In this document: positions 1-47,382 of the stretch, piece by piece
How the letters are laid out: each line of letters begins with the position of its first letter
How positions within the stretch are numbered: the stretch's first letter is position 1
From: a virus
Lineage: Duplodnaviria > Heunggongvirae > Uroviricota > Caudoviricetes
DNA: 47,382 nt
Virus record (IMG/VR): IMGVR_UViG_2684623189_000004
Strand: one strand, 5' to 3'
Notes under the pieces: generated by a model
What the model was told of the DNA's origin: nothing
Database searches by the model: none
The model's input: the letters and a program-made list of their open reading frames with translations, nothing else
Program-made: the position numbers and the translations under genes

Positions 1-171
1 TCAATAAATCCCATCATTGCGATCAACCTCATCCTTAACCATTGATGCGAGCAGTTCTTCCAGTTTCTGCGCTGATAGCTTTACCTGGTGATCTTCAGCA
101 TCTTCCCGGGCTATTGTGGTTCGCGCAGTGGCTGATTTTGCTGACATCACCACAGGGGGCAGACGGACCAT
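1..171 (-). CDS. hypothetical small protein (56 aa from internal Met with GGAGG RBS; longer ORF runs to 282)
   Basis: ORF ending at window position 1-3; GGAGG about 10 nt upstream of internal ATG; Lys/Glu-rich; no family recognised. Confidence 0.2.
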   Translation of the reverse strand: MVRLPPVVMSAKSATARTTIAREDAEDHQVKLSAQKLEELLASMVKDEVDRNDGIY

Positions 172-235
172 TGAACCATGGCCTCCGGAACAAATAAGGG
201 CAAAAATAACAACCACTATCGAAAGCTCACAAACT

Positions 236-485
236 AACCGCAGCACGTTCCTGCATACGACGTGTCTGCGGCATAATCCCAATGATTACTCCCTGACAGG
301 ATTTGCAGGCCACTCAATATCAGGTGCAGTTGATGTATCAACACGATTCAACAATACCCGATATTTATTCCATGCCTCCAGCAACGATCTTTCTTCCTCC
401 GTTGCGATTTCCAGATCTACAGCATCCTGCAGTGGCGCAATATACTCACTGAATTCCTGGATGTAGAACTGTGTGGTGACGGTCT
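236..485. repeat. direct repeat copy 1 of tfa 3' end and downstream hairpin (pairs with 1286..1535)
   Basis: about 250 bp roughly 90% identical to 1286..1535, including hairpin CCGCAGCACG...CGTGCTGCGG-like element. Confidence 0.7.
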
Positions 486-555
486 TCCAGCCATTCGGCT
501 CCTGCTGTATCGAAGCATACCAGGCTATTTCAATATCGCTATGCTGCGGCAGCAT
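286..555 (-). pseudogene. tfa: tail fiber assembly protein C-terminal remnant
   Basis: 89-aa ORF nearly identical to the C-terminal half of the full Tfa at 1335..1919; lacks the N-terminal half. Confidence 0.6.
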
Positions 556-611
556 TTAACCCCTTGTAATTCATCGCCATAATTGATTTAATTCACAAAT
601 AAAACTATAAC

Positions 612-1280
612 ATGGTGAAATCAATGAAAAAAAACACAGATGATGGGGCTAAAATTTACACACCACTTACCCTAAAGCTTTATGACTGGTGGGTTTTGGG
701 AGTATCAAATCGGCTTGCATGGGGATGTCCTACAAAGGAACACCTTCTTCCACACTTTCTGGAACATGTAGGTAACAACCATCTGGATATTGGTGTTGGA
801 ACTGGGTTTTACCTTACTCACGTACCTGAGAGTAGTCTGATATCTTTAATGGATTTGAACGAAGCTAGCCTGAACGCGGCATCTACAAGGGCTGGGGAAT
901 CAAAAATTAAACATAAAATTAGCCATGATGTTTTTGAACCTTATCCCGCGGCGTTACATGGTCAATTTGATTCCATTTCCATGTTTTACCTTCTTCACTG
1001 CCTGCCTGGAAATATATCTACAAAAAGCTGTGTAATACGCAATGCGGCGCAGGCCTTAACTGACGATGGAACTCTATACGGAGCCACAATTCTTGGCGAT
1101 GGAGTTGTGCACAATAGCTTCGGTCAAAAACTGATGCGCATTTACAATCAGAAAGGCATCTTTTCAAACACAAAAGATTCCGAAGAAGGCTTAACACATA
1201 TACTCTCAGAGCATTTCGAGAATGTTAAAACCAAGGTTCAAGGTACTGTAGTAATGTTTTCCGCTTCAGGGAAAAAATAG
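612..1280 (+). CDS. class I SAM-dependent methyltransferase-like protein (moron between tfa duplicates)
   Basis: 222 aa; Rossmann motif-I-like LDIGVGTGFY; opposite strand to phage late genes; lower GC; flanked by direct repeats. Confidence 0.55.
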   Translation: MVKSMKKNTDDGAKIYTPLTLKLYDWWVLGVSNRLAWGCPTKEHLLPHFLEHVGNNHLDIGVGTGFYLTHVPESSLISLMDLNEASLNAASTRAGESKIKHKISHDVFEPYPAALHGQFDSISMFYLLHCLPGNISTKSCVIRNAAQALTDDGTLYGATILGDGVVHNSFGQKLMRIYNQKGIFSNTKDSEEGLTHILSEHFENVKTKVQGTVVMFSASGKK

Positions 1281-1285
1281 CATCC

Positions 1286-1535
1286 AACCGCAGCACGTTC
1301 TTGCTTAAGACGTGCTGCGGCATAATCCCAATGATTACTCCCTGACAGGGTTCGTAGGCCACTCAATATCAGGTGCAGTTGATGTATCAACACGGTTCAG
1401 CAACACCCGATACTTTTTCCAGGCTTCCAGCAATGAGGTTTCTTCCTCCGTTGCAATTTCCAGATCTGCAGCATCCTGAAGCGGCGCAATATGCTCACTG
1501 GCTACCTGCATCAGGTTGTTTTTTGTTTCTTCCGC
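1286..1535. repeat. direct repeat copy 2 (3' end of intact tfa plus downstream hairpin)
   Basis: matches 236..485; perfect 10-bp stem CCGCAGCACG/CGTGCTGCGG at about 1287..1319. Confidence 0.7.
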
Positions 1536-1919
1536 CTCCCGGATCCGGAACATTTTTTCTGCTTCCGTATCCTTCACCCAGGCTGTGCCGTTCCACTTCT
1601 GAAACTCCCCTTCCGGCGATAACCAGGTAACATTTTCCGGTAACGGACCGAGTTCAGAAATAAATAACTCGTCCCCTGACGCTACGTCATAAACCGTTTT
1701 ACCCCGATGGTCTTCAACGAGATGCCACGATGCCTCATCACTGTTGAAAACAGCCACAAAGCCAGCAGGAATATCTGGTGGTGCAATATCGGTACTGTTT
1801 GCTGGCAGACCTGTATGAGGCGGAATATATGCGTCACCTTCACCAATAAATTCATTAGTTCCGGCCAGCAGATTATAAATTTTTATGGTCCGTGCTTGTT
1901 CACTCATTCTGAATGCCAT
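1335..1919 (-). CDS. tfa: tail fiber assembly protein Tfa
   Basis: 194 aa; immediately downstream of stf; resembles lambda Tfa as recalled. Confidence 0.85.
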
Positions 1920-4900
1920 TATGCAAGCCTCACAATATAGTTAAATGCGATGTTTTTGACGGTGTTTTCCGCGTTACCAGCAGCGTTAACGGTGATGGTG
2001 TGTCCATGTGAACCAATCGCAACGGAGTGCGTATGCGCACCAATACCTACAGTATGTGCATGTGCGCCAGAACTTGCTGCAGTACCAGACAGCGAGTGGG
2101 TATGAGCACCTGCTGACTGTGTCTGAATACGTTGATAATACGATCTACGGGAAGAAGTCCCCGGGCTTACTTGATACTGTGAATCCTGGACATAAGTGAA
2201 CCCACCGCCATCATAAAATGCTAACGCAGAACCGCCGCCTCCTGGCCAACGAATACCATTACCATGAGTATGATCACCGGCAGACCCCGTAGAGCCACTC
2301 AGACTGTGCGTATGCGCCCCGGTGTTATTCGTGGATTTGGTTCCGTAATCAAACGACGATGTGTTTTTCGTCCCCAAATCCGTACTGGATGCGCTGGCGC
2401 TGTGGGTGTGCGATTTAATGCCGTCCTGTTCCTGAGACAATACGGCACGACCACTGGCGGGTTTGCCCTTAATCGTCCAGCCACGCATATCAGGGATCAC
2501 GCCTGACGGATAAGCGGCTGCAAGTTTCGGGTATGCAGATTTGTCAAAAGTCTGCCCCTGCATCAGGGCATAGCCAGACGGAACGGTATCTGATGGCCAC
2601 GGGATTGGTGCGCCAGGCGGATAAAACTGCTCTGATGGCGTATAGAGTGAATAAACTGTACCGTCCGTTAACCCTTCCGGCTTATTAGCAGAATATGCTG
2701 GTGACGTATGAATCGTCACGCTGGCATTACTGGTATAATCCCATTGAATATTTACACCAGTCGCATAATTTCCGATTGCAACGTAAATATCGTAAGTATC
2801 ACCAGATGTATTGACCCAGGCAAAATTTGTAAACCCTGTCGATGTGCGCTGCCATAAAGCACCAGTAATCCCCTTCGGATTACCATTACCTGCACGCAAA
2901 ACAAGTTCAGATATACCTGCCTGTTGAGGTGACCCCACGTTAAATCCCGCACCACCAATCAACGTAATTGAAACAACAGAACTCGCCTGTGGCATGGTTA
3001 CCGTTGCTAATTTGAACCAACCAGCACCACCGCTGAATGACATTGTTGTTGAGTTAAGCGTACCAATATCTTTCGGCGTCAGTGTTATATCCGCTGAAAG
3101 CGCCTTACCATTCACCTTACGGGCAGAAGGTACCCGACCATTCGCATTATTATTAGCTGCTTTCACTGCTTTCGGTGTCGCGGCAAGCGTTTCAGATGCG
3201 CTGTTGGTTGCACTACTGAGCTGGACAATTCCTTTTTGTGCTGTCGTAGCGTCCTGAGCAGTATATTTCCCGTTAGCAAGGTCATAGGCTGCCTTTACCG
3301 ACTTTGGCGTTGCCGCCAGCATTTCAGATGTGCTGTTGGTTGCACTACTGAGCTGGACAATTCCTTTTTGTGCTGTCGTAGCGTCCTGAGCAGTATATTT
3401 CCCGTTAGCAAGGTCATAGGCTGCCTTTACCGACTTTGGCGTTGCCGCCAGCATTTCAGATGTGCTGTTGGTCGCGTTGCTAAGCTGAACTATCCCTTTC
3501 TGTGCTGTCGTTGCATCCTGTGCGGTGTATTTCCCGTTAGCCAGCTCATACGCGGCCTTAACGGCTTTTGGCGTTGCCGCCAGTGACTCGGAAGTGCTGT
3601 TAGTCGCACTGCTGAGCTGTACTATCCCCTTTTTCGTCGTGCTCGCATCCTCAAGCGCCACGGCGGATGCAATATCCTCTGCCCGTTTTGCCGCTGTCTC
3701 AGCGCGCGTTGCCGCGGATTCCGCCGTACTTTTGCTCTGAGCTGCCGCCGTCGCACTGCCAGCTGCCTCTGTCGCCTTCGTGGATGCCGTCGTGGCGCTG
3801 CCCTTTGCTGCTGACGCCTGTCTGGTCGCCTCATCTTTTGAAGCAGACGCAGATGATGCCGATGACGCCGCCGAACTGGCGGACGATGCGGCAGCCGTTT
3901 TTGAGGATTCTGCGCTGGTTTCCGACGCTTTCGCGTTCGTCTTGGATGTCTTCGCTGCGGAAGCAGACCTCGCTGCTGCGCTGGCCTGTACAGCGGCTTC
4001 GCCAGCCTTCGTTGTGGCTGTTGAAGCAGACGATGCAGCACTTTCTGCCGATTTTCCGGCGGCGGTGGCACTGGCTGAGGCCTGCCCGGCACTTGTTGAC
4101 GCGGCACTGGCAGATAATGCAGCCGCTGTTTTTGAGTCTGCCGCAGCTGAGGCGCTCTGTCCCGCTGCCGTTTCAGAAGACCTGGCGTTCGTCTCGGACG
4201 TTTTTGCCGCCTTCGCAGAATTTGCTGCCGCCGTTGCCGAGGAAGCTGCGCTGCTGGCGCTCGAGGCTGCGTTCGTTTCTGATGATTTTGCCGCCTCTTT
4301 TGAAGCCGACGCATCCCGTGCTGAAGTGGCTGCTTCTGACGCTTTCGTGGTCGCGGTGGATGCAGAAGTGGCTGCTGATTGTTGTGACGCTGCGGCATTC
4401 GTTTCTGACGTTTTCGCGGCACTGGCGCTGGTAGCTGCCGCGCTTTTTGATGACTCTGCAGCAGCAGCACTTTTTGCTGCTTCACGGGCCTTTGTCGATG
4501 CCGTTCCTGCGCTGGAAGACGCTGACTGAGCCGACGACGCGGCCTGTCCGGCTGACGTGCTGGCGGCACGTGCTGAGGCTGCAGCATCGGTTGCATGAGT
4601 TGCCGCCTCGCTGGCTGATGCACTGGCATCGCTGGCTGATTTTTTCGCGGCTGCCGTATTCTGTGCAACCGCGGAGGCGTTACGTGACACCTCTTCCACC
4701 ATCTGCTCAAAGCGGCGCAGTGCCTCCGGTCGGACATCATCCTCCGTCATGGCACCGAGAAAATCATTCAGCGTACCTGGTCTGGAACCTTCATAGACGG
4801 TAATGGTCCCGGCATGTGAAGGCGGAAAACCTTCAACCAGCAGGGTGACGCTGTACTGACCATGCTCAACATCCATGCTGTAACGTCCGGCTTCATCCGG

Positions 4901-5026
4901 ATTTTCAGAGGCCACCGTGTTCACCACCACCGTGCTGCTGGTTCGTCTGGCCTTCAGCACAATGGTGCAGTTCTGTACTGGTTTTCCTGTGCCATCTTTA
5001 AGCACGCCAGAAATTTTTACTGTCAT
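1919..5026 (-). CDS. stf: side tail fiber protein Stf
   Basis: 1035 aa; Ala/Ser-rich shaft, 44-aa tandem repeats, His-rich C-terminal region (GAHTHSLSG motifs); position J-lom-stf-tfa as in lambda. Confidence 0.85.
3090..3620 (-). repeat. about four in-frame tandem 132-bp repeats inside stf
   Basis: DNA period 132 bp (for example 3231 vs 3363) encoding repeated 44-aa unit [44 protein letters not shown]. Confidence 0.7.
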
Positions 5027-5040
5027 ACTTTTCCACCAAT

Positions 5041-5072
5041 AAAAAAAGCCCGCAGCAGTGACGCCACGGGCT
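5041..5072 (-). terminator. rho-independent terminator-like hairpin between lom and stf
   Basis: minus strand: GCCCG stem, 14-nt loop, CGGGC then TTTTTTT. Confidence 0.45.
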
Positions 5073-5177
5073 TCAGGACAGTGTAACTTTACGTTTCCTC
5101 AAACGCAGTTCACCCCATAAAGTGGATGAACCTGCGTATCATAACAATATTTACAGAAGATAAATCGGCGTCTGTTG

Positions 5178-5777
5178 TCAGAAACGGTATCCGATACCAA
5201 CAATAAATGCATCCGTTCGCCAGTCGCCACTACCGGAACCTTCATAAGCAAGGTCAATGGTCACGGATTCGGTCGGGTTAAACTGCACGCCAGCCCCCCA
5301 CGCCAGAGACGTGTTGCTGTGGCGACCGTCATCACTTCCGGTCAGCACATCGTGCGTTTTCCCCTTGTTGTCAGTTACGCGGAGATAATCCCCGGAGAAA
5401 GTCGACACACGGCTGTAAGCCACACCCGCCATCGAATACGCGCTGAACCATTCATTCACGCGTACAGACGGCCCCGCCATCACGCTGAACCAGCGGTTAC
5501 GCACGGAATCTTCATGCCAGCGGGTATCGCTGTAGTGCGTTTTTTGCTCATCCTCAGCATTGGCATAACTGAAGGACGTAATCAGCCCCAGCGCGTCCGT
5601 AAACTCATAACGGTATTTCACGTTAATCCCGTTCAGATTATCGCTGCCGGGAGCGTTCGTACGGGCATGAAGATACCCCGCGCTCAGTGTGGACTGATGT
5701 TCAGACGCCCATGCAGGCGCACCGGATACGGACAGACAGATGGCTGCGGACAAAATGACTGCACAAACTTTACGCAT
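5178..5777 (-). CDS. lom: outer membrane protein Lom (Ail/Lom family)
   Basis: 199 aa with signal peptide and C-terminal aromatic residue; position between J and stf as in lambda. Confidence 0.85.
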   Translation of the reverse strand: MRKVCAVILSAAICLSVSGAPAWASEHQSTLSAGYLHARTNAPGSDNLNGINVKYRYEFTDALGLITSFSYANAEDEQKTHYSDTRWHEDSVRNRWFSVMAGPSVRVNEWFSAYSMAGVAYSRVSTFSGDYLRVTDNKGKTHDVLTGSDDGRHSNTSLAWGAGVQFNPTESVTIDLAYEGSGSGDWRTDAFIVGIGYRF

Positions 5778-5800
5778 AATTACCTCTCGCTTTTCTGCAA

Positions 5801-5826
5801 TAAAAAAGGCGCCATTTCTGGCGCCC
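5801..5826 (-). terminator. rho-independent terminator-like hairpin after J
   Basis: minus strand GGCGCC-6 nt loop-GGCGCC followed by TTTTTTATT. Confidence 0.5.
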
Positions 5827-5844
5827 GTATATGGGTTATAAAAT

Positions 5845-8800
5845 TCAGCTGATACTGATGCCTGCGGTGGCTTTCTTCATCACCACAACCAGCAAATCGC
5901 TGATACTTGCTGTGGGATACCAGTTATTCACCAGCCATGCTGACACCGAAAACTCCAGCGTCATGTGGCCGCGACCAGCTGGCATATCAATAACACCACT
6001 GTAAATCAGCGTATTATCCAGCGCGGTACGGTTATAAATTTCAGCACCGTTTTTCCGTACTATCAGGCGGCATGACGAATAAATATCGTTATTCTCCCGC
6101 TCATGTTTAGCGCCGCTGAATGCCACCGCCGGAATAACAATCTGCCGGTCAAACGGCTGATCGTCATAAACCCTGACGGTGATGGTCCCTGATGGCCACC
6201 GTTCCGGTGCACGGGAGTCCCGGGGGAAAGCTTTGCCCACTGTTTTAACGAGATCGCCTTCAATCTGGTTGGCGGACAATTTTCCCAGAACCCGACAGTT
6301 CTCGTTAATCGTGACGTTGTTGAGCGTCCCGGAGTTCGCATTCACGTTACCGCTGATATCGGCATTTTTCGCCGTCAGCCGCCCGTCCGGTGTCAGGGAA
6401 AATGCCGGAGGATTACCGCCGCTGGTAATGGTCGGAGCCGTCAGGCGTTTCAGGAACACGTCGTTCATGAATATCTGATCGCCCTGACCAACAAACATCG
6501 GCTTTGTGTTGCCATTCGCAGGATTAATCATCGCAATCCGGTCAGCAGCCAGAAGCACCTGACTCTGCATACCTGCTGGCGTATTCTCAATACCGGCTCC
6601 GATACCCGCAATATAAAGGCGTCCGTCCTTCATCTGCTGCAGTTTCACGGCCCACATGCTGTTCAGGTTATTATTTGTATCAACCTGAACTTTCTGTATC
6701 TGCTGGATTGCCGCACTCTGGTCTTCCAGTTTTTTATTGACGGTCTGCGTGATTTCATTGCTGACATTCGTAATGGACGTCCTGATTTCAGCCAGGTCCG
6801 GCGCAAGCTGACCGTTATCAATCTGCGTCCACAACTCCTGGGCCAGATGTGTTTTCCCGATTTCTCCTTTGAAAAAATCCAGGTAACCTTCCGCATCATC
6901 GCTCGCCCGACCGACAGCCTCCACGAATGCCGATTTGCCAACGGTGTTCACACTGCGAACGTAAAAATAATAATCATGGCCCGGTTTGATATTGATACTG
7001 GCGGCTATCCAGTACAGCGCCGTACCAAGATAGCGGGCTGTGGTTTCAACCTGCCTGATATCGGTAATCCGCTTTTCCGAGAACCAGAACTCAAACTGTA
7101 CCGTCGGGTCATAAACAGCAAGATGCGGCGTGGCGGTTATCTGAAAATAGCCCGGCGTCAGCTCAATCCTCGACGGTGCTGCCGGTGCGGCAATCCGGAA
7201 CGATACCGACGCCGGATCGCCCTGCTGCCCCCGGGCATTTACCGCCCGGACTGTCAGCCTGTAGTTCCCCAGCGCCAGTTGCGTGAAGCGGTATGTGGTT
7301 TCCGTCGTCCGGGCCGTGCTGACCAGTCGCTCACTGCCGTCGTCCGCTGTTACGGTCAGACGGAGCAGGAAGCTCACGCCCTTCACCACCTTCGGTGTGT
7401 CCCATCGCGCCAGCACCTGATATTCCCCGCTGTCTGCAGTGACTTCGGCGGTCAGGTGCTGCACTGCTGGCGGCGTGACACCATTCACCGTGCCGCTCTG
7501 GTCACCGTCAAAGTGCGCCCCGTTATCCACGATGGCTTCTTTCTCCGGTACATGCTGCACGGCGGTGATGGCATACGTGCCGTCATCGTTCTCACGGATA
7601 CTCACGCAGCGGAACAGGCGCTGGCGCAGCGTCGGCAGCTTCAGCCCCCACACGCTGTATTCTGCAACGCCGTCAGGAACACGGCTCACTTTCACCTTCA
7701 CGCCGTCGGTGACGGACTGGACCTCCACGCTGACCGGATTACCCTGACCGTCAACCAGGCTTATCAGCGTGGTACCGGAGGATGGCAGCGTGATTTCACG
7801 GTCGAGCGTCAGCGTCCGGGTCTGGCTGTTCACCGCCAGCACGCGACCACCGGTGCTGATACCGGCATAGTCATCATCGCAGATTTCAATGACATCGCCC
7901 GGTACATGGCGAAGCCCTTCAGCACCCACGCTGAAATCCACGGTCTGCGTCTCCAGCAGTTCCGTTTTAATCAGCCACAGCCCGGCGCGGTGTGCCTGCC
8001 CCCGGCTGGTACAGCCAAAGGCATCCATCTTCGTGACGTTACGACCGTAACGGGCAATGGCCTGCGTGTCCTCCACAAGCTCTGTCGCCGTCTCCCAGCC
8101 GTTATCCGGGTCAATCCAGTTCACCTCAACAGCATTATGGCGGTCTTTCAGGGCGCTGAAGCTGTAGCGGAACGGCGCACCATCATCCGGCATCACCACA
8201 TTACTGCGGTTATAGGTCCACACCTTATCCGACGGTCGGTCCTGCACGAACGTCAGCGTCTGCCCGTTCCATACCGGCATACAGCGCATCGCCGAGCAGA
8301 AATCACTGAGAACATCCCACGCCTTGCGCTGTGTGGTCAGGTAGGCATTACAGGTGATGCGCGGCTCCGTGCCACCAAAGCCATCCGGCACCGACTGGTC
8401 GCAATTCTGGCCGATGACATACAGCGCCCATTTGTCCACATCCGCCGCACCGAGACGCTTCCCCATGCCGTAGCGCGGATGGGTCAGCATATCCCACAGA
8501 CACCAGGCCATGTTGTTGCTGTATGCTGGCTTAAACGTTCCGTCCCAGATACCGCTGTATTGCCGCGTCTGCGGGTTATAGTTCGACGGCACCTGCAGAA
8601 TGCGCCCGCGAAGATGATAATTACGGCTCACCTGCTGGCTGCCGAACTGTTCCGAGTCCACCTGCACGCCGACCAGTGCCGTGTTCGGGTAGCACTGTTT
8701 CACATCGATGATTTCGGTGTATGACGACCAGAGCGTTTTGTTCTGCAGCTGGTCTGTGGTGCTGTCCGGCGTCATTCTGCGCATCCGGATATTAAACGGG

Positions 8801-9324
8801 CGCGGCGGCAGGTTATCCACCACCACCGAGGCCAGATACTGCGAGGTGGTTTTGCCCTTAATGGTGATGTCTTTTTCCGTCACCCAGCCACCGTTACGCT
8901 GGATCTGAACCAGCAGGCGGACTTCCGACGGATTCCTGTCCCCCTTTGAGGTGGTTTCCACCAGTGCCTGCACACCGAAGGTAAAGCGCAGACGGTCGAT
9001 GTTTGCCGACGTGATGGTCCGGGTGATCGGCGTGTCATATTTCACTTCCGTACCCAGCACCGTCTCGGAGCCGGAGGATTCAAATCCCTCCGGCGGTGTC
9101 TGCTCCTGCTCACCTGCCCGGAACACCACCGTGACACCGGATATATTGGTATTCCCCTCACTGTCCAGCACCGGCGTACTGTTCAGCAGCACGCTTTTTA
9201 ATCCGTCCACCGGACCTTCAACCGGCCCTTCGCTGATGGCATCGATCACACTCAGCAGCTGCGTGGACTTCAGGTTGTCCCTCGCTTCGCGCGGGGTATG
9301 CCCCTTACTGCTTCCTTTACCCAT
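5845..9324 (-). CDS. J: tail tip host specificity protein J
   Basis: 1159 aa; follows I; size and position as lambda J. Confidence 0.9.
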
Positions 9325-9337
9325 TCCTCACACTCCA

Positions 9338-9366
9338 TAAACAACAAAGCCGCCCAAAAGGCGGCT
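9338..9366 (-). terminator. terminator-like hairpin after lipoprotein moron, just upstream of J
   Basis: minus strand AGCCGCC-TTTTG-GGCGGCT followed by TTGTTGTTTAT. Confidence 0.4.
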
Positions 9367-9390
9367 CATGAGTTACGACAGGATTAACTA

Positions 9391-9729
9391 TTATTTACAT
9401 GCATTAACACTATCAGCAAAAATTTTTGGCGTTAATGCTGGTACACGTTCATAAAGAGTAAAACTACTGCCATTTCCTGCTTTTTTGATATCAAGCACAA
9501 CATCATATCCCCCCATAGCCTGTGGAACTAAAAGGCTTACCCCATTCTCAATAGGAAGGGATGTTATAGGTGTTCCATTACCAGCCCATTGTCTGGATAT
9601 GCAGCCTGACAATTCATCAATATTTTTTAATGAATTACCTTCCATTACAGGTTTTCCGGATTTTACGTAATCCAAAGATTTACATCCTGTTAAGGCAATA
9701 ATCGTGCAGAATAAAATCGTTTTGTTCAT
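9391..9729 (-). CDS. lipoprotein (moron inserted between tail genes I and J)
   Basis: 112 aa from ATG; signal peptide with lipobox LTGC; region about 38% GC, much lower than flanking tail genes; lambda has I and J adjacent. Confidence 0.55.
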   Translation of the reverse strand: MNKTILFCTIIALTGCKSLDYVKSGKPVMEGNSLKNIDELSGCISRQWAGNGTPITSLPIENGVSLLVPQAMGGYDVVLDIKKAGNGSSFTLYERVPALTPKIFADSVNACK

Positions 9730-9802
9730 ATAGCTAACCAATAGAATAATTATCAGTGTTCGATATAAATATTAAATTAGTTAGAACATGAGTAAAATAA
9801 TA

Positions 9803-10444
9803 TTACCGCCCAATTACCACAACCTGACCACCATCCCCTTCATCTGCCGTGCTGATCTCCTGAGATGCCACACGTGACCCCACGCGCATTTCACCGTACA
9901 GAACAGGCAGGACATTGCCCTGGGCAACCATGTTATCCAGTGAGGAGAAATAGGTGTTCTGTTTGCCGTTATCCGTTGTCTGTGTACGGGGAGTTCTGGC
10001 TTTCGGTGCCAGCATCTGCGCCACACCACCAAGCGTCATCGCCGCACCCATTGAAAAGAGAATGTCACTGAAAGCGATACTGATCCCCGGCATCCAGATT
10101 GCCGTAGCAATCAACGCCGCACCCAGCACCGCCTGAAACACACCGCCACTTTTTGCTCCCGCAAGACGCGGCACGATGTGGATCACGGCACCATTTGCCA
10201 GCGGCTCATTAAGACGGGATGATAATTCGGTTTCTCCTGCATCCCGCCCGGCAATCCGTACCTGATACCAGCCATCGCTCAGTTTCTGACGAAACGCCGG
10301 GAGCTGTGTGGCCAGTGCCCGGATGGCTTCAGCCCCCGTTTTCACACGAAGGTCGATGCGGCGGCCAAATCGTTGCAAATCCCCGTAAAGGCAGATGCGT
10401 GCCATTCCCGGTGACGCCAGAGGGAGTGTGTGCGTCGCTGCCAT
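9803..10444 (-). CDS. I: tail assembly protein I
   Basis: 213 aa; overlaps K 3' end; position K-I-J. Confidence 0.8.
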   Translation of the reverse strand: MAATHTLPLASPGMARICLYGDLQRFGRRIDLRVKTGAEAIRALATQLPAFRQKLSDGWYQVRIAGRDAGETELSSRLNEPLANGAVIHIVPRLAGAKSGGVFQAVLGAALIATAIWMPGISIAFSDILFSMGAAMTLGGVAQMLAPKARTPRTQTTDNGKQNTYFSSLDNMVAQGNVLPVLYGEMRVGSRVASQEISTADEGDGGQVVVIGR

Positions 10445-11085
10445 TTGTCGGTATACCTCTCTCGTTTACTCAGTTGTTCAGGAATATGGTGCAGCAGCTC
10501 ACCGTCGCCGCAGTAAATGGCGGCGTGATTCGGCACCGATGAACCAAAACAGCACAGCAGCACATCGCCCGGCTGCGCCTCTGTCAGTGCGACACGGTAA
10601 AAACCAGTAGCCTCCATATTGTCAAGATAGAGATTCTGACCGTGACGCCACCAGTCATCCCCGCGATGAAAATCCGGCATCTCAATCCCCGCCAGATGGT
10701 AAGCATCCCGGAACAGTGTGTAACAGTCTGTCACCCCGTACTCAAAGCGCCGCCCGGTGAGATGCGGCACACAGCGGAACTTGTGAATCGCCCCCCGGCA
10801 GACCAGCCACCACGGCAAATCGCTCTGCACCTGCAGCCGCCGGTCAGCCTCACTCAGCCAGGGCAGACCACCGGGGTGGCTGTGGACCAGCGCCACAATC
10901 TCACCCTGCATCTCTGCCTGCAGCCAGTCCTCCGGAGCCATCCGGAAATACGCCTCCGGCTCACCGGAGATATTCACGCAGGGGAAATATCTTTCCCCCT
11001 CCGGCGTGCTTACCACGAAGCCGCACGACTCCGCTGGCGCACATCGCCGGGCGTGCGCCAGAATCGCTGATTCTGTCTCTGTCAT
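10342..11085 (-). CDS. K: tail assembly protein K (NlpC/P60-like)
   Basis: likely start MTETESAILAHARRCAPAESCGF as in lambda K (ORF track begins 14 codons upstream at 11127). Confidence 0.8.
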   Translation of the reverse strand: MTETESAILAHARRCAPAESCGFVVSTPEGERYFPCVNISGEPEAYFRMAPEDWLQAEMQGEIVALVHSHPGGLPWLSEADRRLQVQSDLPWWLVCRGAIHKFRCVPHLTGRRFEYGVTDCYTLFRDAYHLAGIEMPDFHRGDDWWRHGQNLYLDNMEATGFYRVALTEAQPGDVLLCCFGSSVPNHAAIYCGDGELLHHIPEQLSKRERYTDKWQRRTHSLWRHREWHASAFTGICNDLAAASTFV

Positions 11086-11089
11086 GGGA

Positions 11090-11788
11090 TTACTGCGAAA
11101 GTTTGTTAATGGAAAGGAAGCCGCCAAAGTTGCCGACGTTATTGCGAAACTTACAGCCGCTCAGGCATTTGCTGCATTTATCCTTCGTGATATCGGACGT
11201 CGGCTGGTCATATTCATCCGCGACTGCCGGACCGTGATAACCGCACTCATCACCGCGATAGGTCCAGGTGCAGGTGTTGGCCAGCATGATACGCCCCGGA
11301 AAAACAGCGCCATCCGTTTCCGTCGGCGTGGACAGTACAAAGGAGGCACTCACCGCGCTCAGTTCGCTGCACTGCTCGATGCGCCAGCGGCTGATCACCT
11401 CCTGCTCCGGATCGGCGTCTCTGTTTCCGTTGACGAAGTTCACCGCATCCAGAAAACGGGCGTAAACCTTACGCCGGACCACCGTTCCGCCGACCAGACT
11501 CTGCATATCTTCCACCATACCGGTGACCATGCCGTACAGGTTAGAGACTGCCAGCGTGGGCCGCGTACTGGTGCCTTTGCCATTCAGTTCAAAACCGCTC
11601 CCCTGAATGGGATACGCCTGATACTGCCTCCCCTGCCAGGTGACCGGCTCACCTTTTTCGTTCTGCTCATTACAGAAAAAATAACGTTCTCCACCGACCT
11701 CTGTCAGATCGATTTCCCAGAGCACCACGCTGGCCGACTGCTCCGCACGGGTGCATTCATTCAGTGTTTCCTGCCGGATATCCTGCAT
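11090..11788 (-). CDS. L: tail tip protein L
   Basis: 232 aa, same length as lambda L; position M-L-K. Confidence 0.9.
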   Translation of the reverse strand: MQDIRQETLNECTRAEQSASVVLWEIDLTEVGGERYFFCNEQNEKGEPVTWQGRQYQAYPIQGSGFELNGKGTSTRPTLAVSNLYGMVTGMVEDMQSLVGGTVVRRKVYARFLDAVNFVNGNRDADPEQEVISRWRIEQCSELSAVSASFVLSTPTETDGAVFPGRIMLANTCTWTYRGDECGYHGPAVADEYDQPTSDITKDKCSKCLSGCKFRNNVGNFGGFLSINKLSQ

Positions 11789-12117
11789 CAGTTCACCACC
11801 TGTTTAAACTCTGCGCTGAACCCAACACGCAACATACTGACCTGCGACGACCATTTTGCGCAGGTCACCTTTATCTGCCTGTAACCATAAGGCGGCGTCC
11901 ACAGAAAGGCCTTCCAGCCCCCGTGCTCAGCCAGAAACGACTCCAGCGCCGTGGCCTCCTCACGGGAGACAGACAGCGTCACGCTGTACGTTTTCAGGTC
12001 AGCGTTCAGCCCGGCAGGCGCACGCTGGGAATAGCCATCACCAAAGCGCACCTCCCTGACGGAAGGAGCCGATGTCACATCCATCCCGGGTTTCACTTTC
12101 CAGCGGAAGGTTTTCAT
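11788..12117 (-). CDS. M: tail tip protein M
   Basis: 109 aa; overlaps H stop and L start. Confidence 0.9.
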   Translation of the reverse strand: MKTFRWKVKPGMDVTSAPSVREVRFGDGYSQRAPAGLNADLKTYSVTLSVSREEATALESFLAEHGGWKAFLWTPPYGYRQIKVTCAKWSSQVSMLRVGFSAEFKQVVN

Positions 12118-14687
12118 CGTCCACCTCCGGAGAACAGTCCACCATCACGCATCTGTGTCTGAATTTCATCACGGGCACCCTTGCGGGCCATGTCATACAC
12201 CGCCTTCAGAGCAGCCGGACCTATCTGCCCGTTCGTGCCGTCGTTGTTAATCACCACATGGTTATTCTGCTCAAACGTCCCGGACGCCTGCGACCGGCTG
12301 TCAGCCAGACTGCCCGGTGTACCGACATAACCACCGGTGGCATAGCCGCGCATCAGCCGATAGAGATTCCCCACGCCAATCCGGCTGGTTGCCTCCTTTG
12401 TGAAGACAAATTCACCACGGTGAACAATCCCCGCTGGCTCATATTTGCCGCCGGTTCCCGTAAATCCTCCGGTTGCAAAATGGAATTTCGCCGCAGCGGC
12501 CTGAATGGCTGTACCGCCTGACGCGGATGCGCCGCCACCAACAGCCCCGCCAATGGCGCTGCCGATACTCCCGACAATCCCCACCATTGCCTGCTTAAGC
12601 AGAATTTCTGTCATCATGGACAGCACGGAACGGGTGAATCCCCGCCAGTTCTGTTCGCTGCCGGTCAGCATCGCCGCCATATTCTGTGCAATACCGTCAA
12701 AGGTCTGCGTGGCCACACTTTTAACCTGCGAAAAACTGTCCGTCGCACTTTCCGCCCACTCTCCCCAGCCGGACTTCATCCCGGCCATCCAGCTTCCACG
12801 AAGCTGCTCCTCCGCAGACCAGGTGTTCTTCAGTGCCGATGTGGCCTTCGCCAGCGCAGCCGGATTATCACCGTACACCTCACGAAGGCGCTGCTCTTCC
12901 GACTCCCGCTGCGCCTGACGGTCGGTGAGGCCGCGGGCTTTTGCGCTGATTGCCGCCTGCTTCGCGCTTTGCTGCTGTTCAAACCGCGCCGCCTGCTGTG
13001 CCAGCTCATTCAGCCGCTTCTGGTGTTCAATCTTGTCTCCCAGCTCAGCCAGCTGGCGTTTGTACTCCAGCGTCTCTTTCTCATGAGCCAGCAGGGATTT
13101 TTCCTGCTCAGATAACTGCCGTTTCGTGGCGGCCTCTTTCAGGACCACATACTGACTTTCCGCTTCCCATAAATCCCGGCGCTGCTGGCTGATTTTCTCA
13201 TTCACACCGCTGTGTTTTTCCAGCGTCCTGAGCTCGGTTTCAAGCGCCAGCAGGGCTGCATGCGCCCGGTCTTCCTGGCGCTCACCGGCAGACACCTTCA
13301 CACCTGACGGCTTTTTCAGCGTCGATTCATAATCCTTTTTTGCCGACGCCATCAGCGTGTTGTAATCCGCCTGCAGGATTTTTCCGTCTTTCAGGGCCTT
13401 ATTCAGCTCTTTCTGACGGGCGGTATATTTATCCAGCGGCGTCTGCAGGCGCTCATACGCCTTCTGCGCCTCTCCGGTATACTTCAGCTGTGACGACTCA
13501 CGCTCAGCCCTGTCCCTTGCCGCCAGTTCACCGGCTTTTTCCATATCCGACTGCAGCGTGGCCGCTGCCAGACCCAGACGGGCATTTTCCCGGTCATCCC
13601 ATGCCCCCTGAAGGTTCGCACGAAAAGAGGAGGTCTTTCCCCGGCGCTGGCTCCGGCTCTGGTACCACTGCCATTTTTTATCCGCCTCATCAAATGCCTT
13701 CTGCGCACTGGCGAGCATATCCGCTGAGGATTCCGGACGACCGATATCCAGAATGGCATCCCACATCGATTTGAATGCCTTCCCTGTTTTATCCGCCCAG
13801 GTCTCCAGTGTTCCCATGTTTTCTTTCAGGCGACGGGTCTGCTCATCAAAGCCTTTCGTGGCGATATCGTTCGCCGCCTGCAATGCCCCGGCCTCGTCTC
13901 CGGAACGCTGCAGCTGTGCAACATACGCAATCTGCTCTGCCGTCACGTTACGGAACTGGCGCGCCATCGCCATCAGTCCCGACGTCGGGTCAGTGGTCAG
14001 CTTCCCGAAGGCTTCAGCGACTTTATCCACCTCCACACCGGATGCAGACGCAAAACGCGCGACACTCTGGTTGATGGCATCAAACTGTTCACCACCACGC
14101 ACACCGGCATTCACCAGGGCTGCCAGTGACTCTCTCGCCTGGTTAAACGTCAGCCCTGCTGCCTGCCCGGCTCTTGAGAGCGTCAGCATACGATCGGCAG
14201 TCAGTCCGGCCTGATTGCCGGAAAGGACCAGCGTTTTATTAAATTCTGAAAGCGTGGCGTCGCCCTGGTACCAGGCGTACGCCAGCGCACCTGTCGCCAC
14301 CGCCAGCGAGGTGACCCCGACCATCGGCAGGGTGATCGCACCGGCAAGCCCCCTGAACATGGGGATCATCCCGCCGAAGGAGTCCTTCACCTGACCGCCC
14401 TGTTGCAGCAGGATCAACCAGGGATTCTGACCACCGGCAAGCTGCGTGGCGATATCCGTAAACTGTGCGGGCAGGGTTCGCATGGCCGCTTTATACTGCC
14501 CGACGGAAATCCCGGCTTTTTGTGCAGCCAGCGCCTGGCGGCTCAGGCCCTGTTCAACAGCACTGGCGGTTTTTCTGGCGTCGGTATCCAGACCTGAAAA
14601 ATGACGCCTTACCCGGCTCATCTGCTCATCGAAACGGACAGCATCCAGACTCAGGTCAATAACAAGATCACCAACCGGCTGGGACAT
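12114..14687 (-). CDS. H: tail tape measure protein H
   Basis: 857 aa; helical repeat-rich; follows G/T. Confidence 0.9.
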   Translation of the reverse strand: MSQPVGDLVIDLSLDAVRFDEQMSRVRRHFSGLDTDARKTASAVEQGLSRQALAAQKAGISVGQYKAAMRTLPAQFTDIATQLAGGQNPWLILLQQGGQVKDSFGGMIPMFRGLAGAITLPMVGVTSLAVATGALAYAWYQGDATLSEFNKTLVLSGNQAGLTADRMLTLSRAGQAAGLTFNQARESLAALVNAGVRGGEQFDAINQSVARFASASGVEVDKVAEAFGKLTTDPTSGLMAMARQFRNVTAEQIAYVAQLQRSGDEAGALQAANDIATKGFDEQTRRLKENMGTLETWADKTGKAFKSMWDAILDIGRPESSADMLASAQKAFDEADKKWQWYQSRSQRRGKTSSFRANLQGAWDDRENARLGLAAATLQSDMEKAGELAARDRAERESSQLKYTGEAQKAYERLQTPLDKYTARQKELNKALKDGKILQADYNTLMASAKKDYESTLKKPSGVKVSAGERQEDRAHAALLALETELRTLEKHSGVNEKISQQRRDLWEAESQYVVLKEAATKRQLSEQEKSLLAHEKETLEYKRQLAELGDKIEHQKRLNELAQQAARFEQQQSAKQAAISAKARGLTDRQAQRESEEQRLREVYGDNPAALAKATSALKNTWSAEEQLRGSWMAGMKSGWGEWAESATDSFSQVKSVATQTFDGIAQNMAAMLTGSEQNWRGFTRSVLSMMTEILLKQAMVGIVGSIGSAIGGAVGGGASASGGTAIQAAAAKFHFATGGFTGTGGKYEPAGIVHRGEFVFTKEATSRIGVGNLYRLMRGYATGGYVGTPGSLADSRSQASGTFEQNNHVVINNDGTNGQIGPAALKAVYDMARKGARDEIQTQMRDGGLFSGGGR

Positions 14688-15539
14688 ATCTCACACCTCC
14701 CGGAATCCCCGCTGAAGCCATCATTAATGCGGCATCATCCACCATGACATCCGCCACATCCGCAGACGATAAAATATCGCGCCCTCCGTCCCCACCGAAC
14801 CGGACGCCTCCGGCAAGTCCTGCCGCTTTCTGCATCAGCATTTTGTCCTCATCCGGCCTCTCCACCTGCTCTTCCTCATGCCGGGGGACAAGCAGACTGA
14901 AATCAGAGGGATGCATATCCGGATCGCAAAAAAACAGGCTGAGTACAGCGTACGTCAGCCCGGAAAAATGCATATCCAGCTGGGTATCCTGAAAATAATG
15001 CGTGCGGTAAAAACGGTGCCAGTCGGCATATTCGGTGGATGTCATCCCGGCAAGCATGGCGCGCCAGTCGGGTCTCCCCATCTCACGCGCCAGTCTGAGG
15101 GCAAAGTTCAGCTCGCCGTCGAAGACTTTCCCGCAGAAAAATCATCATCAGTCAGCGTGTTATTTTTCGCCACTTCAGTAATATCAGTATCCGGACGAAC
15201 AGCTTCGATCATCCCGGACAGGCACAACACCACGTCTTCCGCCCGGGCAATGGCATCGGCAGGCCAGGTGGTGAGCACTTCCTGCTCTATCTTCATCACG
15301 GCCTCATTCATTGACGGTGACTGCGTTTTCTGTGGATGGTTATGCCACAGGGACATCGCCACCAGAAACGCGCCGGTTCTGACGAGCTCTTCCACGCTTA
15401 CCTGCAGGTTGCCGCAGGATTCTGCCTGTTCTGCACGCCGTTTCAGGAGGGCAAGATGCTCGATACGCTGCAGCGCAGACAATTCGGAAAGCGTGACAGA
15501 CACACCGTTATATTCAAATTGTTCTGTTTTCAGAAACAT
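14668..15539 (-). CDS. tail assembly chaperone G-T fusion (programmed -1 frameshift at 15126..15132)
   Basis: G frame 15108..15539; T frame open from slippery site to 14668 and joins the MGRPDWRAM ORF. Confidence 0.7.
15108..15539 (-). CDS. G: tail assembly chaperone G
   Basis: 143 aa starting MFLKTEQFEYNGVSVTLSELSALQRIEHLAL, lambda G-like. Confidence 0.9.
   Translation of the reverse strand: MFLKTEQFEYNGVSVTLSELSALQRIEHLALLKRRAEQAESCGNLQVSVEELVRTGAFLVAMSLWHNHPQKTQSPSMNEAVMKIEQEVLTTWPADAIARAEDVVLCLSGMIEAVRPDTDITEVAKNNTLTDDDFSAGKSSTAS
15126..15132 (-). other. G GGA AAG slippery heptamer for G/GT -1 ribosomal frameshift
   Basis: minus-strand GCG GGA AAG at the end of G; -1 frame continues into T. 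Confidence 0.8.
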
Positions 15540-15552
15540 GTATTACCTCCGT

Positions 15553-16305
15553 TTACCCTGCAGCGCCCGCTTCAGTAACGGTGACTTCAGCCACTGCGGC
15601 GAACTGACCATTTCCGCTCACCACAGGGATCTGCACCTTACCTGTCGCCACGCCGTTTACCGTAATTGTCATATCTTTCACACTAATGGTGGCTTTCGAC
15701 GGATCGGCGGAAACCGCTCTGAACGTCTTGTCGGTTGCACTTTCCGGCTCAAAAGAAACCGTCAGGGTGGTTGTTTTCCCTTTTGCCACCGTACCGGATG
15801 TCGGCGTCACCTTAATCGCACTGACCGGCGTAATTTTGCTGCGTTCTTCCGCTACAGAAGGTTTACCCACGTTAGTGACTTTCACCGTGCGGGTGATCAC
15901 TTCTTTCGCCGTCACGGCCTTACCGATACTGCTGACCCAGCCACGAAACACATCCACCGTGCCATTCGGAAAACGGATTTTATAGGCCCGGACATCGCCG
16001 CTTTCAAACCAGCCTATAAGCCCTTTCTGGCCTTCCTCTCCCGGTTTCCAGGCCAGCGTAAAACTGGTATCACCTGCAGATTTCTGCCCCTGCCCGGTCG
16101 CGGTCCAGTCCGCGTCTTCATCATCCAGGTAGTTATCATCGTAGGATTCTGCCGTCATCTCGCCCGGCGTCAGATCCTTCACCTTAGCCAGTCGCTGCCA
16201 GTCATCGTCTGACAACGGGTTTGCATAAGCATCACCCTTGCCGTTGTAAACCCACAGAGTGGTACCGGCACCTTTTACCGGCTCAAGGGGATTTGGTGTT
16301 GCCAT
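15553..16305 (-). CDS. V: major tail protein V
   Basis: 250 aa; C-terminal Ig-like region; position U-V-G. Confidence 0.9.
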
Positions 16306-16312
16306 ATCGTCC

Positions 16313-16708
16313 TCACATCTCGTATGTAATGGAATAAGTCAGATCTGCAGAACTCCATAACGCCATATCGTCATCACGACGATACTCATAGCCCTGCGTA
16401 ACCATCGTGGTAATCAGTCCTGCCAGTGCCGGGATCGCGGTCATCGCCGGGTAAATCCGGCTTTCCATCCACTGATCAAGCTCTGAATCCGGTACCTGTG
16501 CCGGTAAAAACACCTCAATATGCAGCGTGGCCCGCCAGGTATCTGCATCCAGCTCTTCACCGGTATACTCTGCATCCGTCAGATAAACCGCGATCGCAGG
16601 AAAATCCTCTTCGTCAAAAACAACGGGGCGACCATCAAACAGCGTCGCCCCGTGTTCATGCTGCTCGAGTGCATCCAGCACTGCGGCACGAATGTCAGTG
16701 TGTTTCAT
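16313..16708 (-). CDS. U: tail terminator protein U
   Basis: 131 aa, same as lambda U. Confidence 0.85.
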
Positions 16709-17238
16709 CGTTTTATTGCAATCCTCAGTTGTTGTTTCAGCGCGTATGCCAGTTCTTTAGGCAGGCGTTCACGCCGGATACGGTCAACATTCTCATCAAA
16801 TGCCTGTTTCAGTGGGGCCGCCATCGGGATTTTCACCACATCAATGGGGTAACGGTTTTTCCCGGCCACACGCTGCATGACATGCCAGCGACCATTTTTT
16901 AATCTCTGAATAAATGCCCGCTGATACCGATGCTGACCGGCTTTAAGTATGCTGTTCGGGCGACGCCCCAGCATCCTGATCCCCAGCTTAATCACAGGGA
17001 GATCACCGCGGTTAACGATAATTCTGGCATTCGGATTTCTGACCGTCGCCCGTTTCAGTCTGGACCGTTCCTTAACCAGTTTCCGGCGAACCTTTGTCTC
17101 CCGGGCAACCTGTGATGAAGACTGATTAATCGCCGTTGTGGCCACGCGGTTAATGGCCATTGCTGAAGCCGCCGGAATGGCGTTTTTACGAACCCGGCTC
17201 AGATTGTCAATCGCCTGATCAAGCCCTTTTATCGCCAT
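16705..17238 (-). CDS. Z: tail completion protein Z
   Basis: 177 aa; position FII-Z-U. Confidence 0.8.
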   Translation of the reverse strand: MAIKGLDQAIDNLSRVRKNAIPAASAMAINRVATTAINQSSSQVARETKVRRKLVKERSRLKRATVRNPNARIIVNRGDLPVIKLGIRMLGRRPNSILKAGQHRYQRAFIQRLKNGRWHVMQRVAGKNRYPIDVVKIPMAAPLKQAFDENVDRIRRERLPKELAYALKQQLRIAIKR

Positions 17239-17253
17239 AATTTCACCCTGCGT

Positions 17254-17607
17254 TTATCGTCGCCGGTTAACTGCGGGTGGTTGACCACGGTTGAGCCAGA
17301 GATAACAGCTGCCCCCGTCATCCGGAGAAACACGATCCACCCAGAATATCTCACCATTAATGGTCAGCGTGTCACCACGCCGCACGGCACGAACCGTATC
17401 CGTCCGCACAAATAATGACGGGCTGCTTCCTTCAATACGGACCCCGCCACCGGCAAACCCCAGCGACTCCAGATCATCAAAAACCCCCTGAACTTCGCTG
17501 CCACACTGTGCCCCCGAGGTGAACTGCGCACAGAGCCCCATCACTTCAACGATCGTACTGTCTACCCCGGCGAGGGCAGCATCAAAGGCATTCTGAAAAT
17601 CACGCAT
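17254..17607 (-). CDS. FII: head-tail connector protein FII
   Basis: 117 aa, same as lambda FII. Confidence 0.8.
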   Translation of the reverse strand: MRDFQNAFDAALAGVDSTIVEVMGLCAQFTSGAQCGSEVQGVFDDLESLGFAGGGVRIEGSSPSLFVRTDTVRAVRRGDTLTINGEIFWVDRVSPDDGGSCYLWLNRGQPPAVNRRR

Positions 17608-17983
17608 ATTCAGCCGTTCCGTGCTGTATCATGGCCGTTGCCAGTGATGATGGCACCAGAACACGCATACCCCGTAACGCCAGCTCAACGGGACGACCTG
17701 TCTCCGGGCAATACCCCATTACTTGCAGGCACTTCCGTACCCGGACGGCTTTAACATCATCCGGAGCATCCGTGTTGTTCAACTGCTCACCATCGTCTGT
17801 GTGATTTTGATCAGCCCCGCTCTCATCAGAGTGCATAATGCCCTCCGGGGAAACAGCAAGCTCCTCTTCCCACTCAGACACACGTTGAGCAATATCCGCA
17901 GCACTCCCCGACATATCCGCCTCGCGCCCCAGCAGGTCAGCCAGTTGACGAAGACGATTCAGATTTTCTTCTTTTGTTGCCAT
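17600..17983 (-). CDS. FI: DNA packaging protein FI
   Basis: acidic protein between E and FII; likely start MATKEEN (ORF track extends to 18031). Confidence 0.7.
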   Translation of the reverse strand: MATKEENLNRLRQLADLLGREADMSGSAADIAQRVSEWEEELAVSPEGIMHSDESGADQNHTDDGEQLNNTDAPDDVKAVRVRKCLQVMGYCPETGRPVELALRGMRVLVPSSLATAMIQHGTAEYA

Positions 17984-18034
17984 CTCAGCCTCCTGTGAAA
18001 AAAGACACGGGGGCATTTCGCCCCCGCTCACGGA

Positions 18035-19063
18035 TTATTTCACCTGTACCACCACAAACTCATCCGGATCCGGCAGCACCATCAGCGGAGCGGACTGCGT
18101 CATGGTGAATTCACAGGACGGATCGCCCACGGTCAGCCAGTGTTTCGGGTAACGGGAAGAAGCCACCACTCCTTCAGACAACGCCTGTGCATCCTTAATG
18201 GCACCATAGCAACGAATCCCCTCTGCCGCCGTATTCCCCAACACCAGCATGCCCTCCGGCAGATAACGTTTTTCGGTACCGTCCTCTGCCACATAAGACG
18301 TTTTCGCCACCACAATGGCCAGATCGCCGTAATACCCCTTGAAGGACACCACTGCGCCCAGATCTTTCACTGCCGTTTCGAGTTGTGAATTTGAGCCGCG
18401 ACGGGTATCCAGTTTTTCGCGGAACAGCTTAAAGCCATTCAGCAGACGCCAGACCGTACCGTCCATAATGGCGATATTCACAAGGCCGCTGGCCTGATCG
18501 CAGTAGAGGTCAATATCATGCGTCGGATCAAACGTATCACGGTCCTGCTCAGACCATTTTTTACCGTCAGCCTGCTCAATGTTATTTCCTTCAGAGCGCC
18601 CGAAATCCACCTCGACAGTATCAAACTGATCCCCTTCCATGGTGTATTTGCCATACAGCACGGCATTCACCGCCTGCATTTCTTCCACCTGGACAATGGC
18701 GTGCTCTTCCTGTTTGAGGTTATCGGTAATGATACGCAGACGACGGTAGGCCGGGTCGTTCAGCTGAGCCGGATCTTCACCAGGAAGGCGCTCAACCGCC
18801 TGCTGGTAATTAAATTCGTGTTTCGGCTTGACGTAGCCCGGACGTAACACGCGGGTTTCACCACCGCGATGGCGAAGCACTTTTCCTTCAACGATCGGGG
18901 AGACATAGGCCGCCACCGGCGTTTTTCCGGTAATTTTGTCCAGCATCACCTCTTCGGTGTGGAAATTCACCGTACGGCGGAAAAACAGCTCCAGAAACAG
19001 CGCACGGAATTTCACTTTTTGTTCGGTATAACCGAGTAACTGGCGGGTCGTAAACAATCCCAT
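18035..19063 (-). CDS. E: major capsid protein E
   Basis: 342 aa; position D-E-FI. Confidence 0.9.
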   Translation of the reverse strand: MGLFTTRQLLGYTEQKVKFRALFLELFFRRTVNFHTEEVMLDKITGKTPVAAYVSPIVEGKVLRHRGGETRVLRPGYVKPKHEFNYQQAVERLPGEDPAQLNDPAYRRLRIITDNLKQEEHAIVQVEEMQAVNAVLYGKYTMEGDQFDTVEVDFGRSEGNNIEQADGKKWSEQDRDTFDPTHDIDLYCDQASGLVNIAIMDGTVWRLLNGFKLFREKLDTRRGSNSQLETAVKDLGAVVSFKGYYGDLAIVVAKTSYVAEDGTEKRYLPEGMLVLGNTAAEGIRCYGAIKDAQALSEGVVASSRYPKHWLTVGDPSCEFTMTQSAPLMVLPDPDEFVVVQVK

Positions 19064-19120
19064 AAATCAGTTCCTTTCATTCAGAAATCAGTCAGGTCAC
19101 CATGGTGGCCTGATAACGTG

Positions 19121-19468
19121 TTACGGCAGAGCCGCGTGACTCAGGGCTGTGCCGGCAAAGGCATTTGCCTTTTTGTGTTCATCCACACTGTCAGGCCAGC
19201 GGATTGCCTCCGTCGCAAAGGTCCCCGACTTGTAATAGGTCAGCACCGTCTCTGTGCCTTCAAGCGGCAGTACCAGTATGCCAACCGCACTACCGGCTTT
19301 CTGTCCATCCCAGACCACCAGTTTCCCGGTGGCTTCATCCAGCATCAGGGGCGTCAGAGCCGGTGTTGCAGAAGAAATCCCGCTGCTGCCTGTGGCGGTA
19401 TGAGCCGGATCATTACCGGCAAAAATACGTACTTCCGCACGCTGTTCAGTGATGGTTTTCGTCACCAT
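19121..19468 (-). CDS. D: head decoration protein D
   Basis: 115 aa; between C and E. Confidence 0.85.
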   Translation of the reverse strand: MVTKTITEQRAEVRIFAGNDPAHTATGSSGISSATPALTPLMLDEATGKLVVWDGQKAGSAVGILVLPLEGTETVLTYYKSGTFATEAIRWPDSVDEHKKANAFAGTALSHAALP

Positions 19469-19504
19469 TTTGTTAAAACCTCATATTGATGGTCAGCACT
19501 GACT

Positions 19505-21010
19505 TCATGGCATGGCCATGAGCATTTTCACGTCCGCATCACCGTCTGCTGACGTCTGTGACACGCCACCCCGCACCGCTGCCGGTGAATGATTCGCCAT
19601 GAAATGTTCAAACAGGGCGGTTGTGGATGCAGAGACCGGTTCGGCCTTACCTGATCCCGCAGCCAGCACAGCCCGGGCGTTCTCCACGGTCATTCCCGGG
19701 CAGGCCGCCAGTTTTTCAGCCTGCGCTTCTGCCCCTTTTGCCTCATCCAGGGCCATGATCTGATCACGAAGCGAGGGCCCGGCATCCGCCAGTGGTGCAG
19801 CCGCCAGGATCGGGCGGGCTTTTTCCACCGTCATCTCCGGCATCGCCGCCAGCGTTGCCGCCAGTTGTTCACGACCGTTCGCTTCTTCACACGCCATAAT
19901 GCGATCGGCTTCACTCTGCGCGGATGCCACCGGCTGCTGCGGTGCCGCCGCGGCCAGAATCGCCCGGGCCTGTTCAACGCTCATGCCCTGTTGCCCTGCC
20001 AGCATCGTGGCAAGCTGTTCACGTCCTTTCGCTTCCTGGCATGTCAGGATCCCCATCACTCGCTGGTTCTCCTGCACGGCGGCTTCCGTTGCAGTTAATT
20101 GCGGCATAGTGCCTCCTCTGACATTACTGTTCAGCGCCGTGGCCATCACACTGATGGCATCCGACGCATTGATTAATTCATCCGCCAGCCCGGCCTCAAT
20201 GCCGGACTGACCTTCAAAAACAGCGGCCTCTGTTCCCGTGACTGCATCAACAGACAGACCGGTAAACATCGCCACTTTTTCGGCAAACATCCGGCGCGCC
20301 GCATCAATCCGCTGCTGCATGTCCTGGCGAACCTCTGCCGGCAACGCTTCAAACTGATTGCCATCCACCTTGTGCGCCCCTGAGTAAATCAGCGTGATAT
20401 CCACACCGGCCTGCGCCAGATGACCGGCATAGCTGACATGGCTCATCATCACGCCAATGGAACCGATACGGGATGTCTGGGTAACCAGCCGTCGGGAGCA
20501 GGCCGACGCCAGCAGCATGGCCGCAGAACAGGCCGTGTCATTACACAGTGCCCAGACCGGCTTCTGCTGCCGGAGGCGGTAAATCATGTCAGCGCAGTCA
20601 AACGCGCCGGCGGCCTGCCCGCCCGGACTGTCAATGTCCAGCAGTATGCCCCGCACCTGGCTATCTGCCATTGCCTGCTGAAGACAGGCGACAATGCCGT
20701 CATAGCCAGTCATTCCGGAAAATGGCCGCATCCCCCCCAGCCGGTGCACCAGCGTGCCGGTCACCGGCAGTACCGCAATACCGTTCACCACCCGGTAAAC
20801 ACGGGCCGGTCGTTTACCTCCGGCCATGTACTCGTCCGTTTCAGCCAGCATCCCGGGAGCATCAAGCTGTACCTGCTGTTGCGGTACCGAAAGACTTGCT
20901 GCCCCCATCTCGCGCCCCAGCGCGCAAAAGAAAACCCGCGCATAGGCGGGCTCCAGAAGCAGCGGTTCATTGAATGCTGCTGCAATAATGTGTGAAAGAT
21001 TACGTCTCAC
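19505..21010 (-). CDS. C: head protease/scaffold protein C (with nested Nu3-like scaffold region)
   Basis: 501 aa; N-terminal ClpP/S49-like peptidase region; C-terminal three about 45-aa repeats (MSVEQARAILAAA / MTVEKARPILAAA / MTVENARAVLAAG). Confidence 0.85.
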   Translation of the reverse strand: MRRNLSHIIAAAFNEPLLLEPAYARVFFCALGREMGAASLSVPQQQVQLDAPGMLAETDEYMAGGKRPARVYRVVNGIAVLPVTGTLVHRLGGMRPFSGMTGYDGIVACLQQAMADSQVRGILLDIDSPGGQAAGAFDCADMIYRLRQQKPVWALCNDTACSAAMLLASACSRRLVTQTSRIGSIGVMMSHVSYAGHLAQAGVDITLIYSGAHKVDGNQFEALPAEVRQDMQQRIDAARRMFAEKVAMFTGLSVDAVTGTEAAVFEGQSGIEAGLADELINASDAISVMATALNSNVRGGTMPQLTATEAAVQENQRVMGILTCQEAKGREQLATMLAGQQGMSVEQARAILAAAAPQQPVASAQSEADRIMACEEANGREQLAATLAAMPEMTVEKARPILAAAPLADAGPSLRDQIMALDEAKGAEAQAEKLAACPGMTVENARAVLAAGSGKAEPVSASTTALFEHFMANHSPAAVRGGVSQTSADGDADVKMLMAMP

Positions 21011-22592
21011 GTGGTGTTGTCTCCTCTTCCGGCCTGCGACTCTCCGCTATCTGCTGCTGATACGCCTGCGCTATCCACACCGGACGTGAGAGTCCGGCTT
21101 TTTCCCGCTCTGCAGATTCCCTGACCTGCTGGCGGAAAATGTCCTGATAATCCTCGCCCATCAGCGCCAGCTCTTTCTCATACGTGCTCAGTCCGGCCTC
21201 AATGCGCATCACTGATTCCTGAACCTCCTTGAGCCCGTCAATGGCCATTCTTCCGGCTCCAATCCACTCAGCCCGTGACCAGGCTGATCGCGCCTGATAA
21301 AAATCAAACCGTGCCCGTGGCGGACGAATAATCCCCCGAAGAAGTGCCTCTTCCAGCCAGCAGGAAAACATCTGCGTGGCCAGCCGGGACGCAATAAATT
21401 TTCGCCGCCCCATAAAATAGCGCCACGACTCATTGGCGGATGCGCGGGCACTTGAGTAACTGACCTTCGAGTAATCACGGGACAACTGTTCGTAGGAAAC
21501 GCCAAGACCGGCGGCGATATACCGCAGCAGCGCCTGTTCAAGCGCCGAAAATCCATTGTCTGAATCCTGCGCGGTCTGAAGTTTCAGATCATCACCGGGG
21601 AAAAGGTGCGGAATTTTGACACCGCCCAGCGTCACGCTATTCGTGTCATACCAGGTGGAGAACTTATCCAGAATATTAATAAGCGGATTATCCTTCTGCC
21701 CCTGCGGCGCACCGGCGATATATTCAAAGGCCTTTTCGGTATCAAGTTCACTTTCAATCGTCGCTGCATACATCGCCTTCACTATGGCCGACTGAAGCTG
21801 TGTTGCCTGCAGGGAATCGAGCATCTTCAGCCGTTCCATGACGCTGTAAAACTGATTAGCCCCACGGGTCTGCCCGTCCTCCACCGGCTCGAAAATATGC
21901 AGCATGGCCGGACGCCCGGTGGGAAGTTCACGCGGGATCCGTTCCCATCGTCCACTACCAGAGAACGGAAAATCATCCTCACAGATATGGTACGCGACGG
22001 CACGGCCATATCGATCGACCTCCACACCGGCCCGCAGAAAACGGTTCCCCATACCGTGTCCAGGCGTGTCCACCCGTTTCGGACTCACGGCTTTAAAACG
22101 CGTACGGAATAACTGCGTGGTTTCCGTATCCCAGACCGGCTGCACAAAGATTTCGCCGTTAAACGCATGAACGCCCACACCTTCACGGATAAATTCCGTG
22201 AACGTGCGTTTTCCTTCCACGTCGATCTCGCCAAACATCCCTTCGGCGTATTCCGACCAGGCCGCCTCCACCTCATCGACAAAGCTTTTTGCTGCGGTCT
22301 CCCGCATCCCCAGCCAGCGCCAGTTCGGACGGTAGCTGATCAGAAACATATGCCCGACAATGTGATCCTTATGCAGAGCCACCGCATTAGCCGCTATTCC
22401 GTTATTGCGCACCAGATCATCTGCCCGGGCATTCCCCAGACGCAACGCGGGCAGCAGGGCCGCATCGGCACTCTGCGCCGGTGGCAACCACTCTGCCATT
22501 TGCCCGCCAAATCCTGCACCGCCACCGGTGTAGCTGAGGCTCTCCCGAAGCGGAACGCCGTTCACATCAATCAGGACAGGCGTTCGTTTCAT
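21000..22592 (-). CDS. B: portal protein B
   Basis: 530 aa; position W-B-C. Confidence 0.9.
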   Translation of the reverse strand: MKRTPVLIDVNGVPLRESLSYTGGGAGFGGQMAEWLPPAQSADAALLPALRLGNARADDLVRNNGIAANAVALHKDHIVGHMFLISYRPNWRWLGMRETAAKSFVDEVEAAWSEYAEGMFGEIDVEGKRTFTEFIREGVGVHAFNGEIFVQPVWDTETTQLFRTRFKAVSPKRVDTPGHGMGNRFLRAGVEVDRYGRAVAYHICEDDFPFSGSGRWERIPRELPTGRPAMLHIFEPVEDGQTRGANQFYSVMERLKMLDSLQATQLQSAIVKAMYAATIESELDTEKAFEYIAGAPQGQKDNPLINILDKFSTWYDTNSVTLGGVKIPHLFPGDDLKLQTAQDSDNGFSALEQALLRYIAAGLGVSYEQLSRDYSKVSYSSARASANESWRYFMGRRKFIASRLATQMFSCWLEEALLRGIIRPPRARFDFYQARSAWSRAEWIGAGRMAIDGLKEVQESVMRIEAGLSTYEKELALMGEDYQDIFRQQVRESAEREKAGLSRPVWIAQAYQQQIAESRRPEEETTPRET

Positions 22593-22795
22593 AACCTCAC
22601 TCCCAGCGGACGACGGCGACGGCGGGTTGTCCCCAGTACCGACTCCGCATCATTGATCGCCCGGTTAAGCTCATCCAGAGAAGCTGCCGTATATTCAATT
22701 CTGCGACCATCTTTCTGGACAGACACCACCCGTTTACCGGTTAATAAATCAAGGCGCGCCTGACGCAGCGCCTGCAGTTCAGCGACTGTAACCAT
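22589..22795 (-). CDS. W: head-tail joining protein W
   Basis: 68 aa, same as lambda W. Confidence 0.8.
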   Translation of the reverse strand: MVTVAELQALRQARLDLLTGKRVVSVQKDGRRIEYTAASLDELNRAINDAESVLGTTRRRRRPLGVRL

Positions 22796-24749
22796 TCACT
22801 CCTCCGGACAGCTTCGCTGCCAGTTCTTTAAGGGTTGGCCGGGTCGTCTCTTCTTCCCGGGATTTTGCCAGTACAGCCAGATCAAGCTGCCAGCGTTGCA
22901 CGGACACACGTAATGCCGCGTAGGCATACACCAGGCAGTCCAGCGCTTCGTTACGCCGCTTTTTGTTATCCCACAGCAGACGCATCTTTCCTTTTTCCCA
23001 CTTCTCCACAAGCTCTTCCGCCACCAGTTGCTGCGCCTCTGTCTGCGAAAAAATCTCCGGATCATCAGGAAAACGGATGGCATACGACGTGGCTTCATCC
23101 GCAGGCGTGGGATCGGCTTTCATACGGGCATAGAGAATTTCTTTTGCGGTGTCCGTCCCCACTTCGCACAGATACACGCCCCGCTGATTGCGGGTTTTTG
23201 GCATGGTGATCACCGGCTTGCCATAAACAGATGCACCTTTTACCGGCAGCACCCGGAAAACACCGTGTTTTTTTGACCTCTGATAGACAATTTCGCCATC
23301 GATCCCCCCGGTGTCCCAGCAGACACGGGAAATGGTCATTTCGGTTCCGTCTGCATGGCGGTATTTTTTGTTGATCGCCACATCCACACGTAACAGCGTC
23401 TCTTCCTCATCGGGACGCCCCATAATGATGATTTTATCCACCAGAAAGGCTTCCTCTCCCGGAGCCCATCCCCAGACATACATCTCAAAACGGTTTCGCT
23501 GCGAGTCAATGCCCGCCGTCAGATAAACCACCCGGGCAGGCACCGCCGCCGTGTAACGCACAACCTTATCCATCAGCACCTGGTGATCGAGTTTTTCGCC
23601 CACGGCCTCTTCCCAGGTCTCGCCCAGCGTGGTGTTCACAAAGGTTTTCAGGCCGTTGGGATCTTTCAGTGCATCCAGCCAGTCATAGACAATCTGTACC
23701 CAGGTGGTGAACGGACTGTACGCCGTCCAGATATGGAATGTGATGGAGCGCGGCGGCGGAATTTCATTATCCGCGGCGCTGAAAAATGTCAGACCGTCAC
23801 GAGTCCACATGCCCGTGTTTTCACAGATCCACCGCCCGTTACTCTGGTCAAGCTCAGACTGATGGATCACACAGCCATGATGCTCACAAAGGTAGAAAAC
23901 ACTTTCTGGCTTATTCTTCTCCCACTTAAGACCGAAAGGCGAGGCATCATCGCCAAATTTCAGATACTGCTCCTCCCCACAGTGCGGACAGGGCACATAA
24001 AAACGCATGAAATGTGCCGACTCGTTAGCGGCTTTTTCGATCTGGCAGGAGCCTTTGATTTTAGGCGTCGAGCCGCGAATGGATTTTGGCCATACAGAGC
24101 CCTCAATACGTTTATCCCCCAGCAGGGTTGGCGAACCCTCTTTTTCAACATCCGGTTCGAACGAGGAAAGCTCGTCATAACAAACCACATCCACGGATTT
24201 TTCACGGTAGTTTTTTGCTGCCGCTCCCCCCAGACACCAGAAACCCACACCGGAGGAAAAACGCTTCAGGGTGAGCGTATTATCGCGGTGTTTTCTTCCG
24301 AACCATGGAGCCAGCTCCAGCAATGCAGGAACATCCCTTATCGTTGGCTCAACATGAGATTTCATAAAATCTTCAGCAGCTGAGTCCGTGGGCTGAAAAA
24401 GAAGGCTGTTGCGTGATTTATGCTCAATAAAATAAGCCTCCACTCCCAGCAACATCTTTGTATAACCAACACGGGCAGATTTAATCAGGTTAACAGTGCG
24501 AATCAAATCGTTGCCCATACAGTTCATGATGCCAACCTGAAACGGCAGTGTTTCCCACCGCCCCGGGGTATAAGACGACTCTTTAGGAAGGTAATAATGT
24601 TTATTGGCCCACTGAACTGTCGTCAGTGGAACAGGAATAATGAGAGATAAAAGCCCTGTAGCTATCGCACCGGCTGCATTAGCTGCCTTCTGTGCGTCTG
24701 AAATCATCGATCCACCCGCCCACGTTTTCACCGGCCTTAGCTGCAACAT
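22779..24749 (-). CDS. A: terminase large subunit A
   Basis: 656 aa; strong resemblance to lambda gpA as recalled ([18 protein letters not shown] motifs). Confidence 0.9.
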
Positions 24750-25227
24750 TGGAGGCTTTCGCGATTTCAGTTTTCACCACATCAAGGTGTGATGGTGAAA
24801 TGTCCGGATATTTACGCTGTAATGTCAACGGCACACGCACAAGTATCCCCGAAATCTCCTGTGCCACACGTTGCAGAATGAAGGTAAACAGTTCAGTTTC
24901 CAGCACCACTCCGTCTTCACGGGCATTTTTCAGTTCCTGCGCATCTGCCTGCGCTTTTGTGAGCCGGTAGCGTTCATAGTCAATGGTGCCGGGTTGTAAA
25001 TCTGACTCCGCTGCCGCACGCAAATCGGCCAGTTCTTTGCGGAGCTTTTCGTTTTCGATATCAGTTTCCCTCTGCGCATACCACTGAATTGCCATGGCAG
25101 TATCAAATACAGATTCAATGCCCTTACTGCCTTTGGAGACGCAAGGGAGCCCCTGAGACTGCCAGCGTTCAATCGTCCGCGGGTCCACGTTAAAAATTTC
25201 GGCAAGCCTCTTTTTATTAACCTTCAT
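24679..25227 (-). CDS. Nu1: terminase small subunit Nu1
   Basis: start [12 protein letters not shown] resembles lambda Nu1 MEVNKKQLADIF; ORF track extends 8 codons upstream. Confidence 0.85.
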
Positions 25228-25402
25228 AGAACAACCCATTATCAAATACAAGGCCCGACATGAAAACGCCAGAAAAAGGCATTTTCGGACACTTTCATGT
25301 CGGACATTTATGAATGCAATATTAAAAAAAACAAAAAGTTATATTCGAGAAGTACCGACACGATTTTCCCTGAAAAATTTTCATAAATAGTGAAAAACCG
25401 CG

Positions 25403-25414
25403 AGGTCGCCGCCC
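25403..25414. other. cosN cohesive-end site (12-nt GGGCGGCGACCT on minus strand); cosB lies between it and Nu1
   Basis: minus strand GGGCGGCGACCTCGCGGTTTTTCACTATTTATGAAAATTTTTC closely matches the lambda left end as recalled; about 175 bp upstream of Nu1. Confidence 0.85.
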
Positions 25415-25613
25415 CGTAACCTGTCGGATCACCGGAAAGGACCCGTAAAGCGATAATGATTATCATCTACATATCACAACGTGCGTGGAGGCCATCAAAC
25501 CACGTCAAATAATCAATTATGACGCAGGTATCGTATTAATTGATCTGCATCAACCTAACGTAAAAACAACTTCAGACAATACAAATCAGCGACACTGAAT
25601 ACAGGGCAACCTC

Positions 25614-25847
25614 ATGTCAACGAAGAACAGAACCCGCAGAACAACAACCCGCAACATCCGCTTTCCTAACCAAATGATTGAACAAATTAACATCGCTCTT
25701 GTTCAAAAAGGGTCCGGGAATTTCTCAGCCTGGGTCATTGAAGCCTGCCGCCGGAGACTGTGCTCAGAAAAAAGAGTTTCGCCTGAAGCAAACAAAGAAA
25801 AGAGTGACATTACTGAATTGCTCAGAAAACAGGTCAGACCAGATTGA
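25614..25847 (+). CDS. small protein, possible ribbon-helix-helix fold (YbcW-like; conserved between Rz and cos in lambda-type phages)
   Basis: 77 aa; RNIRFP...IEQI...AWVIEACRR pattern; opposite strand to late genes. Confidence 0.45.
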   Translation: MSTKNRTRRTTTRNIRFPNQMIEQINIALVQKGSGNFSAWVIEACRRRLCSEKRVSPEANKEKSDITELLRKQVRPD

Positions 25848-25904
25848 AGCAATTTAGATAATCGTGCAGACTACCCCCCCTCATATCACATGGAAGGTAC
25901 TACA

Positions 25905-26315
25905 ATGGCTCAGATTGCCATTTTTAAACAAATATTCGATAAAGTGCGAAATAATTTAAACTATCACTGGTTTTATTCTGAACTAAAACGTCACAATGTC
26001 TCACATTACATTTACTATTTAGCCACAGAGAATATTCATCTTGTTCTTGAAAACGATAATACGGTTTTAATAAAAGGACAGGGTAAGGTTGTAAATGTAA
26101 GATTTTCAAAAAATAAATGCCTTATAGAAGCCACCTTAAAAGGATTCAAATCAGGAGAGTTATCATTTTACGAATACAGGAAAAATCTTGCTACAGCAGG
26201 GGTTTTCAGATGGATTACAAATATCCACGAAAACAAAAGGTATTACTATACCTTTGATAATTCATTACTCTTTACTGAGAACATTCAGAACACTACACAA
26301 ATATTTCCGCACTAA
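25905..26315 (+). CDS. hypothetical protein (YbcV/DUF1398-like as recalled)
   Basis: start [13 protein letters not shown]-rich; same plus-strand unit as 25614..25847; lambda carries a similar ORF here as recalled. Confidence 0.45.
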
Positions 26316-26622
26316 ATCATAACGTCCGGTTTCTTCCGTGCCAGAACCGGACTCGCTGGCATGATGAAATATGTGTACCCGGTAACCCCGGTGTGCATCG
26401 TTTTTGATTATTCCCCCACACTTGTGCAGAAGGAGTTCCCCGTCAGGCTACAGTCATAATTAATGCAAGAGTACAGCGACGATACAGCGCACAGAAATAA
26501 ATCAGGTATCCATTGACTTCACAAAGACGGTACATAGCATCGACAGGAGTAATTGCGTAAATTGAACTCTTGGCACACTTTAGCCACCGGCGAATCTTCA
26601 GCGGATTATCCTTGGCCGGTTT

Positions 26623-27087
26623 TTATCTGAGGCATTGCTCTCGAATGTATAGCTGTGCCCCTTCAAGTTGTTTTTGCATTATTATCAGTCGCGCTCTGAG
26701 GGTGAAATAATCCCGTTCAGCGGTGTCTGCCAGTCGGGGGGAGGCTGCATTATCCACGCCGGAGGCGGTGGTGGCTTCACGCACTGACTGACAGACTGCT
26801 TTGATGTGCAACCGACGACGACCAGCGGCAACATCATCACGCAGAGCATCATTTTCAGCTTTCGCATCAGCTAACTCCTTCGTGTATTTTGCATCGAGCG
26901 CAGCAACATCACGCTGACGCATCTGCATGTCAGTAATTGCCGCGTTCGCCAGCTTCAGTTCTCTGACATTTTTGTCGCGCTGGGCTTTGTAGGTAATGGC
27001 GTTATCACGGTAATGATTCAGCCCCAGACTAAGCGCACCACAGGCCACCAGCAGGGCAATGATGACCACGCACAGTACGCGGTTCAT
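26623..27087 (-). CDS. Rz: i-spanin Rz
   Basis: 154 aa; N-terminal TM; from [17 protein letters not shown] onward close to lambda Rz. Confidence 0.9.
26685..26867 (-). CDS. Rz1: o-spanin Rz1 (embedded in +1 frame of Rz)
   Basis: 60 aa; lipobox VVGC; proline-rich [15 protein letters not shown]. Confidence 0.85.
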
Positions 27088-27088
27088 T

Positions 27089-27187
27089 TCACCACCAGCG
27101 TATCTGACCGATGAAATAACCAGAGGCCATAATCACAAACACCAGCCAGATAAGAATGAACTTCCAGGTGGATAATTTTTCAGCCAT
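27089..27187 (-). CDS. hypothetical 32-aa single-TM peptide translationally coupled to Rz
   Basis: ATG preceded by GGGAGA (8-nt spacer); [32 protein letters not shown]; stop TGA 1 nt before Rz ATG; below ORF-track size cutoff. Confidence 0.3.
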
Positions 27188-27262
27188 CACTCGAATCTCC
27201 CGAATCAGTTTGCTAAAATCAAACACACTTTCTCCTTTGACTTTTCCGGAGTCAGGAAACAC

Positions 27263-27300
27263 AAAACCCCGCTTGGTGCCAACAAACGGGGTTTTTACTT
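27263..27300. terminator. hairpin with flanking T/A tracts between R and Rz (bidirectional terminator-like)
   Basis: AAAACCCCG-15 nt-CGGGGTTTTTACTTTTATT. Confidence 0.4.
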
Positions 27301-27385
27301 TTATTCACTTACGTTTCGCCACTTCGCAGGATTTCATGTTATCCGCCCGCGTGGCCATGCCTTATTTTTCAGCAAAATATTCTGC

Positions 27386-27919
27386 TTATCTGTCGATACC
27401 CCAGCACGCCAGCGCGCTCTCCTGGTCACGACGGGATACCTGACCGTAGCAGTTGTTTGAACGAATACGGCAGTCTCTGCCACCGTCCTTAATCCACCAG
27501 CGAATCGCCTCACACGCTCCCCTGCGATCACCTGCATTAATTCGTTTATAAAACGTCGACGGGAAACACTTACCGGGACCAATGTTGTACGGACAGAATG
27601 ACGCGATCCCCGCTTTCTGGGGTTCGCTCAATGGCACTTTGATGTTTTTCTCCACCCATGCCAGCGCCTTATCACGCTCAATGGCGTTGACCTGGTCGCA
27701 TTTTTCCTTCGACAGTTTCATACCGGGAAAAACGGGTTTTCCATCCACCATCGTGGCCCCCCGACAGATGGTCCAGTTGCCGGAACCATCGCGGTATGCC
27801 GTAGTGTGGTTACCCTCTTTTTCATCCAGAAACTGGTCAAGTATCTGAGGAGCTGATGCGCCTGCTCCAATCAGCGCCAGAACTGCAGCTGACAGGCCGT
27901 ATTTGATTTTTGCGTTCAT
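27386..27919 (-). CDS. R: SAR endolysin (T4-lysozyme-like, phage 21 R type)
   Basis: 177 aa; Gly/Ala-rich weakly hydrophobic N-terminus (YGLSAAVLALIGAGASAPQ) then E...D...T catalytic spacing (KEGNHTTAYRDGSGNWT). Confidence 0.85.
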   Translation of the reverse strand: MNAKIKYGLSAAVLALIGAGASAPQILDQFLDEKEGNHTTAYRDGSGNWTICRGATMVDGKPVFPGMKLSKEKCDQVNAIERDKALAWVEKNIKVPLSEPQKAGIASFCPYNIGPGKCFPSTFYKRINAGDRRGACEAIRWWIKDGGRDCRIRSNNCYGQVSRRDQESALACWGIDR

Positions 27920-28024
27920 GGATATTTATCAGGATTTATCGGTTTCTGAACCCTGGATATGTTTATCTGTCCCGGCCTGTTGAATCAGGCGGGGAAAAGG
28001 TAAAGACAATCAAGAGGATTATTT

Positions 28025-28297
28025 ATGGACAATAGCACCATTTCTCTACAGGAGTTGCTCGACTGCATTTCCAGGCTTCGGGATGATGTAAATGCCCTCA
28101 CTGTTGCATTTTCACATCTGGCCTTATCAATTCCCAGGGAGCAAATGCTGCCAACGCTGGCATCCATTCATTTTGAATCACGCAACCCCAAATGGTCCCA
28201 GGAACAACAAAATTCTTTCAAGTGGCTGGCGGCATTGCTGGAAGAAAATTATGCTGGCAAAACTACCATTTCGGCGGAGTCTTCAGGGAACCAGTAA
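28025..28297 (+). CDS. hypothetical protein antisense within the lysis cassette
   Basis: 90 aa; AGAGGA RBS 6 nt upstream of ATG; overlaps 3' end of 28263..28607 on the other strand. Confidence 0.3.
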   Translation: MDNSTISLQELLDCISRLRDDVNALTVAFSHLALSIPREQMLPTLASIHFESRNPKWSQEQQNSFKWLAALLEENYAGKTTISAESSGNQ

Positions 28298-28607
28298 TCC
28301 TTCCCGGTAGCTTTCCTTTGTAGGTTATCCATACATTCTGCGCCTCTAAAATTACGGGGCGCTTTTCCGGCGACTGCTCATCCCCTTCACATAACCCGGC
28401 AGCGACATCCAGGAAGACCTGTCTGATGCTCCTTCTGGCCGCTGCCTCATAAAACTCCAGCGCAGCACCTTCAACACGGTCCAGCGAGATGTCCAGGTCA
28501 AAAATTTCACCGTCAAAGCGTTCTTTGTCCTGTAATGCTAAAGTTACCGTAACTTTATTCTCAAAATTGCGGATCCCTTTCACAATCAGTTCATAGTTTT
28601 GAGTCAT
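28263..28607 (-). CDS. hypothetical protein between holin and endolysin (YdfR/DUF1327-like by position)
   Basis: 114 aa; starts 5 nt after S stop; Qin has ydfR between holin and lysozyme as recalled. Confidence 0.5.
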   Translation of the reverse strand: MTQNYELIVKGIRNFENKVTVTLALQDKERFDGEIFDLDISLDRVEGAALEFYEAAARRSIRQVFLDVAAGLCEGDEQSPEKRPVILEAQNVWITYKGKLPGRITGSLKTPPKW

Positions 28608-28611
28608 TGAA

Positions 28612-28827
28612 TTACTCTCCCCGTGCCGCCTTACGACGGTCCTCTCTGATTTTGAAATACAGGTTAGTCAGATATGTCAGCAGCCCAAACAGCAGACTCC
28701 CCAGCACGCCTATTGCCGCCCACTGAGACGGGGAAACCCTGTCCAGCAACTGCAGGAACCAGTAGCCCGTTCCCACCGCTGACGTGGTGTATGACACACC
28801 TGTTGTGATTTTTTCCATCTGGTCCAT
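28612..28827 (-). CDS. S: pinholin S (phage 21 S21 type) with dual start Met1/Met4
   Basis: [10 protein letters not shown]...[36 protein letters not shown]; two TM segments; ORF track extends 35 codons upstream. Confidence 0.85.
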
Positions 28828-29095
28828 ACCCCGTCTCCCGTTATCCGGAAGCTGAAAACAATAAAAAAGCCACCAGTTAACTACTGATGGCTCTGATAAC
28901 TCATGCAAGCGTCTCAGACGACCCACTGACACTACCGGTGAGTTTAACGATACCTTCCATTTGACTGGCTCACTTTTTATGATGATGCCGGTGCATTTAT
29001 CTCCAGCGCCAGACTTTCTATCTCAACGCCATACGTTACATTTTTGGTAATATCCATCAGCGTCAGTGCATTTAGTCCCACTGCCAGACTGTCTT

Positions 29096-29323
29096 TTATG
29101 GCCTGGAATGCCGGGCCAGTACGATGACGTAGTACCAATCCGGCTCAGTTGCACCACTGACCACCACATCACCTTCTGCTGCAATCGCCTGCATCAGGGT
29201 ATAAGGGGTTATGGCCACCGGACTACCAAACGGCTGCCAGCCCTCCTTCAGTTTTTGTGTCAGTCGTTTCGCAAGGTCTGACGGCGATACCGCCCTGACC
29301 ACGTCATAGTGTTTAAATGCCAT
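29096..29323 (-). CDS. hypothetical small protein upstream of holin
   Basis: 75 aa ORF; family not recognised. Confidence 0.4.
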   Translation of the reverse strand: MAFKHYDVVRAVSPSDLAKRLTQKLKEGWQPFGSPVAITPYTLMQAIAAEGDVVVSGATEPDWYYVIVLARHSRP

Positions 29324-29544
29324 GAATCCTCCCGGCCGGGATAATATTGTGAGTAAAATAAGGAGCGGGCTGAAGTCCGGAAGTTACAGGACAATGGCAG
29401 AAGAGAGACGACAGCCCGCAATTCGAAAAAGACCGCGCAGTTGCGCAGAGTGATTACTATGGGGTATTATTCGCCAGCTGAAATATTACTTCACGTTTTA
29501 TTGTTTATTCCTTGCCGCCCGCGTCTCCCAGCGCGGGCTTTTTT

Positions 29545-29790
29545 TGCCCACAAGAAAACCCCTCCGGAGAGGGGCTAAAGCCGCGTATCTGTATCATCAT
29601 GCACATGGTGCCGGGTGCCTCCCGGTGAGTTCAGCCCGGTGCCACTAAACCCGCGTCATTCTCGTTTTGATAATCAGAGATTATACCGTCACCAGTCGCC
29701 CCTCCGCTCAGGGGGATTCACCATGCGAAATTTTTTTAACAAATGCCCAGTCTGACAGGCAACTGTCAACTTACTGAATTGTGAGCAACA
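29545..29790. repeat. diverged tandem repeat unit A (ends in GC hairpin plus T-tract on minus strand)
   Basis: shares CCCCTCCGGAGAGGGG, CATGGTGCCGGGTGCCTCCCGGTGA, GCCCCTCCGC.CAGGGGGATTCACCATG, CTGAATTGTGAG blocks with unit B. Confidence 0.6.
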
Positions 29791-30035
29791 TAGCATTTAA
29801 CGGGGAACCTGTTTTCTGCAGTAAAAAGGCCCACCGGAGCGGATGGGCCTGGAAGGATAGCGGTCATGTGATGCCGGTTTCCCGGTAACTCAGCACCGGT
29901 ATCTGAGTCAACGTTTTCTCTACTGGGTCATTTCCGATACGCCCTGCCTGCTGACAGGCTTTCATCACATCTGAAAATATAGCACCCTGACTGATACTGT
30001 AGTACCTAAGGTTCCAGAAACTGTGATGTATCCGG

Positions 30036-30265
30036 CACAGAAAAGCCCCTCCGGAGAGGGGCTGGAGAGTGGCGCTATGTGCCATTGCATGGTGCCGGGT
30101 GCCTCCCGGTGAATTCAGTACCAGCACCTGAATCCGCGATTATCCCATATACCTACTCGCTGATTGCCCCTCCGCACAGGGGGATTCACCATGCCAGTTT
30201 CTTTTAACAAACTCCCCGCAAACCAGACAACAGTCAACCGCCTGAATTGTGAGACATTTAAAAAA
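30036..30265. repeat. diverged tandem repeat unit B
   Basis: same blocks as unit A; immediately downstream (minus strand) of tRNA-Arg(UCU). Confidence 0.6.
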
Positions 30266-30298
30266 AAGCCCGCAAAAGCGAGCCAGGGAAAATAAGTG

Positions 30299-30375
30299 TG
30301 GCGCGTTGTACTGGATTCGAACCAGTGACCGATTGCTTAGAAGGCAATTGCTCTGTCCGGCTGAGCTAACAACGC
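30299..30375 (-). tRNA. argO: tRNA-Arg (anticodon UCU)
   Basis: 77 nt; 7-bp acceptor GCGTTGT/ACAACGC, anticodon loop CCTTCTAAG, T-loop GGTTCGAATCC, 3' CCA. Confidence 0.85.
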
Positions 30376-30388
30376 AGGATACAGATAA

Positions 30389-30466
30389 TGGACCGCCTTC
30401 GGGGACCCGAACTCCGCGCAACCAGCTTCGAAGGCTGGCGCTCTTTCCTGATGAGCTAATGGCGGT
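30389..30466 (-). tRNA. argN: tRNA-Arg (anticodon UCG), atypical stems
   Basis: anticodon arm CCAGC-CTTCGAA-GCTGG, D-arm GCTC...GAGC, encoded CCA; mismatches in acceptor and T stems; exact ends uncertain. Confidence 0.55.
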
Positions 30467-30472
30467 ATGTGA

Positions 30473-30548
30473 TGGTGGCCCTTGCTGGATTTGAACCAGC
30501 GACCTGGCGATTATGAGTCGCTCGCTCTCACCACTGAGCTAAAGGGCC
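30473..30548 (-). tRNA. ileZ: tRNA-Ile2 (anticodon CAU, lysidine type)
   Basis: 76 nt GGCCCTTTAGCTCAGTGG...CTCATAATCG...GGTTCAAATCC...GGGCCACCA; close to E. coli ileX as recalled. Confidence 0.85.
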
Positions 30549-30597
30549 GGGAGCAGAATAATAATGGTGCGTAATTAATTCTGCAATCTCATCCGTT

Positions 30598-39102: not shown

Positions 39103-40179
39103 TTACCCCCTGAAGCCCGGCGGAATTTCGTTATCCGGTTCAGAAATATGATTCACACAACGCTGGTTGTTCGTGCCGCTTACCGGGAGCAACCAGGGGT
39201 TCTCAAAATTCCGGTCCGGTCCAAAAAACGTCGTCGCTCGCTGAACAAATTCCGTTCCCGTTTTCCCGGTAGCCGCCAAGTATCTTGCGTAACGCCTCAC
39301 GCCATCCAGCATGGCCTCTGGTGGCACCCCCTCGCGTAATCTGGCCTTCCAGGCACTGAAAGCGGATTTCTTCGGGTTTGCCCCAGCACGCAACGGGTAC
39401 TCCCGCCAGACCTGTTCGAACACATCCGGATAATCCACTCGTCCCACAGACTGCCCGGTGTTTTCCGGGACTACCCGATCGGCTTCCCGCTGAATGGCGG
39501 AATCGGCTTCGGGCTGCTGCAGTTGGTGTGATTGCTCCGGCCTTGCGGTCATCACCTGCTGCACAGCGCCCGAATCGGCTTTCAGCGCATACGCTGAATC
39601 GGCTTCCGGTGTCGTGCCTGCTGGCTGACCAAGATTGACGGTCTGAACATCCCCTGCCTGGTTCGTGGCGTTTTTTACGCCATGGACCATAGTGTTTTGA
39701 TCTTCTTGATCTGTATCTTTATCTGTATCTTTATCTGTCGTGACTCGTCGTGACATGTGCGTGACATTTCGTGACGCGCCGTGACAATCGCCATTTTGTT
39801 CCCGCTTTCTTTCCCTCTCTCGCTGCGCCCTCTTGCGCTCTGCAGGAGATTTTGCGGTTTGCGAAATATTGCCGTTGTCCTCTTTAAGCACCTGGCGTTT
39901 TTCCCATCCAGTGATTAAATCACCATCAAGTACCCGCCCCTGCATCGTCTGCAAAATTGAATCAATTACCTCTTCTGTCACGTCGAGCGCACTTGCCAAA
40001 TCTTCTGTCGTGACATCAATGTGACCTCGCGTGACATTTCGTGACGCGCTCACCAGGAGGTGGATATACACTGCCATCACTGTTGCAATTGGCTGCCCTG
40101 ACACCCTGGCAATTGTTCGCCACTTAGGGTCATTTGGCATGTCATGCCATAATCTGAGCCAGGCGTTAGCCATACTCAC
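39103..40179 (-). CDS. replication initiator-like protein (O analogue) containing iteron arrays
   Basis: 358 aa; follows cro/CII-like genes; internal low-complexity linker (DKDTDKDTD); two iteron arrays in the coding sequence. Confidence 0.5.
   Translation of the reverse strand: MSMANAWLRLWHDMPNDPKWRTIARVSGQPIATVMAVYIHLLVSASRNVTRGHIDVTTEDLASALDVTEEVIDSILQTMQGRVLDGDLITGWEKRQVLKEDNGNISQTAKSPAERKRAQRERERKREQNGDCHGASRNVTHMSRRVTTDKDTDKDTDQEDQNTMVHGVKNATNQAGDVQTVNLGQPAGTTPEADSAYALKADSGAVQQVMTARPEQSHQLQQPEADSAIQREADRVVPENTGQSVGRVDYPDVFEQVWREYPLRAGANPKKSAFSAWKARLREGVPPEAMLDGVRRYARYLAATGKTGTEFVQRATTFFGPDRNFENPWLLPVSGTNNQRCVNHISEPDNEIPPGFRG
39739..39785. repeat. iteron array 1: five CGTGAC repeats at 10-11 bp spacing
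   Basis: CGTGAC at 39739, 39749, 39760, 39770, 39780; adjacent TCTGTATCTTTA tandem at about 39700..39735. Confidence 0.7.
40009..40045. repeat. iteron array 2: four (C/T)GTGAC repeats at 10-11 bp spacing
   Basis: repeats at 40009, 40020, 40030, 40040; 20-mer CGTGACATTTCGTGACGCGC also present in array 1. Confidence 0.7.
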
Positions 40180-40244
40180 CTCTTCTGATACCGAATCTTT
40201 TTACTCACGAGTTGCCGGAAGCGATTCGATATGGCTATTGTCAG

Positions 40245-40670
40245 TCAATGTACTGCCACAGCATTTCCTGCCGGGCCACCACGGTTCATCTGATTGAAAC
40301 CGGCGATTGCCACTGCGACAAAATCATCAGCGTCTCTCACCAGTCGCTCCCGCGTCTCCACCAGCTCCCGAAAATAAGCTGAACTGTGGCTGCGCATTCT
40401 GGCCACCAGCAAAGGTGGCATTGCCTTTTCGATCGCTGGTAACAACGCCTGAATTTTTTCAACTGCATCAGGGGTGTCTTTCTCTATCCAGCGGAAAATT
40501 TTCTGGGTATTGCGAGCCAGGGCTTCCGGATGGCTGTCGTCGTACAGTTCAGGAAACGTCATACCCAACTCAAAATAAGCCTGGGTTATTCCAGCTGCCG
40601 GAACTTTTTCGCCATCAGGACGCGCCCAGGCATTCATCGCCATGCGGATGTGTTCATGCTTGATTTTCAT
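40245..40670 (-). CDS. CII-like/YdaT-like regulator
   Basis: 141 aa from MKIKHEHIRMAMNAW with GGGGGG RBS; directly follows cro-like gene. Confidence 0.45.
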   Translation of the reverse strand: MKIKHEHIRMAMNAWARPDGEKVPAAGITQAYFELGMTFPELYDDSHPEALARNTQKIFRWIEKDTPDAVEKIQALLPAIEKAMPPLLVARMRSHSSAYFRELVETRERLVRDADDFVAVAIAGFNQMNRGGPAGNAVAVH

Positions 40671-40896
40671 GAATCCCCCCTTGGTTAGAAGGCGGATTAT
40701 GATCAGAACCGGGAATGACAACCGTCGGTATGTGTAACTCATATTTGAGCGCCCCGGCAGTGACTGCCTGAATTAGCAACGCCCATTTCCACGGAACCTC
40801 TTCCCCCCACATGCTGACTGTGGTTTTTGACGTTCCTAGAGCTGCGGCTGTTTTAACAACTCCGCCAAAATAGCCTAATACTTCTGATTTTTTCAT
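40654..40896 (-). CDS. Cro-like/YdaS-like HTH regulator
   Basis: 80 aa from MKKSEVLGYFGG; GTSKTTVSMW HTH-like; divergent from cI. Confidence 0.55.
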   Translation of the reverse strand: MKKSEVLGYFGGVVKTAAALGTSKTTVSMWGEEVPWKWALLIQAVTAGALKYELHIPTVVIPGSDHNPPSNQGGIHENQA

Positions 40897-40987
40897 GAGT
40901 CGCTCCATAAAACTGAACGCCAAAAGTTTAATAATCAAAACCAAAGAAAGTCAAGAAACAAAACCATCTGTGTTTTAAAATCAAAAC

Positions 40988-41626
40988 ATGAACAAGCAAA
41001 CAATATCTGAACGCATAACCCAACGTATGCATGCGCTAAACCTGAAAGGCAAAGACCTTGTCAATGCCACTGGCGCATCAAAAGGCTCCGTAAGTCAATG
41101 GATGAACGGTGGAGGAGCGCCGTCCTCGCGTTACATAAGTTCACTGGCAAAAATATTGAAAGTAAACGAAAATTGGCTTCTTAATGGAGGAGAGTTAAAT
41201 ACAGGTGATTCGCTTGATCTATCTTTACCGCCGATAAAAACGGTTCCGCTACTATCACTTCAGCAGGCAGCAAGCTGGAGTGATTATATGAAAAATTCCT
41301 CAATAACCTCTTGTGTGCAGCTTGTCGGAGAAATCCCGGCCAATACCTTTGCAGTTGTTCTAGAGAGTGACAGTATGTCAACATCTGGTGGGGGAGTTTC
41401 CATCCCAAATGGTTCAACAGTTTTTGTTGATCCCGATCGAACCGTACAACCAGGAAATATTGTCCTTGCCTTACCCAAAGGGACCACAACACCTGTCATT
41501 CGTAAACTGGAGATAGAAGGGCCGGATATTCTTTTAGTCCCCACGAATCCTCGCTACCCTTCAATTATGCTGGATGATCTATCTTGCATATTGGGCGTAT
41601 GCTTTAAAATTCAACAAAATATTTAA
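40988..41626 (+). CDS. cI: CI repressor (HTH plus LexA/S24-like peptidase domain)
   Basis: 212 aa; N-terminal HTH (GASKGSVSQWMNG); C-terminal autocleavage-type domain. Confidence 0.85.
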   Translation: MNKQTISERITQRMHALNLKGKDLVNATGASKGSVSQWMNGGGAPSSRYISSLAKILKVNENWLLNGGELNTGDSLDLSLPPIKTVPLLSLQQAASWSDYMKNSSITSCVQLVGEIPANTFAVVLESDSMSTSGGGVSIPNGSTVFVDPDRTVQPGNIVLALPKGTTTPVIRKLEIEGPDILLVPTNPRYPSIMLDDLSCILGVCFKIQQNI

Positions 41627-41692
41627 CCGACCTCATCTATTTGATTAACTGTATGCCATCGTGGTGATGGCTTAACAGCTGCCTGCTTAAAA

Positions 41693-41741
41693 TGTTTTGA
41701 TAAAAAAACATTGACCTGAAAAGTTCATTTTTCTAAACTTA
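41693..41741 (+). promoter_or_regulatory. candidate pL promoter with overlapping palindromic operator
   Basis: palindrome AATGTTTTgataaaAAAACATT; TTGACC-16 nt-TAAACT. Confidence 0.35.
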
Positions 41742-41837
41742 ATTCATTCCCTCTCCCCACCCCACAGAATGCAGGGCAATACTTCTAGTTACCAGGCAGT
41801 GGTCAGGGGTTAAGTAGCCAGCCCGAGGCGTAAGAAC

Positions 41838-42074
41838 ATGACGGCAGGGTTCAACTTTAATAACTATGCAGCAGGTTTTTGTTCCGCTACCCCGGCGTTA
41901 AGGGGAAATGAGGTCAGCATGGATACTATCGATCTTGGCAACAGCGAATCTCTGGTATGTGGCGTGTTCCCCAACCAGGACGGTACGTTCACCGCGATGA
42001 CGTATACCAAAAGCAAAACGTTTAAAACCGAAAATGGTGCCCGTCGCTGGCTGGAAAGAAACTCAGGTGAGTGA
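41838..42074 (+). CDS. hypothetical early-left protein
   Basis: 78 aa ORF downstream of candidate pL; a 42-aa acidic ORF follows at 42076..42204. Confidence 0.35.
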   Translation: MTAGFNFNNYAAGFCSATPALRGNEVSMDTIDLGNSESLVCGVFPNQDGTFTAMTYTKSKTFKTENGARRWLERNSGE

Positions 42075-42233
42075 TATGGATTTCGACACAATCATGGAAA
42101 AGGCTTACGAAGAATACTTCGAAGGCCTTGCCGAAGGCGAAGAAGCTCTCAGCTTCAGTGAGTTTAAACAGGCGCTTTCCAGCTCGGCAAAATCTAACGG
42201 CTGATAAGCGAAGCAGCACCGCGAGGAATCAGT

Positions 42234-42455
42234 ATGCAGAAACGAGAACCCGTCATCATCGCGCCAGACTATACCAATGATGAACTTTATGAGTGGATGC
42301 GCCAGAAAATTAATGCAGCGCAGGATTTGAAATGGGCCAATGAAGCCAGGGCTAAGCAGGCTGAAAATCTGTCCGCTCTGGAGCAGGATATCACCAATCT
42401 GGAAAAAGCAGCGGCATTAAGCATTGCCAGAATGATTACATACCCGCGTGAATAG
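42234..42455 (+). CDS. hypothetical early-left protein
   Basis: 73 aa; AGGA RBS 7 nt upstream of ATG. Confidence 0.4.
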   Translation: MQKREPVIIAPDYTNDELYEWMRQKINAAQDLKWANEARAKQAENLSALEQDITNLEKAAALSIARMITYPRE

Positions 42456-43020
42456 CTAACCAACGAAGCTAAGGTTGGTAATTAAGGAGTTCTCCACGGG
42501 TGAGGTGGAGTGCGTGCGCCGGACACGGGTGAGCATCCGGCACTGACAGTTTACTGAAAGGATATTTCCCTGAAAAGTCAGACCATAACGCGAAAGCGCA
42601 CGGCGAGGTAGCTGGTTCATAGATAGCCTGTCGTTAAATTTTCGTCGACCGTGCGCTTCCGGTTGTGGCAATCCGCGAAATGGCGCGGCGGTAAGTATGG
42701 CGGGGTTATTCCTTCCACCGTTGAGGACACCGGGTTGTCAGGTTGACCATACGCTTAAGTGACAACCCCGCTGCAACGCCCTCTGTTATCAATTTTCTGG
42801 TGACGTTTGGCGGTATCAGTTTTACTCCGTGACTGCTCTGCCGCCCTTTTTAAAGTGAATTTTGTGATGCGGTGAATGCGGCTAAGCGCACGCGGAACAG
42901 TTAAAACCAAAAACAGTGTTATGGGTGGATTCTCTGTATCCGGCGTTAATTGTTAACTGGTTAACGTCACCTGGAAGCACCAGGCACCGCATCACAAAAT
43001 TCATTGTTGAGGACGCGATA
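42456..43020 (+). other. 565-bp non-coding, GC-rich, hairpin-dense region in the early-left operon (candidate structured RNA or regulatory element)
   Basis: no credible ORF on either strand; 10-bp stem AAGCGCACGG/CCGTGCGCTT, 9-bp stem GGGTTGTCA/TGACAACCC, 18-bp perfect inverted repeat at 42857..42874 and 42984..43001. Confidence 0.4.
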
Positions 43021-43209
43021 ATGGAAACGTTATTACCAAACGTTAATACGTCTGAAGGTTGTTTTGAAATTGGTGTCACTATCAGTAACCCTGTATTTAC
43101 TGAAGATGCCATTAACAAGAGAAAACACGAACGGGAGCTATTAAATAAAATATGCATTCTTTCAATGTTGGCCCGTTTACGTCCGATACAAAAAGGATGC
43201 TGGCAATGA
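43021..43209 (+). CDS. hypothetical small protein
   Basis: 62 aa; GAGGA RBS; stop overlaps next start (ATGA). Confidence 0.4.
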   Translation: METLLPNVNTSEGCFEIGVTISNPVFTEDAINKRKHERELLNKICILSMLARLRPIQKGCWQ

Positions 43210-43397
43210 ATACAGCATTTGCACTTGTTCTGACAGTTTTTCTTGTTTCCGGAGAGCCAGTTGATACTGCAGTCAGTGTTCACAGGACAATGCAGGAGTG
43301 TGTGACTGCAGCAACCGAACAGAAAATTCCCGGTAACTGTTACCCGGTCGATAAAGTTATTCACCAGGATAATAACGAAATCCCGGCAGGTCTTTAA
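43206..43397 (+). CDS. small protein with hydrophobic N-terminus (possible membrane or secreted)
   Basis: 63 aa MNTAFALVLTVFLVSGEP...; AAGGA RBS 8 nt upstream. Confidence 0.4.
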   Translation: MNTAFALVLTVFLVSGEPVDTAVSVHRTMQECVTAATEQKIPGNCYPVDKVIHQDNNEIPAGL

Positions 43398-43489
43398 AAC
43401 AGTTCCGTAATAAACATCCGATTTCATTCTTATATGCCAGCAATGGCAGGGATTTGTTCACCCTTAAATCTGTAATGAGGTAAAACAAA

Positions 43490-45961
43490 ATGAGTAAAGT
43501 CTTTATTTGCGCCGCCATTCCGGACGAACAGGCAATAAAGGAAGAAGGTGCCGTCGCTGTAGCCACTGCCATTGAAGCCGGTGATGAACGTCGCGCCCGC
43601 GCAAAATTTCACTGGCAATTCCTGGAACATTATCCGGCTGCTCAGGACTGCGCTTATAAATTTCTTGTTTGCGAGGATAAACCCGGTATACCCCGCCCTG
43701 CCCTCGATTCCTGGGATGCTGAATATATGCAGGAAAACCGCTGGGATGAGGCGTCTGCTTCCTTTGTTCCGGTCGAGACTGAATCCGATCCGATGAACGT
43801 CACTTTTGACAAGCTGGCCCCTGAAGTACAGAACGCTGTCATGGTTAAGTTCGACACATGTGAAAACATCACCGTTGATATGGTTATTAGCGCACAGGAA
43901 TTGTTGCAGGAAGACATGGCAACATTCGACGGACATATCGTTGAAGCGTTGATGAAAATGCCAGAAGTTAACGCCATGTATCCGGAGCTTAAGTTGCACG
44001 CCATTGGGTGGGTTAAGCATAAATGTATTCCTGGTGCTAAATGGCCCGAAATTCAGGCAGAGATGCGCATCTGGAAAAAACGTCGCGAAGGTGAACGCAA
44101 GGAAACCGGAAAATACACGTCTGTTGTTGATCTCGCCCGCGCCAGAGCCAATCAACAGTACACTGAAAATTCAACAGGAAAAATCAGCCCGGTCATTGCT
44201 GCCATTCATCGCGAATACAAGCAGACATGGAAAACACTGGATGACGAACTGGCCTACGCTCTCTGGCCTGGTGATGTGGATGCCGGAAACATTGACGGCA
44301 GCATCCATCGCTGGGCAAAAAAAGAAGTTATCGACAACGACCGCGAAGACTGGAAGCGTATCTCGGCATCAATGCGCAAACAGCCTGATGCCCTTCGCTA
44401 CGACCGCCAAACTATTTTTGGCCTTGTCCGTGAGCGTCCGATCGACATTCACAAAGATCCCGTAGCACTGAACAAATATATCTGCGAATACCTGACGACA
44501 AAGGGCGTGTTTGAGAATGAAGAAACAGACCTGGGCACTGTTGATGTTCTCCAGTCATCAGAAACACAAACTGATGCAGTGGAAACTGAGGTATCTGATA
44601 TCCCAAAAAATGAAACCGCGCCGGAAGCTGAACCATCTGTAGAGCGTGAGGGGCCGTTCTATTTCCTCTTCGCAGATAAGGACGGAGAAAAATACGGTCG
44701 CGCAAACAAACTTTCTGGTCTGGATAAGGCACTGGCTGCTGGCGCCACTGAAATCACAAAAGAAGAATATTTTGCCCGAAAAAATGGCACATACACGGGC
44801 TTACCGCAAAATGTAGATACCGCTGAAGATTCAGAACAACCAGAGCCGATAAAAGTTACCGCTGACGAAGTAAACAAAATTATGCAGGCAGCCAATATCA
44901 GCCAGCCTGACGCCGATAAGTTGCTTGCTGCATCACGTGGTGAATTTGTTGAAGGGATTAGTGACCCGAATGATCCGAAATGGATTAAGGGGATCCAGAC
45001 CCGCGATTCTGTGAGCCAGAACCAGCATGAATCGGAACGGAACTACCAAAAAGCGGAACAAAACAGTCCAAATGCGTTACAAAACGAGCCAGAAACGAAA
45101 CAGCCTGAACCAGTGGCGCACCAGGAAGTGGAAAAAGCCTGCACCGCCTGCGGTCAGACCGGCGGCGGCAACTGTCCTGATTGTGGCGCGGTGATGGGCG
45201 ACGCAACATACCAAGAAACATTCGATGAAGAGTATCAGGTTGAAGTTCAGGAAGATGATCCGGAGGAAATGGAAGGCGCTGAACATCCACACAAGGAGAA
45301 CACTGGCGGCAATCAGCATCACAATAGCGATAATGAAACTGGCGAGACGGCAGATCACCCAATTAAGGTGAACGGTCATCACGAAATCACATCCACCAGC
45401 AGGACGTGTGACCATCTAATGATCGACCTTGAAACCATGGGAAAAAATCCTGATGCCCCGATCATCTCAATAGGTGCAATATTTTTCGATCCGCAAACCG
45501 GAGATATGGGACCGGAATTTAGTAAGACTATCGATCTGGAAACTGCTGGCGGAGTCATTGATCGGGACACCATTAAATGGTGGCTTAAGCAATCACGCGA
45601 AGCGCAATCTGCCATTATGACCGATGAAATCCCGTTAGATGATGCACTGTTACAATTGCGGGAATTTATCGACGAAAACTCCGGTGAATTTTTTGTTCAG
45701 GTTTGGGGAAATGGAGCCAACTTCGACAACACGATTTTGCGCCGTTCATACGAACGGCAGGGGATCCCCTGCCCGTGGCGTTACTACAACGATCGCGATG
45801 TACGCACAATCGTTGAGCTGGGGAAAGCCATAGACTTCGATGCCAGAACGGCTATTCCATTCGAAGGTGAGCGCCATAATGCACTTGATGACGCCCGTTA
45901 CCAGGCAAAATACGTTTCAGCTATCTGGCAAAAACTGATCCCAAATCAGGCTGATTTTTAA
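43490..45961 (+). CDS. large early protein with C-terminal DnaQ-like (DEDDh) 3'-5' exonuclease domain
   Basis: 823 aa; C-terminal MIDLETMG, NGANFDNTIL, HNALDDARYQAKY; acidic central linker; CxxC...CxxC pair. Confidence 0.7.
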   Translation: MSKVFICAAIPDEQAIKEEGAVAVATAIEAGDERRARAKFHWQFLEHYPAAQDCAYKFLVCEDKPGIPRPALDSWDAEYMQENRWDEASASFVPVETESDPMNVTFDKLAPEVQNAVMVKFDTCENITVDMVISAQELLQEDMATFDGHIVEALMKMPEVNAMYPELKLHAIGWVKHKCIPGAKWPEIQAEMRIWKKRREGERKETGKYTSVVDLARARANQQYTENSTGKISPVIAAIHREYKQTWKTLDDELAYALWPGDVDAGNIDGSIHRWAKKEVIDNDREDWKRISASMRKQPDALRYDRQTIFGLVRERPIDIHKDPVALNKYICEYLTTKGVFENEETDLGTVDVLQSSETQTDAVETEVSDIPKNETAPEAEPSVEREGPFYFLFADKDGEKYGRANKLSGLDKALAAGATEITKEEYFARKNGTYTGLPQNVDTAEDSEQPEPIKVTADEVNKIMQAANISQPDADKLLAASRGEFVEGISDPNDPKWIKGIQTRDSVSQNQHESERNYQKAEQNSPNALQNEPETKQPEPVAHQEVEKACTACGQTGGGNCPDCGAVMGDATYQETFDEEYQVEVQEDDPEEMEGAEHPHKENTGGNQHHNSDNETGETADHPIKVNGHHEITSTSRTCDHLMIDLETMGKNPDAPIISIGAIFFDPQTGDMGPEFSKTIDLETAGGVIDRDTIKWWLKQSREAQSAIMTDEIPLDDALLQLREFIDENSGEFFVQVWGNGANFDNTILRRSYERQGIPCPWRYYNDRDVRTIVELGKAIDFDARTAIPFEGERHNALDDARYQAKYVSAIWQKLIPNQADF

Positions 45962-46025
45962 TGTTCAACCCCGGTCGTTGCCCACCAGCTATAGTGGCGG
46001 CGACCATGATTAGCGAACGACGCTC

Positions 46026-46274
46026 ATGGCAAGACTTATTCTGCTCACTGAGTGGGCAAAGGAGGAATTCAGTGAACCGGTCCCTACTCCGAGTACGTTA
46101 AGTAAATACGCTAAAGCCGGAATGATATTTCCTCTCCCCAAAAAAGTTGGAAGACGCTGGCGAGTGGATCCGCAAGCTCGCTTTGTCGGAATGGTAAACA
46201 AGCCGGAGGTGATCGCCACAGATCACCCTGCTTTGAAGAGGATACTGGAAGATGGCGCGCCCGCGAAAATATAA
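46026..46274 (+). CDS. xis: excisionase-like protein
   Basis: 82 aa; overlaps int start by 23 nt. Confidence 0.65.
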   Translation: MARLILLTEWAKEEFSEPVPTPSTLSKYAKAGMIFPLPKKVGRRWRVDPQARFVGMVNKPEVIATDHPALKRILEDGAPAKI

Positions 46275-47382
46275 AACCGATGTTCCGGGATTATCTCCGT
46301 ATTTTGACAAAAGAAATAACAAAGTTTACTGGCGTTACAGGCATCCCATAACAGGCAAAAATCACGGTCTCGGCAGTATTGACCAGAAACTGGCAGAAAC
46401 TATTGCAGCAGAAGCGAACAGCCGTCTTGCCCGGCAGCAAATGGAACAAATGCTCAGTCTGCAGGAGAAAATTATTAGTGACACCGGCGGTTCATCAACC
46501 GTTACCATTTTTCTGAATAATTACAGAAAAATTCAACAGGAAAGATATGAAAACGGCGAGATCAAACTCAACACGCTGAAACAGAAAGCGGCCCCTCTCA
46601 GGGTATTTGATGAACGTTTTGGCACCAGACCGTTAGATGCCATAACCGTAAAAGATGTGGTATCAGTACTGGAAGAGTACAAGGCCAGAGGACATAACAG
46701 AATGGGACAAATTTTCAGGAAAGTACTGATCGATGTTTTCCGGGAAGCTCAGCAAACGGGCGATGTCCCGCCAGGCTTTAACCCTGCAGAATCGGCAAAA
46801 AAACCGCAGGTGCGGATATCAAGACAGCGACTGACTTTTGATGAGTGGATGATGATTTATAACGCAGCGGAAAAGGATGGTTACTTTTTACAGCGCGGTA
46901 TGCTGCTGGCACTGATGACAGGCCAGCGCCTTTCAGATATTTGCAAAATGCAATTTTCGGATATCCGGGATGGTTATCTTCATGTCGAACAGCAAAAAAC
47001 AGGAACCCGGATTGCCATCCCTCTGGCTCTGCGTTGCGATAAATTAAATCTCACCCTAGATGATGTGGTGTCATCCTGCCGCGATTGCGTTCTTAGTCCG
47101 TGGCTATTGCACCACCATCACGCGAAAGGGACAGCTAAGCGCGGCGGGATGGTTAAGCCAGCAACATTAACCGTTGCATTTAAAAAAGCCCGGGATTCTG
47201 TGGATTACAACTGGCGTGCTAATGGCACCCCACCCTCTTTCCATGAGCAGAGATCTTTATCAGAGCGATTGTTCAGAGAGCAGGGGGTTGATACCAAAAT
47301 TTTGCTGGGCCATTCGAATCAAAAAATGACCGATATTTACAACGACGCACGCGGTAAGGAATGGAAAAAACTGGTCATTTGA
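46252..47382 (+). CDS. int: tyrosine integrase
   Basis: 376 aa; C-terminal LLGHSNQKMTDIY catalytic region; stop codon is the last 3 nt of the window. Confidence 0.85.
   Translation: MARPRKYKTDVPGLSPYFDKRNNKVYWRYRHPITGKNHGLGSIDQKLAETIAAEANSRLARQQMEQMLSLQEKIISDTGGSSTVTIFLNNYRKIQQERYENGEIKLNTLKQKAAPLRVFDERFGTRPLDAITVKDVVSVLEEYKARGHNRMGQIFRKVLIDVFREAQQTGDVPPGFNPAESAKKPQVRISRQRLTFDEWMMIYNAAEKDGYFLQRGMLLALMTGQRLSDICKMQFSDIRDGYLHVEQQKTGTRIAIPLALRCDKLNLTLDDVVSSCRDCVLSPWLLHHHHAKGTAKRGGMVKPATLTVAFKKARDSVDYNWRANGTPPSFHEQRSLSERLFREQGVDTKILLGHSNQKMTDIYNDARGKEWKKLVI

Follow-up and report, generated by a model that had tools for sequence, protein, structure and literature searches.

An intact ybcY-type methyltransferase gene, probable moron-type cargo, between two tfa 3′ ends in the ompW prophage of UTI89

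The closest described counterpart of the locus analysed here is the tfaD-ybcY (b0562)-tfaX (b0563) segment of the DLP12 prophage of E. coli K-12. Published work mentioning ybcY comprises gene lists, a SELEX promoter table and a description of the ompT context, with nothing on function, and literature searches with the protein accessions, with c0651 and with lambdoid methyltransferase combined with tail fiber assembly likewise returned nothing on function. In phage lambda the same slot is occupied in the same orientation by ea47, which is convergent to tfa across a hairpin and co-oriented with int. Extra genes carried by lambdoid phages, such as lom and bor, are known as morons, a concept said to go back to Juhala et al. 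in 2000.

The window, by which we mean the whole 47,382-nt stretch of DNA that was analysed, is 100% identical to UTI89 and corresponds to a lambdoid prophage at ompW (trp/ompW site). An ORF at 612-1280 on the + strand encodes 222 amino acids including the motif LDIGVGTGFY, from which a reading of the sequence alone (the sequence-only reading) had proposed a SAM-binding protein, and Pfam matches to Methyltransf_12 (4e-9), Methyltransf_23, Methyltransf_25 and Methyltransf_11 bear this out. RefSeq places the start at 612 and describes a 222-aa class I methyltransferase (WP_000240999.1), and the gene matches PHROG 2132 (E 3.9e-157) over positions 1-218 of 218. It is the intact orthologue of K-12 DLP12 ybcY, with 99.4% nucleotide identity and the same layout, DNA identity to the K-12 tfaD-ybcY-tfaX segment exceeding 99%; the spacer, the tfaX-like ORF, the hairpin and the tfa flanks of DLP12 also match the window. 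The K-12 gene differs in being a pseudogene, a 2-bp deletion having removed the equivalent of the ATG at 624. Beyond tfaX, K-12 continues into appY-ompT, whereas the window prophage ends after a relic of a DUF4376-domain (tail-fibre-associated) gene at 1-189 on the - strand, which is a RefSeq pseudogene in UTI89 and strain 55989 and adjoins the prophage end at an ompW fragment; a Pfam scan of 4-282 gave no match. Gene and layout are already known, being annotated as ybcY/tfaX, as PHROG 2132 and as a RefSeq class I methyltransferase, so that the locus is minor as a discovery. Acquisition of the gene is neither recent nor private; K-12 ybcY is the same gene with tfaD and tfaX on either side.

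The late genes tfa (1335-1919), stf (1919-5026), lom (5178-5777) and J (5845-9324) all lie on the - strand, as do the other head and tail genes in the UTI89 annotation, leaving the methyltransferase gene on the opposite strand, convergent to tfa and co-oriented with int. Its GC content is 41.2% (GC3 35.6%), below that of tfa (47.9%), stf (54.2%) and the window as a whole (51.5%); both the opposite orientation and the lower GC had been read correctly from the sequence. The neighbouring tfa is an intact tail fibre assembly gene of 194 amino acids (Caudo_TAP E 1e-44; PHROG 105) with 93.6% nucleotide identity to lambda orf-194. Homology of tfa and its hairpin to phage lambda (93.6%) begins exactly at window position 1286, and HK629 and HK630 match from the same position (93.6-93.7% for the three phages); the methyltransferase gene is absent from all three at this junction. 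Lambda has a single tfa 3′ end with no methyltransferase there, and the ea47 product is unrelated to the methyltransferase protein. The hairpin itself, at 1288-1320, is a tfa/late-operon terminator-like element whose fold energy is -23 kcal/mol for the + strand and -28.5 kcal/mol for the - strand (z near -5). It sits between the convergent stop codons of the methyltransferase gene (1278-1280) and tfa (1335-1337), starting 8 nt past the former, and lacks a downstream U tract on the + strand. The element belongs to tfa and is common to lambda, and a terminator role for the methyltransferase gene is putative.

Because tfa and the hairpin recur in lambda next to ea47 instead, we consider the gene, an intact ybcY, likely to be cargo of the moron type within the b region of a lambdoid prophage, in agreement with the earlier proposal of non-core cargo at the tail-fibre end. 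Like the lambdoid morons lom and bor it is an extra gene of deviant GC, present or absent between homologous neighbours, and its candidate promoter would add to the likeness. Unlike them it seems to lack a terminator of its own and its product is a predicted cytoplasmic enzyme, not an envelope protein.

A candidate promoter and 5′ leader occupy 556-623 on the + strand, on the strength of promoter hexamers, SELEX in K-12 and conservation across genera. We identified two candidate sigma-70 promoters, TTGTAA-17-TTTAAT (564-592) and TTGATT-17-TATAAC (583-611), and a Shine-Dalgarno-like GGTGA at 614-618. Genomic SELEX detected RpoD binding and placed an RpoD promoter with the hexamers TTGATT-17-TATAAC in the K-12 ybcY-tfaX spacer, which is identical to that of the window, so that the same hexamers are reported for ybcY, and flagged H-NS at that spacer (PMC3946193). 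The promoter assignment is ambiguous, the hexamers of the SELEX paper being such as would set the transcription start inside the conserved Shine-Dalgarno. Spacer identity is 83.8-92.6% for the homologues from Citrobacter and the Salmonella plasmid, falling to 75% for Enterobacter, and the footprint of promoter, Shine-Dalgarno and start region is conserved across genera. As homologues and the conserved Shine-Dalgarno point to the ATG at 624, the coding sequence most likely runs from 624 to 1280 (218 aa, + strand; class I SAM-dependent, ybcY orthologue, PHROG 2132). The 222-aa ORF of the sequence-only reading is present, with a length that probably overstates the protein; we rejected the ATG at 612 as the start, this codon having arisen through a change within the conserved Shine-Dalgarno that is specific to E. 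coli.

The promoter and leader recur in homologues on chromosomes and plasmids, which indicates that the gene arrived with its own regulatory region. The source would be a gammaproteobacterial chromosomal gene family, also found on plasmids and islands, from which promoter and leader would have moved together with the gene into the slot that is the ea47 position of phage lambda, sharing the tfa terminator hairpin. In the lysogen the gene's own sigma-70 promoter would most likely drive its transcription, with H-NS probably exerting a dampening effect; the H-NS flag at the spacer suggests that it may be largely silent. Once the prophage has excised, transcription reading leftward from int through attP could also reach the gene because it shares the int orientation.

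The gene is found in 3,797 of 5,426 complete E. coli genomes (~70%), with UPEC, APEC, EHEC and inducible phages among its carriers. Of these 3,797 genomes, 3,065 retain the right junction and 3,435 the left. Many of the E. coli copies probably lie in old DLP12-type remnants adjoining ompT, and the gene persists in heavily degraded remnants of this kind; its high prevalence may in good part reflect vertical descent of the DLP12 remnant linked to ompT and not selection on the methyltransferase. Carried to its end, this line of thought would make the gene a decaying passenger with no current function, retained through its linkage with ompT or with the recombination hotspot at the tail-fibre genes, and through vertical transmission of prophage remnants, a reading we hold to be rather unlikely. 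It draws on survival of the gene in the degraded remnants next to ompT, on the H-NS flag at the promoter region, on the K-12 pseudogene, and on truncated protein variants such as a 161-aa cluster of 445 members; the last two indicate that the gene is dispensable in some lineages. Deletion of K-12 ybcY was also without effect in one reported phenotype, but in an allele that was already a pseudogene. Set against this, dN/dS is 0.17-0.21 when the gene is compared with its counterparts in Citrobacter and on the Salmonella plasmid, and 0.21-0.29 between E. coli copies with synonymous differences, ratios that indicate purifying selection on the gene. All copies examined outside K-12 retain an intact full-length ORF, the main 222-aa protein cluster has 6,589 members, and the gene occurs in inducible, sequenced phages. 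Throughout Gammaproteobacteria the family keeps 50-68% identity, and its catalytic-site motifs are invariant.

Species-representative genomes contain 527 related loci. The Salmonella, Enterobacter and Erwinia homologues examined lie on the chromosome as monocistronic genes and lack a conserved neighbour, clustering of the neighbours at 73 loci from species-representative genomes revealed genus-level synteny only, and in Pseudomonas the neighbours are crotonase-like, CorA and a GATase. Closer homologues are located on plasmid-like or IS-rich contigs, and the Salmonella and Citrobacter copies lack tfa flanks. A Proteus locus and an E. coli paralogue show a loose co-occurrence with an IbrA/IbrB-like pair, which we read as mobile-element context.

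An AlphaFold2 model of the protein (pLDDT 90.5) has the seven-stranded alpha/beta methyltransferase fold, placing the SAM-binding-like protein of the sequence-only reading in the class I SAM-dependent family. Among 30 homologues, D59, G61, G63 and G65 of the glycine-rich motif I (L-D59-I-G-V-G-T-G65; xDxGxGxG type) are invariant, as are D81 (in DLN), D106 (in HD) and D120, which by analogy would be the acidic residue closing beta-2 and further SAM-contacting acidic residues, and the family-specific motifs YDWWVL, LLHCLPG and YNxKGIFSN. From sequence and model together, the protein is predicted to be a cytoplasmic, stand-alone class I SAM-dependent methyltransferase. JHAMT (7ec0), UbiG (4kdr), Coq5 (4obw), PmtA (8ys9) and Plasmodium PMT (3uj7) have in common with it the Rossmann-type fold, an N-terminal helical lid, motif I and the acidic SAM-binding residues, at only 12-21% identity. 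Searches of PDB sequences with the single sequence and with the family profile gave weak matches to JHAMT and UbiG (6e-6 and 1e-3, respectively, for the profile). NCBIfam cut-offs were missed by PmtA (NF045882; 15.7 vs 390 bits), RquA (NF038261; 16.9 vs 175 bits) and CpaM (NF043040; 18 vs 180 bits). Structural neighbours favour no single substrate class, lipid methyltransferases ranking no higher than other small-molecule enzymes. The earlier statement that the substrate is not to be inferred from sequence holds, as sequence, NCBIfam, PDB-profile and structural searches gave no clear class. Distant relatives show fusions to P450 and RCC1 domains, which are uninformative for this protein.

The nearest characterised relatives, of the JHAMT, UbiG/Coq5 and PmtA/PMT types, act on small, mostly lipophilic molecules or on lipid head groups. 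The enzyme probably methylates a small molecule of the host or the environment, which would probably benefit the lysogen and be dispensable for phage growth. Tentatively, ybcY-family enzymes could be lysogenic-conversion factors borne by phages, plasmids and islands, which modify a lipophilic host metabolite or a membrane lipid head group, or detoxify an environmental compound, and so change the fitness or phage susceptibility of a large share of E. coli strains. Were this so, one of the commonest uncharacterised prophage genes in E. coli would gain a function. Identification of the substrate would add a missing piece to the picture of how lambdoid prophages serve their hosts.

A more specific role in superinfection exclusion or anti-phage defence, in which a methylated envelope lipid or receptor-related molecule would lead to poor adsorption or injection, seems improbable to us. 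In other lambdoid phages exclusion genes lie directly downstream of the tail-fibre genes (cor, lom region), and the methyltransferase gene holds the same position directly past the tail-fibre genes; among the NCBIfam models a weak match was to Legionella PmtA. That match, however, is the one scoring so far below its cut-off, the structural scores do not prefer lipid methyltransferases, and a PADLOC search gave no significant defence-profile match, its sole hit being mad2 (E 0.0096, 12.8 bits). Most family members are moreover ordinary chromosomal genes outside mobile elements.

Orphan DNA methyltransferases are frequent in phages, and a few tRNA-modifying enzymes (CmoA, Trm9, METTL6) are among the structural neighbours, yet a DNA or RNA methyltransferase with an anti-restriction or epigenetic role is very improbable. 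No Pfam DNA-methyltransferase family matches the ORF at E <= 0.01, the 222-aa sequence contains no (D/N/S)PP(Y/F/W) or PCQ motif, and a DNA methyltransferase identity was rejected on these grounds. The 218-aa protein is without a target-recognition domain, is closest in sequence to JHAMT and UbiG, and is unrelated to methyltransferases of nucleic acids. The same prophage already has an annotated, separate DNA methyltransferase at 30598-31647, and no restriction partner lies beside the chromosomal homologues examined.

The methyltransferase ORF is bracketed by two direct copies of the hairpin and the tfa 3′ end, at 236-462 and 1286-1511, which match over 227 nt with 88.5% identity and one 1-nt indel (blastn E 4e-80), far above chance. 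The sequence-only reading had described these direct repeats at about 250 bp, slightly longer than they are, and had rightly associated them with a hairpin: one strong hairpin opens each copy. The right copy consists of the last 177 nt of tfa (1335-1511) and the hairpin described above. In the left copy the hairpin (238-271) follows the tfa stop, is terminator-like on the - strand with a terminator-like site at 255-239, belongs to direct repeat families D4 and D1, and has fold energies of -17.9 kcal/mol (+ strand) and -24.1 kcal/mol (- strand), with z close to -3 (-3.35 for the - strand). The remainder is a tfa 3′ end relic at 286-462 on the - strand, holding the last 58 codons and the stop (Caudo_TAP positions 75-130, E 6e-25), with 87.6% identity to 1335-1511; RefSeq labels it a tail fiber assembly pseudogene.

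The ORF to which this relic belongs (286-555, 89 aa) is not tfa throughout, so that its description as a truncated tfa remnant applies to 286-462 and fails for the whole. It is a chimera, with its junction at about 452-468, of the 58 tfa codons and the first 31 codons of a small, PHROG 3893-like phage gene of ~79 aa (463-555, - strand) fused to them in frame; the chimeric ORF is the equivalent of K-12 tfaX, is assigned to PHROG 2341 and matches PHROG 3893 as well. An intact 79-aa ORF is found divergent from the 92%-identical Citrobacter methyltransferase gene, window positions 469-540 match this Citrobacter ORF at 93%, and the 79-aa protein occurs in 45 phage records. The copies of the repeat differ by 11.5% and the cassette varies by 1.6% or less among the sampled E. 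coli copies, for which reason the repeats have the appearance of two tfa alleles that illegitimate recombination brought together. The in-frame chimera also points to illegitimate recombination over simple insertion; the gene is indeed bracketed by duplicated tfa ends as first described, but the left repeat is fused to another phage gene. In the proposed sequence of events the 79-aa gene would originally have been divergent from the methyltransferase gene, and a second tfa 3′ end and hairpin, from a different tfa allele, would have been joined to its truncated form by illegitimate recombination.

That the direct repeats instead mark an autonomous mobile cassette or an invertible, shufflon-type tail-fibre switch (Mu G, e14 P) is the least credible of these readings: duplicated tfa ends are a hallmark of invertible tail-fibre segments and the same bracketed unit is found in many genomes, but the repeats are direct and only 88.5% identical, the sole inverted pair found is 15 nt long and at chance level, no invertase, transposase or integrase gene adjoins the methyltransferase unit among the ORFs and annotations of the window, the left copy continues in frame into part of another gene, and the tfa flanks are absent from the Salmonella and Citrobacter copies. 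An invertible tail-fibre segment (Mu G, P1 C, e14 P) was rejected for the direct orientation of the repeats and the lack of an invertase in the region, and a transposon-like cassette or transposition footprint was rejected as their source. As the product of illegitimate recombination between tfa alleles, the locus would illustrate clearly how mosaic joints arise in phages, the chimeric ORF recording the join of a small b-region gene to tfa.

The Rfam candidate sRNA IS009 (RF02111) matches 1378-1576 on the - strand over the full model (223.8 bits), wholly inside the tfa coding sequence and on its sense strand, and the left relic gives a sub-threshold match at 329-532 (112.5 bits). The IS009 match looks like a conserved coding segment and not a separate RNA gene.

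By alignment, the methyltransferase gene, a plus-strand ORF at 612-1280, corresponds to E. coli K-12 ybcY in intact form. Its annotated 222-aa product carries the motif LDIGVGTGFY and matches Pfam families Methyltransf_12, _23, _25 and _11, while its GC content is 41.2 % (GC3 35.6 %) compared with 47.9 % for tfa, 54.2 % for stf and 51.5 % for the window. All the features for which the sequence-only reading had singled it out, namely a SAM-methyltransferase-like ORF with this motif, lower GC and an orientation opposite to the late genes, are present. K-12 DLP12 has the gene order tfaD, pseudogene ybcY (b0562), tfaX (b0563), appY, ompT, and its ybcY has lost 2 bp where the window has ATG 624. 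A three-way alignment with K-12 and phage 2G7b matches across a tfaX-like ORF (286-555), the spacer (556-623), the methyltransferase gene (99.4-99.7 % identity to the K-12 and 2G7b copies), a hairpin and the tfa 3′ end. Along its entire length the protein aligns with PHROG 2132 ("unknown function"; E 4e-157), and in RefSeq it is named class I SAM-dependent methyltransferase (WP_000240999.1). Gene, family and layout are already known from the K-12 annotation, RefSeq and PHROGs, to which we add small points: a corrected start codon, co-transfer of the gene and its native promoter, recognition of the tfaX-type ORF as a chimera and a reading of Rfam IS009 as a tfa coding segment. Among 5,426 complete E. 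coli genomes, 3,797 contain region 600-1285 at ≥ 95 % identity, in as many as four copies each, and the gene also occurs in 14 full-length phage records. An ompT-linked DLP12 remnant is common to CFT073, UTI89, 536 and others (PMC6854850), and we found it also in K-12 and strain E06; part of the E. coli prevalence must reflect this old remnant.

The RefSeq CDS begins at ATG 612, an E. coli-specific change (AAGG to ATGG) within a conserved Shine-Dalgarno sequence that reads AAGGTGA in other genera versus ATGGTGA in the window. Because all 29 homologues in the alignment start at the M5 position, equivalent to ATG 624, and ATG 612 arose inside the Shine-Dalgarno, the true product is most likely 218 amino acids long. 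Alignment of the upstream region revealed a footprint, cTTGtaAT ... TTGATTTAAT ... ACTaTAAC ... AAGGTGAAAT-CAATG, conserved in Citrobacter, a Salmonella-plasmid copy, Enterobacter and Klebsiella and more weakly in Yersinia. Spacer identity to the window is 83.8-92.6 % for the copies from Salmonella and Citrobacter and 75 % for Enterobacter; on these comparisons promoter and leader move together with the gene. The ybcY-tfaX spacer is among the RpoD-holoenzyme SELEX sites of Shimada et al. 2014 (PMC3946193), who gave the ybcY promoter as TTGATT-17-TATAAC and flagged H-NS at the same spacer. These hexamers lie at 583-611, and transcription from them would begin inside the conserved Shine-Dalgarno. 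A second consensus-like pair, TTGTAA-17-TTTAAT at 564-592, agrees better with use of the Shine-Dalgarno, both promoters being candidates. In the lysogen the gene would be transcribed from its own candidate sigma-70 promoter, probably limited by H-NS.

The family comprises 1,326 clusters (50 % identity, E ≤ 1e-3) and 527 loci in species-representative genomes, the best 80 of which are mainly from Enterobacterales, Pseudomonas, Pasteurellaceae, Xanthomonadales and Oxalobacteraceae. Homologues in Salmonella, Enterobacter and Erwinia are monocistronic and chromosomal with unrelated neighbourhoods, and clustering of neighbours over 73 loci detected synteny at genus level only. The closest copies outside E. 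coli are found on a plasmid-like Salmonella contig (ccdAB, kfrA), on IS-rich contigs and at a Citrobacter locus adjoining dinI. An E. coli paralogue of 61 % identity adjoins perC on three contigs (L020-L022), two of which also carry an IbrA-like (PAPS-reductase/DUF3440) gene and a 212-aa partner gene. In Proteus (L076) the homologue adjoins two genes that by visual inspection of their sequences are IbrA-like and ParB/IbrB-like, both neighbour clusters recurring in six loci. Two contigs labelled as MAGs of Bacillus sp. (L026) and Planococcaceae (L034) have the E. coli gene at 99 % identity and most likely represent contamination or mis-binned assembly. Relative to the window copy dN/dS is 0.17 for the Salmonella plasmid, 0.21 for Citrobacter and 0.12 for Enterobacter, and it is 0.21-0.29 among E. 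coli alleles with synonymous differences. The gene is under purifying selection. The main alternative to a gene that benefits its lysogen is a largely silent passenger, for which the flagged H-NS speaks and against which these ratios speak; we consider it improbable.

A structure predicted from 30 homologues (pLDDT 90.5) shows the topology of class I methyltransferases, with a helical lid at the N-terminus. Top matches to the model include MM_2633, PsmD, DhpI, Coq5 and JHAMT as well as phosphoethanolamine and phosphatidylethanolamine N-methyltransferases, and the best solved relatives by sequence are JHAMT (profile E 6e-6) and UbiG (1e-3); CpaM, RquA and Legionella PmtA appear as sub-threshold NCBIfam matches only. 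As the substrates of the nearest characterised enzymes are mostly lipophilic small molecules or lipid head groups, our tentative guess is that the enzyme acts on one of these. The product, which has no signal-peptide-like N-terminus, would methylate a small, probably lipophilic, molecule to the lysogen's benefit. A role in exclusion or defence is less likely still, PADLOC having returned no match of note for the protein. A nucleic-acid methyltransferase is likewise less likely, the motif and Pfam scan having detected no DNA-methyltransferase motif or family.

The gene is bracketed by a direct repeat (236-462 and 1286-1511) of 227 nt with 88.5 % identity and one 1-nt indel (blastn E 4e-80), somewhat shorter than the roughly 250 bp first ascribed to it. 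Each copy opens with a stable hairpin (238-271 and 1288-1320; z -3 to -5 against shuffles), beyond which lie the final 58 tfa codons. On the right these are part of an intact tfa (194 aa; Caudo_TAP, E 1e-44), while the left copy covers Caudo_TAP profile positions 75-130 only. RefSeq places a 45-aa "hypothetical protein" (WP_001309429.1) at 1225-1362 (-), overlapping the methyltransferase 3′ end, hairpin and tfa stop, which is probably a spurious gene call. The Rfam entry RF02111 "IS009", classed there as an RNA gene, aligns in sense with the 3′ half of the tfa coding sequence (1378-1576 (-), 223.8 bits) and, slightly below the gathering score of 117, with the tfa relic (329-532 (-), 112.5 bits); it may be a conserved tfa coding segment and not an sRNA. 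The left copy had been taken for a truncated tfa remnant, which holds for the last 58 codons of the 89-aa ORF at 286-555 (PHROG 2341, K-12 tfaX). Its first 31 codons instead match an intact 79-aa phage ORF divergent from the Citrobacter methyltransferase gene, making the ORF a chimera with a switch point at 452-468 over a short CAGG microhomology. The 79-aa ORF (L017 4700-4941 and L019 791-1030) is PHROG 3893-like and has no Pfam family. Phage records with its protein number 45 and come from Klebsiella, Erwinia, Cronobacter, Pantoea and E. coli (HK225, mEp390); in those phage genomes deposited in lambda-like orientation it lies at ~20-26 kb, just past the tail genes. From this match the ancestral unit would be a divergent pair of the 79-aa gene and the methyltransferase gene, onto whose truncated small gene the 3′ end and hairpin of a different tfa allele were presumably joined. 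Since the repeat copies differ by 11.5 % compared with cassette variation of ≤ 1.6 % among sampled E. coli copies, the joining of two alleles fits better than duplication in place. The methyltransferase 3′ end abuts the hairpin and tfa 3′ end in 3,065 of the 3,797 carrier genomes, and its 5′ end abuts segment 463-555 in 3,435; this architecture is the norm among carriers. Flanking repeats could also suggest a mobile or invertible cassette, which is less likely, the repeats being direct and 88.5 % identical and the left one fused in frame to part of another gene. Some copies of the chimeric ORF are in decay, that of 2G7b having lost 7 bp and that of K-12 being shorter, and we treat this ORF as a scar rather than a gene.

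In lambda, HK629 and HK630 homology starts exactly at 1286, the hairpin base, and continues through tfa at 93.6-93.7 % identity; past the hairpin lambda carries ea47, convergent to tfa. On this comparison the methyltransferase gene fills the first b-region slot, int-oriented, and close relatives lack it at this junction, upholding its earlier description as cargo and not a core phage gene. Its product would have no role in virion assembly. Window 1-2200 matches E. coli UTI89 (NC_007946 1432976-1435175, reverse strand) with 100 % identity, as it does numerous further strains, mostly extraintestinal pathogenic (S88, APEC O1, NU14; also ATCC 11775). The UTI89 annotation shows a complete lambdoid prophage at ompW, adjoining the trp-yciGFE region. 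The minus strand carries the head, tail, J, lom, stf and tfa genes, and the integrase gene (46252-47382, +) is at the far end, the methyltransferase locus occupying the final ~1 kb ahead of the prophage end. After excision, leftward transcription from int across attP could also reach the gene.

In an O157:H7 86-24 prophage (L011 6179-8392) a yciG/yciF/yciE-like cluster and a manganese catalase gene lie between the methyltransferase gene and tfa, and the prophage of the window's host itself lies directly beside chromosomal yciGFE; the cluster may be host DNA that a phage acquired at this attachment site. Beyond the tfa relic a DUF4376-domain pseudogene relic (1-189, -) adjoins an ompW fragment, the two relics being stacked 3′ remains of tail-fibre-related genes where the prophage ends, which suggests repeated replacement of tail-fibre modules. 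Within stf (3100-3600, -) a tandem array holds three or four copies of a ~44-aa unit (…·ATNSTSE·LAATPK·VKAAY·LANGKY…), preceded by a long Ala/Ser-rich, GC-rich (~61 %) stretch. Elsewhere (29546-31647, 35069-35243 and 42795-42846) the prophage has two STnc100 copies, a sok/hokD locus, DicF and a separate DNA methyltransferase gene (30598-31647) with three tRNA genes immediately downstream of it.

Follow-up and report, generated by a model that had tools for sequence, protein, structure and literature searches.

A horizontally acquired phrog_914 lipoprotein gene between tail genes I and J of a lambda-like E. coli prophage, with a tentative role in blocking phage entry

The window analysed here is a stretch of 47,382 nucleotides (IMG/VR record IMGVR_UViG_2684623189_000004) from a prophage at the ompW site of B2 ExPEC E. 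coli. A gap of 478 bp (9325-9802) separates its tail genes I and J and holds a single ORF on the minus strand, in the same orientation as the tail genes. The features of the locus are as follows:

5845-9324, minus strand: J, the central tail fibre and host-specificity gene, downstream neighbour (ORF list, RefSeq)
9338-9367, minus strand: GC-rich hairpin followed by a T-rich tail, shortly before the ribosome-binding site of J; 9-bp stem at 9347-9367 (terminator scan)
9368-9390, minus strand: 3' untranslated stretch, with the insert/backbone junction at ~9375 (alignment with empty-site phages)
9391-9729, minus strand: prolipoprotein coding sequence, 112 aa, stop included (ORF list; WP_001332187.1, 'hypothetical protein')
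9682-9693, minus strand: lipobox codons L13-T14-G15-C16 (sequence)
9730-9802, minus strand: spacer from the gene I stop codon to the lipoprotein ATG, 73 nt (composition)
9803-10378, minus strand: tail gene I, upstream neighbour, with the RefSeq start; alternative ATG at 10444 (ORF list, RefSeq)

The product of gene I has hydrophobic helices and the motif GGV.QML.P, as in lambda gpI, and Lom is encoded directly after J. The first-pass annotation had described an extra lipoprotein gene between I and J, and this is borne out by the closest relatives (PhiR49_1*, Ayreon and ~100 more phage records), in which I and J are spaced by ~60 bp; the closest I/J backbones, 90-99% identical, are without the lipoprotein gene. 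I-J junctions are empty in 73 of 78 cases in an unbiased E. coli sample. In other E. coli prophages, the same slot holds sodC, a host-fitness gene.

The base composition of the insert is foreign, as had been noted, but the GC content of 9338-9802 is 34.8% and not ~38%, against ~57% for I and J. The lipoprotein coding sequence has 36.3% GC and the upstream spacer 20.5%, and the insert is the sole stretch below 40% GC within the structural half of the window (1-25000). Extra AT-rich DNA is thus present, yet its extent is not the 465 bp given earlier, which included the hairpin (-21 kcal/mol, z -2.5) as a terminator belonging to the insert. A homologous hairpin already lies in the 60-bp I-J gap of empty-site phages, where the 3' arm, the T-tail and the ...TTTATGGAG context are all the same and the folding energy is about equal to that of the window copy; it is present in both PhiR49_1* and Ayreon, and annotated as a terminator in the latter. 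The hairpin is therefore a resident feature of the backbone, and the added DNA corresponds to ~9376-9802 (~430 bp). A hairpin with a T-run is found 3' of the gene in most of the subfamily loci that were inspected: in the window, in loci L002, L007, L010, L076, L084, L085 and L095, and in phage phiAH14a. Rfam models run on 9200-9950 gave only a sub-threshold match to GcvB (19.6 bits vs. a cut-off of 42).

The gene has two of the properties of a moron, being an extra gene between otherwise adjacent genes and having a base composition unlike that of its flanks, and a GC content lower than the flanks is also seen in copies L002, L007, L010, L075, L076, L084 and L085. Furthermore, lipoprotein copies from other tail modules share 48-59% identity with it, although the I, K, L, M and J of those modules reach no more than 30-41%. 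Judged from these sequence comparisons, a single-gene cassette of ~430 bp has evidently entered a lambda-like tail operon by horizontal transfer, at the junction of I and J.

With regard to expression, the spacer carries a weak Shine-Dalgarno sequence, and sigma-70-like matches picked by eye reach 8/12 only; promoter scans of four loci (window, L002, L007 and L095) found no sense-strand sigma-70 site of at least 9/12 upstream of the gene, and no convincing promoter in any of them. Several copies in the family begin ~30 nt past the K stop codon, and in ST846-OXA48phi9.1 a gap of just 15 nt precedes I.

The start codon is taken to be ATG, a TTG four codons upstream being less likely. The same protein is found, identical, in UTI89, where it is annotated. 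Its N-terminus reads MNKTILFCTIIALTGC|KSL..., with an L-T-G-C lipobox ending in Cys16, and the signal peptide comprises residues 1-15 (MNKTILFCTIIALTG|C). The sequence conforms to the lipobox pattern [LVI][ASTVI][GAS]C, so that the earlier assignment of a 112-aa lipoprotein with an LTGC lipobox holds: the signal is canonical. The mature protein has 97 aa, counted from the predicted lipidated Cys16, and its Cys43 and Cys111 are invariant. Processing by Lgt, Lsp and Lnt and sorting by Lol would follow established lipoprotein rules. Residue +2 is Lys17, and Asp, the inner-membrane retention signal, is absent from this position. Sorting to the outer membrane is expected, because of the Lys at +2 and because Asp occupies +2 in none of 122 family members.

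The lipoprotein belongs to phrog_914 (E 7.3e-33, residues 1-112 vs. profile positions 1-118 of 118), a function-unannotated family of ~110-aa lipoproteins with three invariant cysteines. The family comprises 125 clusters at 50% identity; the cluster representatives have W48, P27 and G63 in common besides the three invariant Cys, and the conserved residues are common to the copies from Pseudomonas and enterobacterial phages. The lipobox pattern is matched in 122 of 129 family representatives, with Gly-Cys still present in the misses that were checked (P0009 and P0012), and exactly three Cys are found in 106 of 122 members. Weak matches to DUF6491 were obtained for 5 of 60 members. When E. coli alleles are compared, dN/dS is 0-0.2, and in comparisons across genera it is 0.06-0.36; on this sequence evidence the gene is real and evidently under purifying selection.

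Members of phrog_914 are found chiefly in phages and further kinds of mobile element, and occur in the lambda-like tail-tip modules of phages and prophages of E. coli, Klebsiella, Kluyvera, Enterobacter and Pseudomonas, among them the isolated phages Fraca, ST846-OXA48phi9.1 and phiAH14a. A tblastn search of 50,697 phage records gave no match at E 1e-5 and distant homologues only at E up to 5. A scan of genome contigs gave one species representative, Kluyvera. In E. coli, the gene is present in 336 of 5426 complete genomes (6%), including UTI89, S88, APEC O1 and O104:H4, and a 434-bp unit is 97.5-100% identical across these 336 genomes at several chromosomal sites. The allele is common in ExPEC/APEC lineages (UTI89, S88, APEC O1, IHE3034). 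Of ~59 copies on E. coli viral contigs, the large majority are apparently intact and four are visibly frameshifted or truncated; frameshifted or truncated E. coli copies are L072-L074, L083, P0002 and P0018.

The AF2 model of the lipoprotein (pLDDT 83.7) is alpha/beta, with three helices and five strands. Its best solved structural neighbour is Flpp3 (PDB 2mu4), a Francisella outer-membrane lipoprotein of DUF3568, at a TM score of ~0.5; to Flpp3 and to the N-terminal domain of BamC the identity is 6-10%, with no sequence-profile relation. The fold class that these share is generic (TBP-like/KA1-like alpha+beta), and therefore no function was inferred from it. A sequence-profile search of the PDB with the lipoprotein matched signal peptides and nothing beyond. 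Pfam and PADLOC models each gave zero families at E up to 10, and the sole NCBIfam match was to VirB7, at the level of the signal peptide (E 0.08). A literature search on the accession of the lipoprotein gave no match.

Among ~101 loci from three divergent subfamilies, nearly all have the gene 55-80 nt upstream of I, the exceptions being one gap of 381 nt and one contig that stops short of I. The E. coli copies have it ~73 nt downstream of I. Overall, four subfamilies drawn from Enterobacterales and Pseudomonas carry the gene within ~80 nt of I. A second copy of I accompanies the gene in phiAH14a, downstream of a cI-like repressor. Most subfamilies have the gene directly after K, which encodes JAB and NlpC/P60 peptidase domains, but its spacing from K varies, unlike its fixed spacing from I. 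One subfamily (the Enterobacter copies) sits between T and H, and distant members are not part of tail modules but occur, as opposite-strand morons, within a replication module, within an integrase island and next to head genes. It should be noted that the statistical weight of the linkage to I is low, because it may reflect few independent insertions: perhaps one ancient insertion between K and I, inherited with the module, and a few transfers. Other lipoproteins in the K-I slot (phiAH14a p83 and a 149-aa protein of L075) show no similarity to the family beyond the signal peptide.

The relation to J is different. An identical lipoprotein is paired with at least four unrelated types of J C-terminal domain, and a single allele cluster of the Fraca subfamily is combined with seven J C-terminal clusters, with no one-to-one mapping. 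In addition, the J C-terminal domain type of the window is also found in many Stx and PPompW phages without the lipoprotein. As far as sequence comparison can tell, the lipoprotein does not co-vary with the receptor-binding domain of J. Literature on the named phages yielded no receptor data.

Prophages are known to change the susceptibility of their host through envelope proteins encoded by tail-operon morons, and to our knowledge few such families are characterised, namely Cor/Llp, HK97 gp15 and the mEpimmI lipoproteins. Cor (phi80, N15, HK022 and mEp167) and T5 Llp are superinfection-exclusion lipoproteins that inactivate FhuA, with an internal disulfide that their activity requires. They share several properties with the window lipoprotein: all are phage-encoded, have a lipobox and an outer-membrane sorting signal, contain a conserved Cys pair and lie within or beside the tail-tip module, and HK022 Cor, which is encoded after J, ends in Cys-Lys as does the window lipoprotein. 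However, the mature window lipoprotein has 97 aa compared to ~60 in Cor/Llp, and its predicted alpha/beta fold differs from the beta-rich Llp/Cor. The first reading of the sequence could not place the protein in the Cor family, and our sequence, profile and fold comparisons agree in finding no Cor/Llp relation: hhalign against HK022 Cor aligns the signal peptide and ~12 residues only, for Llp (8a60_B) the match is limited to residues 1-20 (E 0.95), and neither Cor nor Llp is among the listed fold matches of the model. Moreover, llp lies immediately upstream of the receptor-binding protein gene of T5, a position which its authors regard as promoting co-segregation, whereas the window lipoprotein has no such coupling. 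The phrog_914 lipoproteins are thus widespread, unstudied, and unlike Cor/Llp in both sequence and predicted fold.

The HK97 gp15 and HK022 gp20 (YebO-like) morons are likewise single-gene insertions of envelope proteins in the same tail-operon slots, gp15 between T and H, like the Enterobacter copies of the lipoprotein, and gp20 between K and I. HK97 gp15 is an envelope-acting exclusion gene (PMC3594210). It keeps DNA from entering, leaves the receptor untouched and is dependent on the incoming tail, a type of mechanism that we favour below for the lipoprotein as well. Unlike the window lipoprotein, which is unrelated, predicted to be in the outer membrane and without a TM helix beyond the signal peptide, both are inner-membrane proteins; HK022 gp20 matches the YebO domain (PF13974), for which Pfam gave no match in the window lipoprotein. 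The mEpimmI proteins Lpp021 and Lpp010 are also lipobox proteins from the structural gene cluster of temperate coliphages, and experimentally exclude phages (PMC11893012). Their specificity tracks the receptor (OmpA, LamB), unlike what we favour for the window lipoprotein. With the window lipoprotein as query, tblastn at E up to 5 detected no mEp record among the 50,697 phage records, and the K-to-J region of mEp021 holds I and an HNH endonuclease only; from the gene numbering (gp81, with J as gene 79), Lpp021 would lie after J. An o-spanin role was considered but set aside, as a separate lysis cassette is present in the prophage and the protein is not short and not rich in proline, and so was a role as a virion component, given that the protein is predicted to be exported and lipidated.

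The reading that we prefer, and put forward tentatively as one that falls short of being probable, is that the lipoprotein blocks phage entry at a conserved step of lambda-like tails and not at a J-specific receptor. The protein would be made, at a minimum, whenever the late tail operon is read through, and its site of action would be the periplasmic side of the outer membrane, where a compact alpha/beta domain of ~95 aa would face the periplasm, probably stapled by a Cys43-Cys111 disulfide. The outcome would be superinfection exclusion together with protection of the released progeny. In lambda, gpI forms a trimeric plug of the tail tip that is released on receptor binding and whose hydrophobic helices have been proposed to insert into the outer membrane (PMC11101478, PMC12617516). 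The favoured target would be the outer-membrane insertion or the release of the ejected plug, that is gpI with the C-terminal piece of the tape measure; alternatively, the target may be a conserved envelope component. By analogy, HK97 gp15, HK022 Cor, T5 Llp and Lpp021/Lpp010, as envelope-acting exclusion genes in such positions, lend plausibility to a block of entry. Counted against it are the lack of a convincing promoter in the four loci scanned, the lack of any family in PADLOC, Pfam and NCBIfam, and the existence of the T-H subfamily, of members outside tail modules and of sodC in the same I-J slot.

A more specific version, to which we give rather little credence, is that phrog_914 represents a new class of exclusion without receptor plugging, in which the lipoprotein would intercept gpI and the C-terminal fragment of the tape measure so that DNA delivery aborts after adsorption. 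If so, the lipoprotein would do at the outer membrane what HK97 gp15 does at the inner one, and would open to genetics the way in which lambda penetrates the outer membrane, a step currently known from structures only. What is new here is the anatomy of phrog_914, its distribution and its linkage to gene I. Were the lipoprotein to exclude phages, its independence from J and linkage to I would point to a block at outer-membrane penetration, and the host range of phages used in therapy against ExPEC and Klebsiella would be affected.

Somewhat unlikely, in our estimate, is a role in host fitness or virulence, with the lipoprotein altering the envelope of the lysogen (serum, stress, immune), like lambda Bor or SodC. 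The occupation of the I-J slot by sodC in other E. coli prophages, the presence of Lom just after J, the frequency of the allele in ExPEC/APEC lineages and the opposite-strand morons outside tail modules would all suit such a role, but the ExPEC enrichment can be explained by prophage descent and no promoter was detected upstream of the gene. The PDB entry 2mu4 lists Flpp3 as a virulence determinant of F. tularensis, yet the similarity to it is weak and generic (TM ~0.5, 6-9% identity), and Pfam gave no match to the Bor/Iss family, or to any other, at E up to 10. Furthermore, the persistence of the gene in the tail modules of Antarctic Pseudomonas, Klebsiella, Enterobacter and E. coli phages fits a niche trait poorly, and retention across such different hosts argues against a virulence role specific to a host niche.

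A plug in the style of Cor/Llp would have the lipoprotein inactivate one receptor (e.g. FhuA, LamB or OmpC) from the periplasmic face, thereby excluding phages that use that receptor and shielding the progeny from cell debris. We consider this improbable. The compartment and the design are those of Llp/Cor, i.e. a small outer-membrane lipoprotein with a Cys pair beside tail-tip genes, and the mEpimmI lipoproteins of the structural cluster do exclude phages that use the cognate receptor; however, there is no relation to Cor/Llp in sequence or fold, the identical protein occurs with at least four J C-terminal domains, the Fraca alleles do not track the J C-terminal type, and the same residues are conserved in Pseudomonas and enterobacterial phages, whose receptors differ.

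Like T4 Spackle, which inhibits the tail lysozyme, the lipoprotein could be a periplasmic inhibitor or immunity protein that neutralises a tail peptidoglycan hydrolase, a bacteriocin or a type VI effector. A small periplasm-facing lipoprotein with a predicted disulfide, mostly encoded right after the peptidase gene K, would be suited to this, and the enzyme with which lambda crosses the peptidoglycan is still to be found (PMC11101478). Nevertheless, the distance to K varies while that to I is fixed, the location of gpK in the virion is not established (PMC12617516), and the family, profile and fold searches showed no similarity of the protein to known immunity or inhibitor families, which makes this possibility quite doubtful. 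Finally, that the ORF is a decaying or neutral hitch-hiker with no current function, as the frameshifted or truncated E. coli copies and the weak ribosome-binding site and undetected promoter of the window allele might suggest, is highly improbable in view of the strong purifying selection, the invariance of Cys, Trp and Pro across 125 clusters and the intactness of most of the ~59 copies on E. coli viral contigs.

A lambda-like prophage inserted at ompW makes up the window; its tail genes are on the minus strand. The region tested shows 100% identity with E. coli UTI89, S88, APEC O1, IHE3034 and ATCC 11775. The first-pass annotation had proposed an AT-rich lipoprotein gene between tail genes I and J, and a single such ORF is indeed present there, on the minus strand. 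The features of this junction are:

I stop codon 9803 to J start codon 9324: I-J gap, 478 bp.
9391-9729, minus strand: lipoprotein ORF, 112 aa, beginning MNKTILFCTIIALTGCKSL; sole ORF of the gap (RefSeq WP_001332187.1, hypothetical protein).
9347-9367 (within 9338-9367): hairpin with a 9-bp GC-rich stem and a T-rich tail, 3′ of the ORF.

The GC content is 34.8% at 9338-9802, slightly lower than the 38% or so first reported, 36.3% in the coding sequence and 20.5% in the 73-nt spacer 5′ of it, versus about 57% for I and J. Across the structural half of the window (25 kb), no other stretch falls below 40%. Judged by its sequence, the ORF is a real gene. Among E. coli alleles, dS is 0.05-0.10 and dN 0-0.012 (ratio 0-0.2), and dN/dS between genera is 0.06-0.36. 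Of 5426 complete E. coli genomes, 336 carry a 434-bp unit of 97.5-100% identity, at several chromosomal positions and in up to three copies per genome; its hosts include B2 ExPEC/APEC strains, O104:H4 and CE10. Frameshifted or truncated copies are a minority in E. coli (L072-L074 and L083; proteins P0002, P0007 and P0018).

The gene was absent from 50,697 records of isolated phages searched by tblastn (E 1e-5). Some 110 records of lambdoid phages have matches to both flanks, and their I-J gap is only about 60 bp. Alignment of the window with two such empty sites, PhiR49_1* and Ayreon, delimits the added DNA from directly after the I stop codon to about 9375. Both empty sites contain a homologous hairpin with an identical 3′ arm, T-tail and TTTATGGAG context before J; its folding energy is about -21 kcal/mol in all three, and it is annotated as a terminator in Ayreon. 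The hairpin thus belongs to the phage backbone, and the earlier suggestion that the insert carries its own terminator does not hold. Many lambda-like tail operons, insert-free junctions included, have a GC-rich hairpin and T-run with the sequence context ...TTTATGG(A/G)G ahead of the I or J start; this hairpin could act in the late operon as an attenuator, an RNA stability element or a translational context. It is located at:

Window 9338-9367.
L014 and L015 (retrieved loci, as below) 623-682.
L002 6366-6395.
L095 5354-5383.

Among 78 E. coli I-J junctions sampled without bias by way of I homology, 73 are empty, 3 hold the lipoprotein gene and 2 (IMG/VR contigs L216 and L220) hold an insert of about 700 bp that encodes, on the opposite strand, a SodC-like Cu,Zn superoxide dismutase (...HGFHIHENASC...). 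HK022 has annotated morons between K and I and also between I and J. Taken together, these inserts mark the I-J junction as a recurrent cargo slot, and the sodC cases indicate that it recurrently takes genes for periplasmic proteins. Four lipoprotein-carrying IMG/VR contigs (L019, L049, L028 and L039) carry tandem duplications of part of the M-L-K-I block, or deletions fusing the gene directly to side-tail-fibre or lom genes, pointing to frequent rearrangement around the junction.

Members of the close subfamily (48-62% identity) occupy three different slots, always co-oriented with the tail genes, namely: I-J in E. coli (about 58 viral-contig loci); K-I in Klebsiella and Kluyvera; and T-H, the slot of the HK97 gp15 moron, in Enterobacter. 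The Klebsiella, Kluyvera and Enterobacter proteins are 48-59% identical to that of the window, versus only 30-41% for I, K, L, M and J, and the backbones nearest to the window lack the gene, which is a signature of horizontal transfer. With its foreign composition, in a gap of about 60 bp in relatives, the gene merits the label of moron given to it at first reading.

Three divergent subfamilies were also sampled: the Fraca type in E. coli (Hendrixvirinae; 76 loci), the Klebsiella phage ST846-OXA48phi9.1 type (14) and the Pseudomonas phiAH14a type (11). Nearly all of them have the gene 55-80 nt upstream of I (the exceptions being one 381-nt gap and one contig that ends before I), whereas K is anywhere between 30 and 2800 nt away from it. 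The phiAH14a member p33 (L097 4962-5948, KU708004.1) has a mis-annotated start, as an in-frame ATG 66 nt upstream yields 115 aa with lipobox LSGC; next come a terminator hairpin and an additional, second I gene, and both genes lie downstream of a cI-like repressor and are co-oriented with it. Unrelated lipoproteins also adjoin I, just before or after it (among them phiAH14a p83, AH14b p21 and a 149-aa protein in L075). The insert of about 4 kb between K and I in L075 (2063-6911, an IMG/VR contig) comprises, in order, antirepressor-like (Bro-N/KilA/ANT-type) and HTH-like ORFs recognized by eye, a family lipoprotein nearly identical to Jejubacter protein P0006 and, directly before I, the 149-aa lipoprotein. 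The more distant family members are not part of tail modules; they lie beside head genes, in an integrase island or, on the opposite strand, in a prophage replication module.

The protein is a predicted lipoprotein, as first annotated, with lipobox LTGC and Lys at +2. Asp does not occur at +2 in any of 122 family members, so sorting to the outer membrane is expected under the established Lol rule. Pfam, NCBIfam and PADLOC scans gave no family match; in PHROGs it matches phrog_914 (function unknown) over its full length (E 7e-33). Searched exhaustively by HMM, 1.84 billion representatives yielded 125 clusters of 105-150-aa lipoproteins that share C16, P27, C43, W48, G63 and C111, with partly conserved motifs S-x-K, G-x-D-x3-D and Y-x-R/E. 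The family is widespread and uncharacterised. An AlphaFold2 model from a 12-sequence alignment (pLDDT 83.7) predicts a compact alpha/beta domain with helices at 19-24, 37-50 and 103-111 and five strands. Cys43 (long helix) and Cys111 (C-terminal helix) do not vary across the family, and 106 of the 122 members have exactly three cysteines, so a Cys43-Cys111 disulfide is likely. The sole strong match in a BFVD fold search is the phiAH14a family member.

No sense-strand sigma-70 match of at least 9/12 was found upstream of the gene in the window, Klebsiella, Enterobacter or Fraca copies, and several copies have a good Shine-Dalgarno sequence and begin about 30 nt past the stop codon of K. From these signals, expression by late read-through would be certain in principle.

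By analogy, an exclusion function is plausible: the examined tail-operon morons with a tested exclusion role (Cor, gp15, Llp and mEpimmI Lpp) all act in the envelope, and the product may likewise act on phage entry from the inner leaflet of the outer membrane. A block of entry at a non-receptor or unspecified step is our tentative first choice. The same residues are conserved in Pseudomonas and enterobacterial phages regardless of the J C-terminus, which favours a conserved target over a specific receptor. The leading candidate, a speculative one, would be gpI, the trimeric plug of the lambda tail tip, which is bound to a C-terminal fragment of the tape-measure protein; LamB binding releases gpI, whose hydrophobic helices are proposed to insert into the outer membrane (PMC11101478; PMC12617516). 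The I proteins of all the modules compared here share invariant motifs. However, a few insertions passed on with the module may account for the adjacency to I, one subfamily lies at T-H, and the I-J slot also hosts sodC. There is a modest chance that the lipoprotein sheds light on the outer-membrane penetration step of lambda-like phages.

A lipoprotein serving host fitness is a less probable reading, as persistence of the family in phages of very different hosts favours a phage-centred benefit. A Cor-like receptor plug is improbable. The protein resembles Cor and Llp in being a predicted outer-membrane lipoprotein with a cysteine pair and a place in the tail-tip module, and it shares a C-terminal Cys-Lys with HK022 Cor. 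A 2026 preprint groups Llp and the Cor proteins in a single structural family, small and beta-rich, whose disulfide is essential, whereas the window protein is half again as large and predicted to be alpha/beta. Against the family profile, the alignment of HK022 Cor (77 aa) covers no more than the signal peptide and about 12 residues of the mature protein, the match to T5 Llp (8a60_B) is limited to residues 1-20 (E 0.95), and neither is among the best matches listed in any fold search. These signal-peptide-level matches, the size and the predicted fold reject membership of the Cor/Llp family, in which the first-pass annotation had been unable to place the protein.

Nor, by sequence comparison, is the lipoprotein matched to the J receptor-binding domain. 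Among E. coli loci whose lipoproteins are 99-100% identical, the final 200 residues of J belong to at least four unrelated types. Within the Fraca subfamily, a single allele cluster at 90% identity occurs with seven J C-terminal clusters, and a single J C-terminal cluster with four allele clusters. Many Stx and PPompW phages have a J C-terminus of the window type but no lipoprotein gene. In contrast, the mEpimmI Lpp type tracks the receptor used and llp adjoins its RBP gene. Exclusion, if any, is thus probably not receptor-matched. A periplasmic inhibitor or immunity protein is quite improbable, and we give little weight to a lack of function.

HK022 Cor (L092 8739-8972), phiAH14a p83 (L098 4239-4661) and the family alignment (A4) have a similar mature start, C-A-[SG]-x(2-4)-[LV]-[RE]-x(2,3)-[K]-P, which hhalign scores at 83-91% probability over about 30 residues in three otherwise unrelated lipoproteins of tail modules. 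It could be a common tether or mere signal-peptide bias.

Other features of the window are:

612-1280, plus strand: class I SAM-dependent methyltransferase gene (converted from L001 3413-4081), at the prophage end past the tail-fibre assembly gene and on the strand opposite the tail genes; likely a further cargo gene.
25101-26400 and 37001-38500: AT-rich islands (31-39% GC), possibly additional morons; opposite-strand DUF1398 and ynfO genes, situated between lysis and terminase genes, overlap the first, and hypothetical early genes overlap the second.
30299-30548, minus strand: three prophage tRNA genes in the late-regulatory region, with a DNA methyltransferase gene upstream of them, called Arg-tct, Arg-tcg and a CAT-anticodon tRNA that is Met per ARAGORN and Ile per RefSeq.

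What the first reader, a model, noticed from the sequence alone, without database searches (positions are those of the whole stretch)
27088..27385. Mosaic R-Rz junction with a 32-aa transmembrane peptide coupled to Rz
The endolysin and holin are phage-21/Qin-type, whereas Rz/Rz1 and everything to cos are lambda-like, so a recombination joint lies here. The 300-bp gap contains a hairpin with flanking T/A tracts and a 32-aa hydrophobic ORF with a GGGAGA RBS whose stop is 1 nt before the Rz ATG, implying translational coupling. A small membrane peptide in a lysis cassette could modulate lysis timing.
Basis: partly seen in the sequence, partly recalled or inferred. Interest (0 to 1): 0.5.

Follow-up and report, generated by a model that had tools for sequence, protein, structure and literature searches.

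The report
Mobile terminator-plus-microprotein cassette in phage late operon
The gap between the prophage's cell-wall-degrading enzyme and its Rz lysis gene holds a real, conserved 45-amino-acid membrane-protein gene that travels between phages together with its own upstream terminator hairpin and a ribosome-site-masking stem, and its function is unknown.

Summary
The hairpin, the hydrophobic ORF, the GGGAGA site and the 1-nt spacing to the Rz ATG are all present. Two points in the finding need correcting.

- **ORF length.** The conserved frame starts at GTG 27226 behind an AAGGAG site, giving 45 aa (phrog_6632, "hypothetical").
- **Mosaic joint.** The lambda-identical stretch runs only from 27024 to 26695, inside Rz/Rz1. 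The gap, the ORF and Rz codons 1-21 are collinear with H-19B/Stx phages.

The unit is a cassette of about 220 bp: A-tract, GC hairpin, T-tract, a second stem masking the SD, then the ORF. It recurs in Enterobacterales, Pseudomonas, Azoarcus, Burkholderiaceae and Haemophilus prophages. It sits between endolysin and spanin, or in head, tail and baseplate slots, on the late-gene strand in the late-operon slots examined.

Both stems covary, with 15 of 23 pairs showing compensatory changes. The ORF is under purifying selection. Codons 3-5 carry an extra nucleotide-level constraint that reads TGnTAAAAT on the opposite strand.

My best reading is a late-expressed membrane microprotein gated by Q antitermination and kept at low translation, and here coupled to Rz. 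A type I toxin-like arrangement with an antisense RNA remains open. I found no published function.

The parts
27252..27306 (-). Hairpin 1: an intrinsic-terminator-shaped stem-loop (stem 27295-27263) with an upstream A-tract and a downstream T-tract. It has terminator shape on both strands and forms the left edge of the cassette.
   Evidence: Terminator scan. Fold -18.9 kcal/mol, z -3.6 on the minus strand and -15.8, z -2.9 on the plus strand. 13 pairs, 8 of them with compensatory changes, 96.9% of cells paired across 25 diverse homologous loci. Present upstream of every homologue examined.
27231..27259 (-). Hairpin 2: UUUCCUGACU...AGUC..AGGAGA. The U/C-rich strand that follows the terminator pairs with the Shine-Dalgarno sequence of the GTG start.
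   Evidence: MFE structure. 10 pairs, 7 with compensatory changes, 87.9% paired. Predicted unpaired probability of the SD is 0.20 against 0.34 with a shuffled upstream arm, Wilcoxon p = 0.003.
27089..27226 (-). 45-codon gene (GTG start, TGA stop) for a bitopic membrane microprotein, [55 protein letters not shown] lies at 27238-27231.
   Evidence: PGAP CDS WP_000459345.1. phrog_6632, 45/45 positions, E 1e-29. Pooled pN/pS is 0.41 in codons 15-45, with saturated pS of 0.77. 84 of 84 close loci are intact. AlphaFold2 gives helix 4-17, a kink, then helix 20-43, pLDDT 82.
27089..27187 (-).
   Evidence: Met14 is ATG in 19 of 19 aligned sequences. Codon 9 is the rare Arg codon CGG or AGG in 13 of 19, creating GGGAG, and codon 12 is CGA in 18 of 19. 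Some distant relatives lack this Met, so it is optional.
27211..27219 (+). TGcTAAAAT: a candidate extended -10 element on the strand opposite to the gene (reverse complement of codons 3-6). A weak -35 TCGAAT lies at 27191-27196 with a 17-nt spacer. It would start an antisense RNA of about 80 nt (about 27226 to 27306) that covers the SD and start codon and ends at hairpin 1.
   Evidence: Third positions of codons 3, 4 and 5 never vary, whereas other codons in the gene vary freely. The motif is kept where the amino acids differ: Azoarcus TGATAAAAT, Burkholderiaceae TGCTAGAAT and L136 TGATAAACT. No transcript evidence was found. This is inference only.
26623..27087 (-). Rz i-spanin, with embedded Rz1 at 26685-26867. 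Its ATG lies 1 nt after the microprotein stop.
   Evidence: Pfam Phage_lysis E 1e-52 and Rz1 E 5e-20. The junction TGGTGGTGAnATG is shared with SPN3UB, C. braakii, L122 and L123.
26695..27024 (.). Lambda-identical patch inside Rz/Rz1. The crossover with the H-19B-type sequence lies at about 27001-27024, which is where the real mosaic joint is.
   Evidence: Sliding identity against lambda and H-19B. Megablast.
27386..27919 (-). Upstream neighbour: a Qin/RrrQ-type lysozyme with a hydrophobic N-terminus (SAR-like).
   Evidence: Pfam Phage_lysozyme E 4e-24. PGAP names it rrrQ.
32220..33041 (-). Q antiterminator of the same late operon, about 5 kb upstream. It would let late transcription read through hairpin 1.
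   Evidence: Pfam Antiterm PF03589 E 2e-49.

Best explanation
Positions 27089-27306 (minus strand) are one horizontally mobile cassette inserted into the late operon of a Qin/H-19B-like lambdoid prophage. The cassette consists of four elements in order.

1. A strong intrinsic-terminator-shaped hairpin with A- and T-tracts.
2. A second stem whose U/C-rich 5' arm pairs with the Shine-Dalgarno sequence.
3. A weak GTG start.
4. A 45-codon gene for a conserved single-pass inner-membrane microprotein, with an amphipathic N-terminal helix, a kink, a TM helix and an RWW end.

Shown here: the gene is real and under purifying selection, both stems are conserved by covariation, and the whole unit moves between unrelated slots of phage late operons.

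Inferred: there is no sense promoter of its own and the terminator lies in front of the gene. The gene should therefore be silent in the lysogen and transcribed only by Q-modified, terminator-resistant RNA polymerase late in lytic growth. Even then, translation from GTG would be throttled by the masked SD, and the open internal Met14 site may yield a 32-aa isoform. In this window, ribosomes finishing the ORF stop 1 nt before the Rz ATG, so Rz translation is probably coupled to it.

Several layers of repression on a tiny hydrophobic protein suggest that it acts on the membrane and is harmful if made early. Its likeliest role is as a late-acting membrane effector or modulator, affecting lysis timing or envelope state. 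Its actual function is not established.
For: **Gene reality**
- phrog_6632 match over the full length.
- 93 homologues, all 'hypothetical', and 79 clusters at 50% identity among 1.84 billion representatives.
- pS 0.77 against pN 0.31 in codons 15-45.
- 84 of 84 close loci intact, with 7 synonymous versus 1 nonsynonymous variants and leader changes seen only in loops among the listed variants.

**Start codon**
- GTG or TTG in 22 of 23 distinct enterobacterial/Pseudomonas/Azoarcus modules.
- Synonymous Leu and Ile changes at codons 7-8.

**Leader**
- RNAalifold recovers hairpin 1.
- On a covariance-model alignment, 93.1% of cells are paired, 15 of 23 pairs have compensatory changes, and the covariation score is 0.293 against 0.111 (0 of 500 shuffles reach it). 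Slid controls reach at most 60% paired.
- SD masking.

**Cassette mobility**
- The same leader plus ORF is found between endolysins of four different families and three spanin types.
- It is also found between baseplate V and W, after tail-tip and tape-measure genes, between tail chaperone and tape measure, and between portal and capsid protease in H. influenzae.
- Identity to H-19B jumps to 100% exactly at the hairpin.

**Gating**
- No sigma-70-like site lies on the gene strand in the gap.
- A Q antiterminator is present in the window, in SPN3UB and in SEN34, where the cassette interrupts the baseplate operon.
Against: - No transcription, translation or phenotype data exist for any family member.
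- Termination and read-through by Q-modified polymerase are inferred from sequence shape alone.
- SD masking is not universal. In Sodalis the SD sits in a loop, and the Pseudomonas sequences are no better than shuffles.
- In a longer-transcript model the first SD is no less accessible than the internal one.
- Wobble-pair counts do not show on which strand the stems are selected: helix 1 is 96.9% paired in sense versus 94.2% antisense, and helix 2 is 87.9% versus 90.8%.
- Distant relatives use ATG starts, so a weak start codon is a subfamily trait.
- Q was checked in only three host phages.
Confidence: 0.55

Rival explanations
1. Type I toxin-antitoxin-like or cis-antisense-controlled cassette. 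An extended -10 promoter (TGcTAAAAT, plus strand 27211-27219) inside codons 3-6 drives an antisense RNA of about 80 nt. That RNA is complementary to the SD, the start codon and the leader, and it ends at hairpin 1, whose opposite-strand reading is also a terminator. The RNA would neutralise leaky sense transcripts of a toxic membrane peptide until late transcription overwhelms it. The geometry matches symE/SymR and IS10 RNA-IN/RNA-OUT (from my own knowledge).
For: - Third positions of codons 3-5 are invariant (GAT/NTT/AGC), while Phe23, Tyr37 and Arg43 codons vary freely.
- pS in codons 2-13 is half that of the rest of the gene (0.39 versus 0.77).
- The motif survives amino-acid changes and a GC-rich host: Azoarcus TGATAAAAT, Burkholderiaceae TGCTAGAAT with NSSK, and L136 TGATAAACT.
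- The A-tract upstream of hairpin 1, which would be the U-tail of an antisense terminator, is conserved even in Azoarcus, where the sense T-tract has decayed.
- The plus strand folds as two stem-loops, -23.2 kcal/mol, z -3.9.
- Helix 2 pairs slightly better on the antisense strand.
- The product is a small hydrophobic peptide with a masked SD.
Against: - The -35 is poor (TCGAAT or TCGCAA, 3 of 6), and the promoter scan did not call the site.
- There is no Rfam family.
- No sRNA is reported here in the UTI89 Hfq data supplement.
- Haemophilus and other distant members lack a clear motif at the homologous codons.
- AU-rich, unstructured 5' coding ends are also favoured for translation in general.
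- There is no sense promoter, unlike classical type I systems.
- Toxicity is untested.
Confidence: 0.25
2. A lysis-cassette-specific small membrane peptide, possibly with a dual-start long and short pair like holin and antiholin, tunes lysis timing or spanin function. It is translationally coupled to Rz and sits at a recombination joint.
For: - In lambdoid prophages it sits immediately upstream of the i-spanin with 1-nt spacing, across Rz-type and DUF2570-type spanins.
- There are two in-frame starts, each with an SD-like site, and Met14 is invariant in the close family.
- A stem-loop lies at the first start, reminiscent of the lambda S sdi structure (from my own knowledge).
- Unrelated small TM ORFs occupy the same slot in Sakai Sp15 (ECs_5741) and next to the lysozyme in SPN3UB.
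Against: - The same cassette lies in head, tail and baseplate clusters of phages whose endolysin and Rz genes overlap directly, as in SEN34.
- It associates with four endolysin families and several holin types.
- Some distant relatives lack Met14.
- The lambda/H-19B joint is inside Rz, not in the gap.
Confidence: 0.15
3. A classical lysogenic-conversion moron, for example a superinfection-exclusion membrane protein like HK97 gp15. It would be expressed from the uninduced prophage and benefit the host.
For: - It is an accessory gene inserted between conserved late genes at varied slots, including the tail-chaperone to tape-measure slot that HK97 gp15 occupies (the gp15 position is from my own knowledge).
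- It is a small inner-membrane protein.
- It is widespread in prophages: at least 870 of 5426 complete E. coli genomes carry this R-to-Rz arrangement.
Against: - No promoter-like site precedes the gene. In SEN34 only about 25 nt separate the V stop from the hairpin.
- The terminator lies upstream of the gene rather than downstream.
- There is no PADLOC match.
Confidence: 0.1
4. No gene at all. The hairpin is simply the endolysin's terminator and the ORF is a chance reading frame.
For: The ORF is short and hydrophobic. Many automatic annotations omit it.
Against: - Purifying selection is seen at both long and short evolutionary distances.
- The frame is conserved across orders and classes of Proteobacteria, with saturated synonymous sites.
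- The hairpin travels with the ORF, not with endolysins.
Confidence: 0.03

Closest known systems
phrog_6632 / NCBI WP_000459345.1 ('hypothetical protein', 'putative bacteriophage protein' in phage CP-1639)
   Same: The window protein matches the 45-position profile end to end (E 1e-29). PGAP annotates the identical CDS in E. coli ATCC 11775.
   Different: Nothing is recorded about function, leader RNA or context. Many phage records leave the ORF unannotated.
Phage morons (HK97 gp15, lambda bor and lom)
   Same: A small accessory gene dropped between conserved late genes. It occupies different slots in different phages, and the cassette edges coincide with breaks in identity.
   Different: A moron is defined as its own promoter plus gene plus downstream terminator, expressed in the lysogen (from my own knowledge). 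Here no sense promoter is detectable and the terminator precedes the gene, which predicts late rather than lysogenic expression.
Type I toxin-antitoxin loci and cis-antisense controls (symE/SymR, hok/sok, ibs/sib, IS10 RNA-IN/RNA-OUT)
   Same: A small hydrophobic peptide, a masked ribosome site, and a candidate antisense promoter just inside the coding region that points at a terminator upstream.
   Different: There is no sequence similarity to any such family. The antisense RNA and the toxicity are unproven. There is no dedicated toxin promoter, and the element lives inside phage late operons.
Dual-start holin/antiholin genes (lambda S107/S105, phage 21 S71/S68)
   Same: A small membrane protein in a lysis cassette with two in-frame starts and an RNA stem at the first start.
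   Different: There is one TM helix and a 13-residue extension instead of 2-3 residues. It occurs outside lysis cassettes. The window already has an S21-type holin (Pfam Phage_holin_2_1, E 4e-32). Hole formation is untested.
fourU-type RNA thermometers and SD-masking leaders
   Same: A run of U(C) residues pairs with AGGAG in a stem of about -7 to -11 kcal/mol directly upstream of the start codon.
   Different: No temperature dependence was tested. The stem is fused to a terminator hairpin. There is no Rfam match.

Membership tests
phrog_6632 small phage protein family | Full-length match to the family profile | tested here: met
   E 1.2e-29, residues 1-45 on profile positions 1-45 of 45.
Intrinsic (Rho-independent) terminator | GC-rich stem-loop immediately followed by a U-tract | tested here: met
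   13-bp stem with 6 GC pairs and a 7-nt loop, followed by the tail GTGTTTCCTG after the stem's closing UUUU. z -3.6. Conserved with compensatory changes.
Intrinsic (Rho-independent) terminator | Stops RNA polymerase in vivo or in vitro, and is read through by Q-modified polymerase | not testable with these tools
   Only sequence shape is available. Q genes are present in the window, SPN3UB and SEN34.
Moron (Hendrix/Juhala sense) | Its own promoter upstream of the gene | tested here: not met
   No sigma-70-like site on the gene strand in 27088-27385. Only about 10 nt of conserved sequence lie upstream of the hairpin, and about 25 nt separate the preceding gene from the hairpin in SEN34.
Moron (Hendrix/Juhala sense) | Terminator downstream of the gene | tested here: not met
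   The next gene starts 1-60 nt after the stop with no hairpin in between. The terminator-shaped hairpin is upstream.
Moron (Hendrix/Juhala sense) | Accessory insertion between genes that are adjacent in related phages | tested here: met
   R and Rz overlap in lambda, K-12 Qin and SEN34. The cassette is found in at least 7 different slots.
Type I toxin-antitoxin | Small hydrophobic membrane peptide (under about 60 aa) | tested here: met
   45 aa, with a predicted TM helix at residues 20-43.
Type I toxin-antitoxin | Antisense or divergent sRNA antitoxin with its own promoter and terminator | tested here: inconclusive
   TGnTAAnAT is conserved at synonymous sites and across amino-acid changes, and the terminator is bidirectional. 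However, the -35 is weak, there is no Rfam family and there is no transcript evidence.
Type I toxin-antitoxin | Toxicity of the peptide, relieved by the RNA | not testable with these tools
   Requires expression experiments.
Holin/antiholin dual-start gene | Two in-frame starts giving a long and a short product | tested here: inconclusive
   GTG1 and ATG14 each have an SD-like site, and Met14 is invariant in 19 of 19 close sequences but absent in some distant ones. No protein data exist.
Holin/antiholin dual-start gene | Resides in, and functions with, the lysis cassette | tested here: not met
   Half of the contexts are head, tail or baseplate clusters.
Known anti-phage defence proteins (PADLOC) | Match to a defence-system profile | tested here: not met
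   0 families at E <= 1 for three family members.

The most novel reading that the evidence does not exclude
The cassette is a new, phage-borne type I toxin-like device. An antisense RNA of about 80 nt, made from an extended -10 promoter hidden in codons 3-6 and ended by the shared bidirectional terminator, sets a threshold. Below it, a membrane-active 45-aa peptide (and, in lysis cassettes, the coupled spanin) is not made. Above it, Q-antiterminated late transcription swamps the antisense RNA. The cassette would act as a portable timer or safety catch that phages of several proteobacterial orders plug into any late-operon slot.
Probability: 0.2. Interest if true: 0.75.

Novelty: new variant of a known kind. 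Interest (0 to 1): 0.5.

Why it matters
This R-to-Rz arrangement is present in at least 870 of 5426 complete E. coli genomes and in many Stx-converting phages. Relatives are common in P. aeruginosa and H. influenzae prophages. Despite that, the gene is usually unannotated and nothing is published on it.

It shows a gene that carries its own upstream terminator and ribosome-site mask and hops between lysis, head and tail slots of late operons. That differs from the textbook moron and suggests a class of accessory genes designed to be expressed only under antitermination.

If the protein or a cognate antisense RNA affects membrane integrity or spanin expression, it would bear on lysis timing and on toxin release from Stx phages. 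It would also supply a compact, transferable expression gate.

Tried and rejected
**Database searches that returned nothing**
- Pfam and NCBIfam gave no match for the microprotein.
- Rfam in permissive E-value mode gave only chance hits: rimP leader at E 0.67 and a CRISPR repeat at E 2.9.
- PADLOC gave nothing.
- A PDB profile search gave nothing meaningful.

**Literature**
- Peptide strings, the accession and the phrog id occur in no paper.
- The peptide is absent from the supplements of the Sakai small-gene Ribo-seq study and of the Enterobacteriaceae microproteome survey.
- The UTI89 Hfq-sRNA supplement has no entry near the locus.
- Reviews and papers on phage sRNAs (PreS, HnrS, Pas, EcOnc) place none of them demonstrably at this site.

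**Experimental data sets I could not use**
- K-12 data cannot help, because Qin rrrQ and rzpQ overlap and lack the cassette.
- Sakai Sp15 lacks the cassette and carries Ant plus ECs_5741 instead. I did not look for copies in Sakai's other prophages, so the EcOnc Hfq-CRAC table could not be applied.

**Analyses that were inconclusive or rejected**
- Comparing the accessibility of the first and the internal SD in a long-transcript model showed no difference.
- Assigning the stems to a strand from G-U versus A-C counts was inconclusive.
- A pairing between codons 2-4 and the leader appears in the window's MFE but is not conserved in SPN3UB-type sequences, so I dropped it.
- A plus-strand promoter-like site at 27104-27133 lies in the variable TM-coding region and is not conserved.
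- I rejected a sense promoter overlapping the A-tract (TATAAA in SPN3UB) because it is not conserved and would start at the foot of the terminator.

Full report
**What is in the interval**

The lysis genes lie on the minus strand.
- The Qin/RrrQ-type lysozyme runs 27919-27386, and Rz runs 27087-26623 with Rz1 embedded. Pfam confirms both.
- The S21-type holin is at 28932-28612. A YdfR/DUF1327 gene sits between holin and lysozyme.
- In the 298-bp gap there is a GC-rich stem-loop at 27295-27263, flanked by an A-tract and a T-tract. The terminator scan reports it as the only terminator-like site in 26500-28100. It folds at -18.9 kcal/mol, z -3.6. Its reverse complement is also terminator-shaped, at -15.8 kcal/mol, z -2.9.

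**The gene is longer than reported and is real**

- The frame stays open upstream to GTG 27226, which is preceded by AAAGGAGA.
- PGAP annotates exactly this 45-codon CDS in E. coli ATCC 11775 (WP_000459345.1). It matches phrog_6632, a 45-position family of unknown function, end to end (E 1e-29).
- Pfam, NCBIfam, PADLOC and PDB give nothing.
- Homologues are all unnamed. They come from Escherichia, Salmonella, Citrobacter, Enterobacter, Klebsiella, Yersinia, Edwardsiella, Pantoea, Brenneria, Sodalis, Pseudomonas, Azoarcus, Burkholderiaceae and Pasteurellaceae.
- The family is small: 79 clusters at 50% identity among 1.84 billion representatives.
- Across 19 diverged sequences, synonymous sites in codons 15-45 are saturated (pS 0.77) while pN is 0.31. 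In codons 2-13, Lys6, Leu7 and Ile8 are kept through synonymous changes, so the N-terminal extension is translated.
- In 84 close E. coli loci the 45-codon frame is always intact, with 7 synonymous and 1 nonsynonymous codon variants.
- AlphaFold2 predicts helix 4-17, a kink at 18-19 and helix 20-43 (pLDDT 82). That is an amphipathic cytoplasmic helix followed by one TM helix.
- The start is GTG or TTG in 22 of 23 distinct enterobacterial/Pseudomonas/Azoarcus modules. More distant relatives use ATG.
A 32-aa isoform is therefore possible. Some distant members lack that Met.

**The mosaic claim**

- Sliding identity shows the window is 100% identical to H-19B from about 27270 to 27001.
- It is 100% identical to lambda from 27024 to about 26695, and then closer to H-19B again.
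- The lambda-like piece is therefore a 330-bp patch internal to Rz/Rz1. The joint lies in Rz codons 22-29, not in the gap.
- Downstream genes (DUF1398/ydfO-like, ynfO) are Qin-like, not lambda-like.
- Relative to lambda, K-12 Qin and SEN34, where R and Rz overlap, the whole gap is an insertion.
- Identity to H-19B is 80-93% upstream of the hairpin and becomes 100% from about 27270, near the hairpin's 3' side.

**The unit is a mobile cassette**

Every homologue whose DNA I could read is preceded by the same architecture. It has about 10 nt of A-rich sequence (AAAGCGAAA), a GC stem-loop, a T-tract, about 35 nt ending in the SD, and then the start codon.

The flanking genes differ completely:
- Endolysins of GH24, GH19, M15 or GH108 type on one side, and Rz, DUF2570+LysC or small overlapping spanins on the other.
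- Baseplate V and W in Rac-SA53, SEN34, Y. similis and Pantoea.
- After tail-tip genes in Y. enterocolitica.
- After the tape measure in Pseudomonas-like contigs.
- Between tail chaperone and tape measure.
- Between portal and ClpP/capsid in H. influenzae, where it is very common.
- Near the terminase among toxin-antitoxin genes in Burkholderiaceae.

In these late-operon slots the gene is on the same strand as the neighbouring late genes. The window holds a single copy.

**RNA structure**

- RNAalifold recovers hairpin 1.
- A covariance model built from 25 leaders finds the window copy at 72 bits.
- On the model alignment, 93.1% of cells pair and 15 of 23 pairs show compensatory changes. The covariation score is 0.293 against 0.111 in shuffles (0 of 500 reach it), and slid controls reach at most 60%. 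That alignment is fitted to the model, so it leans towards the structure.
- Helix 2 (7 of 10 pairs compensatory) pairs the U/C-rich tract after the terminator, plus an inner stem (CCUUG/CAAGG, CCUG/CAGG, CGUUA/UAACG, GACU/AGUC, CAUG/CAUG), with the SD.
- The predicted unpaired probability of the SD is 0.20 against 0.34 with a shuffled 5' arm (p = 0.003). Sodalis and the Pseudomonas group are exceptions.
- G-U versus A-C counts do not settle which strand the stems serve.

**An extra, unexplained constraint**

- Synonymous divergence in codons 2-13 is half that of the rest of the gene (0.39 versus 0.77).
- Codons 3, 4 and 5 never change their third base (GAT, NTT, AGC). Codon 12 is CGA in 18 of 19 sequences.
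- On the opposite strand this reads TTGCTAAAATC, an extended -10 (TGnTAAAAT), with a poor -35 located 17 nt upstream.
- The motif persists where the amino acids differ (Azoarcus NFIK gives TGATAAAAT; L136 gives TGATAAACT) and in a GC-rich Burkholderiaceae host (NSSK gives TGCTAGAAT).
- A transcript from it would start at about the start codon, cover the SD and leader, and end at hairpin 1 after about 80 nt. This geometry resembles symE/SymR or IS10 RNA-OUT (from my own knowledge).
- I found no transcript evidence for or against it.

**How it most likely works**

- No sigma-70-like site precedes the gene on its own strand, and in SEN34 there is no room for one.
- The host phages I checked encode Q antiterminators: the window at 33041-32220, SPN3UB and SEN34. 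In SEN34 the cassette interrupts the essential baseplate operon, so late polymerase must read through the hairpin.
- I therefore infer that the terminator keeps the gene, and whatever lies downstream, silent in the lysogen. Q-modified polymerase would transcribe it late. The masked SD and the GTG start would keep translation low.
- Here, terminating ribosomes would reinitiate at the Rz ATG 1 nt downstream.
- The protein's function is unknown. The layered repression of a tiny TM protein suggests a membrane-active late function.

**Verdict**

The sequence features are real and the small gene is real. However, the gene is 45 codons, it is not lysis-specific, and it does not mark the lambda/21 joint.

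It is an uncharacterised, widespread "terminator-first" microprotein cassette of phage late operons. That makes it a new variant of the moron / small phage membrane protein theme, with an open and testable possibility of antisense control.

Noticed in passing
window 26695-27024: A 330-bp stretch inside Rz/Rz1 is 100% identical to phage lambda, while both flanks are H-19B/Stx-phage-like. This looks like a short gene-conversion-like patch within the spanin genes.
   Followed up: partly
window 28025-28297 (+) and 28263-28607 (-): A 90-aa plus-strand ORF, annotated by PGAP as hypothetical WP_001351274.1, converges on and overlaps the 3' end of the YdfR/DUF1327 gene that sits between holin and endolysin. 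It has no Pfam or PADLOC match.
   Followed up: partly
L125 749-895 (E. coli O157 Sakai Sp15, ECs_5741); L004 2235-2345 (Salmonella phage SPN3UB): Unrelated small hydrophobic ORFs occupy the same neighbourhood in other phages. In Sakai Sp15 a 48-aa TM ORF follows an antirepressor gene and ends just upstream of Rz. In SPN3UB a 36-aa hydrophobic ORF overlaps the lysozyme stop. The endolysin-spanin junction seems to collect small membrane-protein genes.
   Followed up: partly
window 27305-27358 (-): A 17-codon ORF (MATRADNMKSCEVAKRK) lies between the endolysin stop and the hairpin. The nucleotide block GCCACGCGGGCGGATAAC is shared with SPN3UB, but the reading frame is not.
   Followed up: no
L113 and L114 2501-2635 (IMG/VR contigs): A decayed copy of the Pseudomonas-type gene has an in-frame stop and no upstream hairpin, so it is an apparent pseudogene remnant.
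   Followed up: no
L098 569-703, L099 2495-2632; proteins P0074, P0077: A Providencia/Citrobacter/E. coli subgroup keeps the leader and the first ~29 residues but has a different C-terminal half (…IPFIWGISQLIIAIKG). This suggests domain swapping within a 45-aa protein.
   Followed up: no
L134 2501-2647 (Haemophilus influenzae prophage): A distant family member with the same terminator-plus-stem leader sits between the portal and the ClpP-protease/capsid gene. It is listed in 680 blocks of the assembly collection, so it is very common in H. influenzae.
   Followed up: partly
L001 2521-3055 versus window 27386-27919: PGAP marks rrrQ as a frameshifted pseudogene in E. coli ATCC 11775, whereas the window's endolysin ORF is an intact 177 codons. 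The window therefore comes from a closely related strain rather than from that record.
   Followed up: no

What the first reader, a model, noticed from the sequence alone, without database searches (positions are those of the whole stretch)
27920..28611. Extra genes between pinholin and SAR endolysin, including an antisense ORF with a good RBS
S and R are separated by about 700 bp holding a 114-aa gene coupled to S (YdfR-like by position) and, on the opposite strand, a 90-aa ORF with an AGAGGA RBS overlapping it. An antisense gene inside a lysis operon is unusual.
Basis: seen in the sequence. Interest (0 to 1): 0.4.

Follow-up and report, generated by a model that had tools for sequence, protein, structure and literature searches.

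The report
Opposite-strand moron gene inside prophage lysis cassette
Between the holin and the lysozyme of this E. coli prophage sit a known-family gene (YdfR) and, on the other strand, a real but uncharacterised 90-residue gene that arrived as a 308-bp insertion; this is an ordinary "moron" already annotated as hypothetical in about a fifth of complete E. coli genomes.

Summary
The lysis cassette runs on the minus strand: S21-type holin 28612-28827, YdfR/DUF1327 28263-28607, lysozyme R 27386-27919, Rz/Rz1. A 90-codon ORF lies on the plus strand at 28025-28297 behind an AGAGGA ribosome-binding site. It overlaps ydfR by only 35 nt, tail to tail; the rest fills a 343-nt ydfR-R gap.

orf90 is a genuine protein gene:
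- It is intact in 32 of 33 distinct alleles.
- dN/dS is 0.18-0.38.
- Some alleles carry in-frame deletions.
- Homologues of similar length at 23-34% identity occur in Serratia (a conserved chromosomal gene between dinI and bssS), Sodalis and Citrobacter.
- The predicted fold is a confident three-helix structure.

It belongs to PHROG 2411 (unknown function; UniProt name "Ybl58"). RefSeq annotates it as hypothetical.

Related phages (606R7, PhiR40_1, BP-4795) have the same long YdfR directly before R. The segment 27964-28271 is therefore a 308-bp insertion. At least 80% of it is present in 1130 of 5426 complete E. coli genomes, BL21 included.

Best reading: a moron, probably expressed independently of the late operon, whose protein function is unknown and not tied to lysis. 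No promoter could be identified, and expression is untested. Interest is low to moderate.

The parts
28612..28827 (-). Class II (phage 21 S-type) holin, 71 aa, with two start codons at M1 and M4 (MDQM...)
   Evidence: Pfam PF04971, E 3.7e-32. RefSeq calls a 216-nt CDS, 'class II holin family protein'. The longer GTG-started ORF reaching 28932 is a listing artefact.
28263..28607 (-). ydfR, long form (114 aa, DUF1327). Its start lies 4 nt after the S stop codon.
   Evidence: Pfam DUF1327, E 6.9e-44; phrog_406, E 2.7e-68. pN/pS is 0.39. The C-terminal 45 residues differ from K-12 YdfR but are shared with phages 606R7, PhiR40_1 and BP-4795.
27964..28271 (.). 308-bp insertion relative to related phages that have ydfR directly followed by R. 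It carries the orf90 5' region and codons 1-82 and replaces the last 3-5 codons of ydfR.
   Evidence: Alignment with 606R7, PhiR40_1 and BP-4795. GC is 45.5%, against 53-54% for R and S. At least 80% of it is present in 1130 of 5426 complete E. coli genomes.
28025..28297 (+). orf90 (phrog_2411; 'Ybl58'; RefSeq WP_001351274.1). A 90-aa acidic (pI 4.95) soluble protein predicted to form three helices.
28013..28018 (+). Shine-Dalgarno-like AGAGGA, 6 nt before the orf90 ATG
   Evidence: Read from the sequence. The purine-rich core is kept in the other alleles.
27970..27995 (+). Stable hairpin at the left edge of the insert, 29 nt upstream of the orf90 ATG. It is not followed by a U-run on either strand.
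   Evidence: RNA fold of 27930-28030: -31.3 kcal/mol, z = -2.6. The lower stem is not conserved in the second commonest allele, so its significance is uncertain.
28340..28366 (+). Weak terminator-like hairpin (7-bp stem, 9-nt loop, UUUU) 43 nt downstream of the orf90 stop, inside the antisense of ydfR
   Evidence: The fold is not better than shuffles (z = -1.06), and the consensus scan did not call it. A possible 3' end for an orf90 transcript, unproven.
27386..27919 (-). Lysozyme R (rrrQ-type) with a Gly/Ala-rich N-terminal segment (YGLSAAVLALIGAGASAP) and an E-x8-D-x5-T motif; SAR-endolysin-like
   Evidence: Pfam Phage_lysozyme, E 4.1e-24. The motif was read from the translation. Its 44-nt upstream region, 27920-27963, is shared with phages that lack the insert.
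26623..27087 (-). Rz spanin, with Rz1 embedded at 26685-26867(-)
   Evidence: Pfam Phage_lysis, E 1.4e-52. The Rz1 ORF has a lipobox-like 'VVVGC'.

Best explanation
orf90 is a moron: a small stand-alone gene that was inserted once, in inverted orientation, at the 3' end of the long-form ydfR gene of an S21-holin/YdfR/lysozyme cassette. It has since spread and diverged with that cassette among Escherichia prophages.

Its product is a real, selected, soluble protein of about 10 kDa with three helices. The family also lives outside lysis cassettes, so its function is most likely unrelated to the lysis mechanism. The likeliest mode of action is binding to a host or phage partner in the lysogen (inferred).

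Because it faces the Q-dependent late operon, it cannot be expressed from the late promoter. It must use its own, so far unidentified and probably weak, promoter. The expected pattern is expression from the repressed prophage and occlusion by late transcription after induction (inferred).

The late transcript simply reads through the insert, and R keeps its original translation-initiation region.

Shown here: the ORF and its RBS, purifying selection, the family and its contexts, and the insertion boundaries. Inferred: independent expression, timing, and mode of action. The biochemical function remains unknown.
For: Real gene:
- 32 of 33 alleles are intact.
- pN/pS is 0.32 and the third-position excess has p = 0.006.
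- Pairwise dN/dS is 0.18-0.38.
- Some alleles carry in-frame deletions of 2, 7 or 8 codons.
- A profile search finds proteins, most of them 81-108 aa long, in Citrobacter, Serratia, Sodalis, Chania, Gibbsiella and others. They share a conserved core, ELL..I..L...V..L..AFSYLAFS...ES.N...F..LA, and have variable tails.
- AlphaFold2 with 46 sequences gives pLDDT 83 and helices at 8-34, 38-52 and 59-81.

Insertion:
- Phages 606R7, PhiR40_1 and BP-4795 have the same long YdfR followed by R after 50-63 nt.
- The junctions lie at 28271/28272 and 27963/27964.
- Residues 83-90 of orf90 are the antisense of pre-existing ydfR sequence, and they are exactly the part modelled as disordered.
- The insert has lower GC.

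Independence from lysis:
- The Serratia orthologue sits in pyrC-dinI-X-bssS-solA.
- An E. coli paralogue sits beside an AIDA-type autotransporter on an island or plasmid.
- Sodalis and a metagenomic copy stand alone.
- The Citrobacter prophage copy has no DUF1327 neighbour.

Orientation:
- In the three independent prophage contexts seen, the gene faces the late genes. These are this cassette, the Citrobacter copy upstream of the holin, and the P0063 copy upstream of the terminase block.

Definition of a moron, and the precedent of the P22 ant moron: PMC2629481.
Against: - No sigma-70 consensus promoter was found in 27920-28024, and there is no convincing terminator downstream.
- The upstream regions of family members share no visible motif.
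- No expression data could be consulted, and literature searches for its identifiers found nothing.
- No homology or fold match gives any functional clue.
- In E. coli prophages the gene is always linked to long-form ydfR, so a functional tie to YdfR is not excluded by the E. coli data alone.
Confidence: 0.65

Rival explanations
1. Antisense or convergent-transcription brake. The main role of the insert is RNA-level. Plus-strand transcription from the insert runs into ydfR and S, with no strong terminator in between. By transcriptional interference or RNA pairing it lowers leaky expression of holin, YdfR or the lysozyme in lysogens, or tunes R:S stoichiometry after induction. The protein would be secondary.
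For: - orf90 converges on ydfR with a 35-nt overlap.
- No consensus plus-strand terminator lies between 28297 and the S gene; there is only a weak hairpin at 28340-28366.
- The gene faces the late operon in all three prophage contexts.
- Precedent: the P22 ant moron modulates read-through into the tailspike gene (PMC2629481).
Against: - Selection acts on the protein: dN/dS is 0.18-0.38, in-frame indels occur, and homologues at 23-34% identity keep length and helix pattern.
- The family thrives where there is nothing to be antisense to, in the Serratia chromosome, an AIDA island and Sodalis.
- No promoter was found.
- Q-modified late transcription is not expected to be stopped by a weak convergent promoter (established knowledge of lambdoid Q antitermination).
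Confidence: 0.12
2. Lysis accessory or partner of YdfR. The orf90 protein acts in the lysis pathway or with YdfR. K-12 YdfR binds the RNase E catalytic half and co-purifies with RNA. orf90 might, for example, modulate YdfR or the timing of the pinholin/SAR-endolysin system.
For: - In E. coli the insert is found essentially only fused to the 3' end of long-form ydfR, and it travels with S+ydfR even when R is replaced, as in phiSTEC1575-Stx2k.
- The Citrobacter homologue is also adjacent to a holin.
- K-12 YdfR interacts with RNase E through residues 1-72 (PMC13232886).
Against: - It lies on the opposite strand, so it is not co-expressed with the late operon.
- Viable phages with the same YdfR lack it.
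- Family members occur without any DUF1327 or lysis genes.
- The linkage to ydfR is explained by a single ancestral insertion: the junctions are identical in all alleles.
Confidence: 0.1
3. Chance or decaying ORF. The plus-strand frame is open by accident or is a dying remnant. The apparent constraint would then come from something on the minus strand, because the minus frame that shares third positions gives pN/pS 0.27.
For: - The wobble-sharing minus frame scores as well as the plus frame and is open in many alleles.
- A minority of database entries are frameshifted or truncated.
- No promoter was found.
Against: - The minus frame has two stop codons in this window's own allele and stops in others. 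It lacks a conserved start, and its Ser/Cys-rich translation has no homologues.
- The plus-frame protein has an RBS, a confident fold and distant homologues in other genera and contexts.
- Intact alleles are seen on more than 1000 contigs, against a handful for the broken ones.
Confidence: 0.03

Closest known systems
Lambdoid-phage morons, e.g. lambda bor (from my own knowledge: opposite strand, just downstream of Rz, expressed from the prophage) and the P22 'ant moron' (PMC2629481)
   Same: A gene present in some but not all otherwise collinear relatives. It is inserted in the late operon beside the lysis genes, on the opposite strand, with lower GC than its flanks, and is dispensable for phage growth because relatives lack it.
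   Different: - It sits between holin/YdfR and endolysin rather than after Rz or before the tailspike gene.
- No promoter or terminator pair could be recognised.
- Its product is a soluble three-helix protein of unknown function, not a lipoprotein or an immunity system.
- Its 3' end is borrowed from the antisense of the neighbouring gene.
PHROG family phrog_2411 / UniProt 'Ybl58' / RefSeq WP_001351274.1 (hypothetical protein)
   Same: orf90 is a full-length member (E 5.5e-55, residues 1-90 on a 90-position profile). The exact sequence is on at least 1000 contigs.
   Different: Nothing differs, since this is the family itself. The databases give no function. This work adds the chromosomal relatives, the insertion anatomy and the evidence for selection.
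YdfR of the K-12 Qin prophage (DUF1327; binds the RNase E N-terminal half, PMC13232886)
   Same: The 114-aa gene has the same position (after S, before R), the same family, and about 90% identical DNA over codons 1-69. That part covers most of the 72 residues to which the RNase E interaction was mapped.
   Different: From about codon 70 the C-terminal part is unrelated: 45 residues here against 34 in K-12. K-12 ydfR overlaps rrrQ by ATGA and has no orf90.
Extra genes inside Stx-phage lysis cassettes, e.g. ant between R and Rz in BP-4795
   Same: They show that lambdoid lysis cassettes tolerate inserted genes between their members.
   Different: Those inserts lie on the same strand as the late operon and at a different junction.
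Serratia chromosomal orthologue between dinI and bssS
   Same: Same protein family, with about 30% identity, the same length and the same helix pattern.
   Different: It is a conserved chromosomal gene with its own intergenic regions, not phage-borne. A perfect LexA box precedes dinI but none precedes this gene.

Membership tests
[quoted passage not shown] | Present/absent polymorphism between otherwise collinear related phages | tested here: met
   606R7, PhiR40_1 and BP-4795 have S-YdfR(long)-R without it. The junctions are defined at 27963/27964 and 28271/28272.
Moron | Own promoter and terminator (independent expression) | tested here: inconclusive
   No consensus sigma-70 site upstream and no consensus terminator downstream. 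There is only a weak hairpin plus UUUU at 28340-28366. The opposite orientation means it needs its own promoter if it is expressed at all.
Moron | Base composition different from the flanking phage genes | tested here: met
   The insert has 45.5% GC, against R 53.2%, S 54.2% and the window 51.5%. The difference is modest.
Moron | Expressed from the repressed prophage; no role in lytic growth | not testable with these tools
   Indirect only: isolated phages with the same cassette lack it.
phrog_2411 / Ybl58 protein family | Full-length profile match | tested here: met
   E 5.5e-55, residues 1-90 on positions 1-90 of 90. The Citrobacter, P0063 and Serratia relatives also match.
YdfR / DUF1327 (PF07041) | Pfam score above the gathering threshold | tested here: met
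   148.4 bits against a cut-off of 25, E 6.9e-44. RefSeq names it 'YdfR family protein'.
YdfR / DUF1327 | RNase E binding or RNA binding, as reported for K-12 YdfR | not testable with these tools
   Only the N-terminal 69 codons, which cover most of the mapped interaction region (residues 1-72), are conserved with K-12.
Phage 21-type pinholin (PF04971) | Family match, 71 aa, two hydrophobic segments and a dual-start motif | tested here: met
   PF04971, E 3.7e-32. The MDQM dual start and the two hydrophobic stretches were read from the translation. Pinholin function itself was not tested.
SAR endolysin | T4-lysozyme-type catalytic motif plus an N-terminal weakly hydrophobic Gly/Ala-rich signal-anchor-release segment | tested here: met
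   Phage_lysozyme, E 4.1e-24. The N-terminus MNAKIKYGLSAAVLALIGAGASAP and E-x8-D-x5-T were read. Membrane release was not tested.
Known cis-antisense RNA regulators or other RNA families | Match to a curated RNA family in the region | tested here: not met
   No Rfam match in 27386-28830 even at E <= 1.
Known anti-phage defence proteins (PADLOC) | Profile match | tested here: not met
   No match for orf90, YdfR or the Serratia orthologue at E <= 1.

The most novel reading that the evidence does not exclude
The phrog_2411/Ybl58 family is an unrecognised small regulator of the lysogen. It is chromosomal and sits next to dinI in Serratia. Lambdoid prophages have captured it repeatedly, and it is always placed head-on to the late/lysis genes.

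In this cassette it would serve as a safety device. Its product, its convergent transcript, or both would keep the holin-independent (SAR) lysozyme and the pinholin silent in the prophage state, or would couple lysis to a host stress signal.
Probability: 0.1. Interest if true: 0.55.

Novelty: new member of a known kind. Interest (0 to 1): 0.27.

Why it matters
The finding is mostly of housekeeping value.
- It shows that a widely annotated 'hypothetical protein' in E. coli prophage lysis cassettes, BL21 and UTI89 included, is a real, selected gene.
- It defines that gene as a 308-bp insertion and separates it from the lysis machinery.
- It links the gene to a conserved Enterobacterales family with no Pfam entry.

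If the gene proved to modulate lysis or YdfR/RNase E, it would be a new accessory of the pinholin/SAR-endolysin pathway. Nothing here indicates that.

The cassette also offers a natural pair for testing how an inverted gene inside a Q-antiterminated operon affects downstream expression: phages with and without the insert, with identical flanks.

Tried and rejected
- **Function by homology.** Pfam, NCBIfam and PADLOC gave nothing for orf90. The only NCBIfam hit was anti-silencing Mip at E 0.081, well below the cut-off. Scanning all 46 family members against Pfam gave only scattered sub-threshold hits.
- **Promoter and terminator.** The consensus scan found none for orf90. By eye I found only poor hexamers. 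Upstream regions of seven family members share no motif.
- **SOS control.** There is no LexA box near orf90 or before the Serratia orthologue; only dinI has one.
- **Insertion mechanism.** No target-site duplication or terminal inverted repeats occur at the junctions.
- **RNA families.** There is no Rfam match in the region.
- **Minus-strand coding alternative.** Rejected because of stop codons and the lack of homologues.
- **Literature.** Nothing was found for WP_001351274, ybl58, phrog_2411 or ECOK1_1435.
- **Searches that failed or added nothing.** IMG/VR scans with distant members added no new contexts.

Full report
**Where the window comes from.** The 951 bases around the finding are 100% identical to a prophage of E. 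coli phylogroup-B2-type strains (UTI89, ATCC 11775, S88, APEC O1 and others). RefSeq annotates, in late-operon order on the window's minus strand:
- antitermination protein
- DNA methyltransferase
- three tRNAs
- a DUF1737 pseudogene
- class II holin
- YdfR family protein
- a hypothetical protein on the other strand
- lysozyme (rrrQ)
- lysis protein (Rz)
- two plus-strand genes (DUF1398, YnfO)
- terminase

**Checking the observation.** The ORF table and the sequence give these features:
- holin S at 28612-28827(-), PF04971, E 3.7e-32
- a 114-aa gene at 28263-28607(-), starting 4 nt after the S stop codon
- a 90-aa ORF at 28025-28297(+), with AGAGGA 6 nt before its ATG
- lysozyme R at 27386-27919(-)
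- Rz and Rz1 at 26623-27087 and 26685-26867(-) (Pfam results)

The 114-aa protein is a bona fide DUF1327/YdfR member (E 6.9e-44). There is one nuance: orf90 overlaps ydfR by only 35 nt at the 3' ends. Most of it lies in a 343-nt non-coding gap of the late transcript between ydfR and R.

**Is orf90 a gene?** I collected 80 IMG/VR loci that carry it. They align to the 693-nt S-R interval almost without gaps, at 87-100% identity.
- Among 33 distinct sequences the plus-strand frame is open in 32.
- Variable sites fall 11:11:24 over codon positions (p = 0.006). pN/pS is 0.32, like the neighbouring ydfR at 0.39; the other frames give 1.07-1.53.
- The minus frame that shares third positions scores equally well at 0.27, as expected on geometric grounds. 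But it contains two stop codons in this window's own allele, has no conserved start, and translates to Ser/Cys-rich sequence.
- Pairwise dN/dS against more distant alleles is 0.18-0.38 at pS up to 0.38.
- Alleles with in-frame deletions of 2, 7 and 8 codons exist.
- An exhaustive profile search, followed by an indexed profile search, found proteins of similar length at 20-60% identity. They come from Citrobacter, many Serratia species, Sodalis, Chania, Gibbsiella, Chimaeribacter and Acerihabitans.
- The 46-sequence alignment shows a conserved core and variable tails.
- With this alignment AlphaFold2 predicts three helices (8-34, 38-52, 59-81) at mean pLDDT 83, with a disordered tail at 81-90.

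orf90 is a real protein-coding gene. It is already catalogued as phrog_2411 (unknown function), 'Ybl58' in UniProt and WP_001351274.1 in RefSeq.

**Anatomy of the locus.**
- Comparison with the K-12 Qin prophage: Qin has essQ-ydfR-rrrQ with ydfR overlapping rrrQ by ATGA and no orf90. Homology to the window breaks at about ydfR codon 70 and resumes exactly at R's ATG. K-12 therefore carries a different C-terminal module of YdfR.
- Comparison with phages 606R7, PhiR40_1 and BP-4795: these encode the same long YdfR (63-99% identity over residues 1-112/113) followed by R after only 50-63 nt.
- The four-way alignment places the difference precisely. Window 27964-28271 (308 nt) is extra. It replaces the last 3-5 codons of ydfR (PKW* here, PESQP* or PLA* in the others), and homology resumes about 44 nt upstream of R's ATG.
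- The insert carries the orf90 5' region and codons 1-82. Codons 83-90 and the stop codon are the antisense of the pre-existing, conserved ydfR 3' end. That matches the disordered, non-conserved tail.
- The insert has 45.5% GC, against 53-54% for S and R.
- No target duplication or terminal repeats mark the junctions.
- At least 80% of the insert is present in 1130 of 5426 complete E. coli genomes, nearly always annotated 'hypothetical protein | YdfR family protein'. These include the Rac remnant of BL21.
- In phiSTEC1575-Stx2k the S-ydfR-orf90 block, with its 105-nt upstream region, is joined at R's ATG to a different holin/holin/M15-peptidase cassette.
- The identical junctions everywhere indicate one ancestral insertion. 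The orf90 alleles are more diverged (pS 0.18-0.38) than the adjacent ydfR (0.09-0.14 in four of five pairs), so the region is old and mosaic.

**Contexts of the family elsewhere.**
- Serratia: a monocistronic gene in the conserved chromosomal locus pyrC-dinI-X-bssS-solA, seen on at least 1000 contigs.
- Sodalis and an unidentified metagenomic bacterium: it stands alone among metabolic genes.
- E. coli: a copy with 65% identity lies beside an AIDA-type autotransporter on an island or plasmid.
- A Citrobacter freundii prophage: it lies on the opposite strand directly upstream of holin-lysozyme-Rz, with no DUF1327 gene.
- A further prophage (P0063): it faces the terminase/late block.

The protein therefore does not depend on YdfR or on lysis genes. 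Prophages that carry it have it head-on to the late operon in the three independent contexts seen.

**What could not be established.**
- The consensus scan found no sigma-70 promoter upstream of orf90 and no terminator after it.
- Folding shows a stable hairpin at 27970-27995 in the putative 5' region (z = -2.6) whose lower stem is not conserved. It also shows a weak hairpin plus UUUU at 28340-28366, no better than shuffles.
- Upstream regions of family members share no motif.
- There is no LexA box at orf90 or at the Serratia orthologue, although dinI next door has a perfect one.
- Nothing hints at function: no Rfam family, no Pfam, NCBIfam or PADLOC match, and no structural neighbour beyond generic helical hairpins.
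- Full-text searches for its identifiers found no paper.

- I commit to this reading. orf90 is a moron whose selected function lies in its protein. That protein acts outside the lysis pathway, probably in the lysogen, and probably by binding a partner, as small helical phage accessory proteins commonly do.
- The late transcript reads through the insert, and R keeps its own initiation region.
- The steps on expression and mode of action are inferences.
- Rivals: an RNA-level brake on the lysis genes (0.12), a YdfR or lysis accessory (0.10), and a spurious ORF (0.03).
- For the neighbouring gene, a 2026 study reports that K-12 YdfR binds the catalytic half of RNase E through residues 1-72 and co-purifies with RNA (PMC13232886). 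Only codons 1-69 of that N-terminal part are conserved here.

**Verdict.** The arrangement is common, already annotated, and of a known kind. Its position between holin/YdfR and endolysin, and its borrowed 3' end, are minor curiosities. Interest is low to moderate.

Noticed in passing
window 27088-27385 (ORF 27089-27262, minus strand; hairpin 27263-27295): A second gap inside the lysis cassette, between R and Rz (298 nt, 44% GC). It holds a small membrane-protein ORF matching phrog_6632 (E 1.4e-29). The profile starts at residue 13, so the real product is about 45 aa. Its stop codon abuts the Rz ATG. A 13-bp hairpin flanked by an A-run and a T-run precedes it. RefSeq does not annotate it in UTI89. 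Chlobot and 783R2 annotate small ORFs at this position, and a second E. coli prophage (L106) has the identical ORF.
   Followed up: partly
window 28263-28400 vs L082 (K-12 Qin) 4055-4160: YdfR exists with two unrelated C-terminal modules: 103 aa in K-12 and 114-116 aa here and in many phages. The switch point, at about codon 70, lies close to the end of the 72-residue fragment found to bind RNase E in PMC13232886.
   Followed up: partly
window 29546-29755 and 30033-30223 (minus strand); tRNAs 30299-30548 (minus strand): Two copies of the sRNA family STnc100 (161 and 136 bits) and three tRNA genes lie between the Q region and the holin. ARAGORN calls the tRNAs Arg-tct, Arg-tcg and a CAT-anticodon tRNA; RefSeq annotates the last as Ile.
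   Followed up: no
L084 (phiSTEC1575-Stx2k) 1285-3303: This Stx2k phage carries two lysis modules in tandem. S21-type holin + YdfR + orf90 comes first, then a terminator-like hairpin, then holin/holin/M15 metallopeptidase. Homology to the window stops exactly at R's ATG.
   Followed up: partly
L089 (Serratia odorifera) 5576-5591 and 6001-6285: The chromosomal orthologue of orf90 lies between dinI and bssS. dinI has a perfect LexA box (CTGTATAAATACACAG); the orthologue has none.
   Followed up: partly
window 28025-28297 vs 28263-28607 in loci L083, L085, L104, L106: orf90 alleles are two to four times more diverged at synonymous sites than the adjacent ydfR in the same loci (pS 0.18-0.38 vs 0.09-0.14). 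This suggests allele exchange or an older age for this segment.
   Followed up: no
window 35069-35243, 42795-42846, 1378-1576: Other RNA elements of the prophage region: a sok antitoxin RNA (hok/sok), DicF and IS009.
   Followed up: no
window 29096-29323 (minus strand): A 75-aa DUF1737 ORF (E 2.1e-16) upstream of the holin. RefSeq flags it as a truncated pseudogene. In BP-4795 the DUF1737 protein at this position is far longer (its 1,938-nt CDS gives about 645 aa), so this copy is a remnant.
   Followed up: no

Follow-up and report, generated by a model that had tools for sequence, protein, structure and literature searches.

The window (the whole stretch of viral DNA that was analysed, 47,382 nt, from the Caudoviricetes record IMGVR_UViG_2684623189_000004) shows, over the repeat region, 100% identity to a prophage that E. 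coli ATCC 11775 carries, where the RefSeq annotation gives the gene order Q, DNA methylase, ileZ-argN-argO, array, DUF1737, holin, lysozyme and Rz. The array consists of the repeat units B, M and A on the minus strand, with the tRNA cluster immediately upstream in the sense of phage late transcription (Table 1). The layout is that of the Sakai prophages Sp5 and Sp4 and of the Stx2a phage Stx2_95, with the site lying between Q, the tRNAs and the moron on one side and the lysis genes on the other in the lambdoid late region. Among 76 IMG/VR loci, a DUF1737 gene was detected downstream in 53 and a holin in 34 (47 loci reach at least 2.5 kb downstream), and a same-strand tRNA was found no more than 1.6 kb upstream in 47 (73 loci reach at least 600 nt upstream).

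Table 1. Features of the tRNA cluster, the repeat array and the convergent RNA, in positions of the window.
Feature	Position	Strand	Elements or sequence	Basis
tRNA cluster ileZ (anticodon CAT), argN (TCG), argO (TCT)	30299..30548	-		ARAGORN; Rfam tRNA; RefSeq of the identical ATCC 11775 locus
Terminator-like hairpin closing the tRNA cluster	30267..30284	-	GGCTCGCTTTTGCGGGCT then T8	Terminator scan
Unit B, full-length STnc100	30033..30223	-		Rfam RF02076, 136.3 bits; model R1, 156.2 bits
Unit B, promoter-like elements	30230-30225; 30209-30201	-	TTGTCT, 18-nt spacer, TGT-TAAAAG	Predicted, PasD1 homology
Unit B, start of helix P1; terminator stem	G30194; 30063-30044	-		
Unit B, linker		-	CAAUGGCACAUAGCGCCACUCUCC	
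Unit B, linker-specific probe sequence			AAUGGCACAUAGCGCCACUC	
Unit M, diverged copy within the supposed spacer	29816..29994	-		Structure and context; Rfam, 30.1 bits
Unit M, extended -10-like element	29984-29976	-	TGC-TATATT	
Unit M, helix P1; terminator stem	Start near 29970; 29850-29827	-	P1: AUGUGAUG/CAUCACAU	
Unit M, linker		-	ACCGCUAUCCUUCC	
Unit A, full-length STnc100	29546..29755	-		Rfam RF02076, 161 bits; model R1, 154.8 bits
Unit A, promoter-like elements	29762-29757; 29741-29733	-	TTGCCT, 18-nt spacer, TGT-TAAAAA	Predicted
Unit A, start of helix P1; terminator stem	G29726; 29576-29557	-		
Unit A, linker		-	UGUGCAUGAUGAUACAGAUACGCGGCUUU	
Unit A, linker-specific probe sequence			AUGAUGAUACAGAUACGCGG	
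Convergent partner RNA of unit A	29437..29545	+		Terminator scan; slot identity; EcOnc08/21/42 probe match
Repeat block, 88 nt, 80% identity	29698-29785 / 30166-30253		Direct repeat	
Repeat block, 31 nt, 97% identity	29604-29634 / 30088-30118		Direct repeat	
Repeat block, 28 nt, 89% identity	29549-29576 / 30036-30063		Direct repeat	

Self-comparison of the repeat region recovered as direct repeats all three blocks that the earlier note had described as shared between two tandem units, and the GC hairpin with T-tract said to close each of these units on the minus strand is present in both. The number and spacing of the units had to be revised, as A and B are not adjacent (start-to-start distance 468-487 nt, with about 277 nt between them) and the supposed spacer proves to be a diverged third copy that has a terminator of its own, giving a head-to-tail array in the order B–M–A with a true period of about 229-239 nt. 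Tandem Repeats Finder, run over 29300-30400, missed the array because the copies are too diverged, and reported only an 11-nt trifle. Over 2.4 kb the terminator scan reported 11 terminator-like sites, where shuffles gave 2.8 ± 1.8. The repeat observation is far beyond chance, since the whole-window Rfam E-values of the two clear units are 2.4e-36 and 5.3e-30; the repeats are three copies of STnc100, two clear and one strongly diverged, a real but ordinary feature.

Regarding family membership, STnc100 is Rfam RF02076, with a curated gathering score of 47 bits, and the covariance search aligned both A and B to model positions 1-206 with about three times that score. Unit M aligns to the full model with an E-value of 2.4e-4 but falls under the gathering score, and reaches 105 bits with the model R1, which was built with unit M among its sequences; unit M is assigned to STnc100 by structure and context, not by the Rfam threshold. 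The proposal that the repeats define paralogous minus-strand small RNAs, each with an intrinsic terminator, was thus borne out, with A and B as full-length family members, while the refuting case named alongside it, remnants of a known element, applies in one half: the element is known, but its copies are intact. Near the main copies R1 also gave matches about 120 nt long that scored 23-34 bits; these were set aside as false positives formed by tRNA-Arg and its terminator, because the terminator part of the model drives their score. The units were also considered as PasA, PasB, PasC or PasD and this was rejected by sequence comparison with the window, in which the PasD probe/target has at least 8 mismatches in 24 at any position; alignment to PasD shows that only the core is common to both and that the units are STnc100 proper. 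The STnc100 family and its genomic position are already known, and the triple array and the sub-threshold unit M are minor extensions.

Unit B is nearly identical to the sole STnc100 copy of Sp4, and when unit A was aligned with Sp5 and Stx2_95, its closest counterpart was the copy downstream of stx2B in Stx2_95. The earlier note's statement that Stx phages carry the toxin genes directly after these tRNAs is correct for Stx2_95 and Sp5 (ileZ-argN-argO, stx2A, stx2B), and comparison of the regions placed one STnc100 copy about 75 nt past stx2B in both; Sp5 and Sp4 each carry one copy. No toxin ORF is present at this site, as had been noted, and the three STnc100 copies directly follow the tRNAs.

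The STnc100 fold is conserved in the array units by compensatory substitutions. The common architecture has helix P1 as its closing stem and four hairpins (P2, a variable one, P4 and P5), followed by a single-stranded linker and an intrinsic terminator, and the single-sequence MFE folds of B, M and A have this same architecture. Across eight aligned copies the paired cells amount to 97.5%, and two-sided changes occur in 13 of 35 pairs, compared with 5.1 ± 1.5 in shuffles (0 of 500 reach 13) and 1-4 in slid controls; 29 of the 35 pairs covary among 85 distinct IMG/VR copies, and 30 of 35 among 81 copies that represent about 20 or more genera of Enterobacterales (94.8% of cells paired). At most positions unit M departs from A and B, yet it keeps all helices via two-sided changes (MFE z = -2.9), retaining the fold without either of the conserved hairpin sequences of P2 and P5, the latter being capped by a GAAA tetraloop. 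These hairpin sequences (GGUGAAUCCCCCU.AGCGG.GGGG and CCGGGAGGCACCCGG) are almost invariant across genera, the conservation of P5 being partly a matter of ascertainment as P5 served as the search pattern for the cross-genus copies. A terminator was detected no more than 160 nt past the core in every one of 92 copies of the E. coli type and in 57 of the 72 cross-genus copies, and the linker is completely different among B, M and A.

Several homologues have an experimental record. EcOnc27 of Sakai and sRNA103 of EDL933 are Hfq-bound and northern-positive (PMC4104026, PMC7873438); the linker of the 207.7-bit match in Sp5 contains the site of the EcOnc27 northern probe, which identifies EcOnc27 as the Sp5 copy, and EcOnc27 is Hfq-CRAC positive, with a 247-nt northern species that loses stability when hfq is absent (PMC4104026 supplement). 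If the 135-nt coordinate offset of AsxR is carried over to EcOnc27, the Hfq peak would fall on the last ~80 nt, comprising P5, the 3' strand of P1, the linker and the terminator. In EDL933, eleven STnc100 copies are transcribed, one of them (STnc100_4) confirmed by northern blot, and several carry ribosome footprints (PMC5331693). PasD1 and PasD2 are abundant RIL-seq sRNAs with a predicted seed just before the terminator (PMC8550237); in published DESeq2 tables the activating condition shows little and no significant change of either RNA in an hfq deletion (log2 fold changes of 0.55 for PasD1 and -0.18 for PasD2), and in the non-activating condition the deletion strain has more PasD2 (log2 fold change of 2.3 with an adjusted p of 0.08). 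Discrete, Hfq-associated expression is known from homologues only, namely EcOnc27 (northern, CRAC), STnc100_4 (northern) and PasD (RIL-seq), and may by analogy extend to the array. The function of the STnc100 family is listed as unknown (PMC9029176), and the reported effects on fimZ and espA and the proposed pairing with stxB come from overexpression or in silico work only (PMC7873438, PMC12370729).

The array, which lies in the moron slot of the lambdoid prophage late region, is best explained, with a probability of roughly 0.7, as three tandem paralogous STnc100 sRNA genes, separately terminated, Hfq-associated and trans-acting. In the lysogen each unit would have a weak sigma-70 promoter of its own, whose extended -10 element (TGn-TAAAAA or TGC-TATATT) stands 6-7 nt upstream of P1, and its transcription would stop at its own terminator. 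The homologues predict RNAs of about 150-180 nt; should transcription begin further upstream, which the EcOnc27 northern suggests, the length would be about 230 nt. Hfq binding, by analogy, would involve the 3' module of linker, terminator and U-tail, and the linker may pair in trans with host or prophage mRNAs. The linker differs completely between the units and holds the position of the PasD seed; on this view the conserved junction would act as a stabilising scaffold and the array would supply three different specificities. In the lytic cycle none of the terminators would stop Q-modified polymerase, making the units part of the late transcript. The near-invariant P2 and P5 hairpin sequences across genera are more than a mere scaffold needs, which counts against this explanation.

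Tentatively, the ~120-nt junction (P1, P2, the variable hairpin, P4 and P5) may instead be an autonomous and ancient Enterobacterales prophage RNA domain, serving as a protein or ribosome site, a sponge, or a processing or stabilising module, with seed pairing secondary or absent; such a domain might have been reused as the body of an Hfq sRNA, in arrays of 2-5 copies and as the terminator-less dicF-dicB leader. The strong cross-genus covariation and the two almost invariant hairpins are consistent with this, as are the arrays of up to 4-5 copies that exist, the roughly 20% of cross-genus copies without a nearby terminator, and the P5 loop, a perfect Shine-Dalgarno sequence (GGGAGG), together with the ribosome footprints on EDL933 copies. 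The same core also occurs without a terminator in the window itself, as the dicF-dicB leader (42867-43014; R1 42 bits, Rfam 37.7 bits, MFE z = -5.1). Against an autonomous role, unit M exchanges both conserved hairpin sequences with the fold intact, the domain has no known binding partner, and homologues are recovered on Hfq with a signal that appears to sit on the 3' module and not on the core.

It is unlikely that the repeats act chiefly in cis, as a stack of terminators that would block transcription of the tRNA genes or from leaky upstream promoters from reaching the lysis genes in the lysogen and that Q would override on induction. Four consecutive minus-strand terminator-like hairpins do lie between argO and DUF1737/holin, with one more at 29448-29433, and their location, with the late promoter region on one side and the lysis cassette on the other, is a conserved one, but a terminator needs only about 30 nt, and the 120-nt covarying junction in front of each one would be left unexplained, as would the promoter-like elements and the stable Hfq-bound RNAs of the homologues. 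A terminator role in cis can coexist with the sRNA explanation.

The case for regarding the extra copies, especially M, as decaying duplicates without function draws on the sub-threshold Rfam score of unit M and on the prophage, which looks partly defective in RefSeq (DUF1737 partial, lysozyme gene frameshifted). Decay is quite improbable, as paired substitutions have left P1, P2, P4 and P5 of unit M intact along with a strong terminator, and unit M retains an extended -10-like element. Moreover, unit M was detected in 672 of 5426 complete E. coli genomes (about 12%), in two alleles about 9% apart that both preserve the pairs, and in five phages, including PhiR5_2 (recorded host E. coli K-12 MG1655), which has the same three-unit array. 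The whole B-M-A array is present in at least 352 of the 5426 genomes.

Regarding promoters, a consensus sigma-70 scan found none on the minus strand, and they were therefore predicted via PasD1 homology and positional enrichment; the proposed -35 and -10 hexamers each match the consensus at only four of six positions. The RNA-seq start of PasD1 (NC_011601, position 1060260) is the G of GCAUGGUG, at helix P1 and 7 nt past TTGACT-N18-TAAAAA. Units A and B, like most copies of the E. coli type, have a TGT-TAAAA(A/G) element at a PasD1-like distance from P1, and -10-like hexamers are about fourfold enriched 4-9 nt upstream of P1 among 62 cross-genus copies. A sigma-54 motif, sought by eye in the P5 region following an RpoN ChIP-exo remark for Salmonella (PMC10794520), was dropped as its -24/-12 spacing does not fit. 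The northern sizes of EcOnc27 (~235 and 247 nt) exceed the prediction from a start at P1 by 55-70 nt, so the 5' end may lie upstream of P1 or be produced by processing of a longer transcript.

The earlier note had placed a TATAAT-like element about 110 nt upstream of the unit A terminator; a perfect hexamer is present there (29685-29680, minus strand, ~105-110 nt), and unit B has GATAAT at a similar place, but it is probably not a promoter, because it is not conserved and PasD1 starts at P1. That a ~110-nt sRNA begins from it is highly improbable: the hexamer falls where the family varies most, is absent from unit M and from the Sp5, Stx2_95 and PhiR5_2 copies in the alignment of homologues, and has no acceptable -35 or TG motif, and such a start would destroy the covarying P1 and P2. 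From sequence comparison, the conserved TGn-TAAAAA just upstream of P1 appears the better promoter candidate. A protein-coding reading was rejected on grounds of frame and covariation and is barely credible. In its favour, both strands of the units contain mechanical ORFs of 33-93 aa, hypothetical or pseudo CDSs are annotated over the repeats by PGAP and in GenBank phage records, and an AUG follows the P5 GGGAGG in units A and B. Against it, the block spacing differs between A and B by 16 and 3 nt so that no frame is kept, the AUG belongs to P1, is CAC or CAA in other genera and opens an ORF that crosses the terminator, and the substitutions track base-pairing and not codons.

On the plus strand, a terminator at 29517-29538 with a U-run to 29545 gives unit A a convergent partner whose 3' end abuts its own. 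The partner sits in the slot occupied by AsxR in Sp5, and its region is 97-99% identical to the corresponding slot of Stx2_95 and Sp4; the window and Sp4 are nearly identical over the convergent-RNA region (window ~29260-29545, columns ~300-580 of alignment A7), the mean column identity over the whole alignment being 84%. The EcOnc08/21/42 northern probe target matches 29437-29471 with 5 mismatches in 35, and by this homology the partner is a putative EcOnc08/21/42-type RNA. AsxR (RF02703) and AgvB (RF02702) were ruled out: judged by their conserved ~42-nt 3' region and the Rfam gathering threshold, neither gave an Rfam match at E<=10 in 28900-30320, the same search recovering AsxR with 88 bits in Sp5 and AgvB with 96.5 bits in L081, and the AsxR and EcOnc03 sequences have at least 24 mismatches in 51 against the window. 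Expression and a length of ~271 nt are known for the homologous Sp4 RNA of Sakai only; by that length the 5' end of the partner would lie near 29275, and the RNA would run antisense to the start codon of DUF1737 (29323). TTGCGC-N18-TATTAT (29441-29470) is doubtful as the promoter of a 69-nt plus-strand RNA because the probe target of the Sp4 homologue covers that sequence, and the start is therefore probably further upstream.

As a discovery the array carries little weight, STnc100 being in Rfam and among the most often annotated bacterial sRNAs, with its place next to stx and the lysis genes already published. The diverged M subtype escapes Rfam-based annotation, yet gives unusually clean compensatory evidence for the fold. 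The combination of a conserved structured 5' domain and a variable pre-terminator linker indicates where seeds should be sought, and the conserved domain argues that the scaffold itself is under selection; if it proved to be an autonomous domain, STnc100 would be a structured-RNA class and not a conventional seed-pairing sRNA. STnc100 adjoins Shiga toxin genes and overlaps HUS-associated variants.

Among known systems, STnc100 itself, with EcOnc27 of Sp5 and sRNA103 of EDL933, shares family, fold, strand, terminator and location with the array units, whereas the array has three head-to-tail copies, no moron coding sequence and a middle copy below the Rfam threshold. Convergent sRNA dyads are known at the lambdoid moron site (PMC4104026, PMC7873438), and the EcOnc27/AsxR and EcOnc06/AgvB dyads (Tree et al. 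2014) resemble unit A and its partner in their 3'-to-3' convergence and exact slot; in contrast to them, the partner here is of the EcOnc08/21/42 type, as in Sp4, and the sense side is triplicated. Common ancestry of PasD and STnc100 has already been proposed (Zhu et al. 2026, bioRxiv 10.64898/2026.05.13.724894). PasD1 and PasD2 of EPEC E2348/69 (EcOnc13 in Sakai), which are Hfq RIL-seq sRNAs of 172-173 nt, have in common with the units the P1-P2-P4-P5 core, the position after Q and before holin, and the promoter type TTGAC(T)-N18-TAAAAA 7 nt before P1, but differ in the 3' part, including the UGUGAG seed and the terminator, and score only 36-38 bits with R1. Pas copies are reported as distal and not tandem, and tandem STnc100 arrays such as B-M-A contrast with this picture of distal copies only. 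OmrA/OmrB and PrrF1/PrrF2 are adjacent sRNA paralogues, partly conserved and partly different, each with its own terminator; they are core-genome RNAs of ~80-150 nt with a simple structure and a common seed. What the array units conserve, unlike these pairs, is a large structured 5' domain, and their variable part is the putative seed region.

When the entire window was searched against Rfam with gathering thresholds, two of the repeat units at 29545-30265, A and B, fell into the small-RNA family STnc100 (RF02076, gathering score 47), with 161 and 136 bits, respectively, so that the reading of the repeats as paralogous minus-strand small RNAs in the earlier note was essentially right. The repeated blocks shared by these two clear units form three pairs of 88, 31 and 28 nt (80, 97 and 89% identity; 468-487 nt apart, start-to-start), and both units end, as had been described, in a G+C hairpin and T-tract on the minus strand. 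Both units are real, but two is too few: the 277 nt between them hold a third full-length, weak STnc100 match with its own terminator (unit M; 30.1 bits, E 2.4e-4, in a more permissive Rfam scan of the region), and the array thus comprises three head-to-tail units, B, M and A, which recur about every 229-239 nt. It was not detected by Tandem Repeats Finder because the copies are too diverged. Terminator-like sites number 11 in the 2.4-kb region vs 2.8 +/- 1.8 in shuffles. A further minus-strand terminator-like hairpin at 29433-29448 (CTGCGCAACTGCGCGG then TCTTTTTCG), kept in the Sakai prophages Sp5 and Sp4 and the Stx2a phage Stx2_95, sits between the sRNA dyad and DUF1737, inside the sequence of the plus-strand partner RNA. 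Other matches above the Rfam gathering score were IS009 RNA (1378-1576, minus strand, 223.8 bits) and the sok antitoxin RNA of a hok/sok-type module (35069-35243, minus strand, 113.3 bits).

Features of the STnc100 array and its surroundings (window coordinates)
Feature	Position or sequence	Strand	Remark
tRNA genes Met-CAT (ileZ; RefSeq: tRNA-Ile), Arg-TCG, Arg-TCT	30548-30299	-	just upstream of array
Unit B, STnc100 match	30223..30033	-	full 206-position model
Unit B promoter-like element	TTGTCT-N18-(TGT)TAAAAG-N6-G30194	-	position homologous to PasD1
Unit B terminator stem	30063-30044	-	G+C hairpin, then T-tract
Unit M, STnc100 match	29994..29821	-	full-length, weak
Unit M promoter-like element	TGC-TATATT, 6-7 nt before P1	-	position homologous to PasD1
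Unit M terminator-like hairpin	29850-29827	-	terminator scan
Unit A, STnc100 match	29755..29546	-	full 206-position model
Unit A promoter-like element	TTGCCT-N18-(TGT)TAAAAA-N6-G29726	-	position homologous to PasD1
Unit A terminator stem	29576-29557	-	G+C hairpin, then T-tract
Plus-strand partner terminator	29517-29538, U-run to 29545	+	adjoins unit A 3' end
Partner RNA	29437-29545, possibly from ~29275	+	homology to Sakai Sp4 EcOnc08/21/42

In eight Sakai prophages the moron site downstream of PR' carries convergent pairs of Hfq-bound sRNAs, whose sense and antisense members in Sp5 are EcOnc27 and AsxR, respectively (Tree et al., 2014, PMC4104026), and the EcOnc27 northern probe maps within the linker, the single-stranded stretch between core and terminator, of the 207.7-bit STnc100 match of Sp5. 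The RNA family of the B-M-A element is already catalogued and its genomic arrangement published; what is new is incremental, namely the three-unit array, a sub-threshold, fold-preserving middle paralogue, an improved assignment of the promoter, and how widely the core occurs and covaries. EcOnc27 is the sRNA103 of EDL933, overexpression of which raises fimZ and espA transcripts by a mechanism that is not known (PMC7873438, PMC12711010); in EDL933, 11 STnc100 copies are transcribed, one of them northern-confirmed (Neuhaus et al., 2017, PMC5331693). STnc_100 was found in outer-membrane vesicles, its link to stxB being an in-silico 11-nt match only (PMC12370729), and STnc100, for which no function is known, is listed with the most abundant annotated sRNAs (Boutet et al., 2022, PMC9029176). 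The EPEC RNAs PasD1 and PasD2 (172-173 nt), abundant RIL-seq sRNAs (Pearl Mizrahi et al., 2021, PMC8550237), share a common fold and probably a common ancestor with STnc100, the Pas copies being reported as distal, not tandem (Zhu, Shabalina and Storz, bioRxiv 2026).

Regarding the convergent partner of unit A, the sequence upstream of its terminator shares 97-99% identity with the corresponding slot of Stx2_95 and of Sp4. It contains, at 29437-29471, the site targeted by the EcOnc08/21/42 probe of Tree et al. (mismatches 5/35), and the RNA resembles the EPEC RIL-seq candidate E2348C_1409.E2348C_1408.IGR. Its identification as AsxR or AgvB was rejected on Rfam and sequence comparison of the window region; the same slot holds AsxR in Sp5 and AgvB in another phage, and the antisense partner is thus a swappable cassette. 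The EcOnc08/21/42 RNA of Sp4 is about 271 nt and Hfq-bound (Tree et al., 2014, PMC4104026), and a partner of similar length would start at around 29275, which would make it antisense to the DUF1737 start codon (29323) and ribosome-binding site.

In an alignment (A4) of the three window units, the three units of phage PhiR5_2, and the single copies of Sp5 and Stx2_95, RNAalifold gives a shared core, the junction, made up of an 8-bp closing helix P1, hairpin P2, a variable segment, an 8-bp hairpin P4 and a 5-bp hairpin P5 stacked against the P1 3' strand, followed by the single-stranded linker and the terminator; each of B, M and A takes the same layout when folded singly (MFE). Standard pairs make up 97.5% of cells on the consensus structure, and both-side changes occur in 13 of the 35 pairs, vs 5.1 +/- 1.5 in column shuffles (0/500) and 1-4 in slid controls. 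Much of this compensatory signal comes from unit M, where P1 is AUGUGAUG/CAUCACAU in place of GCAUGGUG/CACCAUGC, P4 is CUCAG/CUGAG in place of UUCAG/CUGAA, P5 is CCGG-GAAA-CCGG and the terminator is GGCCCAUCCGCUCCGGUGGGCC. The covariance model R1, built from A4, gave 123 matches in 80 IMG/VR loci, with 29/35 pairs covarying among 85 distinct sequences. In species-representative genomes it gave 81 matches, spread over about 20 or more genera of the Enterobacterales, Pantoea, Erwinia and Rahnella among them, with 30/35 pairs covarying and 94.8% of cells paired; both of these alignments are fitted to the model and hence biased towards it, the margin over slid controls still being large. That the repeats are small ORFs is contradicted by indels that break the frame and by substitutions driven by pairing.

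Over the 901-nt array region the window matches the E. coli ATCC 11775 (DSM 30083) chromosome with 100% identity; there, RefSeq places an antitermination protein, a hypothetical protein, a DNA methyltransferase, tRNA-Ile and two tRNA-Arg genes before the array, no RNA gene and one pseudo-CDS only, on the opposite strand, over it, and DUF1737 (partial), a class II holin, YdfR, a frameshifted lysozyme and a lysis protein after it. The partial DUF1737 gene (29096-29323, minus strand), which forms the N-terminus of a ~600-aa esterase (NanS-p-like) in Sp4 and Stx phages, and the frameshifted lysozyme gene rrrQ (27386-27919, minus strand) suggest that the prophage is at least partly defective. Part of the 901-nt query is matched in 2868 of 5426 complete E. 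coli genomes, and at least 80% of it, equivalent to the array, in at least 352; unit M alone is found in 672 of the 5426, where it has two alleles (100% and ~91% identity), and also in 5 phage records. PhiR5_2 has the same three-unit array (138.7, 30.0 and 129.9 bits), and the IMG/VR sample has the B-M-A triple in eight loci and doubles in several. The proposal that the extra copies are decaying duplicates is contradicted by this wide distribution of unit M and by its divergence, which preserves structure. Larger tandem arrays of the family lie at L011 (2265-3380), L183 (892-1988) and L167 (3102-4485), all on the minus strand: an IMG/VR contig (L011) has four tandem copies after tRNA genes, each exceeding the Rfam threshold, and a Pantoea plasmid has arrays of up to 4-5 copies; tandem amplification thus recurs in the family.

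Regarding transcript ends, PasD1 starts, by RNA-seq, at the first base of P1 (the G of GCAUGGUG), 7 nt past a canonical promoter (TTGACT-N18-TAAAAA). The TGT-TAAAA element is conserved in E. coli-type copies, and among 62 unique cross-genus copies -10-like hexamers are about 4-fold enriched 4-9 nt upstream of P1. The TATAAT of unit A singled out in the earlier note is present at 29685-29680, but is not conserved and falls where the family varies most. RNAs that start at P1 would measure about 157 nt for B, 150 nt for M and 177 nt for A. Northern analysis of EcOnc27 gave species of ~235 and 247 nt, the latter destabilised without hfq (PMC4104026), which is 55-70 nt above the P1-start prediction, and unit A has an upstream extended -10-like element (TGC-TATGTT, 29795-29787) from which an RNA of ~231 nt would start, so that the 5' ends are provisional.

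With family membership, fold, terminators, position and convergent partner obtained here, transcription of the array RNAs in the lysogen and their association with Hfq may be expected from the homologues. When placed via a 135-nt offset (AsxR; Tree's coordinates vs NC_002695.2), the EcOnc27 CRAC peak would cover the last ~80 nt, that is P5, the P1 3' strand, linker and terminator, the usual Hfq module. The predicted PasD seed sits in the linker, and the linkers of B (CAAUGGCACAUAGCGCCACUCUCC), M (ACCGCUAUCCUUCC) and A (UGUGCAUGAUGAUACAGAUACGCGGCUUU) are completely different. Most likely, the array encodes three Hfq-associated trans-acting sRNAs with a common stabilising scaffold and different specificity, since the seed-site linker differs between units while the junction is conserved; the trans-acting step is the weakest link, as no STnc100 member has a validated target. 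As a side effect, the unit terminators may insulate the lysis genes in the lysogen; upon induction Q-modified polymerase would read through them. A purely cis-acting terminator stack does not explain the core, leaving a 120-nt covarying domain unaccounted for. The most serious alternative, compatible with the sRNA reading, is that the junction may have a function of its own as a domain: the sequences of hairpins P2 and P5 hardly vary across genera, about 20% of cross-genus copies are without a nearby terminator, and a terminator-less core lies between dicF and dicB in the same window. What the conserved junction does is the question in which the remaining value mainly lies.

This fourth, STnc100-like core (42867-43014, plus strand) begins 20 nt past DicF (42795-42846), and ~8 nt separate its end from the dicB start codon (43022). 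Its helices are an 11-bp P1 (GUGAUGCGGUG/CACCGCAUCAC), P2, P4 and P5 (CCUGG-AAGCA-CCAGG), and it scores 42 bits with R1 (E 1.8e-10) and 37.7 bits with Rfam STnc100, below the gathering score, with an MFE z-score of -5.1. The adjacency of DicF and core is also found in E. ruysiae, and the dicBF paper describes no structure for the DicF-dicB interval.

Among Stx phages, the order in Stx2_95 and Sp5 is (methylase or Q), ileZ-argN-argO, stx2A, stx2B and one STnc100 copy beginning ~75 nt after stx2B, in agreement with the earlier note, by which stx follows directly on these tRNAs; the toxin ORF noted as missing from the window is indeed absent with its cassette, the sRNA genes standing directly after the tRNAs. 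Two variants downstream of stx2B that are reported as HUS-associated (PMC12711010), one a T<->C SNP at +90 and the other the loss of a T at +103, correspond to ~3938 and 3951 of the Sp5 locus (L004), homologous to window ~29741-29727, and fall, within 1-2 nt, on the TGT-TAAAAA element and the T-run before P1; with the numbering uncertain by 1-2 nt, this is the predicted promoter and 5' end of STnc100/EcOnc27, not the body. Stx2_95 and Sp5 have toxin genes between the tRNAs and a single STnc100 copy, whereas the window has no toxin genes and three copies; Sakai Sp4 shares the toxin-less layout of the window, but with a single B-type copy, and unit A is nearest, linker included, to the post-stx2B copy of Stx2_95.

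Follow-up and report, generated by a model that had tools for sequence, protein, structure and literature searches.

The stretch of DNA analysed here (47,382 nucleotides, hereafter the window) comes from a lambdoid E. coli prophage, and the remainder of the window around the gene under study makes up a complete lambdoid prophage, whose integrase lies at the end of the window. The gene itself, on the minus strand at 39103–40173, encodes a replication initiator of 356 amino acids that NCBI names 'phage replisome organizer'. Its neighbours are a LexA/S24-type repressor (40988–41626, plus strand), a P22-Cro-like gene (about 40654–40944, minus strand), a cII/YdaT-like gene (40245–40742, minus strand) and, on the far side, a DUF977 or 'Ren-like' gene (38640–39062, minus strand), giving the canonical lambdoid early-right order of cI / cro / cII / initiator. 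The phage has neither a helicase nor a loader gene of its own, after the initiator or elsewhere, and a P-like partner gene is likewise absent.

The region 38600–41700 matches chromosomal prophages of E. coli UTI89, NU14, UM146 and others at 100% identity. The module is very common: among the complete E. coli genomes, 5,426 in all, 727 contain it with a query coverage of 80% or more. UTI89 and NU14 are among them, and in both RefSeq labels the initiator a 'hypothetical protein'. A scan of IMG/VR returned identical E. coli copies only. Among phage records, blastn found near-identical genes in the isolated E. coli phages Tritos, Evi and vB_EcoS-689R5. In phages of Pseudomonas and Aeromonas it found matches at about 70% nucleotide identity that cover only the N-terminal half of the gene. 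The module is also carried by a circular extrachromosomal record of 50.9 kb from Pseudomonas that has no typed plasmid replicon, an indirect hint of autonomous replication.

The initiator and its domains

The open reading frame as listed runs over 39103–40179 on the minus strand, and the ATG at 40173 is taken as the start, a choice that fits both the conserved MAN(S/A/Q)WLRLW of the homologues and the annotation of phage Tritos. The protein matches phrog_3729, 'replication initiation protein', from end to end (E = 5.5e-258), and PHROGs annotated as replisome organizer or DnaD-like helicase loader match weakly over its N-terminal part (aa 3–167, E = 7e-10 to 2e-4). No Pfam family matched the 358-aa reading frame at E <= 0.01. 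The layout is that of a conserved, helix-turn-helix-like N-terminal domain (aa 1 to about 128), a disordered linker (aa 128–243) and an exchangeable C-terminal domain with a DnaT-like tail. In the AF2 model, which is poor overall (mean pLDDT 59.8), helices are placed at residues 2–11, 16–25, 29–45, 56–63, 67–77 and 110–126. The first five of these and the C-terminal helical domain are the confident parts, and residues 128–243 fall below pLDDT 50. Foldseek comparison of the full-length model with the PDB gave no match below E = 2. Residues 56–77 are read as a putative helix-turn-helix from the helix pattern alone, and the helix that would then serve for recognition (aa 67–77, TEEVIDSILQT) is acidic.

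At the other end of the protein, the final 24 residues repeat the C-terminal tail sequence of the host DnaT, SEPDNxIPPGFRG. The similarity goes no further: the NCBIfam model NF002770 scores 19.2 bits against a cut-off of 201, and the PDB entries 6aep, 2ru8 and 9zbt match residues 333–356 only. The initiator was considered as a full-length DnaT homologue, and this was rejected because only these 24 residues match.

Two arrays of one short repeat and the DNA beside them

Within the initiator gene, the hexamer CGTGAC (GTCACG on the coding strand) is repeated in two arrays. The linker array (39739–39785, plus strand), the proposed origin core, consists of five exact copies starting at 39739, 39749, 39760, 39770 and 39780, spaced by 10, 11, 10 and 10 nt, and encodes CHGASRNVTHMSRRVTT (codons 130–145), part of the disordered linker. 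The N-domain array (40009–40045, plus strand), the proposed accessory site, has exact copies at 40009, 40030 and 40040 and a one-mismatch copy, TGTGAC, at 40020, spaced by 11, 10 and 10 nt. It encodes the loop ASRNVTRGHIDVT (codons 43–55), just ahead of the helix-turn-helix helices; in the AF2 model this corresponds to the end of helix 3 and the low-confidence loop 46–55, ahead of the helix-turn-helix-like pair. An earlier note on this DNA had counted five and four copies of CGTGAC at 10–11 bp spacing, which is correct if the degenerate TGTGAC is included, and had put the arrays about 270 bp apart; from start to start the distance is 270 bp. A single inverted copy of the hexamer (39977–39982, minus strand) encodes V65-T66, and its end lies 27 nt from the first base of the N-domain array.

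The repeat units are 10–11 bp long, and their core, GTCAC(G), is asymmetric and has no internal inverted repeat; the core kept in relatives is the pentamer GTGAC on the plus strand, or GTCAC on the coding strand. At least three direct repeats in one orientation, about one helical turn apart, are the general mark of an iteron origin, and this is the arrangement found here at 10–11 nt spacing. Tandem Repeats Finder reports a 10-nt period at 39737–39786. Chance can be excluded as the source of the arrays: with 22.3 matches to CGTGAC expected per window on both strands from shuffles, the Poisson probability of at least eight same-strand matches in 307 nt is 1.7e-14 (5e-12 corrected for all positions), and the longest chain at 9–12 nt spacing has five members as compared with two in 500 shuffles. 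No second cluster of CGTGAC was found elsewhere in the 47-kb window.

Abutting the linker array is an A+T-rich, strand-asymmetric tract (39695–39738, 73% A+T, pyrimidine-rich on the plus strand), the proposed DNA-unwinding element. The earlier note had described it as an adjacent AT-rich tandem run, and Tandem Repeats Finder indeed gives 2.9 copies of the 12-nt TCTTTATCTGTA at 39704–39738. The tract reads AGATAAAGATACAGATAAAGATA on the coding strand, encodes DKDTDKDTDQEDQ and holds two GATC sites (39699 and 39708). The 40-nt segment from 39695 is the least stable duplex in 38600–41000 (dG −43.4, as against a gene mean of −57.4 with sd 3.8), and its dG ranks at the 99.66th percentile across the window. 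Beside the N-domain array there is no A+T-rich tract.

The other flank of the linker array is a tract that is polypyrimidine on the plus strand and polypurine on the coding strand (39795–39835). It contains the strongest pyrimidine-skewed 40-mer of the window (87.5%) and encodes a basic helix, AERKRAQRERERKRE; the tract could be purely a consequence of this coding sequence. Directly after the A+T tract lies an imperfect palindrome of 13 pairs with a 5-nt loop (39659–39689), whose predicted folding energy is in the top 2.7% of the local background in the window. The palindrome is kept in the Shigella phage 75/02 Stx, with a T-A to A-T flip in the stem, and hairpins are not significantly enriched at this position in 40 relatives (perfect-stem test; folding-energy KS p = 0.08). 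It may be a third element of the origin or an antisense terminator, and its membership of the origin is uncertain. The position of the palindrome recalls the lambda layout. Since TTATNCACA has no match with at most one mismatch within 39160–43350, the candidate origin lacks a DnaA box. An internal promoter was also looked for and rejected: a single weak sigma-70-like match (9/12) lies over the linker array (39761–39788, plus strand), and the count of such sites is within the shuffle expectation.

Conservation of the arrays in relatives and at synonymous sites

A scan of relatives, taking one genome per species and aligning the N-domain, yielded 52 loci of 45–99% protein identity from Enterobacterales, Pseudomonas, Bordetella, Chromobacterium, Acidovorax, Gilvimarinus and others. 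The two-array layout recurs in about 45 diverged relatives among the gamma- and beta-proteobacteria, and the conserved architecture comprises four iterons at about nt 129–160 of the gene, three to six at about nt 380–450, and then the A+T-rich purine tract. In essentially all relatives of at least 58% identity the word itself is kept, with GTCAC on the coding strand four times at about nt 129–160 and three to five times at about nt 380–450, and the spacing is 10–11 nt throughout. Pseudomonas phage P7869, for example, has the T/C-rich TCTTCTGTATCTTTATCT followed by four copies of CGTGAC at 10-nt spacing and four more about 260 nt away, and Aeromonas phage pAEv1818 has three and four copies. Absence of the repeats from functional relatives, which the earlier note had named as grounds for giving up the idea of an origin, is not what was found, as they are present in isolated, plaque-forming phages of E. 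coli, Pseudomonas and Aeromonas.

A search made without a preset motif, for 5-mers that recur every 9–12 nt, sorted the loci into classes, the more distant relatives having another word in the two-array layout, with GTAACG(C) (L103, L108, L115, L116, L123) and CGAACGC (L111, L113, L114, L117, L119–L121, L124, L128, L131, L135) standing beside GTCACG. In every one of these two-array classes (GTCACG, GTAACG, CGAACGC), the N-domain and linker arrays of one genome always carry the same word. That word is nearly absent from the remainder of the gene, and the flanks are not enriched in it. Most loci of the GTCACG class also have the inverted copy, at the same place in the gene (nt 193). The start-to-start distances between arrays in relatives (250, 258, 260, 262, 278 and 281 nt) suggest no obvious common helical phase.

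The tract next to the linker array is conserved as well. The least stable 30-nt segment of the gene starts 0–45 nt past the last linker iteron in 40 of 45 relatives, and the tract averages 66% A+T where the genes average 45%; on the coding strand, purines make up 72% of it. Its consensus is (C/A)(C/T)AGATAAAGATA(A/C)AGATAAAGA, of which AGATAAAGATA persists from one iteron class to another, even where the gene has as much as 69% G+C. Four relatives (L110, L112, L118, L122) are missing the N-domain array and have only a linker array, sometimes of two copies, with the A+T tract; the linker array and the tract therefore form the constant core, and the N-domain array, while frequent, is dispensable and not universally required.

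The N-domain, both arrays and the A+T tract (aa 1–157) are inherited together as a unit, and the C-terminal domains and the downstream helicase or loader genes are swapped; a primase/helicase follows in P7869 and a DnaC-like loader in pAEv1818. In the initiator of Shigella phage 75/02 Stx the homology begins at residue 158, directly after the A+T tract, and the N-terminal half is unrelated. This break indicates that the N-domain with the arrays and the tract is one exchangeable module and the C-terminal domain another, a construction shared with the lambdoid O proteins. The co-inheritance of the arrays with the N-domain is partly automatic, given their physical linkage, and does not by itself identify what binds them.

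Because the arrays are coding sequence, their conservation was examined codon by codon. The hexamer is read in all three frames within each array (gene nt 129, 139, 149 and 160; 389, 399, 409, 420 and 430). The codon test covered 22 sequences of the GTCACG class, whose first 330 nt average 69% pairwise nucleotide identity (63–94%). In the N-domain array the codons of V47 (GTC), T48 (ACG), G50 (GGT), H51 (CAC), V54 (GTC) and T55 (ACG) are fixed in 22 of 22, and those of S44 (TCA, 21/22) and A43 (GCG, 20/22) nearly so. Residues that are just as conserved but lie outside the hexamers vary freely in their codons: V32 is written with four (8/7/6/1), A60 also with four, and R49, which lies between two hexamers, again with four (9/6/6/1). 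Over all, the codon entropy averages 0.10 bits over the iteron codons, and for 54 other conserved codons it is 1.45 bits (Mann-Whitney p = 5.9e-6); the fraction held by the major codon is 0.98 as compared with 0.54. The sole codon outside the arrays with zero synonymous variation is that of V65, GTG in 20 of 20 relatives, and it belongs to the inverted copy.

The same test in the CGAACGC class (11 sequences, mean 66% identity) gave the same outcome with another motif and another peptide. Among the 9–11 of 11 sequences with the consensus residue, the codons of S44 (TCG), N45 (AAC), T47 (ACC), E48 (GAA), R49 (CGC), R51 (CGA) and T52 (ACG) are invariant, the spacer codon of G50 takes three forms, and the entropies are 0.21 and 1.32 bits (p = 2.2e-5). 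Judged by these alignments, the repeats are under selection at the level of DNA and not of protein. That synonymous sites are frozen in two motif classes removes the repeated peptide as an explanation, and we regard it as all but certain that the repeats function as DNA elements.

The location of the arrays within the protein fits with this. The N-domain loop (aa ~44–56) is the sole hypervariable stretch of an otherwise strongly conserved N-domain in an alignment across iteron classes, and the linker array and A+T tract encode part of a 115-residue disordered segment. With one array in a loop and the other in a disordered linker, the DNA signals sit in the coding segments best able to tolerate them.

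A candidate origin and the explanations that compete with it

The earlier note had proposed the arrays as a candidate origin within the initiator gene, and DNA-level selection, the matching word in both arrays and the low-stability tract kept in relatives all lend support to that proposal. We consider that the arrays and the A+T tract probably constitute the replication origin of this lambdoid E. coli prophage, lying inside its initiator gene. From the sequences we infer origin activity itself, the initiator as the binder, unwinding at the A+T tract and the role of the second array. The helix-turn-helix-like N-terminal domain would bind the short asymmetric iterons head to tail, with one core GTCAC(G) per helical turn, so that a one-sided nucleoprotein array might form on the five linker iterons (39739–39785). 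This assembly would open the adjoining purine/pyrimidine-asymmetric tract (39695–39738), after which the exchangeable C-terminal domain with its DnaT-like tail would bring in the host DnaB-DnaC helicase. Such capture is suggested by the tail together with the lack of a helicase or loader gene after the initiator. It is nevertheless speculative, since a recent paper on the preprimosome states that how DnaT brings in DnaB/DnaC has yet to be worked out (PMC13377028). The second array (four iterons at 40009–40045, 270 bp upstream), overprinted on a surface loop of the DNA-binding domain, may act as an accessory initiator-binding site that raises the local initiator concentration, loops to the core, or blocks transcription from pR for autoregulation. 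Several features count against parts of this proposal. The conserved core of 5–7 bp is much shorter than in classical iterons, and the acidic character of the putative recognition helix makes it hard to see how the N-domain would read DNA. The N-domain array is missing from four relatives, and one of these, L118, has linker iterons of one class and an N-domain most like that of another.

Among the rival explanations, the one with an appreciable, if small, probability is that the arrays serve transcription control only, as initiator or regulator binding sites for autoregulation or as a roadblock to a pR-like transcript, and that the true origin lies elsewhere. Initiators commonly autoregulate, the arrays are transcribed as part of a gene that lies downstream of the early promoter region, and the absence of an A+T-rich tract beside the N-domain array is in keeping with such a function. 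Transcription control would not, however, need the least stable DNA to follow the linker array, as it does in 40 of 45 loci; the motif is not clustered near promoters or elsewhere in the flanks, and the window has no alternative iteron cluster in which an origin could be placed. Regulation of this kind is moreover compatible with an origin role and does not exclude it. A site for partition (centromere-like) or for packaging recognition is very improbable. Partition sites are helically phased short direct repeats, the parC of plasmid R1 consisting of two five-repeat arrays, and two arrays of about five direct repeats at 10–11 bp do resemble that form. Yet partition genes are missing from the neighbourhood, the element is a lambdoid prophage that integrates and has an integrase, and the arrays are tied to a replication initiator module in every relative, whatever the genome background.

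The remaining two explanations turn on the coding sequence and its transcript. The repeats might be the by-product of a repeated peptide (ASRNVT...VT) that arose by internal coding duplication and might have no function as DNA, and it is true that both arrays contain the 20-nt CATTTCGTGACGCGC(C/T) and encode ASRNVT in the same frame, 270 nt (90 codons) apart. We regard this as scarcely credible. A repeated peptide does not predict a hexamer that is read in three frames within each array, nor synonymous positions that are invariant in 22 sequences where other conserved codons use two to six codons, nor the same codon result in a second class with a different peptide and motif. Very recent common ancestry as the source of the invariance is argued against by the range of nucleotide identities in the codon alignments, and between L103 and L107 the motif changes from GTC to GTA with the encoded Val-Thr left intact. 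Synonymous constraint alone cannot separate selection on DNA from selection on RNA, and the motif might work at the level of the mRNA, either as repeated sites to which an RNA-binding protein or a small RNA attaches or through a structure that controls translation or decay. The chances of this seem slight: the strict 10–11 nt periodicity is the helical repeat of DNA, the arrays as an element adjoin a duplex tract of low stability, one conserved copy is inverted, and the locus has no Rfam match.

Returning to the arrays as an origin, one further idea concerns which part of the initiator would read them. The loop at aa 44–56 changes with iteron class and could itself read the iterons, in which case one piece of DNA would serve as the binding site and at the same time encode the element that reads it. 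A mutation followed by gene conversion to the linker array would then create a new, mutually incompatible origin/initiator specificity in one step. We think it improbable that the loop has this role, because L118 pairs linker iterons of the GTCAC type with an N-domain most like that of the CGAACGC class, so that its loop does not match, and because the L103/L107 change of motif is silent.

If confirmed, the proposal would supply the replication origin and the specificity determinants for a large group of lambdoid prophages. It would also provide naturally orthogonal initiator/iteron pairs (GTCACG, GTAACG, CGAACGC), which could explain the replication compatibility of co-resident prophages. It would further show clearly how a DNA signal that acts in cis can be written over the code for a protein domain in all three frames, and such overprinting matters for the use of synonymous sites as neutral markers and for the recoding of phage genomes. 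Literature searches for the motif, and for iterons within the genes of replisome organizers, turned up no account of these repeats or of this origin. The arrangement is a variation on the lambda design and overturns no principle; the bipartite overprinted design and its matched motif classes are unusually clear, in a family that is widespread and uncharacterised.

Comparison with known systems of replication initiation

In lambda and the Stx phages, iterons and an A+T tract lie in the middle of gene O, and two iterons with the A+T tract suffice for unwinding (PMC7466680). The lambda iterons are 19-bp inverted repeats with dyad symmetry, and their number varies among lambda and Stx phages, with Stx-phage variants that have six (PMC7466680). 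The likeness to lambda that the earlier note had drawn, with ori lying within gene O, holds for the layout: here too an iteron array followed by an A+T-rich tract lies in the middle of the initiator gene, in the segment that joins an origin-specific N-terminal DNA-binding domain to an exchangeable, helicase-recruiting C-terminal domain, the number of iterons varies between relatives, and the gene lies downstream of cro/cII. The differences are in the protein family, the type of iteron and the second array. The initiator is not a homologue of O (no Pfam match, Phage_rep_O included, and a best PHROG, phrog_3729, that is not of the O family). Its repeats are 10–11 bp units with an asymmetric 5–7 bp core in place of the 19-bp inverted repeats, the second array, about 230–270 bp away in the region coding for the DNA-binding domain, has no lambda counterpart, and in place of a P-like partner gene there is a DnaT-like C-terminal tail.

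A second point of comparison is G38P of the Bacillus phage SPP1, whose initiator gene 38 holds the protein's own binding repeats (oriL) beside an A+T-rich region. The protein binds two regions, which are many kilobases apart, one of them in the gene. The present initiator resembles G38P in its NCBI name, in its weak N-terminal PHROG matches and in the in-gene repeats beside an A+T-rich region. [quoted passage not shown] In the satellite phage P4 the alpha protein, a primase-helicase, binds the octamer TGTTCACC, which is clustered at ori and at crr; about 4.5 kb separates the two clusters, and neither falls within the sequence coding for the initiator's DNA-binding domain. Very short iterons at roughly helical spacing, in two separate clusters that belong to one initiator, are common to P4 and the present locus, but the initiator here is not a primase-helicase.

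Iteron plasmids such as P1 (incC/incA), F, R6K and RK2 carry the same iteron in two arrays that flank or overlap the initiator gene, one array lying beside the unwinding element and the other being accessory or regulatory; their iterons are 17–22 bp long and their initiators are winged-helix proteins of the RepA/Pi type. The two arrays of one iteron described here, a core and a proposed accessory array, follow the same plan. The control arrays of the plasmids set copy number, however, and an integrating phage has no need of that.

Sequence elements in and beside the A+T tract

The A+T-rich tract that adjoins the linker iteron array, and that is the proposed DNA-unwinding element, contains two GATC (Dam) sites, at 39699-39702 and 39708-39711, placed 9 bp apart. 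GATC is likewise present in the tract of several relatives, including pAEv1818 and the loci L087, L094, L102, L106 and L123, but not in that of all of them. It is possible that these sites are tied to SeqA or to control by methylation.

Directly after the tract lies an imperfect palindrome of 13 pairs (39659-39689), which is terminator-like on the antisense (+) strand. The palindrome is kept in the Shigella phage 75/02 Stx (L136, about 2553-2583), with a T-A to A-T flip in the stem, and its position is the exact start of homology between the window and 75/02 Stx initiators. These two proteins have the same C-terminal module and unrelated N-terminal domains; no iteron array is found inside the 75/02 Stx initiator gene, and a purine-rich (GAACAG)n tract (L136 2586-2625) occupies the place of the A+T tract. 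Conservation of the palindrome in the wider family is not significant. The palindrome could be a recombination joint, an antisense terminator or an element of the origin.

The module in distant relatives

The initiator gene of L118, a prophage in a Noviherbaspirillum MAG, carries three GTCAC iterons in its linker (gene nt 362-390) and is without an N-domain array, its N-domain being nearest to the CGAACGC class. Either L118 is a natural recombinant, or the loop coded by the N-domain array in other initiators does not set specificity.

The initiator/iteron module is also found in a lambdoid phage genome on a circular 50.9 kb Pseudomonas aeruginosa record (CP137943.1, "plasmid unnamed1"), deposited as a plasmid that is non-mobilizable and lacks a typed replicon; another record, CP124671.1, is near-identical. 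Either this molecule is a phage in replicating form, or it is a phage-plasmid.

RNA genes and possible cargo

Rfam matches on the (-) strand include two copies of the sRNA STnc100 (29546-29755 and 30033-30223) and three tRNA genes (30302-30548), together forming one cluster (29546-30548) upstream of the late region, as well as a sok antitoxin RNA of a hok/sok-type module (35069-35243) and, at 1378-1576 close to the prophage's tail-fibre end, an IS009 RNA element. Rfam also places the antisense sRNA DicF in the early-left region (42795-42846, + strand). Downstream of the replication module are two (-) strand genes without clear function (37486-38598 and 36904-37470), of which one has a sub-threshold match to a HEPN/RES N-terminal domain (E = 2e-4, phrog_17908). 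For the other, the match is to phrog_16994. The pair may represent defence or moron cargo.

The DnaT-like tail of the initiator

The last 24 codons of the initiator (39103-39174, - strand) encode SEPDNEIPPGFRG, and host DnaT has a near-identical C-terminal tail (PDB 6aep/2ru8/9zbt); the NCBIfam NF002770 match is confined to residues 335-358. In this prophage the initiator is not followed by a phage gene for a helicase or loader, unlike in relatives whose initiators have other C-terminal domains, where a primase/helicase or DnaC-like loader gene comes next. Taken together, the tail and this gene order suggest that the initiator mimics DnaT, by which host DnaB-DnaC would be captured.

What the first reader, a model, noticed from the sequence alone, without database searches (positions are those of the whole stretch)
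42456..43020. 565-bp ORF-free, hairpin-dense region with an 18-bp perfect inverted repeat in the early-left operon
Between two small early genes lies a long GC-rich stretch with no credible ORF on either strand but several long perfect stems (10 bp AAGCGCACGG/CCGTGCGCTT; 9 bp GGGTTGTCA/TGACAACCC) and an 18-bp perfect inverted repeat (GAATTTTGTGATGCGGTG / CACCGCATCACAAAATTC) enclosing about 110 bp, ending 20 nt before the next start codon. This could be a structured non-coding RNA, a regulatory or attenuator element, or a miniature inverted-repeat element remnant.
Basis: seen in the sequence. Interest (0 to 1): 0.55.

Follow-up and report, generated by a model that had tools for sequence, protein, structure and literature searches.

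The report
DicF small-RNA spacer of dicBF operon
The "ORF-free hairpin-dense region" is the long-known untranslated spacer of a prophage cell-division-inhibitor operon that carries the DicF small RNA and its RNase III/RNase E processing stems; the only new point is that the big inverted repeat closes an unannotated relative of the prophage RNA family STnc100.

Summary
A 19-bp perfect inverted repeat lies at 42856-42874/42985-43003; 0 of 1000 shuffles exceed 12 bp. There are four perfect stems of at least 9 bp against 0.34 expected, and no conserved ORF.

The region is not unknown. It is the ydfC-dicB intergenic spacer of a Qin-type dicBF operon, 100% identical to E. coli ATCC 11775 and 97.9% to K-12. 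Rfam places DicF at 42795-42846 (76.7 bits).

Published K-12 work describes three DicF species:
- a 53-nt DicF with an RNase E 5' end and an intrinsic terminator;
- a 72-nt form whose 3' end is made by RNase III;
- a ~190-nt precursor whose 5' end is made by RNase III.

By arithmetic, the 72-nt end (42865) falls inside the left arm of the inverted repeat.

One point appears unreported in the papers I searched. The inverted repeat is the extended closing helix of a ~150-nt multi-hairpin RNA module related to STnc100. Support comes from reciprocal covariance-model hits and compensatory pairs. The module has an invariant scaffold and a hypervariable centre, and it is conserved upstream of dicB, kil or isrK/C4 in lambdoid left operons.

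Verdict: already known, with a modest new twist.

The parts
42234..42455 (+). ydfC (73 aa), upstream flanking gene of the spacer
   Evidence: ORF; annotated ydfC in the 100%-identical ATCC 11775 record and in K-12.
42456..43020 (+). Untranslated ydfC-dicB spacer of the dicBF (pL-analogue) operon
   Evidence: 97.9% identical to the K-12 Qin spacer. [quoted passage not shown] No conserved ORF.
42583..42668 (+). Inferred RNase III site that makes the 5' end of the ~190-nt pre-DicF.
   Evidence: MFE helix 42583-42608/42643-42668, 95% paired in 90 homologues, with only one-sided or wobble changes. A 190-nt species ending at the terminator starts at about 42657-42662, in the 3' arm. PMC10448788 shows its 5' end is RNase III-dependent, and its Fig. 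S1 sequence starts at window 42609.
42732..42768 (+).
   Evidence: 97.9% paired in homologues with no double changes. Function not assigned.
42794..42846 (+). DicF sRNA (53 nt). Its 5' end lies at an RN|WUU-type RNase E motif (AU|UUU, 42792-42796). Its 3' hairpin plus the U-run at 42847-42851 forms the intrinsic terminator.
   Evidence: Rfam RF00039, 76.7 bits against GA 48, full length. Annotated misc_RNA in phage Tritos. Processing described in PMC5069750 and PMC9438474. The RNase E motif match is my reading of the sequence.
42854..43005 (+). Inverted-repeat cassette, an STnc100-like structured RNA module:
- P1: 42854-42874 with 42985-43005
- P2: 42878-42893
- hypervariable centre: 42894-41
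- P4: 42942-42968
- P5: 42970-42984
   Evidence: Folds; pair counts. Rfam STnc100 37.7 bits, E about 1e-6, below GA 47. A covariance model built from cassettes alone finds the window's two true STnc100 copies.
42857..42874 (+). Left arm of the 18-bp inverted repeat. The inferred RNase III cut lies after 42865 and gives the 3' end of the 72-nt DicF species.
   Evidence: 42794 + 71 = 42865. The 72-nt RNase III-made species is reported in PMC5069750 and PMC9438474. The mapping onto the arm is my arithmetic.
42985..43002 (+). Right arm of the inverted repeat. The expected staggered RNase III cut near 42995/42996 would leave a ~25-nt unstructured dicB leader.
   Evidence: Inference from the usual 2-nt 3' overhang geometry of RNase III and the pairing register i+j=85859. 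Not measured.
43009..43013 (+). Shine-Dalgarno GAGGA of dicB, 7 nt before the ATG. The extended base of P1 reaches it in the MFE.
   Evidence: Sequence; fold.
43021..43209 (+). dicB (62 aa), downstream flanking gene
   Evidence: Pfam PF05358 DicB, 127.4 bits; annotations.

Best explanation
The region is the untranslated spacer between ydfC and dicB in the dicBF operon of a Qin-like lambdoid prophage. This operon is the analogue of the lambda early-left (pL) operon. The spacer is transcribed as part of the polycistronic ydfABC-dicF-dicB-ydfD RNA and serves as a processing platform.

1. A ~23-bp imperfect hairpin (42583-42668) is cut by RNase III. This gives a ~190-nt pre-DicF.
2. RNase E cuts at AU|UUU (42793/42794) and makes the mature 5' end.
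3. The DicF hairpin plus U-run (to 42851) terminates most transcripts, giving the 53-nt DicF.
4. Transcripts that read through form the long helix P1 (the 19-bp perfect inverted repeat, 21-30 bp with wobbles). RNase III cuts P1 about 9 nt into the left arm. This gives the 72-nt DicF and detaches the dicB-ydfD mRNA with a short leader that exposes its Shine-Dalgarno sequence.

What is shown elsewhere: the RNA species and their nuclease dependence were shown in K-12, which is 97.9% identical. What is inferred here: placing those ends on these particular stems.

The interior of P1 is not a random loop. It is a conserved five-element fold (P1, P2, variable arm, P4, P5) homologous to the prophage sRNA family STnc100/PasD. 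RNase III cutting in P1 should release it as a ~130-nt RNA. Its own function is unknown.

The overall density of hairpins may also keep Rho from loading on 565 nt of untranslated RNA. This last point is inference only.
For: Identity of the locus:
- Rfam DicF at 76.7 bits.
- 100% and 97.9% identity to ATCC 11775 and K-12 Qin.
- DicB, DUF1391 (YdfA) and DUF1482 (YdfD) Pfam hits.
- Tritos phage annotation.

Processing, from the literature:
- 53-nt and 72-nt species and their RNase E and RNase III dependence.
- 190-nt RNase III-dependent species, with no internal promoter found.

Geometry:
- The 72-nt end falls in the left arm and the 190-nt start falls in the 3' arm of the long hairpin.
- P1 is at least 21 bp in all 127 left-operon copies, but only 9 bp in the two copies that sit among tRNA genes.

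RNA-level selection on P1:
- The C-G/G-C, U.G and G.U combinations at 42870-42871 all pair.
- The Rac-type arm keeps pairing through a bulged A and a G.U pair.
- Compensatory changes occur in Citrobacter and in L081/L126.

Relation to STnc100.
Against: - I could not read Faubladier et al. 1990, so the exact mapped cleavage nucleotides are not confirmed. '190 nt' and '72 nt' are sizes, not coordinates. The paper's 'positions 813/814' numbering could not be converted to window coordinates.
- The upstream hairpin shows no double compensatory changes; the homologues are too similar.
- The effect of P1 cleavage on dicB expression is untested anywhere I could find.
- Near-invariance of the P2/P4/P5 sequences is more than an RNase III site needs. 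The processing model therefore does not explain the whole element.
Confidence: 0.82

Rival explanations
1. The cassette is first of all a gene for an independent functional RNA: an STnc100/PasD-like sRNA or a protein-binding RNA. The long P1 is merely its release mechanism from the operon transcript. The hypervariable centre would carry specificity and the invariant P2/P4/P5 would be a scaffold. This reading is compatible with the main explanation rather than exclusive of it.
For: - The interior is near-invariant across dicB, kil and isrK contexts and in Citrobacter, while the centre has at least 6 unrelated variants.
- The fold is shared with STnc100 and supported by covariation.
- STnc100 and PasD are detected RNAs. 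The preprint reports PasD as an abundant RNA in Hfq RIL-seq of EPEC, and STnc100 was RT-PCR-detected in vesicles.
- The same interior occurs with a short P1 among tRNA genes (L081/L126).
Against: - I found no report of a transcript of this size from the dicF-dicB spacer.
- The cassette has no terminator or 3' U-tail of its own, unlike STnc100.
- The function of STnc100 itself is unknown.
Confidence: 0.3
2. The region is an attenuator or riboregulator. Alternative pairings decide between termination at DicF and read-through to dicB, or they mask the dicB ribosome-binding site until cleavage.
For: - The MFE of pre-DicF pairs 42688-42706 with 42824-42844, the 3' half of the terminator; this is 95% paired in homologues.
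- The RNAalifold consensus pairs 42768-42772 with 42809-42813, part of the 5' half of the terminator stem.
- The extended base of P1 reaches the first G of the Shine-Dalgarno sequence.
- The DicF seed 42799-42807 is complementary to 42963-42971.
Against: - No covariation supports any of these alternative helices.
- No Rfam riboswitch or leader hit.
- The cassette site complementary to DicF is invariant even in loci that lack the DicF seed, so that complementarity may be coincidence.
Confidence: 0.15
3. The cassette is a miniature inverted-repeat transposable element remnant or another DNA-level element, such as a cruciform, operator or recombination site.
For: - 19-28-bp terminal inverted repeats enclose about 110 bp.
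- There are many copies per genome: median 2, up to 10.
- Truncated copies exist (L041, L049, L060).
Against: - Copies are syntenic, not dispersed: each follows a terminator hairpin and precedes dicB, kil or isrK.
- There is no flanking direct repeat.
- Arm substitutions keep G.U pairs, which are mismatches in DNA and on the minus strand.
- Strand asymmetry of the covariance model: 177 against 41 bits.
- The copy number is plausibly explained by multiple lambdoid prophages per genome, since copies are syntenic; I did not count prophages.
Confidence: 0.03
4. The region is a decayed or frameshifted protein-coding gene, or it encodes a small leader peptide.
For: - PGAP annotates a 54-aa minus-strand hypothetical protein in ATCC 11775.
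- A 26-codon ORF (MRLSARGTVK...) starts at 42876, with synonymous-looking variation at Leu3.
Against: - The minus-strand ORF is broken by frameshifts or stops in most homologues, and its length equals chance.
- The cassette ORF reads the conserved 3' block in all three frames across centre variants. Its stops fall after 13 to 50 codons, one copy has an ATA start, and it has no Shine-Dalgarno sequence.
Confidence: 0.02

Closest known systems
[quoted passage not shown] 1990; Balasubramanian et al. 2016; Ragunathan et al. 2023)
   Same: Same gene order (ydfA-ydfB-ydfC-dicF-dicB-ydfD), 97.9% nucleotide identity over the whole 565 bp, and the same DicF sequence, stems and inverted repeat.
   Different: Here the prophage is largely intact, with a LexA-type (S24) repressor instead of DicA. 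K-12 has U.G and G.U pairs where this copy has C-G and G-C in P1.
RNase III processing helices in phage and operon transcripts (lambda N leader, T7 early R sites, rpsO-pnp, metY-nusA)
   Same: A helix of at least 20 bp in an untranslated inter-cistronic stretch separates an upstream RNA from a downstream mRNA. This comparison rests on established knowledge and on the review.
   Different: Here the helix closes a conserved multi-hairpin module rather than a simple loop. The consequence for the downstream gene is untested.
STnc100 (Rfam RF02076) and PasD prophage sRNAs
   Same: - Same architecture: P1, GAAU junction, P2 (5 bp with a bulged A and a UNNGC loop), a variable arm, P4, one A, then P5 (CCNGG AGGCA CCNGG) stacked on P1.
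- Reciprocal covariance-model hits and compensatory pairs.
- Both are prophage-borne and lie in untranslated parts of long phage operons.
   Different: - Scores below Rfam's gathering threshold: 30.8-43.8 against 47 bits.
- P1 is 21-30 bp instead of 8-9 bp.
- No terminator of its own after P1.
- Located in the early-left operon before dicB, kil or isrK, instead of the late region near tRNA, Q and lysis genes.

Membership tests
DicF RNA (RF00039) | Covariance-model score at or above Rfam's gathering score over the full model | tested here: met
   76.7 bits against 48, model positions 1-52 of 52, at 42795-42846.
DicF RNA (RF00039) | [quoted passage not shown] | tested here: met
   Pfam DicB, DUF1391 and DUF1482.
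DicF RNA (RF00039) | 3' hairpin followed by a U-run (intrinsic terminator) | tested here: met
   Rfam structure line and TTTTT at 42847-42851. The simple terminator scan missed it because its loop rule is 3-8 nt.
DicF RNA (RF00039) | Antisense complementarity to ftsZ (and xylR, pykA, manX) mRNAs | not tested
   The targets are outside the window. The DicF sequence is identical to K-12 DicF, for which this was shown (PMC5069750).
RNase III processing site | Double-stranded helix of about two turns (at least 20 bp) | tested here: met
   P1 is 19 bp perfect and 27-30 bp with wobbles, one bulge or one mismatch in dicB-type copies. The upstream hairpin has 23 bp in the MFE.
RNase III processing site | RNase III-dependent ends in vivo at the helix | not testable with these tools
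   Published for K-12 as sizes (72 nt and 190 nt). Both sizes place the ends inside the two helices by arithmetic.
STnc100 (RF02076) | Score at or above Rfam's gathering score | tested here: not met
   37.7 bits against 47 in the window; 30.8-43.8 bits in six other cassette variants.
STnc100 (RF02076) | Shared secondary structure supported by compensatory changes | tested here: met
   On 92 distinct rows:
- P2 is flipped at 3 of 5 pairs.
- Inner P1 is flipped at 4 pairs.
- P4 shows 3-5 Watson-Crick pair types at 6 positions.
- P5 is U-A against G-C.
- 95.7% of cells are paired.

Caveat: the sequences were fished with exact P4/P5 motifs, and the alignment is fitted to the model.
STnc100 (RF02076) | Reciprocal detection by a model built without STnc100 sequences | tested here: met
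   Model R1, built from 19 cassettes, hits 29595-29731(-) at 49.5 bits (E about 1e-11) and 30087-30194(-) at 41.2 bits (E about 2e-9). The next unrelated hit scores 14 bits.
STnc100 (RF02076) | Own 3' terminator hairpin (model positions about 170-206), and late-region or tRNA-proximal context | tested here: not met
   No hairpin plus U-run follows P1; the Rfam alignment runs into dicB coding sequence. The context is the early-left operon.
MITE / transposable-element remnant | Dispersed copies at unrelated sites with target-site duplications | tested here: not met
   127 of 130 complete copies precede dicB, kil or isrK and follow a terminator plus T-run. The flanks CTTTTTAAAG and TTGTTGAGGA share no direct repeat.
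Protein-coding gene or pseudogene | Reading frame conserved among homologues | tested here: not met
tRNA / tRNA-like gene | Recognised by a tRNA finder | tested here: not met
   ARAGORN finds nothing in 42300-43200.

The most novel reading that the evidence does not exclude
The 19-30-bp inverted repeat is the elongated closing helix of a previously unrecognised early-left-operon branch of the STnc100/PasD structured-RNA superfamily. RNase III cutting in that helix would release a ~130-nt RNA with an invariant P2/P4/P5 scaffold and a hypervariable central arm. This would be a third product of the dicBF operon, besides DicF and DicB, with a function of its own such as trans-acting regulator, protein decoy or processing chaperone. 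The same module is kept immediately upstream of three different host-toxic modules: dicB, kil and isrK/C4. It also carries a 9-nt perfect match to the DicF seed, so it could act as a co-transcribed DicF sponge.
Probability: 0.3. Interest if true: 0.6.

Novelty: already known. Interest (0 to 1): 0.3.

Why it matters
As flagged, the finding re-discovers one of the oldest known bacterial sRNA loci, so by itself it matters little.

The by-product may be useful to people who work on prophage sRNAs. It gives a structural reason for the long RNase III helix downstream of DicF. It links the dicF-dicB and kil leaders to the STnc100/PasD family, whose function is unknown. It shows that this fold occurs in both the early-left and the late operons of lambdoid phages. 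It also suggests a directly testable extra RNA product of an operon that controls host cell division.

Tried and rejected
1. Small ORF inside the cassette (42876-42956, MRLSARGTVK...). Rejected: the frame of the conserved 3' block differs among centre variants, the stops vary, and one copy has an ATA start.
2. Minus-strand 71-aa ORF, which PGAP calls a hypothetical protein. Rejected: it is broken in most homologues and its length equals chance.
3. MITE. Rejected on synteny, absence of a target-site duplication, wobble pairs and strand asymmetry.
4. tRNA-like gene. ARAGORN found nothing.
5. Internal promoter for dicB. The consensus scan gives no plus-strand site in the spacer and is at chance level overall. 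Ragunathan et al. also found none.
6. The terminator scan did not flag the DicF terminator because of its loop-size rule; I relied on Rfam and the U-run instead.
7. Faubladier et al. 1990, Faubladier and Bouche 1994 and Conter et al. 1996 are not held, so the original cleavage maps could not be read.
8. The 'positions 813/814' numbering of PMC10448788 could not be converted to window coordinates. Counting from the transcription start would give a 333-nt species, not 190 nt.
9. Covariation for the upstream hairpins was uninformative: only one-sided changes.
10. The genome-contig scan gave only 9 loci, all Escherichia, Shigella or Citrobacter plus one probably mis-binned MAG.

Full report
**1. 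Observation**

The sequence features are as described, with small corrections.

- The perfect inverted repeat is 19 bp (42856-42874 / 42985-43003). It extends to 28 nt at 86% complementarity and encloses 110 nt.
- The two shorter perfect stems are at 42594-42603 / 42649-42658 (10 bp) and 42732-42740 / 42760-42768 (9 bp).
- In 1000 dinucleotide-preserving shuffles of 42456-43020, no perfect stem exceeded 12 bp. Stems of at least 9 bp averaged 0.34, against 4 observed.
- The RNA folds much better than shuffles: z = -4.6 for the whole region and z = -5.1 for 42847-43030.
- The region is not GC-rich in absolute terms (50.8% against 51.5% for the window). It is richer than the neighbouring small genes at 41-48%.
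- The longest ORF is 71 aa on the minus strand, partly annotated by PGAP as a hypothetical protein in ATCC 11775. That length is what shuffles give at the median. The ORF is interrupted by frameshifts or stops in most of 90 distinct homologues.

**2. What it is**

Rfam places DicF (RF00039) at 42795-42846 with 76.7 bits against a gathering score of 48.

The flanking ORFs are ydfC (42234-42455) and dicB (43021-43209; Pfam DicB 127 bits). ydfA (DUF1391) and ydfB lie upstream. ydfD (DUF1482) and an 823-aa exonuclease lie downstream.

The 565 bp are 100% identical to E. coli ATCC 11775 and 97.9% identical to the ydfC-dicB spacer of the Qin prophage of K-12. 4728 of 5426 complete E. coli genomes have a match. 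Phage Tritos carries the same stretch with DicF annotated.

So the finding is the 'long untranslated region containing dicF' of the dicBF operon (PMC5069750). This operon is the pL-operon analogue of a lambdoid prophage.

**3. How the stems map onto what is known**

The literature on K-12 reports three things.

- A 53-nt DicF. Its 5' end is made by RNase E and its 3' end by Rho-independent termination.
- A 72-nt DicF. Its 3' end is made by RNase III from the full-length mRNA.
- A ~190-nt precursor. Its 5' end is RNase III-dependent and it accumulates when RNase E is inactivated. No internal promoter was found (PMC10448788).

With DicF starting at 42794, the 72-nt end is 42865. That is the ninth nucleotide of the left arm of the 18-bp repeat (42857-42874). 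The register is the same in K-12.

A 190-nt RNA ending at the terminator (42846-42851) starts at about 42657-42662. In the MFE, that stem is the core of a 23-bp imperfect hairpin (42583-42608 / 42643-42668). The sequence shown in Fig. S1 of PMC10448788 begins at window 42609, which is consistent with this placement.

The DicF 5' end lies at AU|UUU, which matches the RN|WUU preference of RNase E. This is my reading of the sequence, based on established knowledge.

These placements are arithmetic inferences. I could not read the 1990 mapping paper.

Both helices are long enough for RNase III. With the usual 2-nt stagger, the partner cut in the right arm (about 42995/42996) would leave dicB a 25-nt leader carrying its GAGGA (43009-43013).

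**4. The inverted repeat closes a conserved RNA module**

I fished public phage and genome contigs with a motif from the interior. This gave 130 complete copies and 71 distinct sequences.

- *Upstream context.* All but two of the copies that retain their 5' half follow a GGCGG...CCGCC terminator hairpin and a T-run.
- *Downstream context.* The copies precede, by about 20 nt, one of three different things. These are dicB (104 copies), kil/kilR of Rac and Stx phages (13 copies), or a leader containing Rfam isrK and C4 antisense RNA hits (10 copies).
- *Conservation pattern.* The two ends of the interior are almost invariant. The centre has at least six unrelated variants.
- *Not a peptide.* A possible 26-codon ORF is not conserved in frame.
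- *Common fold.* Unconstrained MFE folds of 21 centre variants all give the same architecture. The order is P1, GAAU, P2, variable arm, P4, A, then P5 stacked on P1.
- *RNA-level changes in P1.* All four C/U and G/A combinations at 42870-42871 pair through G.U. The Rac-type arm pairs through a bulged A and a G.U. Citrobacter and L081/L126 show double compensatory changes.

**5. Relation to STnc100**

At E-value threshold, Rfam's STnc100 model (RF02076) matches the cassette over its full length. The score is 37.7 bits (E about 1e-6), below the gathering score of 47. Six other cassette variants score 30.8-43.8 bits.

The window has two bona fide STnc100 copies (161 and 136 bits) next to three tRNA genes in the late region.

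*Reciprocal test.* I built a covariance model from 19 cassettes only. With filters off over the whole window, it finds those two copies at 49.5 and 41.2 bits (E about 1e-11 and 2e-9). The next unrelated hit scores 14 bits. The model also finds about 70 STnc100-type copies in other phage contigs.

*Covariation between the two groups, on 92 distinct aligned sequences.*

- P2 is G-C in cassettes against C-G or U-A in STnc100 at three of five pairs. The bulged A and the UNNGC loop are kept.
- Four inner P1 pairs flip.
- P4 shows three to five Watson-Crick pair types at six positions.
- P5 is U-A against G-C.
- 95.7% of cells are paired.

Caveats: both sets were collected with exact motifs in P4/P5, and the alignment was fitted to the model.

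*Linking copies.* Two copies (L081, L126) have the cassette-type interior but only a 9-bp, compensated P1. They sit among tRNA genes, which links the two contexts.

*P1 length.* P1 is 21-30 bp in every left-operon copy, against 8-9 bp in STnc100. This fits the idea that the long helix is an added RNase III handle.

The cassette fails STnc100's Rfam threshold, lacks its terminator and has a different context. I therefore call it a relative, not a member.

A 2026 preprint relates STnc100 to PasD but does not mention dicF, dicB or kil. I found no paper describing the dicF-dicB spacer this way.

**6. Mechanism and rivals**

*Best supported.* The spacer is a processing platform. The steps are listed under the best explanation. 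The RNA species and nuclease dependence were shown in K-12. The assignment to these helices is inferred.

*Not explained by processing alone.* The near-invariance of P2/P4/P5 and the hypervariable centre are not accounted for. This leaves room for an independent function of the excised module (probability about 0.3).

*Attenuator-type reading.* It rests only on MFE alternatives without covariation. It also draws on a 9-nt perfect complementarity between the DicF seed (42799-42807) and the cassette (42963-42971). The cassette side of that match is invariant even where the seed is absent.

*Rejected.* The MITE and coding explanations are rejected.

**7. Verdict**

The flagged feature is real, strongly non-random, and already known as the DicF locus with its RNase III and RNase E processing sites.

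The new element is modest: an unannotated STnc100-like module enclosed by the inverted repeat and conserved upstream of dicB, kil and isrK. It is a lead rather than a discovery.

Noticed in passing
window 29546-29755(-), 30033-30223(-), 30302-30548(-): Two Rfam STnc100 copies (161 and 136 bits) lie directly downstream, on the same strand, of three tRNA genes in the late region. A sok antitoxin RNA is at 35069-35243(-) and an IS009 RNA at 1378-1576(-).
   Followed up: partly
L183, L142, L155, L148 (IMG/VR contigs): STnc100-type modules occur as 3-5 tandem copies about 250 nt apart in some phage contigs. Their function is unknown.
   Followed up: no
L004 2952-3006, L006 3209-3259, and many loci: In kil-type and isrK-type loci, DicF's place is taken by the same kind of terminator hairpin (GGCGG..CCGCC plus T-run) with unrelated 5' 'seed' sequences, such as GTGTGTAGTC, CATGTTGATTACC and GTGAAGTACCAG. 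Rfam DicF scores are below threshold (41.1 and 35.6 bits). This looks like a family of DicF-like 3'-end sRNAs with swapped seeds.
   Followed up: partly
L009 3236-3424, L015 5208-5396: In a third context, the cassette is followed by Rfam isrK (61-67 bits) and C4 antisense RNA (76-80 bits) hits instead of dicB or kil.
   Followed up: no
window 42799-42807 and 42963-42971: The DicF 5' seed GGUGACGUU is perfectly complementary to AACGUCACC in the cassette, which spans the 3' strand of P4, the single A, and the start of P5. The match extends to 12 of 14 nt. It could be an intramolecular mask, a sponge site or coincidence.
   Followed up: partly
window 42495-42504 and 42524-42533: The direct repeat CACGGGTGAG occurs twice, 29 nt apart, each time in or at the loop of a predicted hairpin just after ydfC. 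This first ~120 nt of the spacer is the least conserved part among homologues.
   Followed up: no
L041, L049, L060: These are truncated cassettes that keep only the 3' half from TATCCGGCG/TATCCGACG onward, joined to unrelated upstream sequence.
   Followed up: no
MT713136.1 (Aeromonas phage AP1), PP818812.1 (Actinobacillus phage), L013 (Veillonella parvula MAG): E. coli-type dicF or cassette sequence, up to 98.4% identical, appears in records assigned to unrelated hosts. Contamination or mis-binning is the likely cause.
   Followed up: no
window 42688-42706 with 42824-42844: The MFE of the pre-DicF RNA pairs an upstream GGCGG-rich segment with the 3' half of the DicF terminator (18 bp, 95% paired in homologues, almost no covariation). 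This could be an inactive-precursor or anti-terminator conformation.
   Followed up: partly
window 42456-42620(-): RefSeq/PGAP annotates a 54-aa hypothetical protein (WP_001331716.1) on the minus strand of the spacer in ATCC 11775. The frame is not conserved, so this is probably a spurious call.
   Followed up: yes
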